DNA of 34,713 bases from an uncultured euryarchaeote (GCA_937899865.1 CALBRH010000057.1:1-34713); one strand, 5' to 3'; positions 1 through 34,713 are shown, numbered from the stretch's first letter. Program-made: numbers and translations. Notes: a model not told the origin generated them from the sequence alone.

Positions 1-1
1 G

Positions 2-229
2 CATTATGTGTTGTTCTTTAGATATTTTTAGCGAATAGATATTTTTCACTCTTTCTAGGTCAGCAGGTGCTTTTATGACTTCGAATCCCTGTTCAATCAA
101 CCAATTACCCTGTTCTCGAAGAATATCTCTCCCCCAGCACCAAATTTGTTGACTTAATAGGGCGACTCCGAATGAAACACGTTCATTGAGTTGAGTTTTA
201 GATATGGATTTATTGATATTGGCCGACAT
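2..229 (-). CDS. Hypothetical protein, partial (runs off the left edge)
   Basis: Hand-translated from ATG at 229: MSANINKSISKTQLNERVSFGVALLSQQIWCWGRDILREQGNWLIEQGFEVIKAPADLERVKNIYSLKISKEQHIM, open to the edge. A purine-rich AGGGG RBS lies upstream. It is absent from the ORF track because there is no stop codon in the window. Confidence 0.7.
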   Translation of the reverse strand, partial: MSANINKSISKTQLNERVSFGVALLSQQIWCWGRDILREQGNWLIEQGFEVIKAPADLERVKNIYSLKISKEQHIM

Positions 230-425
230 TCTAATCCCCTTTCAGACCGATATTTATCGAAATAATTACATCAGTTGTACTTCAAAAATTTCTTTGATGG
301 TTTTTCAAACAGCATTTCGAAGACTCCGCAGTATCTACTAACTATCAAAGGTTCATAAATTAGGTCACTCCAAGAAATTTCAAAACATAACAAAATGAAT
401 TAGTCACTGTGATTTATATTGAAAA

Positions 426-890
426 TCAGCCAACATTTGCTGGCATAGATGAGTGATGGAGTTGGATTCTTAGATTTCCATCACCATCTTGGATATAGCC
501 AAATGTATACTCAACCTTCACTTCATCACCTTCAGGGCTAGTAAAGAAATAATTGCCCATTGCCAGTGCAGTATTTCCATCGACAATTACATCAGAGTTT
601 TCGAATCGAACATCTTTCCAACCCTTGATTGCAAAGCCTTTATCTTCTGGGCAAGCATTATTCGATGCAACAAAATATGATAGTGCAGTATCAAAAGTTG
701 GTCTAAACTGATCTATTGCTGCTAAGGTAGGCTTGAATAATACTGGACCAATTTGGTATGCATATAAGCTGTTGACATGGTTACTGGCTATGCCAACATA
801 ATCTCCACCAGTGCTGTGTGCTGAAGCGATTGCCACAATACCTGCTCCCCATGCTTGCTGTGCACTTTCAACGTCAGATACATCAATCAT
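426..890 (-). CDS. Iota-class carbonic anhydrase-like protein (COG4337 type, NTF2-like fold)
   Basis: Motifs VLFKPTLA, ALSYFV, EDKGFA, AMGNYFF, KVEYTFGY and the C-terminal LHHSSMP match the HHSS-terminated iota-CA family. The likely start is ATG 890, with GAGGTGA 7 nt upstream (the ORF track starts at TTG 896). Confidence 0.75.
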   Translation of the reverse strand: MIDVSDVESAQQAWGAGIVAIASAHSTGGDYVGIASNHVNSLYAYQIGPVLFKPTLAAIDQFRPTFDTALSYFVASNNACPEDKGFAIKGWKDVRFENSDVIVDGNTALAMGNYFFTSPEGDEVKVEYTFGYIQDGDGNLRIQLHHSSMPANVG

Positions 891-952
891 CCTCAAATCA
901 CCTCTAAACTGCGGTTAAGTCGGTACCTTATCATTTTTCTATATGCGAGTAG

Positions 953-960
953 TTTAAAGA
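953..960 (+). promoter_or_regulatory. Archaeal TATA box for a probably leaderless SnoaL-like gene
   Basis: TTTAAAGA begins 29 nt upstream of ATG 982, and there is no SD next to the ATG. Confidence 0.5.
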
Positions 961-981
961 CAAGGAGACTTTGGGCAAATT

Positions 982-1332
982 ATGTCAATTATAACAGCAT
1001 ATAACGAGGCTTGGAAAAACGGAGATGTCGAAGCATTAGCAGAGGTAATCCATGATGAATTTGTGTTTAATCCACATGTTGGTGGAGTTACAATGGGTAA
1101 GTCTGATATTCTCGGATTTGCCGGTGGAGACGGTAGACCTACCTCTGAAAACGATAGAATTTTGTTTGAGAATGATGAAGTTGGAGTAGCACATTCAGTT
1201 GTTCACTTTGCTAACGGTTCTACATCAGAAGCAGTATTGTCTTTCATTAGATTCAAAGACGGCAAGATAGTATCCATGGAAACAGGCGCTACGCCGTTAT
1301 CTGATGATTACAAATTAGTTGGCCAAGAATGA
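982..1332 (+). CDS. SnoaL-like / NTF2-family protein
   Basis: 116 aa. The pattern YNEAWKNGDVEALAEVIHDEF...FIRFKDGKIV is typical of SnoaL-like domains. Its 3' end overlaps the convergent ncsA by 18 nt. Confidence 0.75.
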   Translation: MSIITAYNEAWKNGDVEALAEVIHDEFVFNPHVGGVTMGKSDILGFAGGDGRPTSENDRILFENDEVGVAHSVVHFANGSTSEAVLSFIRFKDGKIVSMETGATPLSDDYKLVGQE

Positions 1333-2346
1333 ACTATAGTTTGTTAACTCGTTTTTGACCATATCTCGCATTTCACATGCTTTGCATTGATTGTTAGACG
1401 TCATGGATGAACATTCTGGACATTCTTTTGGTGGATTTGGCCTAGATTCTTGTCCACCAAGTTCTAGGATTTGATCTCGCAACTCCTTGACATTGTCAGC
1501 CATACGAAGTAATCCGTGTCGAGTTCCAGGTACATCAGCTTCCATTGTGGCAACCATTTCTCTGTGCCGCCATCTAAGTGCACCACGTGCATGGGGGCAC
1601 TCTTCGTGATGAATTGGAAGATTTTTATGTACTGCATATAGGTGAATTTCTTGTTCTGGAATCCATCTCAGCGGTACAATTCTTGGTGGCATACCATCGA
1701 TTGGAGTATTGGTATGAGGTGCAAGCCTCAAGGTTCTTTCCAAGTCTCCATTTGACATATTCATCAGCACAGTTTGAGCCATATCGTCTAGGTTGTGGCC
1801 AAGAGCCATTACGTCTGCGTTGACTTTCTTTGCTAAGTGATTGATTCCTTGTCTTCTAAAGACTCCACAATATGAACAAGGCATACTAGGTGCACCAGGG
1901 TTCTTTTCAGTCATTCCAGGAATGAGTTTAGATACCGTGTCCATTTCTTCAAAACCAAGTTCTTTGTAAGATACAGTAACAAATTCAACACCCAAGCGTT
2001 CACAAAGATCGATTGCGCATTGCAATGAAGGAGGCCTGTATCCTTCAATGCCTTCATCAACCGTTCCAGCAATGATAGTTACATCAGGTCTAACGCCGAT
2101 TATGTCTACAAGTAATTCAAGCAAAGCTGCGGAGTCTTTACCTCCAGATATTGCGACAAAAATGGTGTTATGCTGCCCTTTTTTCAAAACTAATTGTTTA
2201 CGCAACTCTTTGGCGACTTTCTTTCTAATTGATTTAGCAAGATGGTGGCCGCACAAAATTCTGCCAGAGTAGGCCTGTTCAATCACTGCAGGTTTGCCAC
2301 ATACGTCACAAGAGGGAATCTCGAGACCTACTTTGCTGTCTGCCAT
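1315..2346 (-). CDS. ncsA: tRNA 2-thiolation protein, TtuA/Ctu1/NcsA family (TIGR00269-like)
   Basis: PP-loop SGGKDS, central CSYC, GHNLDD, N-terminal CxxC...C-x-x-H zinc finger and C-terminal CPEC/CKAC zinc finger. Confidence 0.9.
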   Translation of the reverse strand: MADSKVGLEIPSCDVCGKPAVIEQAYSGRILCGHHLAKSIRKKVAKELRKQLVLKKGQHNTIFVAISGGKDSAALLELLVDIIGVRPDVTIIAGTVDEGIEGYRPPSLQCAIDLCERLGVEFVTVSYKELGFEEMDTVSKLIPGMTEKNPGAPSMPCSYCGVFRRQGINHLAKKVNADVMALGHNLDDMAQTVLMNMSNGDLERTLRLAPHTNTPIDGMPPRIVPLRWIPEQEIHLYAVHKNLPIHHEECPHARGALRWRHREMVATMEADVPGTRHGLLRMADNVKELRDQILELGGQESRPNPPKECPECSSMTSNNQCKACEMRDMVKNELTNYSSFLAN

Positions 2347-2420
2347 GAATTACCGTGAAACTACTCTCGTTTGAGTTAATCGCTTCAAAAATCCCCCTTA
2401 GTCGGCAAGATTTAAACTAA

Positions 2421-2604
2421 AATTTTCCAATTGAAAAATTAAATTTCTAATTGGAAATTTATTTTCCGAATAAAAACTATTTTTACCAATTTCTTGACTG
2501 TTTATAGACGCGGAAATCGTCGCCGAAGTCTTTTTCCGCGTGAAATTTTATTGTTAACCAGTTGGAAATTTGATTTTACCCACTAAATCCCCCCGTAGGG
2601 GGGA
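2421..2604. repeat. Cluster of imperfect palindromes (consensus about AAWTTTCCAATTGGAAAWTT), a 9-bp inverted repeat and a C6/G6 hairpin
   Basis: 2421-2440 aattttccaattgaaaaatt and 2441-2460 aaatttctaattggaaattt are abutting 20-mers, each palindromic with one mismatched pair. Degenerate copies lie at 2531-2549 and 2552-2571. acgcggaaa (2508-2516) pairs with tttccgcgt (2533-2541). tccccccgtagggggga lies at 2588-2604. Confidence 0.8.
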
Positions 2605-2657
2605 AAAAACGCAAAACTTCTTGAAGCCTACAACGCTGACAAGCATTTTGAGCGACT

Positions 2658-2999
2658 ATGTTACAACGTATTCTGGCAGGTCTTACCAAGACAGAAGGTG
2701 TTGAACAAGCGATGCTACTTGACGAGCGTGGTGCGCTACTTGCTTGTGTTGGTGATGAGGGTAAAACTCCTCCAGTCGATGCTGCTATTGAAGTGACCAA
2801 TATGGCTTCTGAACTTTGTTCTGCGCTTGAACTTGGAGAATTGTATGAAGTTTGGTGCGAGGGTAAGGAGCGTATGATGATCGATATTGCTCGACCAGGC
2901 CGTATAGTAGTCCTCACAGGTCGAGGCGGTCGTCTAGCAAGATGGCGACATGCTCTAGATCGTAACCGCAAGATAATTGCAACAACCCCACAGATGTGA
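2658..2999 (+). CDS. Stand-alone Roadblock/LC7 (MglB-like) domain protein
   Basis: 113 aa with the classic Roadblock opening LxxLxxxEGVxxAxLxDxxGxxL, followed by a helix and beta-strands (ELYEVWCEG, MMIDI, RIVVLT). Confidence 0.75.
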   Translation: MLQRILAGLTKTEGVEQAMLLDERGALLACVGDEGKTPPVDAAIEVTNMASELCSALELGELYEVWCEGKERMMIDIARPGRIVVLTGRGGRLARWRHALDRNRKIIATTPQM

Positions 3000-3003
3000 T
3001 ATT

Positions 3004-6000
3004 ATGTTTGATTTACCAAAAGGCATAACCGTAGAAGAAGAAATAGACGTCTCTGAAGGCGTGATTCAGCCGTTTACTCATGGAGTGATAAGCACATGGA
3101 TTGGCAAGCGAAAAACTCCAGCTGGCCATAGAATCGTTAGAGCAGGACGTGTTGTTGGTTATTTGGCTGAGAGTGAGAAAGCATCGATACTTCTTGGTGG
3201 AGCAGAGGCTAAGGCTAGATTGTTTGAAATCGAAGCAGAAGGAATGTGTCGATTTGAGGCTGAGAGTTATTCAATGGTCGGACTGGGTGCTATTGCAGAA
3301 GTGGTTCCTGAAGCATTTGAACATCCAGCAGATGCTCAAGGATTATTAGCAAGAGGCGATACAGTAGAGCGATTATTATCTCGTGATCTTTCAGTTGTGT
3401 TAGCAAAATTGGTTGAAAATGTTACAGTCAGAGGGGCTATTGCGGTAGATTCTGGAATGTTGATTGATTCAGCAGGAGAACTACCAACTGATGGCGAACA
3501 ATTGGCTAAAGAAGTTGGGGAGACCATTGTCGGTAGAGAAAAAGTCGCTAAAGGATTAGGTTTCTCAAATAGCGGCCATTGGACTTTGCATACTGGTGAT
3601 GGAGCGTTATTACTCGCTCATACAGGAGAAATTGCAATAGCCGTTTGGACTGAGGCAAATGCCAATCATACAAGGCTGGTTAATGCAGCAGTCGCTGCCT
3701 TAGAAGGAGAGATTGTTGAGGCTGCAGGCACTAGTGAGCCAATACCTGATGGTTTTGTTCTAAGAGAAGGAAAAGGTGGCGCAGATGCTGTGTTATCTAT
3801 GCTCACTGATGCGCTTGAAGAGGAAGTTACTGGACATATTCAAGCCGGAAAGTCATCTAAGGCCGTAAGTTTGTTATTGTCCAGAGGTGTTCCAGTTGGT
3901 ATTTTTGCACCAAGTGCAGAATCCTTCGAAGAAGCAGTTCTCGGTTTAACTGAAGCAAAGCGAGTAATTCGCCTACATAGATTGCCAGCAGGAACAATCC
4001 TTTCAAAGGAATCTGGCACAGTTCATGATTTTTCACTGTCATACTTCAAGGATTTATTAGTCACGGTTAGAACTCGCTCGGAAAGTCGTAGAGCAAACCT
4101 AACTCATCGTTTGAACAATTTAATCGGATTTGAAATCGGTATGGAAAATTTACGAATCGCTCGTTCAAAAGCTAAATTCTCTCAAATCACCGAAGCCGTT
4201 ACTAAAGGTCTTGACGATATTGAGGTTGCACCAGTACCAGGTATTGATGCAGGATTAAGACGTAGACTTGAATCAGCAGAAATTCGCATAGATGAGTTGG
4301 AAAAAGAAAAAACCCATCTATCGAATAAATTATCTGAATCAGAAACTTCAAGAAAAGCCGCTGAGATAAAAACTAGAGAAGCAGTTGAAACTCGTAATAT
4401 GCAAATGGAGAGTGTCGAGAATGTTAATTCAGAAATTAATTCAATGCAGGTTCAATTAGCCGAAGCAAGAAACCGTAGTGAAGATGCCGAATCGAGAGCG
4501 GAAAAACTGGTTAAGCGAGTCAATGAGTTAGAGCATCAAGTCAGCGTCAGAGCTACTGAATTGGCTAAAGCTTTGGGTGAAACAGAATCAAGTGAGAAAT
4601 TAAGACAATCGATCGAGGAAATGGCACTCAAGGAAGCGGGTCTAAATGCAGATTTAACTGATGCGAGTGAAAAATTGTCTACCATACGACAGCAAACTGA
4701 AGATGATGAAAGAAGGTTGAGGGTTTTGCAAGAACAAGTTGCAGCAACTCGAGAACGGCACGCAAGAGCCCAAGCAGAGGCTATGAAAGAAGAAGAGCGA
4801 GTCAATAAGAGCAAAACTGAACTTGAGATGCTTGAATCTGAAGCCAAGGTAGCACGGAGGCGGGCAGAAGATGAAAGATTGCGGCTAAGTACTGATGAAG
4901 CGAGATTTGCCCATATTCAAGGTGAAATGCGTCAACTGATGGAAGAGCGTAGAAATCTTTTGCGAGAGTTAGGTGACTTAAGTGCAAAGCGTGGTCATGC
5001 TGAAGGAGAGTTAACGATTTTATTGGAAAAAGCAGAAGCGTTGGCTGAGGCTCACGAAGAAGCACTAACTGACATTAATGAGGCAGAACGAATTAGAGCA
5101 AGGCTTGCTGAAGAACCTCTTGCTCAAGCCTTATTGGATGATGCATCAACATTCGAAGGGCTTGCTCCAGTATTGGAGCGTTTGGAGAGGTCTCGCAGCC
5201 TTGGATACTCAGTCACGTTGTTAGACAGAGCAGTAGAACGTGCTCTACAAGTAATTCAAAAGACAGTTGATCATGTTGCTGCGACACCTCGATACTTACT
5301 TTCAAGCGAAGTTATGGAATTATTAGAGCGTCAAGTTCCACAAACTGCTGGTGCAGTAAGAGGTCTTTCTCGTTGGTCAGTTCAACAGAGGCTCGAACAT
5401 CAATTAGGAGAAACAGTCGGCCACCTAGTAATCGATTTGGAAAGGTTACTCGAGGATTATGACCATTCAATAACTATGCTTAGAAGGTTGAGGAATGTCC
5501 TTGAACAACTAACTCGATTAGGTGCACCTCCACACGAAGTAGAGACTTTGATGTCTAATTGTAATCGTCCAGAATCTTTACCACATATTGCTCAATCAAC
5601 AAGAAAACTAATACAAAATGCTCTAGATGACATATACCTAGAATCCGACCAAAGAGATGCAGGTGAAGCAATTGCTCTCGAAGAAACCGCACGTGTTCTT
5701 GAGGAATTGATCACTCAAATCGACGCTTCCGGCTTGGCAAGTGGTTCTCCAACCGGATTGTTGTGGGACTTCCAAAGAGATGGATTATTACCGTATGAAC
5801 GAGAAGTTGTCGACCCTGCACAAAAGACTCCAGTTGATGAAGAGATGGTCAAACACATGGAATCCAATATATCAGGCGATTTGGTTGAACAGGATGAACC
5901 TCAAGTGGTTGAAGTCGATGAAGATGGTTGGGAAGTATTGGAATTACCTAGCGATGATGAACATGAAGACGAAGAAGAAGTCGAAATTGTTGAGTTACAA

Positions 6001-6147
6001 CCGATCAGTGATGATGATGAAAGAGCTGAATTAGATGCTGAATTAGCCCGGATAGATGCATCTTGGAAGCATCGCAGCGAACCATCTAAGGTATCAGATG
6101 ATGCTTTAGGAGATTTAGAATCAAAACTTTCTGAGCTAGATATCTAG
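3004..6147 (+). CDS. Large multidomain protein: DUF2226-like, Roadblock, DUF2226-like, long coiled coil, helical region, acidic tail
   Basis: Likely start is ATG 3004, 4 nt after the upstream stop. Numbering from the track ORF: aa ~10-114 (LPKG...GVIS...AGRVVGY...PEA) and ~255-345 (IPDG...TGHIQ...RGVPVGI) resemble each other; ~137-243 is Roadblock-like (VRGAIAVDSGMLIDSAG); ~425-715 is E/K/R/A-rich heptad sequence; the C-terminus is D/E-rich. No Walker A motif. Confidence 0.7.
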   Translation: MFDLPKGITVEEEIDVSEGVIQPFTHGVISTWIGKRKTPAGHRIVRAGRVVGYLAESEKASILLGGAEAKARLFEIEAEGMCRFEAESYSMVGLGAIAEVVPEAFEHPADAQGLLARGDTVERLLSRDLSVVLAKLVENVTVRGAIAVDSGMLIDSAGELPTDGEQLAKEVGETIVGREKVAKGLGFSNSGHWTLHTGDGALLLAHTGEIAIAVWTEANANHTRLVNAAVAALEGEIVEAAGTSEPIPDGFVLREGKGGADAVLSMLTDALEEEVTGHIQAGKSSKAVSLLLSRGVPVGIFAPSAESFEEAVLGLTEAKRVIRLHRLPAGTILSKESGTVHDFSLSYFKDLLVTVRTRSESRRANLTHRLNNLIGFEIGMENLRIARSKAKFSQITEAVTKGLDDIEVAPVPGIDAGLRRRLESAEIRIDELEKEKTHLSNKLSESETSRKAAEIKTREAVETRNMQMESVENVNSEINSMQVQLAEARNRSEDAESRAEKLVKRVNELEHQVSVRATELAKALGETESSEKLRQSIEEMALKEAGLNADLTDASEKLSTIRQQTEDDERRLRVLQEQVAATRERHARAQAEAMKEEERVNKSKTELEMLESEAKVARRRAEDERLRLSTDEARFAHIQGEMRQLMEERRNLLRELGDLSAKRGHAEGELTILLEKAEALAEAHEEALTDINEAERIRARLAEEPLAQALLDDASTFEGLAPVLERLERSRSLGYSVTLLDRAVERALQVIQKTVDHVAATPRYLLSSEVMELLERQVPQTAGAVRGLSRWSVQQRLEHQLGETVGHLVIDLERLLEDYDHSITMLRRLRNVLEQLTRLGAPPHEVETLMSNCNRPESLPHIAQSTRKLIQNALDDIYLESDQRDAGEAIALEETARVLEELITQIDASGLASGSPTGLLWDFQRDGLLPYEREVVDPAQKTPVDEEMVKHMESNISGDLVEQDEPQVVEVDEDGWEVLELPSDDEHEDEEEVEIVELQPISDDDERAELDAELARIDASWKHRSEPSKVSDDALGDLESKLSELDI

Positions 6148-6158
6148 GTGTGGGTCTA

Positions 6159-6407
6159 ATGACCGATAATCAGGCTACAACCCTCTTAGGACGAGATGAG
6201 GTAATTGGTAGAAAGTATCCAATTTTCTTAGAACGAATTGTGTTTGTAATAATTGTTGTAGTATTTATTTTAGGATATGAAGAAGTAAGAGATAGAACTG
6301 GTGATGGAATGATTTCTATTATCAGTACTTGGTGCTTATTTCCATTCATACTATTGTTTAGTGCTGAAATGATTGGGCGAGTCATTCAAGCGATTAATCG
6401 AGACTAA
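6159..6407 (+). CDS. Small membrane protein (2 TM), hypothetical
   Basis: Two hydrophobic segments (IVFVIIVVVFILGY; IISTWCLFPFILLFSA). AGGTG SD fits ATG 6159 (the track starts at GTG 6150). It follows the coiled-coil gene directly. Confidence 0.7.
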   Translation: MTDNQATTLLGRDEVIGRKYPIFLERIVFVIIVVVFILGYEEVRDRTGDGMISIISTWCLFPFILLFSAEMIGRVIQAINRD

Positions 6408-7639
6408 ATTTGGAAATCAACAAATTCTTTTTCATTAGTACTCTTTGTTGGGGCATCGGAATTTTTTGTTCTAAGAGAATAAGTGAATCCCCAAATTCTC
6501 TGCCATGGAATTAAGAATCTAAATAATGCCATAATAGAGAGGAACATTACTGCTGAAATTACTAATCCATAGGTTAGAGATAATTCGATTGATTCTGAAA
6601 CTTGACCTGCCCATTGGCTTCCAGTAGTATCACTTACCAAACTCAATAGAACACTATGGAATCCTAATGCAACCATAGTGGCAAGACCAGTTAGCCCAAG
6701 GAAACCAAATGTGTGAACTAAGTGTGTGTTTAGCATATTATCCATTTGAGTCACATATTCGGGGTCTCTCTTACATGATTCAGGCAATCTGAAAGCATAT
6801 TCAAGATACTTGATTACTCCAAATGCTGATTCTTGGAATACTAATATTAGAACTGCGATCAAAATCAAATCAAATTGTTCATTGGTAACTAAATCTATGC
6901 CGAAAAAGCCGATAGTTGGTTGAGATATTTGAGATTCAAGCGTAGCAAGAGCGCCACCATAATCGCCAAGTTGTGCTTTGATTAGTGGGAATGTTAGGAT
7001 AGCATGAATACCCAAAAATAGCAAAGTAAAGCCAATAGCCCAAGCAATAGATTTTCTTGATAAGCCCCATATTCCTCTTGAGCCCATGATTATTGGTAGT
7101 AAGTAAACGAACATGATTAGTAGCGACATTATCATCAGCAATGGCCACTCTAAAGTCTGTAATTCTCCATCGTCAGGTAGTCTCAAATCAAAAGAGAATA
7201 ACATTCCGGTTAACCAACCGAGTAATAATCTACCTACAAGTAGCGATATTAGTCCAATTATGAAACCTAATTTGATTCTCTGTTGGGTTTTAGGAGTTTG
7301 ATAAGCGATTAATGCCATCATTCCACCAACTCCCAAACCTATTGCTAATGGGACGAAAAATCTTGCAAGACCAGTTCTACCTTGACCGGTAAACCAATCG
7401 CCTAATGGTAGATCATCACCGATTAGTGATTCAATAGACGCAAATAGCATTGTGTGGTCAATAGAGCCTACTACATATGTTGATACAACTTCTAGATACA
7501 TGCCAACTAGTGCTGCAGTTGCAATAATTTGTAGTGTGATAATTTGCCATTGTCTTCGTAGTGTCTTGAGATGAAGAGTTCTTGCTCTAGCACTATCCAA
7601 GATTGTTACATCACCCTGAACTTGTACATCATCAGCCAA
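6404..7639 (-). CDS. Polytopic membrane protein, hypothetical
   Basis: 411 aa with about 9-10 hydrophobic segments. It starts 1 nt after the DUF58 stop, so it is probably the same operon. Confidence 0.75.
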   Translation of the reverse strand: MADDVQVQGDVTILDSARARTLHLKTLRRQWQIITLQIIATAALVGMYLEVVSTYVVGSIDHTMLFASIESLIGDDLPLGDWFTGQGRTGLARFFVPLAIGLGVGGMMALIAYQTPKTQQRIKLGFIIGLISLLVGRLLLGWLTGMLFSFDLRLPDDGELQTLEWPLLMIMSLLIMFVYLLPIIMGSRGIWGLSRKSIAWAIGFTLLFLGIHAILTFPLIKAQLGDYGGALATLESQISQPTIGFFGIDLVTNEQFDLILIAVLILVFQESAFGVIKYLEYAFRLPESCKRDPEYVTQMDNMLNTHLVHTFGFLGLTGLATMVALGFHSVLLSLVSDTTGSQWAGQVSESIELSLTYGLVISAVMFLSIMALFRFLIPWQRIWGFTYSLRTKNSDAPTKSTNEKEFVDFQI

Positions 7640-7640
7640 T

Positions 7641-8894
7641 CTAATACCCCCTAACCTGCATTAATGCTTGTGATAAATCCATGTCAGGCATCCAATCAAT
7701 AACTTGAGCACCAGATCCTGCCAGTGTAGTAAGCCTGTTTTGTCGTTCTAATTTCAAAACCTCATAAGACATTCTTGGAATTCTGCTCACCAATCTTTCG
7801 AAGTCAATACTTGATGGTGAAAGAACGGTTACTTCATGACCACGTCCCACTAAGTCTCGAACCGCAGCTGGTACAGTTCCATCACCTTCACATGAAGAAA
7901 TGACAAATACGGGGCTTCCTCTGCTGAATCTACCACTTAGTGAGTTAGTTACTGCTTGTAGTGGCATTTCCCCTTTTGCAGTAACACCAGCAAGTGCACT
8001 AAGGATTTTGAAATACTGCTTGTCTCCGGTATCTGGTGGTAGGTAAGATAATTTTTCACCATAGATGCCAAGCGCAACAGAATCTCTTCTCTTGAGGAAA
8101 AATGCAGCAAGGCTTGCTGCAGAGACAGTGCTCATCTCAAGTGGATTTTTTAGTACAGTGCCTATTCTTGAAATATCTCTTGAATCAATTAACAAATACA
8201 AGTCAGTAACCGCATCTCGACATTTTTCATTGACCATCAATTCACCAGTTCTAGCATAAGCTTTCCAATTTATATTCTTGAATGGGTCGCCTGAAACGTA
8301 TTCTCTAAGCGAATAGAATTCGGAACCTTGTCCAGGTGTTCTAAGTGTTGTAGCACCAGTGTACATCTTAGGTGTACGTGATCTAAGGAATGCCTCTTCA
8401 ACCTCTTTGATTTGTGGGAAAATAACGATGTCACTATGGTGGTCGACAAACATCTCCTCAACTCCAAGATTGAATGTATTCCTTGATCGGAGCGAAACAG
8501 GTCCAATTGAATAATGACCTCTAAGTGGGCAGCGAAGTACATATCGTATACGTGCACTTTCACCCGGACTTAGGTTCAATCGCATCTGATTAAGTCCACT
8601 GCGTAACTTCATTTCATGCGGAATATTGTCATAGACTTCGAGTAACTGAGTTTTCCTGTTTGAGCGATTGGTGATAAGTAGTTCAACATACAAATCATCA
8701 CCCTTGTACAGGTTATCTGCTGAGAGAGTTCTTTGAACTTCGACATCACCATGGCCCGAAATCCATGAATTGACAACGATGAAAGCGATAAGTGCAAGGC
8801 CAAGAATCATCATTTGATTATTTGCAATCATCATTCCAATCAGGATAAGAGCAATACCACCAGTGAAAGTAAATGCAGCCTTTCTTGTCCACAT
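7641..8894 (-). CDS. DUF58 family protein (MoxR-associated, vWA-like)
   Basis: N-terminal TM pair, Ig-like segment (LRGHYSIGP), EFYSLREYVSGDPFKNINWKAYAR signature and LLIDSRDIS (degenerate MIDAS). AAGGTGAT SD supports ATG 8894. Confidence 0.9.
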   Translation of the reverse strand: MWTRKAAFTFTGGIALILIGMMIANNQMMILGLALIAFIVVNSWISGHGDVEVQRTLSADNLYKGDDLYVELLITNRSNRKTQLLEVYDNIPHEMKLRSGLNQMRLNLSPGESARIRYVLRCPLRGHYSIGPVSLRSRNTFNLGVEEMFVDHHSDIVIFPQIKEVEEAFLRSRTPKMYTGATTLRTPGQGSEFYSLREYVSGDPFKNINWKAYARTGELMVNEKCRDAVTDLYLLIDSRDISRIGTVLKNPLEMSTVSAASLAAFFLKRRDSVALGIYGEKLSYLPPDTGDKQYFKILSALAGVTAKGEMPLQAVTNSLSGRFSRGSPVFVISSCEGDGTVPAAVRDLVGRGHEVTVLSPSSIDFERLVSRIPRMSYEVLKLERQNRLTTLAGSGAQVIDWMPDMDLSQALMQVRGY

Positions 8895-8898
8895 AGTA

Positions 8899-10509
8899 TC
8901 ACCTTCTCCCCCATGCTTTGACACGTTTGACTATTGTAACGGTTTGTTCAAGCGAGTATTTTCCAGGTTCAATGGCGAACTTTGCCAAGGTTGGATCGTT
9001 GATTAAAGCGACAAGTTCTCTTGCTGACATAGCGTGAAATTCTTCTCTTGTCAAACCATTCTGATTGCGAACTTTGGATAGGAATACTTGTCTAATCTTC
9101 TCAACTTTGGAATAATATGGATAACGATTTGCATCACCAAATCCATAGTAAATTATCGAGAATACGTGGCGCCAATTATCAGGGTCTTTCTTACGAATCA
9201 ATACTGCTTCAAATGATATGAAGAGAATTAGGAATAATACCAGCATTGCCAAACCTTCGCCGGTAAAGTATACCAAAAGGAAGTAAATTGTGTTGTAAGA
9301 ATCGGCGAGTACTGCATTTTGTGGATGTCTTGATTCATCAAAGATTACCATTGAATTTTCCGCTGGTTCAAGTCCTTCATCTTCAAGGCTAGTCATCATC
9401 GCTTCTGCAATTATATCCAATGCCCATTTTCGGTTGTCATTGGCTGGGATCTCAGTATCAGTTTCTCCATATAGTCCTTCAGCAAAGCCTGAATAATCGT
9501 AGATTGCGTTGATTAGAGGTGAACCGTCGGCAACAAAGAATACTCTTCCACCATCATCTGGATTACAAGTAGACTTTGCACATGCTTCAACACTGAGATT
9601 GAATTTACCATACAAGTCAGGAGTTTCTTCATTCTGTTCACTACTAACCCAAATTTCACCGTCACCATTGACATCAACGCTTGCTTCATTACTTGTCACA
9701 GCTCTAATAGCTAATTCAGGAAGTGGATTCTTGTTATTCGGTATTAGTTCTAAAGCAGTAATGTTGTTTAGTAGAACACGATAGGTGCCATTGTAAGAAA
9801 TTTCACCATCCTTCCAATGGTGGCTGCAAACACCAGATTCCTCTTGTGTCATTGCTTGACCATCAACCAAAGCACAAGGATGTGCACTCAATGCAGAGGA
9901 TGTATCCGCCCATCTTTCATGGGTTGACAATGTTTCAGAATCAATTTGACTACCATTCATGCTGCAAGGGGTTTCTTGAACACACATCCAGATGTAATTA
10001 TAGTTTAATTCAGTAGCATAAGTGGTATCAAACAACTGATAACCACTATACCGGACTCCAAATGCTTCAGCTATTGTTCCAGCAAAGCCATAATCCTCTA
10101 AAATAATAGCCGTACCACCATTATCAACGAATTCAACAATTGCATCTATTTCGGAAGGAGAATACCCATCTTCTGATGCAATGGTAATGAAACCATCTTC
10201 ATCAAATTGTGGCAGAGAAAGCGTATCTCGTTCAACACCAGCGACAATGTATGTTGTATTGCGGGGATCTTCGATATCTGCAAGCAGTAATGGGCTACTA
10301 ACTAGAGACCTAGTTTCAATACCCATATCTTTGATATCTTGTCTAAACGCTGACATATCATTCCAATCGTCATCATAGGCAGATAATTGGTTGGTGTTAG
10401 ATAAGTTGACAAAATTGCTTAAAATCATTATCAATAGTACGAACATAACCGACCAAAAAGCGGCTTGTAAGCCGATTCTACGGTAATTTATTTCGCGCCA
10501 TTCAACCAT
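8899..10509 (-). CDS. DUF4350-like membrane-anchored protein
   Basis: N-terminal TM, SAYDDDWNDMSAF, EFVDNGGTAIILEDYG, GRVFFVADGSPLINA, VIFDESRH and a C-terminal TM match archaeal DUF4350/GATase-like proteins. AGGTG SD supports ATG 10509. Confidence 0.7.
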   Translation of the reverse strand: MVEWREINYRRIGLQAAFWSVMFVLLIMILSNFVNLSNTNQLSAYDDDWNDMSAFRQDIKDMGIETRSLVSSPLLLADIEDPRNTTYIVAGVERDTLSLPQFDEDGFITIASEDGYSPSEIDAIVEFVDNGGTAIILEDYGFAGTIAEAFGVRYSGYQLFDTTYATELNYNYIWMCVQETPCSMNGSQIDSETLSTHERWADTSSALSAHPCALVDGQAMTQEESGVCSHHWKDGEISYNGTYRVLLNNITALELIPNNKNPLPELAIRAVTSNEASVDVNGDGEIWVSSEQNEETPDLYGKFNLSVEACAKSTCNPDDGGRVFFVADGSPLINAIYDYSGFAEGLYGETDTEIPANDNRKWALDIIAEAMMTSLEDEGLEPAENSMVIFDESRHPQNAVLADSYNTIYFLLVYFTGEGLAMLVLFLILFISFEAVLIRKKDPDNWRHVFSIIYYGFGDANRYPYYSKVEKIRQVFLSKVRNQNGLTREEFHAMSARELVALINDPTLAKFAIEPGKYSLEQTVTIVKRVKAWGRR

Positions 10510-10603
10510 AAGCACACCTACTAGAGCGTATTTCCGACACTACACGCCAACACATCAGTTTAGAATGTTGTCTATACTTGAGGATTAAATGCTCATTGAA
10601 ACA

Positions 10604-10843
10604 TCATTTTCTAAGATGTATTCGATTAGAAATTCTTGACACATCATCAATTGGAATATTCATCCTTCCATCAAGATAATTCCAAGGTAGCATTGATGGC
10701 TCGAGGTTAGCCTCAAGAATGACAACGATTTGAGTTATTGAACCAGATAATTTGTCTATGACTAAATCAGTGACTTCTCCTAATTTCTCATTGTGCGAGT
10801 CAACAACATCTAGGCCCATGACTTCCTTTGCAAAAACCGCCAT
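10604..10843 (-). CDS. Stand-alone PRC-barrel protein (CdpB-like)
   Basis: 79 aa. EVMGLDVVDSHNEKLGEVTDLVID and IPIDDVSRIS are typical PRC-barrel patterns. It starts 11 nt after the cdc48 stop, with GAGGT SD overlapping that stop. Confidence 0.85.
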   Translation of the reverse strand: MAVFAKEVMGLDVVDSHNEKLGEVTDLVIDKLSGSITQIVVILEANLEPSMLPWNYLDGRMNIPIDDVSRISNRIHLRK

Positions 10844-10854
10844 GATAAACTACC

Positions 10855-13080
10855 TCACATCGTTTCTATTCCATGACTGAAATCCTTGGTTCGTTTGATA
10901 TTCGACATTCCTGAAGTTAATCTTGTTTCCATCTTTTGATAATATTCTAACATTTCAGGAGTCACAGTTGGTCTTACTCTACCAATCGCTTCTTCAAAGT
11001 GACTTTTCGTGACTTTCTTCTTGTTGGCTCTCATACAGATAAGTGCAGCTTCTCTGCATACCGCTTCAATATCTGCACCAGTAAATCCATCCAAACCTTT
11101 CAGTACGTCTTTAAGTGAGAATTTAGACAATGGCATTCCTTTACAGTGTATATTGAAAATCGCTTCTCTTGCACCAACATCTGGTGGAGGAACATGCAAT
11201 ACTCGCTCGAATCTTCCGCTTCGAAGAAGAGCGGGGTCAATCATTTCGGGCCTATTTGTGGCGGCTACAACGATTACTCCGTCAATTGATTCAACTCCAT
11301 CCATACTTGCTAACAGTTGATTTACAACTCGATTGGAAACATCACTACCCTCGCTTGAATTAGAAGATCGCATATTTGCAATCGATTCAAATTCGTCAAG
11401 GAATATTATTGATGGAGAGGATTGCTTGGCTTTCTTGAAAATTTCTCTCACAGCTCGCTCAGATTCTCCAACCCATTTTGAAATCATTTCAGGTCCTTTG
11501 ATACTGATAAAATTCGCTTGTGCTTCATTAGCAATCGCTTTGGCAAGTAGGGTTTTTCCAGTTCCTGGGGCGCCAAACATAACGATGCCTCGTGGTGGCT
11601 TAATACCAAAGTGGTCGAACAACTCAGGTTTGGTTAATGGCCATTCAACCGATTCTTTGAGTCTACTCTTGACATCTTCTAAGCCACCAATTTCATCCCA
11701 GGTGACTTCAGGAACTTCAACATAAATTTCTCTAAGAGCAGATGGTTCGATATCTTTGATTGCTTGGTGAAAGTCTTCCATACAGACTTCCATTTTTTCC
11801 AATACTTCTGGAGGAATAGTATCTTCTTCGAGGTCAATTTCTGGTAGGTATCTGCGCAGTGCTTTCATTGCAGCCTCTCTAACAAGTGCGGCTAAATCTG
11901 CGCCAACAAAGCCGTAGGTATTGTCAAGTATCCAAGTAATATCGAAATCTTCTGACATCGGCATTTGTCGAGTGTGAACATCCATTATCTCGCTTCTTCC
12001 ATCACGATCAGGAACGCCAATTTCGATTTCTCTATCAAATCTTCCAGGTCTTCTAAGTGCAGGATCAAGTGCATCACGACGGTTGGTGGCTCCAATTACC
12101 ACGACATTATCTCGGCCTTGCATACCATCCATTAGAGTAAGCATTTGAGCAACAACTCTACGTTCTACTTCGCCGCTTACATCTTCTCGCTTTGGACAAA
12201 TCGAATCAATTTCATCGATGAAAACAATGGCTGGTGCGTTATCACTTGCATCATCAAAGATTTCACGTAGTTGCTTTTCAGATTCTCCGTAATACTTACT
12301 GATAATCTCCGGTCCATTGATACTCTTAAAATGTGCATTTGTTTCAGTTGCAACCGCTTTAGCAATCATGGTTTTTCCAGTCCCAGGTGGGCCATGTAGC
12401 AGAACTCCTTTCGGTGGGTCAATACCTAATCTTCTAAACAGCTCAGGATGTTTAAGTGGTAATTCTATCATTTCTCTAACCTTTTGTAATTGTTGCCCAA
12501 TACCACCGACATCTTCGTAAGTTATTCCTTCAGATTGCCCGATATCATCATCATCAATTGCCTCATCCTTGATTACAATATCAGTATCGTTGGTTACTTT
12601 TACAACTCCCTTAGGAGTAGTTTGTACAACTGCAAATGGTAATGCTTCAGCAAACAATGTCATACCAGGAATGAAAATTCTATCTCCTTGAACCACGGGT
12701 CTGTTTTGCAACCCACGACGAGCAAAGCCCTCAATACCAGGTCCGAACTTGACTTTTTGTTTGTTTGCCATGACTGGAGAAATAACCAATTTCTTGCATT
12801 CTTCAGCCTCAACTTTTGACACGGTAACTTTGTCCCTTAAGCTAACACCAGCATTTTTTCTAATGATACCATCTATTCTAATGATGGCCATTTTGTTATC
12901 CTCAGGTCTGCTACGCCAATAAATGGCAGCAGTAGAGCGCTTTTCGCCCTTGATTAGAACTATGTCTCCAGGTTTCAAGTCCAATCCTGAATCGCCAGAT
13001 ATTCGGGCTCTTCCGTGACCTACATCTGAAGGAATTGATTTTTCCACAGTGAGTGATATGGCTTCATTTTGTCCTGACAT
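10855..13080 (-). CDS. cdc48: Cdc48/VCP (VAT) double-ring AAA+ ATPase
   Basis: N-domain ([21 protein letters not shown]), two Walker A motifs ([16 protein letters not shown]), Walker B (FIDEID, FLDEFE), pore loops KYYG/KWVG and arginine fingers RRPGRFD/LRSGRFE. Confidence 0.97.
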
Positions 13081-13253
13081 TATAATCGCTCCTCTACCTC
13101 GGTGATGCTAATAGTTTGTAATACTTACAGCCTCAACTCGAAGCATAGTACTCTATTTTCCATGTCATTTAAACCCTCCATGATTAATTTCTGTACACTT
13201 TTTTTATTTGTTTGAACCATTATATTCAATAGTCCGACTTTGGTGGGCTGGAC

Positions 13254-14882
13254 ATGGTTCATGTTTTAGAGACCGGATTAGAATTTATTGCTCAAGAAAA
13301 CCCTAATGGAAAGCCAGCAGTTCGCGGCTATAATATCATCAATGGTCAATTGACTCTAGCTAGTGATGGTGCTACATTTACTTCTAAGAATCCAGCAATG
13401 CTTGCTGATTGCTTGGGTGAATTTCCTCTATCGACAAGAGATGACGTTAGAGATGCACTTCATGCGGCGCACAAAGCATTTCCTTCTTGGGCATCAACAC
13501 CAGCGCCAACTCGAGGACAGATAATTGGTAATATGGGGCGACTACTAATGGAGCATAAAGATGCTTTAGTAGCCTTAGAGACACGTGAAATTGGTAAGAC
13601 TCTGAAAGAATCTGGCGGTGAGATCCAAGAAGCGATTGACACATGTTTATTTTTCCAATCCGAGGGTCGCAGATTATACGGTCAAACAGTAAATTCAGAA
13701 CTCCCAGATAAAGAATTATTCACATATCGAAGACCACTTGGTGTTTGTGGTATTATTAACGCCTGTAACTTCCCTTCAGCAGTTCCATTTTGGAAGATGA
13801 TTCCAGCGATAATGTGCGGTAATACTTGTGTTTGGAAGAGCCCTCAAGATGCACCACTACTTTCGTTTGCATTAGCGAGAATTATGCATGAAGCAGGTCT
13901 TCCAGATGGCGTAATCAATCTCATACACGGCAAGGGCAGTGGCGCTGGACAATATTTAGTCGATGCAGTTGATGAGGGATTGGTCAACAAAATCTCATTC
14001 ACTGGTTCAACTGAAGTCGGTAAGATGATCGGTGAAGTTTGTGGCCGTAACCTTGTGTCATGTTCACTTGAATTAGGCGGCAAGAATCCACTTGTAGTTA
14101 TGCCTTCAGCAGACATCAACAACGCTGTTGAAGGTGCTTATTGGGGTGCATTTGGAACTGCAGGACAGCGATGTACCAGCCTTGGAAACTTGATTATCCA
14201 CAAGGATGTTTATGATGAATTCATGGACAAATTCATGGCCAAGGTAAAGTCAACTAGAATTGGCAATTCTTTGGTTCACAAAGATGTTCTTTATGGACCA
14301 ATGTTGTCAGAAAAATATGGCAAGGATTTCTTATCAGGAATTGAAATGGCTAATGCAAGTGGCGCAAAGCAGATTTGGGGGCAGGGAGTCATCACAGCAG
14401 ATAATGCTCCGGAGAATTTCATGGGTGATGCAAGTGAAGGTGTGTTCATGTGGCCTCATGTTTTCGTAGATGTAACCGAAGACATGCAATGTTTCCATGA
14501 AGAGATATTTGGCCCTGCTGTTACTGTGGTAAAAGCTAATGATTTTGACCACGCTCTGCATCTTGCTAATGCAAGCCCATACGGACTTTCTTCAGCCATT
14601 TATACCAATGATCGTTTGGAAGCATACAGGTATAAAACCGGTATCAAGGCTGGTATGACAGGTATTAACAACAGTACTACTGGAGCCGAGGCTCACCTGC
14701 CATTTGGTGGTGTGAAAGGTTCTGGTAATGGTACACGTGAGTCAGGAATATGGGTTATTGAAGCATATTCATACTGGCATGCAGTCAATGATGAATTATC
14801 AGGTAAACTTCAACTCGCTCAGATGGATGTTGATGAAATTGAGATGGTTGAAGCCGAGGTAGATTGGAATCAATTAGCATGA
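13254..14882 (+). CDS. NAD(P)-dependent aldehyde dehydrogenase
   Basis: FTGSTEVG, catalytic Glu in LELGGKNP, catalytic Cys in GQRCTS, EEIFGP and HLPFGG. The substrate cannot be determined from motifs. Confidence 0.95.
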   Translation: MVHVLETGLEFIAQENPNGKPAVRGYNIINGQLTLASDGATFTSKNPAMLADCLGEFPLSTRDDVRDALHAAHKAFPSWASTPAPTRGQIIGNMGRLLMEHKDALVALETREIGKTLKESGGEIQEAIDTCLFFQSEGRRLYGQTVNSELPDKELFTYRRPLGVCGIINACNFPSAVPFWKMIPAIMCGNTCVWKSPQDAPLLSFALARIMHEAGLPDGVINLIHGKGSGAGQYLVDAVDEGLVNKISFTGSTEVGKMIGEVCGRNLVSCSLELGGKNPLVVMPSADINNAVEGAYWGAFGTAGQRCTSLGNLIIHKDVYDEFMDKFMAKVKSTRIGNSLVHKDVLYGPMLSEKYGKDFLSGIEMANASGAKQIWGQGVITADNAPENFMGDASEGVFMWPHVFVDVTEDMQCFHEEIFGPAVTVVKANDFDHALHLANASPYGLSSAIYTNDRLEAYRYKTGIKAGMTGINNSTTGAEAHLPFGGVKGSGNGTRESGIWVIEAYSYWHAVNDELSGKLQLAQMDVDEIEMVEAEVDWNQLA

Positions 14883-14918
14883 TTCAGGTGAAAAATTCAC
14901 TTTGGAATCATACTATAC

Positions 14919-14930
14919 TTGATATATCAA
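14919..14930. promoter_or_regulatory. Perfect 12-bp palindrome upstream of crtB, candidate operator
   Basis: TTGATATATCAA is its own reverse complement, ends 45 nt upstream of the crtB ATG and contains a TATA-like core. Confidence 0.4.
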
Positions 14931-14975
14931 TAACAATACCTTGAGTTACTGGCAGTTTGCAAAACAGGTGATTTT

Positions 14976-15983
14976 ATGGTATCAATTTTTCAACTTGGTC
15001 AAGAAAAACCTACCGTTGCAGACCGATTAGAAAACGCATACCTAGAATGTGAAGTAATCTCTAGAAATGCATCAAGTTCATTCTTTAGGTCGTTTAGACA
15101 TCTACCTAATCATAAACGTAGAGCGGTAAATTCACTGTATGCATTTTGTCGTAGAGTTGATGATATTGTCGATGGTGATTGGCTGCCAGAACAGGATTTA
15201 TCACACCTTGATGAGCGAGCAAAAAACCGTAGTATCCAATTATCTATTGACAAACAATCTGAACCGCTAAATGATGACTTAAATCATCTCTTAAAACTCC
15301 GTTCATTATTATGGTATAGAATCAATTTGGACAAAATTGAAGCCGGAGAATCACCAAAAGACCCTATATTCATCGCTTTAGCAGATGTGGTTAAGAAATA
15401 CTCCTTAGAACTAGATCATTTGAGAGAATTGATTTCAGGTATGGAAGACGATCTCTACTGTGCTAATTACGAGAGATTTGAGGATTTGAGGCGTTACTGC
15501 TACCGTGTTGCTTCAACAGTAGGCCTATGCCTTGTGGAAATTTATGGTTACAACGATCCTAATGCTAGGAGGCACGCAGTCGAGATGGGCATTTATCTTC
15601 AAATGGTCAATGTGTTAAGAGATATTCAAGAAGATATGAGCAGAAACAGAGTGTATTTGCCAACAGAAGAACTTGCTAAATTTGGAATTTCTAAAGAGGA
15701 TCTAAAATCCACTAATCTATCATCTACAGATGGCTGGCAAGAATTCATGCGTCATTATTTAGACCATGTAATGGCTCACAGAAAGAATGCAGTAGGGCTT
15801 TTGTCATTACTTGACAAAGATTCTCGATATTCTCCATCGATAATGTGTGCAGCATATGATGCTATTCTTGAGGAAGCAATGAAGCGAAACGGAGATGTTT
15901 TTACTCGAAGGCTTACCATGAGTTTCTATCGAAAGTTGCAATTTGCATTAGGAATAATTAGAAAGCCAAGGCTTAATTTTTAA
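14976..15983 (+). CDS. crtB: Phytoene/squalene synthase family, probable phytoene synthase
   Basis: SSFF, LYAFCRRVDDIVD, GMEDDL, DLRRYCYRVASTVG, QMVNVLRDIQED and RVYLP. AGGTGAT SD. Confidence 0.9.
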   Translation: MVSIFQLGQEKPTVADRLENAYLECEVISRNASSSFFRSFRHLPNHKRRAVNSLYAFCRRVDDIVDGDWLPEQDLSHLDERAKNRSIQLSIDKQSEPLNDDLNHLLKLRSLLWYRINLDKIEAGESPKDPIFIALADVVKKYSLELDHLRELISGMEDDLYCANYERFEDLRRYCYRVASTVGLCLVEIYGYNDPNARRHAVEMGIYLQMVNVLRDIQEDMSRNRVYLPTEELAKFGISKEDLKSTNLSSTDGWQEFMRHYLDHVMAHRKNAVGLLSLLDKDSRYSPSIMCAAYDAILEEAMKRNGDVFTRRLTMSFYRKLQFALGIIRKPRLNF

Positions 15984-17365
15984 TTCTTCCATATTCCAAG
16001 GCAGTCTCTTAGAGCAGGCTCCAAATCTTCATGTTCAAATCTATAACCGGATTCAATTAGTCGAGTAGGAACTACTCTAGTACTTTCAGTGGTAAGTGCA
16101 ACCCCCATTTTGCCAAATAAAATCCAAACTCCAAATGGAGGAGTAGGTATGAATGCCGGTCGCCGTAAAACCTTGCCAAGCACCTTTGCAAATTTCTTTT
16201 GTCTTACAGGATTCGGTGCAGCCATATTGAATACTCCTTCGCAACTCTCTGTCATCATTAAGTGATTTGTTGCATATATTTGATCATCCATGGAAATCCA
16301 ACTGTACCATTGTTTGCCTCGACCAATCGGTCCACCAGCTCCTAATTTTGCCGGCAATAGCATTTTTCCAAGTGCGCCACCAGTTGCATCAAGAACAATA
16401 CCTGTTCTGAGATTGACAGTTCTTACACCAGCATCTCTTGCTGCTTGGCAAGCTTCTTCCCATTTAGCACAAGTAGTTGGTAGGAAACCCTGGCCAGCAT
16501 CTGATGATTCATCTAGTTCTTCATCACCCCTGTCACCATACCAACCAACAGCACTGGAGACAATGAACGACTCGGGTTTATTGGTAAGTTTGGCAATAGT
16601 TTTTGCAAGAAGAGAAGTGCTTCTAGTTCTACTCTCTTCAATCAATTTCATACGTTTTTTTGACCATCTCTTGTCACCAATTCCCGCACCTCCTAGATGA
16701 ATAATCGAATCAAATCCTTCTAAGTCATCTGGATTTATTGTGCCAGATTCTGGAGACCATGAAAGTTCTTTTTCACCAACCTTTGCATCTCTCCTAACCA
16801 AGCGCCACACATCGTGCCCTCCAGTATCTAAGAATGCGACCAATTGTCTACCAATAAGTCCAGATGAGCCAGCCACAAGTATTCTCTTTCTTTTCAAATG
16901 GCTATATTCAGCATGTCTTTTCAGGTCACGCTCTAATCTAATTTCTCTTGCAGTAAACATTCTATGAAGCCTTTTTCTTATCATTCTTCCAGCAACAATA
17001 TTACCAAGAAAACCTAATGGCAATTTGTACGTCACTGTATCGTGAATCATGACTTTGCCTTCAGGAGTTGCCTCGAAATTATGGGTATGATGCCATGATT
17101 TGAATGGGCCTTTGAGCATTATATCTTCAAAGGAATGTGGTGGATTATATGCGGTATGCTGGGCAACCCAACTCATTTTTATCGGACCCATTGGAAATCT
17201 AAAGATACGCTGAGAACCTTCTTCCAAATTATCATCAGCGCGAACTTCTTCAGCTAGTTCCCAAGGAGGCATCAATCTTCTAAATGCGCCTTTTCTTTCA
17301 TGCCATGCAAAAGCATCTTCAATACTATTTTCAACGATAGTTTTGTGTTCAAAAACGATACTCAT
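15980..17365 (-). CDS. SRPBCC domain fused to a TIGR01777 (YfcH-like) NAD-dependent epimerase/oxidoreductase
   Basis: N-terminal ~150 aa (AFAWHER, GPFKSWHHTH, DTVTYKLP) is SRPBCC-like, followed by ILVAGSSGLIG, IIHLGGAGI, SSAVGWYG, RTGIVL, GKQWYSWI and LRRP. Confidence 0.9.
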   Translation of the reverse strand: MSIVFEHKTIVENSIEDAFAWHERKGAFRRLMPPWELAEEVRADDNLEEGSQRIFRFPMGPIKMSWVAQHTAYNPPHSFEDIMLKGPFKSWHHTHNFEATPEGKVMIHDTVTYKLPLGFLGNIVAGRMIRKRLHRMFTAREIRLERDLKRHAEYSHLKRKRILVAGSSGLIGRQLVAFLDTGGHDVWRLVRRDAKVGEKELSWSPESGTINPDDLEGFDSIIHLGGAGIGDKRWSKKRMKLIEESRTRSTSLLAKTIAKLTNKPESFIVSSAVGWYGDRGDEELDESSDAGQGFLPTTCAKWEEACQAARDAGVRTVNLRTGIVLDATGGALGKMLLPAKLGAGGPIGRGKQWYSWISMDDQIYATNHLMMTESCEGVFNMAAPNPVRQKKFAKVLGKVLRRPAFIPTPPFGVWILFGKMGVALTTESTRVVPTRLIESGYRFEHEDLEPALRDCLGIWKN

Positions 17366-17366
17366 T

Positions 17367-18866
17367 TCACGGACTCCTAAATTGTTGAAGATATGGTTTA
17401 AGATTCATTTTTTTCCTAGTATTCTCTGAGGACATATACCTAATTTTACCAAAGATAGCACGTTCAGGCCCCCATGCTCTATCATGTCTACCGAGAACCC
17501 AGAAAATTCCTGTGTATGAATTAGGGTCTCTACCATCCAAGGCATATTTGTCGTTTAATTGAATCATCCAATTTACCGCTTCTTCTGGTGTCGAAGCCCA
17601 TTCAAGAATTCTCTTACCCCATAACATCCGAAGGTAGTTATGAATTATTCCAGTCTTTAGTAACTGATTTTGCGCAGCATTCCAAATTTCATCATGGGTT
17701 TCAGCATTCTCAATTTGTTCAAAGGTATACAACAATCTCTCATCATCAGAGTGTTCAGCTAAAGTTTTCTTTGCCCATTCAGGAATAGATTCAAATTTGT
17801 TATGATTCTCATTGTTATATGCGTTGTTAAAACCTAATTCTCGCCAAGTAATAATTTGATCAAGGAAACTTTCTACACCCTCTTGTAAGCCCCACCAACC
17901 TTCTCGTGCACCCTTTCTAGACATGTCTATATGTTCAGGGTCCCAGTTATTTTGGTTGAGGACTTGCTCAACAATTTCAATGGATGAGATATGGCCAAAA
18001 TGCAGCCAAGGCGATAAGCCACTAACTGCGGGATTTTCTATACTGTTGCGGTCAATATGATATCTCTCAAGATTATTCGATAGGAAAGTGGAAAGTTTTC
18101 GCTTTGCTGTTGTTCTTCCACCTGTAGCCATCCTTACAGGCTCTACATCATGGTCGACATCTATGGCAGAAAGTGCTTTTTGACCAACCGATCCACCTTC
18201 TGAACAACGCCATAACCACTCAAATGGAGGTAATTTGACCTGACATTCTTCAATTATCGAAGAAAATAGTTCATCATTCATCATCAGATTTGAGTTGTTT
18301 GGTATTGGATTTCTTAGAGGCCAAGTTTCCGGGCATCGTGTAAAATTGGCATGAATCCATCTCCTAAATCCATGAGCAGTAGAGTGAGCACTATCTGCCC
18401 AAGACATTGGCATTACTCCGTTTGAATCAACAACATACATTTGCATAGGAACAGACTTACTCGCTGCTTCTATTGCACGGCGAGGATAGTATGTAGGGAA
18501 ATCATCGCTTACGACAATTGTTGCTCGTTGTGAAATTTGTTTCAGTAGACCTATTGGGCCACTTAATGGCGTTTCAACCCAGGGTACATATCTAACATTA
18601 TTATCTTTGAAGGTTGATATGTTCTCCACCATTCCTTGTATCATAAATGTCGTTATTCGGTCGTTTGCAAACTTATGGCTGGTAGAAATCTCCTCAATTA
18701 CCAATAGGGGGACATTGTGTTGCGTTGCTAAATCTGCGGCAAATTGCAATGAAGCATTGTAATTATAGCGTCTGGTAGCAATCATCCAATAAAGTACAAA
18801 CTCTCCATCTTCGTTAATCGGTTTATTATTGACCAATCGAACTCTGTCCGAGATGTTTGAATTCAC
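17367..18866 (-). CDS. phr: Class II CPD photolyase
   Basis: SGLSPWLHFGHIS, WRELGFN, THDEIWNAAQ, HNYLRMLWGKRILEW, NDKYALDGRDPNSY, HDRAW and IFGKIRYM are class II photolyase signatures. Confidence 0.93.
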   Translation of the reverse strand: MNSNISDRVRLVNNKPINEDGEFVLYWMIATRRYNYNASLQFAADLATQHNVPLLVIEEISTSHKFANDRITTFMIQGMVENISTFKDNNVRYVPWVETPLSGPIGLLKQISQRATIVVSDDFPTYYPRRAIEAASKSVPMQMYVVDSNGVMPMSWADSAHSTAHGFRRWIHANFTRCPETWPLRNPIPNNSNLMMNDELFSSIIEECQVKLPPFEWLWRCSEGGSVGQKALSAIDVDHDVEPVRMATGGRTTAKRKLSTFLSNNLERYHIDRNSIENPAVSGLSPWLHFGHISSIEIVEQVLNQNNWDPEHIDMSRKGAREGWWGLQEGVESFLDQIITWRELGFNNAYNNENHNKFESIPEWAKKTLAEHSDDERLLYTFEQIENAETHDEIWNAAQNQLLKTGIIHNYLRMLWGKRILEWASTPEEAVNWMIQLNDKYALDGRDPNSYTGIFWVLGRHDRAWGPERAIFGKIRYMSSENTRKKMNLKPYLQQFRSP

Positions 18867-19342
18867 AAAAATCCCTCCTTGTGTTGATGAAGTAAATAGG
18901 GGTGACCTCTTTGTTCGGAATAATCTGTTGTCGAAAATGGGATTTGATTAATGGCATTTGAAGCGATTGATTTCATCGCTTCACTAACCCATAATAAGGA
19001 ATCAAAATCTTTCTCACTGACAAATTTCACCTCATCGATTTCACTAGCGGCTTTAGGGATTTGATCGGGTAATAAATCTACACTGTAGGCAATAAATATT
19101 GCCGGGCCTAAATCGGTTAGATTCTCCCTAACTGCGTATATTCCTGTAACAACTCCATCTACAGAACATTCTTCGCGCAACTCTCTTAATGCAGCATCTC
19201 GAGGTAATTCGTCTTCATCAACATAGCCTTTAGGCAGACCCCAGTGTCCGGAATACCTTCCAGCCGACTCTTTTACTAGAAGAACTTGGGATTCATTTGT
19301 AACAACTGCTGCAACTCCTAAATCACAGCGTACGCTACCCAT
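18863..19342 (-). CDS. NUDIX hydrolase
   Basis: Nudix box GYVDEDELPRDAALRELREECSV. It overlaps the photolyase start by 4 nt. Confidence 0.92.
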   Translation of the reverse strand: MGSVRCDLGVAAVVTNESQVLLVKESAGRYSGHWGLPKGYVDEDELPRDAALRELREECSVDGVVTGIYAVRENLTDLGPAIFIAYSVDLLPDQIPKAASEIDEVKFVSEKDFDSLLWVSEAMKSIASNAINQIPFSTTDYSEQRGHPYLLHQHKEGFL

Positions 19343-19366
19343 GAATTAATATTCATACTTTAGACA

Positions 19367-19417
19367 TTATAAAGCGGTGTTTAAGGTCATATTAGAAAAT
19401 AAACATCACATTATAAG
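19367..19417. promoter_or_regulatory. Divergent TATA boxes for NUDIX-phr (minus) and ribA (plus)
   Basis: TTTATAA on the minus strand (19373-19367) lies 25-31 nt upstream of ATG 19342. TTATAAG on the plus strand (19411-19417) begins 28 nt upstream of ATG 19439. Both spacings fit leaderless transcripts. Confidence 0.6.
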
Positions 19418-19438
19418 TTCGAGAGTTAGCCGATTGCC

Positions 19439-20056
19439 ATGGAAAGTGGAACCATTGACCCAATGAAAATTGAAGCTGAAGCATTTTTACCAACAGAGTA
19501 CGGAAATTTCCGTATTAGAGTGATGGTTGACGAAAAAGGCTTTGAACATTCTATCCTTTCAGTAGGATTGGAAAATTCAAACAGAATACCTTTGATTAGG
19601 ATTCATTCAGAATGCCTCACAGGTGATGCATTTACTTCTTTAAAGTGTGATTGTGGTCCTCAATTAAAAGCCTCCATGCAAAGAATCCAAGAAGAGGGTT
19701 GTGGTGCTATAATGTATCTCAGGCAAGAAGGTAGAGGGATAGGGCTACATGAAAAAATCAAAGCTTATGCATTGCAAGATCAAGGGTTCGACACGCTTGA
19801 TGCTAATCTAATGTTAAATCACCCTCCTGATGCCAGAGATTACAGTTTCTGTGCCGAGATGCTCAAATCTATTGGAGTAACTAAGATTAGATTGATGACG
19901 AACAATCCACTTAAAATTAAAGGCATGGTCGAAAATGGTATCAGTATTGAGAATCGTATCGAGCATATCGAAGGAATAGGTTCGCACAATGAAGGTTATC
20001 TTTACACTAAGGCTAAGAGAATGGGGCATATACTCCCATTTGTTTTAAATGAATAA
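19439..20056 (+). CDS. ribA: GTP cyclohydrolase II
   Basis: LPTEYGNF, RIHSECLTGD, CDCGPQL (three Zn-binding Cys), YLRQEGRGIGL, DARDY, LMTNNP and YLYTK...MGH. Confidence 0.95.
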   Translation: MESGTIDPMKIEAEAFLPTEYGNFRIRVMVDEKGFEHSILSVGLENSNRIPLIRIHSECLTGDAFTSLKCDCGPQLKASMQRIQEEGCGAIMYLRQEGRGIGLHEKIKAYALQDQGFDTLDANLMLNHPPDARDYSFCAEMLKSIGVTKIRLMTNNPLKIKGMVENGISIENRIEHIEGIGSHNEGYLYTKAKRMGHILPFVLNE

Positions 20057-20081
20057 CACTTCTCACACATGAGGTGGAACG

Positions 20082-20549
20082 ATGACAAAAGAATTGATAG
20101 GCCAAACCGCACCCAATTTTACTCTCGATTCTAGTACTGGAGAAAGCGTTTCTCTTGCGGATTATGATGACAAATGGAAGGTGTTATTCTTTTATGCTAA
20201 AGATGGCTCTCCTACCTGTAAACGTGGCTGCTTAAATTTCAAAGAACAATATGATTTATTTCAATCATTAACACCGCCTGTAGAAATAATTGGGATTAGT
20301 GAAGATTCTGTAGAAGATCACCGTCGTTTCAAAGAAGAATTAGATTTGCCATTTCCATTATTAAGCGATCCTGAAAGAGAAGTTTCAAACGCTTATGGAG
20401 TTCCAGTTTTCTTGGGCAAATTTCCAGGTAAATCCTCATTTCTAATCGGCCCTGATCGAACAATTCACTATTGCTATGATTGGTTATTTAGGCCTCGTAG
20501 ACATGTTGCTAAAATACTGAATACACTCAGTAAATTATCCGGTAGGTGA
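20082..20549 (+). CDS. Peroxiredoxin, BCP/PrxQ-like, with a divergent active site
   Basis: APNFTL, VLFFYAKDGSPTCKRGC, IIGISED, LPFPLLSDP and SFLIG. Confidence 0.8.
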   Translation: MTKELIGQTAPNFTLDSSTGESVSLADYDDKWKVLFFYAKDGSPTCKRGCLNFKEQYDLFQSLTPPVEIIGISEDSVEDHRRFKEELDLPFPLLSDPEREVSNAYGVPVFLGKFPGKSSFLIGPDRTIHYCYDWLFRPRRHVAKILNTLSKLSGR

Positions 20550-20553
20550 TTAG

Positions 20554-21936
20554 GTGGATTGGATAGAATTATTCGAAGAAGCCGGCTTAACCGATAGAGA
20601 GGCTCGCTCACTGGTCCTACTTTCCTCCTCTAAAGAGTTGAAAGCCAGTGACTTGGCTAAAAAACTTGGAACCAATCGTCTCGATGCTTACAATTCGCTT
20701 TCAAGATTAACTCAAATCGGCCTTGTCAATGTTACTGCAGATAGGCCAATGAGATTTTCTTGCTCATCTCTTCCAGTGCTATTTAAGAAATTGATTAAAG
20801 ACCAAAAATCACGAATAGATAGAACCACAAAAGCATTTGATAACATTATGTCAGGTGCTTCGGATGATGCACTTGAATCTGACAATTCCGAAGAAGCCTC
20901 AAGTGCTAAATTTGCAGTATTGAAAGGTCGAGAACACATCCAAAAAAGAATTGGTGAATTAGCGAATGAAGCTGAAGGTCAGTTGATTTTATTCCTTGGC
21001 AGATATGGAATTTTACATTTGTGCAGGTCGCCCTCGATAGACGAAATCAACTCTGCAGCAGAACGCGGAGTGATAATCAAGGTCTTGGCTCAATTGGATA
21101 GAAGAACATTGAAGTTTTTCGACCAATTACATGATTCAATAGAAATCCGTCATTCTGATGAGGTAAATTCCTTGGGAGTTTTGAAAGACCAAAGTGATGT
21201 TATACAATTTTTATTTGTTGAACAAAATCCAGTTGGCAGAGGTAGAGAAGACGCTGCTTTAGTAGTATCTTCGGAAGTTTTCGCATCATCACATTATGAA
21301 TTCATGATGGCTATTTGGAATAGAGCTGTTGATTTCAGTAGTGCTAAGAAACGCTTTACTGAAGAAAGAATTGTTGATCCATTAAGATTAACTATTGGTG
21401 AAGGATCATTCCTCGAGCAGTTTAGAGAAGCCTTAGATTTTAGTGGTGAACTTCCCGATGAAGACACGCCGTTTAATCCTGATTCTTTCCTTGCATCTAG
21501 TAATGAAATCAATCAAGCTAGGGCAGCATTACAGGACGGGACAGTGTTTTCTCTACATCAACTCGGTATCGATATCAAAACTATGTTAAGACAAGTAGGT
21601 TATCGAATAGGGGCTGAACTCGCTTTTAGTTTACGTAATATCGAAGGACATGTAGAGTTTCTTAGTGAACTAATGGATTGGTGGGAATATGCCGGATTAG
21701 GTGAATTAGAATATGATACTGTACCTTTCTTCCATATCAAAGTAAATCTAACCCATCCACCAATTGATAAAAAAGAAGTTTTGCCTCTATGGGAATTGGA
21801 TGATGGAATCATAGAAGGTGCACTTCGCTCAAGATATCCAGAGGACAGCAATGTTAGAATCAGACGAGAAGAAGATCAAGGCGAAGATGAAATGTGGCGC
21901 TATACTTTAATTTTCATTGAGGATGATGAAGATTGA
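20554..21936 (+). CDS. TrmB-family transcriptional regulator with a C-terminal V4R-like extension
   Basis: N-terminal winged HTH (GLTDREA...ASDLAKKLGTNRLDAYNSLSRLTQIGLV...RPMRF), a central effector-like domain, and a C-terminal LRQVGYRIG...WWEYAGLGEL...GIIEGAL pattern resembling V4R. Confidence 0.8.
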   Translation: MDWIELFEEAGLTDREARSLVLLSSSKELKASDLAKKLGTNRLDAYNSLSRLTQIGLVNVTADRPMRFSCSSLPVLFKKLIKDQKSRIDRTTKAFDNIMSGASDDALESDNSEEASSAKFAVLKGREHIQKRIGELANEAEGQLILFLGRYGILHLCRSPSIDEINSAAERGVIIKVLAQLDRRTLKFFDQLHDSIEIRHSDEVNSLGVLKDQSDVIQFLFVEQNPVGRGREDAALVVSSEVFASSHYEFMMAIWNRAVDFSSAKKRFTEERIVDPLRLTIGEGSFLEQFREALDFSGELPDEDTPFNPDSFLASSNEINQARAALQDGTVFSLHQLGIDIKTMLRQVGYRIGAELAFSLRNIEGHVEFLSELMDWWEYAGLGELEYDTVPFFHIKVNLTHPPIDKKEVLPLWELDDGIIEGALRSRYPEDSNVRIRREEDQGEDEMWRYTLIFIEDDED

Positions 21937-21948
21937 GATATACATGTA

Positions 21949-23211
21949 TTGATAAACTCAAGTATGTCTTTTCAAATTATGCGAATGCTGACCTTCTTCC
22001 GGTTCATGAGACAAATCATGCGTAAGAAACCAGCTGATTTAGAATGGATTCAAAGTAAAGGTTTGATTGCTGTAAAATTAGCTCAAATCTTTGCCCTTAG
22101 GCCTGATTTGTTGGGTGAAGAAAAGTGTAAGCAATTACAACAATTATATCAGCATGCAGCATCTATTCCGCCAGAAAATTGGGAAGAAACTCTCAAGAGT
22201 AAAGCAATTCCAAACTTCTTTGACAATTTTAAAAATATAGATTCAAAGCCTCTTGCAGCAGCATCTGTTGGTCAAGTACATCGTGCGACTTTGAATAATG
22301 GAGATGAAGTAGTAATCAAATTTGTTAAACAAGCAAACGCTGTAAAATTTAGAAAAGAAGTAGACCGTATGAGGTCATGGTTGAAGATTTTTCTTATTTT
22401 TTCTCCAAGACTTAGAAAGGTAGGTAACCCTATTGCTTTACTAAATCACGTTGCTGATTATACAACTAGGGAACTGGATTTGAGGAATGAAATCTCTGGT
22501 GCCGAAGAATTAGCAAGAATACAAGCAGAAATTGCTGATGAATTCCCAACACCTAAACTGAGATTTCCGAAGTATTATCCAGAATTATCAAATGAGAATG
22601 TTTTGGTTTCAGAATTTATCGAAGGAGAATCACTTGAAGAAGGTATAGAAAATAAGTCATTAGAATGGTCTACATTATTGGAACTATTCCGTATTCATGG
22701 TGCTTATCTATTTGGAATCGGAACATTCCATGGTGATCTTCATCCAGGAAATTGTATTATTGACAAAGAAGGCAGATTTGTTTTCATCGATAATGGGGCA
22801 ATTTGCCATGCTCCCTCATTCGTCAACCGTTCATTATTCAATTTCTTTGAGCATCTTTCACGCCAAGAAATGCACTCTGCATTTATGTCATTACTTGATA
22901 TGGCAACCAAAAAGCCAACTGGCAAGAAGATGCAAAAATACCTCAAACGAATGAATGAGATATATGTCGATTTTGAGAAAAAACCTGTCGGCGAACAGAG
23001 TCTTACTAGAATCATGATGCAAACTGTTAGAGCCGCTGTTGAACTTGCCAACGCTGAGTTTGGCGAAGAAGCATTCCCTATAATTAGGGCACTAATGTAT
23101 CTTGATGGCCTAGTTATTAGAACTCATCCTGAGGCCTTACTCATAAGTTCAATGGGGCCATATCTCGATGAATTTAGAGTTAAATTAGGTTTAGATGCAA
23201 CAACGGCTTGA
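21949..23211 (+). CDS. ABC1/UbiB/AarF atypical kinase
   Basis: VKLAQIFALRPDL, PLAAASVGQVHRA, VIKF, ELDLRNE, VSEFIEG, HGDLHPGN and IDNG. The true start may be ATG 21964. Confidence 0.9.
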   Translation: MINSSMSFQIMRMLTFFRFMRQIMRKKPADLEWIQSKGLIAVKLAQIFALRPDLLGEEKCKQLQQLYQHAASIPPENWEETLKSKAIPNFFDNFKNIDSKPLAAASVGQVHRATLNNGDEVVIKFVKQANAVKFRKEVDRMRSWLKIFLIFSPRLRKVGNPIALLNHVADYTTRELDLRNEISGAEELARIQAEIADEFPTPKLRFPKYYPELSNENVLVSEFIEGESLEEGIENKSLEWSTLLELFRIHGAYLFGIGTFHGDLHPGNCIIDKEGRFVFIDNGAICHAPSFVNRSLFNFFEHLSRQEMHSAFMSLLDMATKKPTGKKMQKYLKRMNEIYVDFEKKPVGEQSLTRIMMQTVRAAVELANAEFGEEAFPIIRALMYLDGLVIRTHPEALLISSMGPYLDEFRVKLGLDATTA

Positions 23212-24455
23212 GTGATTTGATGGTCAAGAAAGCAGCCGTAATTGGCGCAGGAATTTCCGGCCTGTACACTTGCTTGCTGTTAGAAAAACATGGATATACA
23301 GTTGATTTATTTGAAAAAAGCAGTACAATCGGCGGCAGAATGGCTAGTGAAAACAAATCAGGATTCATATTGGATAGTGGATTTCATGTATTGCAAACCG
23401 GTTATCCTTTAGCAAGTTCAGTTTTTGATTATGAAAAGATGGGATGTAAAGCCTTTGAACCAGGGGCATTGATAATTAGACCGGACAAAAATAAGCCAAA
23501 GGTATGGCGATTTGCAGATCCATTTCGAAGGCCTTTGAAAGGAATTTTAGGGGTATTCAGTTTGTTCACAACGCCCCTTAATTTGTTAAGAGTGGGATTG
23601 TTGAGAATGAAATTAAGTCGTATCAAAGATGCAGATGTTTTCAAGCAGAAGTCGCAAACAACCCTTGAATTTCTTCGTTCAAGAGGTTTCAGCGAGTCAT
23701 TTATTCAATCATTTTTCTCACCCTTATTTGGTGGTATTTTCCTTGAATCTGAACTTAGGACCGATGCTCGTATGTTTAGATTTGTTTTCAAAAATATGTC
23801 ACGGGGCAATATGGTGTTGCCCAAAGAAGGAATTTCAGCTTGTCCAAAACAGCTATTTGAACGGCTAGAAAATACTACGTTGAATCTAAATTCTAATGTT
23901 TCATTACAATCTGAAATTGAATTAATTAATGAGGGTAAAAGTCTCAGCTATCAGGCTATTTTCAAAGCATTTGCGCCAAAAAAGCAACCATCTAGAGATG
24001 TTTGGACAATACACTTTGCAGCACCTAAATCGCCTTTAAGCAGCAAATATATCATGCTCAACTCAGCCTTAAAATCGGGAAACAAACTGATTTCTCACCT
24101 TGCAGTTCCATCTGATATACAGCCTAGTTATGCGCCAGAAAACCAAGCATTGGTAACTGTTACAGTAATTGGTGAAGATGCCAAAAAGCATGATTTAACC
24201 GATGGTAAAAGTGTTGAAAAATCTGTAATTGCTGAACTATCAACATGGTTCCCCAAGCAAATATCATCTTGGAAAACTATTGATATACAGTATATCGAAG
24301 CGGCATTGCCTGAATTGAGTAGTCAACATTTCGATAACTTAAACCAATCAAGTAATATGAATTTATGTGGTGATCAAACATATCATGGAAGCGTTGAGGG
24401 CGCCTTAATCTCTGCTCAAAGAGCAGTCGATGAATTTTTGAAAAATGCTGCATAG
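23208..24455 (+). CDS. FAD-dependent oxidoreductase (amine oxidase / protoporphyrinogen oxidase-like)
   Basis: VIGAGISGL, EKSSTIGGR, LDSGFHVLQTGYP and C-terminal CGD...SVEGALISA. It overlaps the ABC1 stop. Confidence 0.85.
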   Translation: MSDLMVKKAAVIGAGISGLYTCLLLEKHGYTVDLFEKSSTIGGRMASENKSGFILDSGFHVLQTGYPLASSVFDYEKMGCKAFEPGALIIRPDKNKPKVWRFADPFRRPLKGILGVFSLFTTPLNLLRVGLLRMKLSRIKDADVFKQKSQTTLEFLRSRGFSESFIQSFFSPLFGGIFLESELRTDARMFRFVFKNMSRGNMVLPKEGISACPKQLFERLENTTLNLNSNVSLQSEIELINEGKSLSYQAIFKAFAPKKQPSRDVWTIHFAAPKSPLSSKYIMLNSALKSGNKLISHLAVPSDIQPSYAPENQALVTVTVIGEDAKKHDLTDGKSVEKSVIAELSTWFPKQISSWKTIDIQYIEAALPELSSQHFDNLNQSSNMNLCGDQTYHGSVEGALISAQRAVDEFLKNAA

Positions 24456-24529
24456 GGCTGAAATACAAATCTGTTTTGTAAGATGGAAAAAAACTCTTCT
24501 TTATATGTCAGTCTAGTTGATTTAGGCTT

Positions 24530-26143
24530 ATGCAAGCGAAGACAAAACCTACCGCAATAATTGTTGGAGCAGGCCCGGGAGGGTTAGCAAGTGCTATCCT
24601 TCTCGCTTATTCTGGTGTAGATGTAACAGTGATTGAAAAAGAATCTGAAGTTGGTGGCCGAACAAAATTAGTTCACAAAGATGGCTTTACTTACGACCGT
24701 GGACCAACTTTCTTTCATTTTCCAGAAGTTATTGAAGAAATCTTTCAAGCGGTTGGCTTAGATGCTCATGAGGAGTTAGAATTGATACCTCTAACAGACC
24801 CGTCATATAGGCTGGTCTTCGGTGCTGGTGGACAAATTGATGCTACTAGTAATCTCGAATTGATGACGGAAAGAATCCGAGAGTTGTCTGGAGATAAGAA
24901 TGCTCGAGGGTTTGAAAAATACGTAAAACAGAATCGCAGGAAATTAGATTTGTCAAAAGCGTGTCTCCAAACTCCTTGGACTGGCCCCTCAAATTTGTTT
25001 ACCAAGCGTGCATTAAGAGTAGCTAAAGTCTTGAAACCATGGGCTTCAGTTGCCAGCGATTTGAGAAAGAACTTCGATGATGAGAGGATTAGATTAGCAA
25101 TGTCATTTCAAACCAAGTATTTGGGTATGAGTCCTTTTCACGCCCCCTCACTATTCACCATTCTTGCTTTCTTAGAATATGAGCATGGTATTTTTCACGC
25201 AAGAGGGGGACTTGGTTCTATCACGCCAAAACTTGCTAAGATTGCCCAAGGATTTGGCGCTAAAATCAGAACATCTTCTCCAGTTAAAGAGCTAATTTAT
25301 GACGGTAAAGCCGTTGTTGGTGTAAAATTAGAGGATGAGACAATTTTTGCAGATAAGGTCGTAGTTAACGCAGATTTTGCTCATGCAATGACTACTCTTG
25401 TACCTAATGAAAAGAGAAAGAAATGGTCTAACAAAAAGCTGGAAAAGAAAGGCTACTCATGTTCAACTTTCATGTTATACTTGGGTATGGACAAAACCTA
25501 CGATGACCAACCTCATCACCAAATTTACGCATCACAACGATATGAAGAGAATTTGAATGACATCACCAACCATAAAATTACGTGGGATGATCCTTCATTA
25601 TATGTTCAAAATGCCTGTGTGACAGACCCAGATCTAGCACCTGAAGGATGCTCAACACTTTACGTATTAGTTCCTGTACCAAATACTCATGAATCAATTA
25701 ATTGGGAGGATATCAAAGACGAGTATCGTGATATAATTATCAAGCAGATGGCTAAATTAGGTTTTGATGACGTTGCAGATCACATAGTTTCCGAAACTAT
25801 TGTTACTCCCGATGATTGGGGAGCATCAGACATTTACCGAGGAGCAGTGTTCAATCTTGCACATAACCTTGGACAAATGCTTTGGAAAAGACCTCAAAAT
25901 AGGTTTGAAGAAGCCAAGAACTTGTACATAGTTGGTGGAGGGACTCATCCAGGTAGTGGACTTCCAACAATCTTTGAAAGTGCTAGAATCAGTAGTAAAT
26001 TATTACTGGCCGATTTAGGATTAGATCCTGATTGGAATGGTGTCAGTAACTGGTTCCCTGATGTGAATAAGCCTAAGATTAAGAGCAATAAATCCAGTTC
26101 AAATAAGAGAAGTCATGCTTCCGGTGAAGGACATGCAGCATAG
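24530..26143 (+). CDS. crtI: Phytoene desaturase family (CrtI/CrtN-like)
   Basis: IVGAGPGGL, GFTYDRGPT, SFQTKYLGMSP, SCSTFMLYLG, SLYVQNA, LYVLVPVP and VGGGTHPGSGLP. Confidence 0.9.
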   Translation: MQAKTKPTAIIVGAGPGGLASAILLAYSGVDVTVIEKESEVGGRTKLVHKDGFTYDRGPTFFHFPEVIEEIFQAVGLDAHEELELIPLTDPSYRLVFGAGGQIDATSNLELMTERIRELSGDKNARGFEKYVKQNRRKLDLSKACLQTPWTGPSNLFTKRALRVAKVLKPWASVASDLRKNFDDERIRLAMSFQTKYLGMSPFHAPSLFTILAFLEYEHGIFHARGGLGSITPKLAKIAQGFGAKIRTSSPVKELIYDGKAVVGVKLEDETIFADKVVVNADFAHAMTTLVPNEKRKKWSNKKLEKKGYSCSTFMLYLGMDKTYDDQPHHQIYASQRYEENLNDITNHKITWDDPSLYVQNACVTDPDLAPEGCSTLYVLVPVPNTHESINWEDIKDEYRDIIIKQMAKLGFDDVADHIVSETIVTPDDWGASDIYRGAVFNLAHNLGQMLWKRPQNRFEEAKNLYIVGGGTHPGSGLPTIFESARISSKLLLADLGLDPDWNGVSNWFPDVNKPKIKSNKSSSNKRSHASGEGHAA

Positions 26144-26735
26144 ATTTCTGTCAATATTGGTCAGTTTTGTTATCCTTCTTTCAGGATGTACCACTTCTGT
26201 TGAAGAAATAGCATCAAGTGAACCACCGTTACAGCTTTCATTCAGTGCAAAAACACTCGATAGAGTTGAAGATGGAGGTTCAGAATTTAATCTAAAGCAA
26301 ACTCTTGAAGACAAACCAGTTCTTGTTCTATGGATTGCTGCTGGATGTTCCGGATGTCACGATTGGACGAAAATGATTCGAGAATCAATTAGCAACGGAA
26401 GCATCAATTCTTCTTTTGTTAATGTTATCAGTATTCATCGCTGGGCTGAAATCGAATCTGCAGATCAAGTAATGGATGTCTTTGGGATTGAGGAAAACAA
26501 TTCGTATTATTCTCCATGGCCGATTGTCTTGCCAAAAGAAACCGATATGATTGTTGATTTTGAAACAGGTATCGAAACGGATTTTTCTGTAATTGAGGGG
26601 TTTAATAGCCCAGGAACTCCAACTGTACAATTGATTGGTCAAGATGGGATAAAAATGTGGCAATCAAAGTCTTATTGGGCGAATTTTTCTGTACTTCAAG
26701 AAGCATGGGATGTTGCAGAAATGATTTCAACTTAG
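26133..26735 (+). CDS. Thioredoxin-fold (TlpA-like) lipoprotein
   Basis: Hydrophobic leader ending in the lipobox LLSGC, active site AAGCSGCHDW and cis-Pro motif GTPTVQLI. GGTGA SD supports ATG 26133, which overlaps the crtI 3' end. Confidence 0.75.
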   Translation: MQHRFLSILVSFVILLSGCTTSVEEIASSEPPLQLSFSAKTLDRVEDGGSEFNLKQTLEDKPVLVLWIAAGCSGCHDWTKMIRESISNGSINSSFVNVISIHRWAEIESADQVMDVFGIEENNSYYSPWPIVLPKETDMIVDFETGIETDFSVIEGFNSPGTPTVQLIGQDGIKMWQSKSYWANFSVLQEAWDVAEMIST

Positions 26736-26807
26736 TAAGCCTGTAATAATCAACCTCAAAGACTGTGCGCGTCACGGTACATTTGTTCGCCCCCTTGTGG
26801 GGAGGCG

Positions 26808-27635
26808 GTGAAATCTTTGGGTGAAGGAATTAAACTGCCTGTAATCAATGGACTGGGACGCACAAATCGAGTAGATAATTGGTGGTCACAGCCATTGGCT
26901 ATGGGCTTTGCATTGACATTAGCACTACTGTACACTTTTTGGCGACTATTCTTGCACGATTCAGGAATTTCGTACCAACTCGATGGTAGTACAGTTATGT
27001 CACCAATATTTTCTCCCAATGTTTTGGAGTGGGAATTATTCGGTTTAGCTGATTGGGATCATCCACATTGGGTTAATGCAGCAATATTGGTATTATGGAT
27101 TCCTTTTGGTTTTAGAGGTACATGTTATTACATGAGAAGAGTCTACTACAGAACTTTCTTTGCCAGCCCAACAGCATGCTGGGTTGATGAACCAGATATC
27201 AATAAGAAACTCGGTTACAAAGGTGAAAAGAGGATATTCATACTCAATAACTTACATCGATACTTTTTGTATGCAGCAATGATAATCATTGCTATCAAGT
27301 GGTGGGATGTAACTCACACATTGACTTTCGAAGGTGGAGCATATGGTTTCTCAATAGGCACTTTTGTAATGGCTATTGAAGCATTCTTGCTGACAATGTA
27401 TGTTACTTCTTGCCATGCTCTAAGACATCTTGCCGGAGGTATGCTTGATCGTTGGACTACGGGGATTAGCAGAATTAGAGGGAAAATTTTTGGCAAATTA
27501 AGCCTAACTAACCGTTCACATGGGTTCTGGTTTTGGACCTCCCTCGCATTTGTTTTCATTGGTGATCTATGGGTTCTAGCAGTAAATGAAGGGTATTTTA
27601 CTGGTCTAGCTGACTGGAAACTAATTTTGTTTTGA
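26808..27635 (+). CDS. sdhC: Succinate dehydrogenase membrane anchor, mycobacterial Sdh1 (type F)-like
   Basis: SPIFSP, WIPFGFRGTCYYMRRVYYRTFF, NLHRYF, TSCHALRH and HGFWFW. It lies directly upstream of sdhA. An alternative start is TTG 26817. Confidence 0.8.
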   Translation: MKSLGEGIKLPVINGLGRTNRVDNWWSQPLAMGFALTLALLYTFWRLFLHDSGISYQLDGSTVMSPIFSPNVLEWELFGLADWDHPHWVNAAILVLWIPFGFRGTCYYMRRVYYRTFFASPTACWVDEPDINKKLGYKGEKRIFILNNLHRYFLYAAMIIIAIKWWDVTHTLTFEGGAYGFSIGTFVMAIEAFLLTMYVTSCHALRHLAGGMLDRWTTGISRIRGKIFGKLSLTNRSHGFWFWTSLAFVFIGDLWVLAVNEGYFTGLADWKLILF

Positions 27636-27644
27636 GGTGATATT

Positions 27645-29498
27645 ATGGCTGAGGATTTCAAGAAATACGAATATGATGTCATTGTGATTGGTGCCGGAGG
27701 AGCGGGTTTACGTGCTGCGATTGAGGCGGCACGAAGTGGTGCAAAAACTGCAATTATCACCAAATCATTACTCGGTAAGGCTCACACTGTTATGGCTGAA
27801 GGCGGCTGTGCCGCAGCGCTTCAGAACGCAGATCCAAGAGATGGATGGAAAGTCCACTTCCATGATACAATGAAAGGCAGTAAGTGGTTGGCAAATTGGC
27901 AAATGGCTGAATATCATGCCAAAGAGGCACCAGATCGTGTTAGAGAATTAGAGCAATGGGGCGCAGTTTTCGATCGTACCAATAAGAATCTCATCAATCA
28001 GAGGAACTTTGGCGGTCATACATTCCCTAGGCTAGCGCACGTTGGAGATGCAACAGGTTTGGAAATTATCCGAACTTTGCAGGAGAGAGGTATTCATGAA
28101 GGCATTGATATTTTCATGGAATATACCGTTAGACATTTACTCAAAGAAGGTGATAGAGTAACTGGTTGTGTTGCATATACCAGAGTAGATGGGGATTTCC
28201 ATGCTTTCTCAGCAAAATCAGTTGTTTTAGCGACTGGAGGGATAACCAGAGTTTGGTCGGTTTGTTCAGGCTCCTGGGAGTACACTGGCGATGGTCATGC
28301 ACTTGCACTCTGGTCCGGTGCGGAACTTCGAGATATGGAATTTGTTCAGTTCCATCCAACTGGAATGGTATGGCCACCTTCTGTTCGTGGTATTCTAGTT
28401 ACAGAAGGTGTAAGAGGTGAAGGAGGTAGATTAACAAATTCTGATGGTGTCAGATTTATGTTCGATTATGTCCCTGAAATGTTTGCAGGAGACCACGCTG
28501 AAACAATAGAGGAGTCAGACCAGTGGGTTGAGGAAGTAGTTTCAGGAAAGTTAGCGACAGTCCGCCGTCCTCCTGAGTTGTTGACAAGAGATGTAGTCGC
28601 TAAGGCGATAAATTCTGAAGTTAAGGCTGGAAGGGGTTCGCCACACGGCGGGGCATTCCTTGATATTTCTCACCGTGGCGAAGAAGCGATTCTCAAGAAA
28701 TTACCTTCAATGCATCATCAATTCAAAGAATTAGCTGGCGTCGATATTTCGAAAGAACCGATGGAAGTTGGCCCAACAGCACACTATGTTATGGGAGGGG
28801 TATTGGTTGATGCAGAAACTCAAGAATCTACAGTTCCAGGTTTATTTGCTTGCGGTGAAGTAGCATCAGGTTTGCATGGTGCGAATCGTTTGGGTGGTAA
28901 TTCATTATCTGACCTAATTGTGTTTGGCAAGCGAGCGGGTGAATTTGCTGCTAAGCGTGCCAAAGACCTAGCACAACCAGTTATTGATGAAACTCAAGTT
29001 CAACAAGCAATTGAGGTTATGCTGGAGCCATTTGGCAATAAAGGCGGTGAAAATCCTGGACTCATCTATGATGAATTAAGAGATATGATGCAAGCCAAAG
29101 TTGGAATTATTAGAACCAAAGAAGAACTAGATGAAGCAATTGAAGATTTGAAGAATTTTGAATCAAGAAGATTAGCATCCTATCCTGGTTCTTCAAGAAA
29201 ATATAATTCAGGTTGGCACCAAGCACTTGATTTGAAGAATATGGTTGACATATCATACGCGGCAACTTTGGCTGCCTTAACTCGTGAAGAGAGTAGAGGA
29301 GGTCATACTAGAGATGACTTCCCTGTCCCAGATGACGAATACTGGGGTAAAACTCTGAATATTATTTACATGGAAGATGGTGAGATAAAAATTCGTCAAG
29401 ATCCAGTAATTGAGATGCGTGAAGATTTGCAAGACGCAATTAAAGAAGTGAAGCAAATGATTGCAGAAAGAGCCGCAGAAGCAGGAGGTGGTAATTGA
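27645..29498 (+). CDS. sdhA: Succinate dehydrogenase/fumarate reductase flavoprotein
   Basis: GAGGAG, FAD-linked His in KAHTVMAEGG, QFHPTG, TEGVRGEGG, HYVMGG, LHGANRLGGNSLS and ESRGGH. Confidence 0.97.
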   Translation: MAEDFKKYEYDVIVIGAGGAGLRAAIEAARSGAKTAIITKSLLGKAHTVMAEGGCAAALQNADPRDGWKVHFHDTMKGSKWLANWQMAEYHAKEAPDRVRELEQWGAVFDRTNKNLINQRNFGGHTFPRLAHVGDATGLEIIRTLQERGIHEGIDIFMEYTVRHLLKEGDRVTGCVAYTRVDGDFHAFSAKSVVLATGGITRVWSVCSGSWEYTGDGHALALWSGAELRDMEFVQFHPTGMVWPPSVRGILVTEGVRGEGGRLTNSDGVRFMFDYVPEMFAGDHAETIEESDQWVEEVVSGKLATVRRPPELLTRDVVAKAINSEVKAGRGSPHGGAFLDISHRGEEAILKKLPSMHHQFKELAGVDISKEPMEVGPTAHYVMGGVLVDAETQESTVPGLFACGEVASGLHGANRLGGNSLSDLIVFGKRAGEFAAKRAKDLAQPVIDETQVQQAIEVMLEPFGNKGGENPGLIYDELRDMMQAKVGIIRTKEELDEAIEDLKNFESRRLASYPGSSRKYNSGWHQALDLKNMVDISYAATLAALTREESRGGHTRDDFPVPDDEYWGKTLNIIYMEDGEIKIRQDPVIEMREDLQDAIKEVKQMIAERAAEAGGGN

Positions 29499-30265
29499 TG
29501 TCACTAAAAGGCAAGAAGCAGAATTTCAAGATTACTAGAGGAGAAGGTGAAGATTCTTCAATGCAAGATTATGAAATTGAGTTAGATGAAGGTATGGTTG
29601 TACTAGATTGCGTACACAGAATACAATACGAGCAAGAGCCAGATCTAGCGGTTAGATGGAATTGTAAAGCAGGAAAATGTGGTTCTTGTTCAGCAGAAAT
29701 CAACGGCAGACCTCGGTTAATGTGCATGACAAGAATGAGCGATGTTGTTCAAGAAGTTGATGAAGGTGAGCCAATTGATATTCGTCCAATGCAGACATTC
29801 CCTCATATCAAAGACTTGGTTACTGATGTGTCATGGAATTATGATGTTGCTCAAAAAATCAAGCCAATTAATGGTCCAGAAGAAATGAATTGGGAGTTCA
29901 ATCAAATGGAAGCCGATAGAGTGCAACACTTTAGAGAATGCATAGAATGCTTCCTATGTGTAAATACATGTCACGTACTTCGAGATCACGAATTGTTTGA
30001 TGATTTTGCAGGTCCAAGAAATTTGGTAAGATTGGCACAGTATGAAATGCACCCACTTGACTTGGAGGATAGAATTCCTGAAATTAAGAAAGAATTTGGC
30101 GTCGAATATTGTAATATTACTCGTTGCTGTACAGAGGTATGTCCAGCTGGTATACAAATCACAGATGATGCCATAATTCAACTAAAGGAGCGAGTGGTAG
30201 ACAGGTATTATGATCCATTACAAAGGATTTGGCGAACCTTAACACGACAAAAAGTCCGCTACTGA
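29498..30265 (+). CDS. sdhB: Succinate dehydrogenase iron-sulfur subunit
   Basis: CKAGKCGSC...CMT, CIECFLC and CNITRCCTEVCP. The ATG overlaps the sdhA stop (TGATG). Confidence 0.96.
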   Translation: MSLKGKKQNFKITRGEGEDSSMQDYEIELDEGMVVLDCVHRIQYEQEPDLAVRWNCKAGKCGSCSAEINGRPRLMCMTRMSDVVQEVDEGEPIDIRPMQTFPHIKDLVTDVSWNYDVAQKIKPINGPEEMNWEFNQMEADRVQHFRECIECFLCVNTCHVLRDHELFDDFAGPRNLVRLAQYEMHPLDLEDRIPEIKKEFGVEYCNITRCCTEVCPAGIQITDDAIIQLKERVVDRYYDPLQRIWRTLTRQKVRY

Positions 30266-30276
30266 AGGAGATATCG

Positions 30277-30684
30277 ATGGCCAAAAATATATTGGTAAAG
30301 AATGTCTTAACGACAATACTTGGAATTTTCTTCATCAATGTAGGAATTGCTCATTTCACAGATACAGAATGGTTTGAACCAATAGTTCCAGAGGTCCTTG
30401 GTGCTCCTACATTTTGGGTTCTAATTACCGGGGTGTTTGAAATTGCTCTAGGAATAGGAATTGTTATTCCACAAACTAGACGCTACTCTAGTTTAGCAAT
30501 GGCTTTTTTCCTCGTGGCTGTTTATGCGGGTAATCTCAACATGTGGGTTAATGATATCCCATTAGAAGATAGAAAATTTGCTACAATTTGGCATGTCATG
30601 CGTTTAATTGGGCAATTAGTAATGATTGTAGTTGCTCTTTGGATTGGAGAATGGCTAACAAAGAGTAATCAACAGGATTACTAA
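30277..30684 (+). CDS. DoxX-like membrane protein
   Basis: GIAHF...IVPEVL...TGVFEIALGIG...AVYAGNLNM. AGGAG SD supports ATG 30277 rather than the track start 30229. Confidence 0.8.
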   Translation: MAKNILVKNVLTTILGIFFINVGIAHFTDTEWFEPIVPEVLGAPTFWVLITGVFEIALGIGIVIPQTRRYSSLAMAFFLVAVYAGNLNMWVNDIPLEDRKFATIWHVMRLIGQLVMIVVALWIGEWLTKSNQQDY

Positions 30685-30716
30685 TTTAGATAGTTAAATT
30701 ATGTTCATTTTAAATT

Positions 30717-30755
30717 AAAAAAAGCCCCCTCGAAGGCCTAAACCTTCGAAGGGGC
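30717..30755 (-). terminator. GC-rich hairpin plus T7 tract downstream of MC1
   Basis: Minus strand reads GCCCCTTCGAAGG-TTTAGG-CCTTCGAGGGGGC-TTTTTTT: a 13-bp stem with one G-U pair, followed by 7 T. Confidence 0.8.
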
Positions 30756-30813
30756 AGTTATATTCCGCAGAATATATCAGTTCATAAGGTGTCTAAAGAC
30801 TTGGAATTGCAAC

Positions 30814-31077
30814 TCAAAGGTGCTCGATTCCAGTTTTCTTGACATTTGCCTTCTTGATCTTGTCAGGAAGCCAGGCTGGGCCATTTGCAGGCTTGTCAAC
30901 CATTGATATACTGCCAGTGAAGCAGTGGACTCTCTTGGTTCCACGCTCTCTTAGGCGTATATTGGTGTGTCCACGGGTTGCTGCTTTTAGGGCTGCACCA
31001 CGTGGTTGTTTGCTCGCAAATACTTGGCTTGTATCTTTGCCGCCCTGCATTAGGACGAAATATTTCTTATCAGACAT
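30814..31077 (-). CDS. Non-histone chromosomal protein MC1
   Basis: FVL...[18 protein letters not shown]...[14 protein letters not shown]...PAWLPDKI...VKK matches methanosarcinal/haloarchaeal MC1. GGAGGT SD and an upstream TATA-like CTATATAC. Confidence 0.92.
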
Positions 31078-31216
31078 TTTGGATAACCTCCGAGTACAAG
31101 TAAATCAGTTAGGTATATAGTATTTTTGCCGAAAAACCGCTATACTGCGCCACATATGGGGAGCAGCACCCCTTTCGGAAGTCGAAAAAAACCTTAATCG
31201 CAGCACTCAAAGCATG

Positions 31217-31453
31217 TCAAATTATGTCTGCACCTGCTAGAGTTTTTGTATTTATGACTCCTTCAACAGGTCTAATCATTTCTACAACTGTTTTCGCAAT
31301 TGATGCTAAATCATCATCTACCAACTTGATGATTAAATCATAGTCTCCAAATAAAACCGTGATATCATCAACATTCTTCATACCTTTAATTGTGTTAAAA
31401 GCTTCAATTTCCATTCCAGGCGTCACATTCACAAGTACATATCCTACAGCCAT
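31217..31453 (-). CDS. Stand-alone Lrp/AsnC ligand-binding (RAM) domain protein
   Basis: 78 aa: GYVLVNVTPG...LFGDYDLIIKL...VEGVINTKT. No HTH. Confidence 0.88.
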   Translation of the reverse strand: MAVGYVLVNVTPGMEIEAFNTIKGMKNVDDITVLFGDYDLIIKLVDDDLASIAKTVVEMIRPVEGVINTKTLAGADII

Positions 31454-31592
31454 GCTATCATCATTGCTAAAACTAGGTAGATAATGAATTATTCCAAAAA
31501 AACATTCGGGCAGTTATATAATTACCAAAAACCTCGATATTTGACACTTTTTTGCGAACTAAATAAGTAAGACAGCCCTCCATGCTTGTACG

Positions 31593-32219
31593 ATGCCGGA
31601 ATTATATATGGCCAGAACCTGTAAATGGGGGGTCTTAACTGTCGTTGGTGGAGAAGTATGGGATCATACTGGTGATGCTCTAATTACTCCAGCAAATAAT
31701 CGACTATCAGGAAGAGAAGGTTTGGATGCGATGATTCATGCTAAAGCAGGGCAGGAGTTGACTCAAGTGACTAGAAATATCTGCTTAGAAAAAAGGAAAA
31801 TTAACGCCCCACCTTGCGCGGTAACTCATAATGTAGTAACCGAGCCCTATGCACTTTCAACTAATTTCAAACATATCATACATGCAGTTGGTCCAGATTG
31901 TAGAAGACCAAGTCAAGATGAATCTAGACGGGAATTATTACCTGAAACATATTACAATTTGTTTGATAGATTTAAAGAAATGGATGATGTTAGAAGAATT
32001 GTTTCACCACCAATTTCAATGGGTATTTTCGGTTATCCTCACAGAGAAGGGGCAAGAATCACCTTGGAAGTTTTGCTTGGCCATTTGGATGGGGAAGAAG
32101 ATCCCGGTTTCGATGAATATATCTTGGTAATTAAGGAACGTAATTTCATCAGTAATATGCGTACAGTATATCGAGAATCTGAAGACCAGTTGCCTGGTAT
32201 TGACACAACAAATCAATAG
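31593..32219 (+). CDS. Macrodomain (ADP-ribose-binding/hydrolase) protein
   Basis: DALITPANNRL, MIHAKAG, HIIHAVGP and PPISMGIFGYP. Confidence 0.85.
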   Translation: MPELYMARTCKWGVLTVVGGEVWDHTGDALITPANNRLSGREGLDAMIHAKAGQELTQVTRNICLEKRKINAPPCAVTHNVVTEPYALSTNFKHIIHAVGPDCRRPSQDESRRELLPETYYNLFDRFKEMDDVRRIVSPPISMGIFGYPHREGARITLEVLLGHLDGEEDPGFDEYILVIKERNFISNMRTVYRESEDQLPGIDTTNQ

Positions 32220-32227
32220 GTGATAGA

Positions 32228-33076
32228 TTGGTTGACCTAGTAAATTCGGTCGCCAGTTCTTTTCCATCAGATAGGAAAAGTTTTGATTCTGTGATTATGA
32301 TTTCTAACAGCGTCAAAAAGATTAGACAGATTCATGAAGTCATTCCTAAGAATGTAAAAACGACGATTTTAACCAGCAAATCAAGAGTTATCGAATCATT
32401 TGTTGAAGATGAAATATTAGTCGAGATGATGGATGAATCATTATCTTCCATGGGTTTACAAGTTTTATCACAATTACATGATATGATACTTCAAGCGATT
32501 GGAGAAGGAAGAATCTCTCGTGGAGAAAAAATCTTAGTAATCCTTGCCGAACCAATAGATGGAATATTTTCTGTTGACACAACTATGCTAAGTGCAAACC
32601 GATTTGCCAGTTTAGCCACTGAGATAAATGTCGATTTAGAGGTGCTGACCAAATCAATGCAGTTAGCAAGACATATTGGTTCAAGAGGTAGAGAAGGACA
32701 TTCAGTTGGGGCATTATTTGCCATTGGTTCACTGCCCAAACTTAGGAAGTTTTCAACTCCACTGGTATTGAATCCATTTAAGGGACATGATTCAGAGAAA
32801 AAAAGCATATTGTTTGATGAGAATCATGAAACATTAGCTGAATTCGCTTGGCTTGATGGGGCTATTTTCTTTAACAAAGAAGGGGTTGCAAGTGATGCAG
32901 GAAGATACATACAGGTTCCTGCTGGAACTCAGCCAAAATATGGTGAAGGTGGTAGGCATTTAGCAGCTAGAGCAATATCACAACTTGCTGAATGCGCAGC
33001 AATTTGCGTATCTTCTTCTGGAAAAATCACTCTATATGTTAATGGAAGAGAACGATACAAGGTTAGATTGAACTGA
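32228..33076 (+). CDS. dacZ: Diadenylate cyclase, DacZ-like (N-terminal regulatory region plus DAC domain)
   Basis: GREGHSVGALF, LNPF, LDGAIFF, GGRHLAARAIS and VSSSGKITLY. AGGTGAT SD precedes the TTG start, 8 nt after the macrodomain stop. Confidence 0.85.
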   Translation: MVDLVNSVASSFPSDRKSFDSVIMISNSVKKIRQIHEVIPKNVKTTILTSKSRVIESFVEDEILVEMMDESLSSMGLQVLSQLHDMILQAIGEGRISRGEKILVILAEPIDGIFSVDTTMLSANRFASLATEINVDLEVLTKSMQLARHIGSRGREGHSVGALFAIGSLPKLRKFSTPLVLNPFKGHDSEKKSILFDENHETLAEFAWLDGAIFFNKEGVASDAGRYIQVPAGTQPKYGEGGRHLAARAISQLAECAAICVSSSGKITLYVNGRERYKVRLN

Positions 33077-33640
33077 TTACTCAGCTTCTTGTAATGTGCT
33101 TTCGAATGGATTTAATCCAATTTCTGCAGAATTAATTCGAAGGTTGATAAGATGCAAATCATCCTTTACTCCTTCAAGTGAAGCAGAATGTAGATTTCTA
33201 CTGACAATTTCCTTGATTCTTTTTATTGATGCCACTCTTTGATTCTTATCTTTAGGTCTTAACTGCTCGCCTCTAAGCGACATTAACCAATCTTCTAATA
33301 CATTCTTGCCCCATTCCGGTGCTCGCATTTTTGCAGCTAACAAGATATCAGAATTTCTATGTCTAAATCTAACTCTACCATCGCTGATTCTAGTGGCTTG
33401 AATTGAACCAGGGTTCCATATGTCTAATGGAATATGCAAATGATGTCTAATTTCTATTCTATCACGTTTCATATTCATTGCATTCTCCTTGAATAAAAAA
33501 TCTGCAACAAGAACGCTACGTGGTAATTTTATGAATACTTGGACCATCTCATCATCTTCAAACCACTCTAAAACCTCGAGAGGATTTTGCCCCCAAGTTT
33601 CATCACACCATTCAGCAATATCATCGCTTAGTGGTTGCAT
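33077..33640 (-). CDS. Hypothetical protein
   Basis: 187-aa ORF with genome-typical composition that fills the gap. Its stop abuts the dacZ stop. No recognised motifs. Confidence 0.7.
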   Translation of the reverse strand: MQPLSDDIAEWCDETWGQNPLEVLEWFEDDEMVQVFIKLPRSVLVADFLFKENAMNMKRDRIEIRHHLHIPLDIWNPGSIQATRISDGRVRFRHRNSDILLAAKMRAPEWGKNVLEDWLMSLRGEQLRPKDKNQRVASIKRIKEIVSRNLHSASLEGVKDDLHLINLRINSAEIGLNPFESTLQEAE

Positions 33641-33720
33641 GGTTGTTCCTTACGGTAATGCTTCTTCAACTTTGTTCATGTTTTGTCAATATTCAAATCG
33701 AGTGACAATATGGCAAGTAC

Positions 33721-34068
33721 ATGGCTGCCAGTTGGGGGACGGTTAATTTCGACTGGTCTTTCATTTTGCTACTGATACTTTCTTGGTACATTTTATTGAG
33801 GATTTGGGAAAACAACGGTACGCTTGATCGTTGGAATGCTTCTCGTGTTTTTGGTGTAATACTAATGGTAAGAAGTAAGCGAGGGCTGAATTTACTTGAT
33901 AAAACCGTAAAACCCCGAGCATTTTGGCGATTTTACGGTGAAGTTTCTCTGTGGGTGTGTATATTTTCCATGCTTATGGTCGGATTGTTAATGATAATAG
34001 CATTCATCACATCATTGTTATCTCCTCCACAAGGTCGTCGTTCTTATATTGAGCACCTTGCAGAGTGA
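33721..34068 (+). CDS. N-terminal fragment of a site-2 protease (M50) family membrane protein, truncated
   Basis: WENNGTLDRWN...LMVRSKRGLNLLD...RAFWRFYG...SPP resembles the N-terminus of archaeal S2P proteins. The last 11 residues come from compositionally different DNA. No HExxH is reached. Confidence 0.6.
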   Translation: MAASWGTVNFDWSFILLLILSWYILLRIWENNGTLDRWNASRVFGVILMVRSKRGLNLLDKTVKPRAFWRFYGEVSLWVCIFSMLMVGLLMIIAFITSLLSPPQGRRSYIEHLAE

Positions 34069-34713
34069 TCCGTCAATGTAACTTGCACATACGCTTCAAA
34101 GAGGCTCGGATCGGCATTTGAGCAAAATGCCATTCGCGCCTTTACTTGATGTATGGACAGCAAAGGTGTCGTGCAGATCATGATGGAATCATTCGGTGCA
34201 GATTTGATTGAGCAGCTCCGTCGAAATCTTGGCGATGCCTTTCAGGCAGTGTCAGGCGAGAATCTCGACTGGGGTGCGTTGCTGGTACAGATACTCGGCC
34301 AGCTGCTGGTCTCTGTAATCTACCTTGGCGTCTTCCTGGGCGTTTATCTGATTCTGATCGCTGCCATCAGGCTGGGCCTGGGTGAGCGGCGAACGAAAAC
34401 CCCTCTTTACATCCAGATGCGCAGTGGCCTGCGCTATCTGGCCGGGTTGGGTGCGCTGGTAGTTATTCTTGCGCAATTCGGGGTTTCGCCTGAGGTTCTC
34501 AAGGCGATGGCGAGGGCGGGTTTCATGGTCCTCGGTTTCTACGTGGTCTGGGTAGTTTTCCGGCGTCTGATCAAGGAAGGCACTTCACGCTATCGAATGG
34601 ATCCTTCCATCCGGCAACTGGTCGAGAATCTGTTTGCGGTTATCGCCGCAACCCTTGCGGTGGTAACGGTGCTTGCCCAGTTTGGTTTCGATGTGGTGTC
34701 GATTATCGCCGGT
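34031..34713. other. Higher-GC foreign segment (probable chimeric junction or insertion)
   Basis: Lines 34261-34320 and 34321-34380 have 33/60 and 34/60 G+C, versus 24/60 for 33781-33840. Codon usage switches to CTG/GCG/GGC. The junction position is approximate. Confidence 0.75.
34153..34713 (+). CDS. MscS-family mechanosensitive channel, N-terminal TM region, partial
   Basis: Hand-translated 187 codons open to the right edge, ending ...LVENLFAVIAATLAVVTVLAQFGFDVVSIIAG, the TM2-TM3 pattern of MscS. The start may be ATG 34180. Not in the ORF track. Confidence 0.75.
   Translation, partial: MDSKGVVQIMMESFGADLIEQLRRNLGDAFQAVSGENLDWGALLVQILGQLLVSVIYLGVFLGVYLILIAAIRLGLGERRTKTPLYIQMRSGLRYLAGLGALVVILAQFGVSPEVLKAMARAGFMVLGFYVVWVVFRRLIKEGTSRYRMDPSIRQLVENLFAVIAATLAVVTVLAQFGFDVVSIIAG

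Follow-up and report, generated by a model that had tools for sequence, protein, structure and literature searches.

The Roadblock and rod genes described here, a previously unstudied pair, may encode a GTPase-free scaffold specific to the Poseidoniales: a spacer or tether of fixed length that would carry a free Roadblock protein on its head. We give this interpretation about an even chance of being right. The Poseidoniales (Marine Group II) are uncultured archaea, more abundant in the surface ocean than any other planktonic archaea. The pair was found in a stretch of 34,713 nucleotides from an uncultured euryarchaeote (GCA_937899865.1 CALBRH010000057.1:1-34713; hereafter the window), and the interpretation draws on prediction and comparison, which supplied the folds, the constant length of the coil, the pattern of conservation, gene order and taxonomic range, together with a search in which no Ras-like GTPase turned up.

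Gene organization of the locus

A preliminary description of the window had singled out three tightly spaced genes, and these are indeed co-oriented ORFs, with gaps of 4 nt between the Roadblock and large genes and 11 nt between the large gene and that for a small membrane protein. The features, all on the plus strand, are:

2347..2657, +, AT-rich intergenic region of 311 bp between ttuA (divergent) and the Roadblock gene; presumed operon promoter region
2658..2999, +, free Roadblock/LC7 protein, 113 aa (Pfam Robl_LC7 and orthologue profile)
3004..6147, +, large, putative rod protein, 1047 aa (ORF call, ATG at 3004)
3004..3378, +, D1, alpha/beta domain, aa 1-125 (AF2 pLDDT mostly 85-90)
3379..3708, +, D2, predicted embedded Roadblock fold, aa 126-235 (AF2 model, VIA-align, Foldseek)
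3724..4038, +, D3, second alpha/beta domain, aa 241-345 (AF2 pLDDT about 85-94)
4039..4239, +, helical neck from head to coiled coil, aa 346-412 (AF2 helices 345-354 and 360-389)
4240..5115, +, predicted coiled-coil rod, aa 413-704, 292 aa (proline-free, weak coiled-coil model matches)
5116..5808, +, conserved helical bundle, aa 705-935 (AF2 all-helical, pLDDT 77)
5809..6147, +, variable acidic tail, aa 936-1047 (composition, conserved motifs)
6159..6407, +, small 2-TM protein, 82 aa (two hydrophobic segments, 11 nt past the large gene)

The start of the large gene at ATG 3004 is supported by an MFxLPxG sequence kept at the beginning of the protein in all orthologues. Immediately 5' of the large gene, a short Roadblock-like ORF is present in every locus examined, in all three families of the order. 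The module forms one chromosomal locus adjoining ttuA in every genome that carries it; this position is fixed, and sequence identity mirrors taxonomy. In none of the loci is the module linked to an NTPase gene, and there is no GTPase among the neighboring genes.

The third gene, described earlier as encoding a 2-TM protein, does specify two hydrophobic segments (approximately aa 22-40 and 50-72) and has a conserved N-terminal motif, TTL(I/M)GRxExxGxxYPxxLER. It had also been cast as the membrane anchor of the other two products. However, the genera without the Roadblock and rod genes keep the 2-TM gene in the same place, between ttuA and a 411-aa gene. Thus, it is not specific to the Roadblock–rod module, and the anchoring idea is weakened because one Thalassarchaeaceae clade lost the Roadblock and rod genes while retaining it.

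Two Roadblock domains encoded by neighboring genes

The identification of the first product as a free Roadblock protein holds up: it scores 23.5 bits with Pfam Robl_LC7 (PF03259), marginally over the cut-off of 23 (22.3 bits for the gene in a six-frame search of the genome), and a profile of 11 orthologues matches solved Roadblocks, namely 7f8m (2.8e-9), CvnB5 (3leq, 1e-6) and 7yh1 (5e-5). A search of the 91%-complete genome with the family profile of this protein returned no further Roadblock; the genome has two such domains, encoded by neighboring genes.

The second is modeled within the head of the large protein, where aa 126-235 (D2) take up a Roadblock fold in the AF2 model (pLDDT 82). 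The predicted elements (H129-137, E142-149, E152-158, H164-185, E192-197, E200-207, E210-216, H222-233) follow the Roadblock order of helix, two strands, helix and three strands, plus a further helix. In VIA-align comparisons, the model matches the Asgard Roadblock 9jue_D with Z 12.8 (rmsd 2.6, 105 aligned), followed by MglB 6hjm_A (12.5), 7yh1_D (12.2) and p14 2zl1_B (12.1), these four matches covering 105-110 aligned residues; Foldseek likewise gives E 1e-5 with a TM-score by target of 0.75. At the sequence level, Robl_LC7 matches D2 in 3 of 11 orthologues (best 6.6e-5) and has no match in the window's own protein, and the orthologue profile of D2 matches CvnB5 with E 1.2e-3. The embedded Roadblock proposed earlier is confirmed as a modeled fold, with its boundaries moved from aa 137-243 to aa 126-235.

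Domains flanking the embedded Roadblock

In the AF2 model, D1 runs as four strands, helix, strand and helix, and D3 as strand, helix, three strands, helix and strand. No Pfam or PDB sequence match to D1 and no PDB sequence match to D3 was found, and in fold searches with the whole head the matches were taken up by the Roadblock domain. The two domains had been read as similar to each other; what remains of this is a weak resemblance (hhalign E 0.087), the paired strand-strand-helix-strand elements of which match those of the AF2 model. They had further been labeled DUF2226-like. This label finds no HMM support: DUF2226 (PF09987) gives no match at E<=10 in the N-terminal regions of 11 orthologues, nor does it match anything in the genome at E<=1, its single sub-cut-off match in about 250 Thermoplasmatota falls on an NAD-dependent DNA ligase, and the sole positive sign is a sub-threshold language-model score of 0.84. 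The PATAN/DUF4388 model (PF14332) likewise gives no match in the orthologues, the genome (E<=1) or about 250 Thermoplasmatota.

A coil of invariant length and a conserved distal bundle

The region of aa 413-704, which agrees in extent with the approximately 290-aa coiled coil described earlier, contains no proline and at most three P+G per 50 aa, and it weakly matches SMC, Rad50, crescentin-rod, LmuB and JetC models, with scores nowhere near their cut-offs; by this composition and these matches it is probably a coiled coil. All 21 orthologues compared, including those with as little as 34% identity, have exactly 292 aa here, whereas the head domains, the neck (62-69 aa) and the tail (86-154 aa) all vary in length.

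The coil is followed by a domain (aa 705-935) that is all-helical in the AF2 model, in line with the helical domain of the preliminary description. This bundle, 230-232 aa long among orthologues, is the best conserved region of the protein (mean top-residue frequency 0.70, mean column identity 74%) and has been seen only in the Poseidoniales. It has no informative PDB counterpart: the best Foldseek E is 1.3, and the best VIA Z, 9.3, is too low to be informative for helical bundles. The tail is strongly acidic, as had been noted (39 D/E vs 8 K/R in aa 940-1047), and contains both of the short motifs picked out at the time; an internal ELAxLDxxW/A is conserved, as is an extreme C-terminal [LI]xxLExxLxxL[DE]-hydrophobic-COOH; all 20 full-length orthologues keep the last approximately 13 residues of the tail, with some variants. 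We considered and rejected an ESCRT-III-type MIM tail for a Vps4-type MIT domain: no MIT (PF04212) protein was found in the genome at E<=0.1, and the orthologues do not conserve the Arg/Lys position of LxxRLxxL. Across all the parts described here, no catalytic family came up.

Possible Roadblock pairing and the search for a classical GTPase

The preliminary description envisaged a heterodimer of the free and embedded Roadblocks. A predicted complex of the head (aa 1-395) with the free protein scored 0.44 against a best control of 0.00, with a verdict of weak support. In the calibration, 58 of the 80 solved complexes reached the mark, only 7 of the 80 at 0.60 or under, as against 2 of the 110 mismatched pairs; for the present complex, at least 74% of contacts were common between runs, and the partner pLDDT was at least 79. 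This pass may reflect likeness, because Roadblock dimers have already been solved. Binding to the head is weakly predicted; the prediction gave no interface, so that the free protein cannot be placed on the embedded Roadblock. A parallel dimer of the rod could also pair its own embedded Roadblocks, leaving the free protein another role.

The expectation that the module acts in trans or without a GTPase, none lying in the window, is borne out by the genome, which is 91% complete and has no Roc (PF08477) or Arf (PF00025) match and no Ras (PF00071) match at cut-off. An MglB-type GAP system was accordingly rejected, as no cognate MglA-like small GTPase was found either in the neighboring genes or in that genome. 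With no Ras, Roc or Arf GTPase found, the pair therefore works without the classical partner or with an unrelated one.

Phyletic distribution

The family was seen only in the Poseidoniales, where the module was found in 84 of 86 Poseidoniaceae genomes, the one genome of the second family and 6 of 13 Thalassarchaeaceae genera. The sampled genera that lack it form one clade in the TtuA tree (97/98), and their genomes are 0.4-0.7 Mb smaller, many unrelated genes having been lost together. Since this whole clade lives without the module, it is dispensable. A connection to archaellum or FtsZ-type genes, raised at the outset, is not borne out by the distribution: the occurrence of the module follows neither archaellin nor the count of genes of the tubulin family, which is about three in genera with and without it.

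A proposed fixed-length scaffold

Taking these features together, we advance the following plausible arrangement. The large protein would be a rod, the N-terminal head of which consists of a Roadblock between two small alpha/beta domains, and it probably dimerizes; its 292-residue coil, if a continuous two-stranded one, would measure roughly 43 nm. The small Roadblock protein might bind the head, most likely by pairing with or stacking on the embedded Roadblock by analogy with MglB, MglB-MglC and Ragulator, and the far end, where the bundle leads into a flexible acidic tail, would recruit a second partner by way of the bundle and the terminal peptide. The assembly may thereby bridge two places in the cell, probably located at its envelope, serving as a fixed-length spacer or tether rather than an enzyme.

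Parts of this arrangement recur in known systems. One of these is the MglA polarity module of Myxococcus xanthus and Thermus thermophilus (6hjm, 6h5b, 3t1r, 7cy1), the MglB and MglC components of which share the fold of D2 (Z 12.5 and 7.3, respectively). As in MglB/MglC, two different Roadblock units are encoded together and are expected to organize proteins in space as dimers; unlike there, no MglA-like GTPase was found in the present locus or genome, RomR-, RomX- and RomY-like partners were not identified, and one Roadblock lies inside a 1047-aa rod, flanked by two additional domains. In sequence and in fold, both units are best matched by Asgard Roadblock/LC7 proteins (7f8m, 7yh1, 9jue, 9jq8). 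However, these are small single-domain proteins usually discussed with small GTPases, whereas in the present lineage, for which no such GTPase was found, one of the units is part of a long coiled-coil fusion protein. Ragulator (LAMTOR1-5 with the C-terminal Roadblocks of the Rags) is a membrane-attached scaffold of paired Roadblock domains, to parts of which D2 is similar (LAMTOR2/p14, Z 12.1; HBXIP/LAMTOR5, Z 10.3-10.7). Yet, Ragulator serves to hold the Rag GTPases, with lipidated LAMTOR1 as its anchor, while here there is neither a GTPase nor a LAMTOR1-like wrap but the 292-residue coil and an unmatched helical bundle. Finally, PATAN (DUF4388, PF14332) and DUF2226 (PF09987) proteins likewise set small alpha/beta modules beside a Roadblock domain, and PATAN-Roadblock fusions were reportedly noted by Makarova et al. 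in 2006; in contrast to them, there is no receiver domain here, and the coiled coil and C-terminal bundle are without counterpart there.

Alternative interpretations

The first alternative is that the module positions or regulates a type-IV-pilus-like machine, with D1 and D3 as distant PATAN- or DUF2226-type domains and the rod spacing pilus motors at the membrane. Two T2SSE (PilB-type) ATPase classes are present in exactly the six module-bearing Thalassarchaeaceae genera (g3, g4, g9, g11, g17, g142) and absent from all seven module-lacking ones; the ArlI-type T2SSE class of this family, in contrast, goes with archaellin and not with the module. In an order-wide search, one of the two ATPases (412 aa) was found in 86/86, 1/1 and 15/63 genomes of the three families, the 15 being the same third-family genomes, and in the present genome both it and the other (532 aa) adjoin T2SSF platform genes. 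Further, D1 and D3 share language-model neighbors, among them clusters carrying DUF2226 (47% of members, 0.84) and PatA_N (14-19%, 0.81-0.83), although all these scores are under 0.9, a range where chance matches are common; a cyanobacterial PATAN domain binds the pilus motor PilB1 and the platform PilC (10.1101/2021.06.11.447907). Against this, the co-distribution amounts to one loss event because the module-lacking genera form one clade, the Pfam models of both domain families match neither the protein, its 11 orthologues nor the genome, and the module is never beside pilus genes in the loci examined. We accordingly consider this interpretation unlikely. A long shot that joins it to the scaffold is that the GTPase-free Roadblock pair sits on a 43-nm ‘molecular ruler’ that would fix where type-IV-pilus-like machines, or some other envelope complex, are placed or how far apart they lie. 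If true, this would be a spatial-organization system without a described archaeal counterpart, in which PATAN-like modules flanking a Roadblock dock on a pilus motor.

Somewhat less likely again, the large protein could be a filament-forming cytoskeletal coiled-coil protein (crescentin- or CCRP-like) acting in shape or division, with the Roadblock pair controlling its assembly. Myxococcus polarity is under the control of Roadblock proteins (PMC9481161, PMC2910265), and the coil weakly resembles the crescentin rod (E 3.6e-4, 20 bits) as well as SMC and Rad50 coils. However, the crescentin-rod model (PF19220) gives 20.1 bits against a cut-off of 100, and an invariant coil length with structured domains at both ends suits a discrete rod better than a polymer; the constant complement of tubulin-family genes and the dispensability of the module in one clade also speak against such a role.

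We also doubt, a little more strongly, that the Roadblock pair serves as GAP, GEF or platform for a non-Ras/Arf/Roc NTPase encoded elsewhere, such as a SIMIBI or translation-factor-type GTPase or a secretion ATPase. The Roadblock superfamily has been implicated in NTPase regulation, and among 749 MglB homologues, 328 are uncharacterized ‘orphans’ that lack a coupling to MglA (PMC4316618); moreover, a 415-aa ORF of the genome gives a sub-cut-off match to the Ras model (18.5 bits, cut-off 21.6). Yet, as noted above, no Ras, Roc or Arf member reaches cut-off and the module is not linked to any NTPase gene, and a pure GAP role would leave unexplained why the rod has a fixed length and why the distal domain is conserved.

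Lastly, an SMC-like chromosome organizer or anti-phage defense protein, suggested by matches of PADLOC LmuB and JetC models to aa 358-704 (E 2e-4 to 5e-3) and of NCBIfam SMC and Rad50 models to the same stretch, is very improbable and largely refuted by the lack of an NTPase head: these matches are limited to the coil and reach 13-31 bits where the cut-offs lie at 567-1087, neither an ATPase head nor a Walker B is present, the sole Walker-A-like string (GHIQAGKS, aa 277) lies in a predicted strand and has a non-conserved lysine, and the locus, unlike a mobile defense island, stays fixed beside ttuA with an identity that follows taxonomy.

Organization of the Locus

The source genome (Candidatus Poseidoniaceae, Marine Group II a; 2.01 Mb, 91% complete) encodes, as the preliminary description had proposed, three tightly spaced, co-oriented ORFs with gaps of 4 and 11 nt. 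This run is flanked by a divergent gene for TtuA, a PP-loop 2-thiouridine synthetase, and by a convergent block. We refer to the first two genes as the module and to the product of the second as the rod protein.

Features of the locus in the window
2658-2999, + strand: free Roadblock gene, 113 aa
3004-6147, + strand: rod gene, 1047 aa, start ATG at 3004
6159-6407, + strand: small 2-TM gene (gene 3), 82 aa
6404-13080, - strand: convergent block encoding Cdc48, a 79-aa ORF, DUF4350, DUF58 and a 411-aa unknown, the last being nearest to the module

An AT-rich gap at 2421-2604, upstream of the Roadblock gene, is likely to be the control region of the operon. The DUF58 and 411-aa genes adjoin the locus across the order, with or without the Roadblock module.

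Gene 3 encodes a 2-TM protein: it has two hydrophobic segments, and its N-terminus carries a conserved motif. In four genomes from genera lacking the module, ttuA and the 411-aa gene are neighbors with a related two-segment ORF (88-96 aa) between them in the same orientation. The N-terminal motif of these retained ORFs, LPGRxExxGKxxSPWxER, is related to that of gene 3.

Small membrane ORFs retained at loci of module-lacking relatives
L040, 1821-2273, - strand: 150 aa if read from the first possible start
L041, 7889-8170, + strand
L042, 1790-2080, - strand
L043, 1821-2087, - strand

Thus, gene 3 is not specific to the Roadblock module, and its persistence where both Roadblock and rod genes are missing weakens the anchoring role formerly assigned to it. 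A membrane or envelope location of the scaffold is plausible, and is no longer based on the 2-TM gene.

The Two Roadblock Units

The free Roadblock protein barely passes the Pfam Robl_LC7 threshold (23.5 bits against a cut-off of 23). A profile built from eleven orthologues, spanning the three families of the order, retrieved among solved structures the Thorarchaeota Roadblock 7f8m (2.8e-9), Streptomyces CvnB5 (1e-6) and the Prometheoarchaeum Roadblock 7yh1 (5e-5); the same profile detected no further Roadblock in the genome. The protein is fast-evolving, with 19-26% identity between families, and an ORF of ~100-115 aa that starts with ML.R.L and carries the motifs W.E and GR..H lies directly upstream of the rod gene at every locus examined.

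The second unit lies in the head of the rod protein (residues 1-395), for which AlphaFold2, given an eleven-sequence alignment, returned a model with a mean pLDDT of 82 and a pTM of 0.73. Its central domain (D2, 126-235) follows the Roadblock order of elements, namely helix, two strands, helix, three strands, helix; it superposes on the Asgard Roadblocks 9jue_D (Z 12.8, rmsd 2.6 over 105 residues) and 7yh1_D (Z 12.2), on MglB of Myxococcus (Z 12.5) and on LAMTOR2/p14 (Z 12.1); its Foldseek E-value is about 1e-5; and Robl_LC7 directly matches 3 of 11 orthologues. Taken together, these results confirm the embedded Roadblock domain of the preliminary description, albeit starting about ten residues upstream of its earlier placement. 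A Walker A-like stretch further along the head (GHIQAGKS, residues 277-284, window 3832-3855) is a chance match, as a beta strand is predicted there and the lysine is not conserved, being a glutamine in close relatives and absent in the other families.

Sequence comparison does not link D2 to the free Roadblock family (hhalign E 0.017, probability 2.6%). Complex prediction of the head with the free Roadblock gave scores of 0.64, 0.44 and 0.37 (median 0.44), with all three controls at 0.00, at least 74% of contacts common to the runs and a partner pLDDT of at least 79. Of the 80 solved complexes used for calibration, 58 reached the mark, only 7 of them at 0.60 or under, as did 2 of 110 mismatched pairs; moreover, solved structures include many Roadblock dimers, and the pass may reflect likeness to these. 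Of the heterodimer formerly proposed between the free and embedded Roadblocks, binding to the head is thus weakly supported by the prediction, which gave no interface.

D2 is flanked by the two alpha/beta domains anticipated earlier, both confidently modeled (D1 core about 26-100, D3 core about 251-326). Their mutual similarity is weak (hhalign E 0.087), the aligned strand-strand-helix-strand elements being consistent with the model. Neither has a Pfam match or anything meaningful in PDB sequence and profile searches, and an exhaustive HMMER search of 1.84 billion representatives with the head profile found no relatives of D1 or D3 outside the family: its 75 matches are orthologues of 1020-1089 aa or pieces of them, apart from three or four weak ones of Roadblock type. 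An ESM Atlas fold search with the head yielded as its best row a 363-aa archaeal cluster without family, at a TM of 0.39-0.42, too weak to use. The DUF2226-like label once given to these domains lacks HMM support: DUF2226 and PATAN models matched nothing in the orthologues, the genome or the Thermoplasmatota sampled, bar one sub-cut-off DUF2226 match in the phylum, which is a DNA ligase. DUF2226 also finds no mention in the literature searched. In language-model comparisons, where matches start to carry meaning at 0.9, the neighbors of D1 and D3 all score lower: the same unnamed archaeal clusters for each at 0.87-0.89, a cluster with 47% DUF2226-bearing members at 0.84 and PatA_N clusters at 0.81-0.83.

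Coil, Helical Bundle and Tail

Beyond the head and a helical neck, a proline-free stretch of coiled-coil composition (413-704) shows weak similarity to SMC, Rad50 and the crescentin rod, far under the cut-offs. It is exactly 292 residues long in 21 orthologues, at identities down to 34%, and the lengths of D1, D2, D3, neck and tail all vary among the same sequences. The bundle that follows (705-935) is the best conserved part of the protein (74% mean column identity) and is modeled as all-helical with a pLDDT of 77. Structural searches with it were uninformative, the best Foldseek match having an E-value of 1.3 and the best VIA match a Z of 9.3 over 94 residues (rmsd 3.3), under the informative level for helical bundles.

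The tail is indeed very acidic, with 39 D/E versus 8 K/R in the last ~110 residues, and ranges from 86 to 154 aa among orthologues. It ends, with variants, in [LI]xxLExxLxxL[DE] and a hydrophobic last residue in 20/20 full-length sequences. We rejected an ESCRT-type MIM as an explanation of this motif, since a search of the genome turned up no MIT domain.

Phyletic Distribution

Using the C-terminal domain profile of the rod protein as query, we recovered it in 84 of 86 genomes of Poseidoniaceae (the other two being 85-86% complete) and in the single genome of the second family; among Thalassarchaeaceae, 15 of 63 genomes yielded it. Neither the class's sister family nor the other Thermoplasmatota sampled gave more than two weak matches (E 2e-3 to 6e-3, about 90 residues). 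Thalassarchaeaceae divide cleanly by genus: the module is present in six genera and absent from seven, whose genomes are smaller (1.2-1.7 Mb). The sampled module-lacking genera form one clade in a TtuA tree (support 97/98); hence, the absence is most simply explained by one loss.

Proposed Function and Alternatives

The best-supported reading, to which we give an even chance, is that the module forms a non-enzymatic scaffold: a rod of fixed length, whose Roadblock-containing head would take up the small Roadblock protein, whose conserved distal bundle and terminal peptide might hold a second partner, and which might thereby act as a spacer or ruler.

A role in pilus positioning appears unlikely, and is the alternative with the most to commend it. 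The T2SSE (PilB-type) ATPases of Thalassarchaeaceae fall into three classes, of which the ~580-aa class tracks archaellin, and the ~415-aa and ~520-aa classes are present in all six genera with the module and in none of the others. An order-wide search for the 412-aa ATPase found it in 86/86, 1/1 and 15/63 genomes of the three families, the 15 being the same genomes as those with the module. Both ATPases adjoin platform genes in the source genome, indicating type-IV-pilus-like loci besides the archaellum.

T2SSE ATPase loci of the source genome
C63:134609-135844 (L048:6610-7848): 412-aa ATPase, adjoining two T2SSF genes
C1 (L049:6399-7997): 532-aa ATPase, adjoining two T2SSF genes

In cyanobacteria, PatA-type regulators use their PATAN domains to bind PilB1, the pilus motor, and PilC, the platform (10.1101/2021.06.11.447907); this lends relevance to the weak PATAN signal of D1 and D3. 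Against this, the co-distribution goes back to a single loss, and the clade concerned has shed several hundred kilobases; taken alone, the co-distribution raises the odds only slightly. Links to two other systems fail: the module occurs without archaellin in genera g3, g4 and g17, and archaellin without the module in g10 and g144; tubulin genes (FtsZ/CetZ) number about three in every genus and do not co-vary with the module.

That the protein builds a cytoskeletal filament is distinctly unlikely, as the invariant coil length favors a spacer or ruler over a polymer. Regulation of a GTPase in trans, or action without one, had been envisaged earlier; nowhere in the 91% complete genome does a Ras, Roc or Arf GTPase score at its cut-off, which fits action without a classical partner or with an unrelated one. 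That the Roadblock pair regulates a non-Ras NTPase in trans is quite improbable. An SMC-like or defense role is highly improbable, the PADLOC matches being coiled-coil noise only.

Roadblock domains, adaptors of ancient origin, almost always occur alongside small GTPases, MglB, Ragulator and the Asgard systems being examples. Marine Group II archaea are abundant, have not been cultured and are little understood, and the word Roadblock does not occur in the top-ranked papers on them. ‘Orphan’ MglB-like Roadblock proteins are common and uncharacterised (PMC4316618). The present locus is a strongly conserved orphan case, with two Roadblock units, no Ras-like GTPase found and a rod coil whose length does not differ by a single residue across the order. 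Roadblock scaffolds as such are already known; the one proposed here would lack a GTPase and sit on a rod of fixed length. The present analysis contributes independent confirmation of the invariant coil length and of the membrane gene being kept after loss of the pair, as well as the single-clade loss, the rejection of archaellin, tubulin-copy and MIT links and the co-distribution with two pilus-like loci. If the proposed reading is true, it would show what Roadblock pairs do without a GTPase; a spacer or positioning device would offer a first handle on cell-envelope organization in Marine Group II, and interest would stay local if this is merely a lineage-specific structural protein.

Additional Observations on the Neighborhood

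At the locus from the second family (L019, genome G027), a 461-aa gene (6191-7576) is inserted between the rod and small membrane genes. One Thalassarchaeaceae genome (G330) has two rod-gene copies with equal scores (C4:2421-3215 and C8:10146-10940), reflecting either duplication or assembly redundancy. In two small-genome Thalassarchaeaceae, the DUF58 orthologues contain two (G039:C1:461759-463021) and one (G035:C4:72357-73616) in-frame TGA codons, at a full-length identity of 64-68%.
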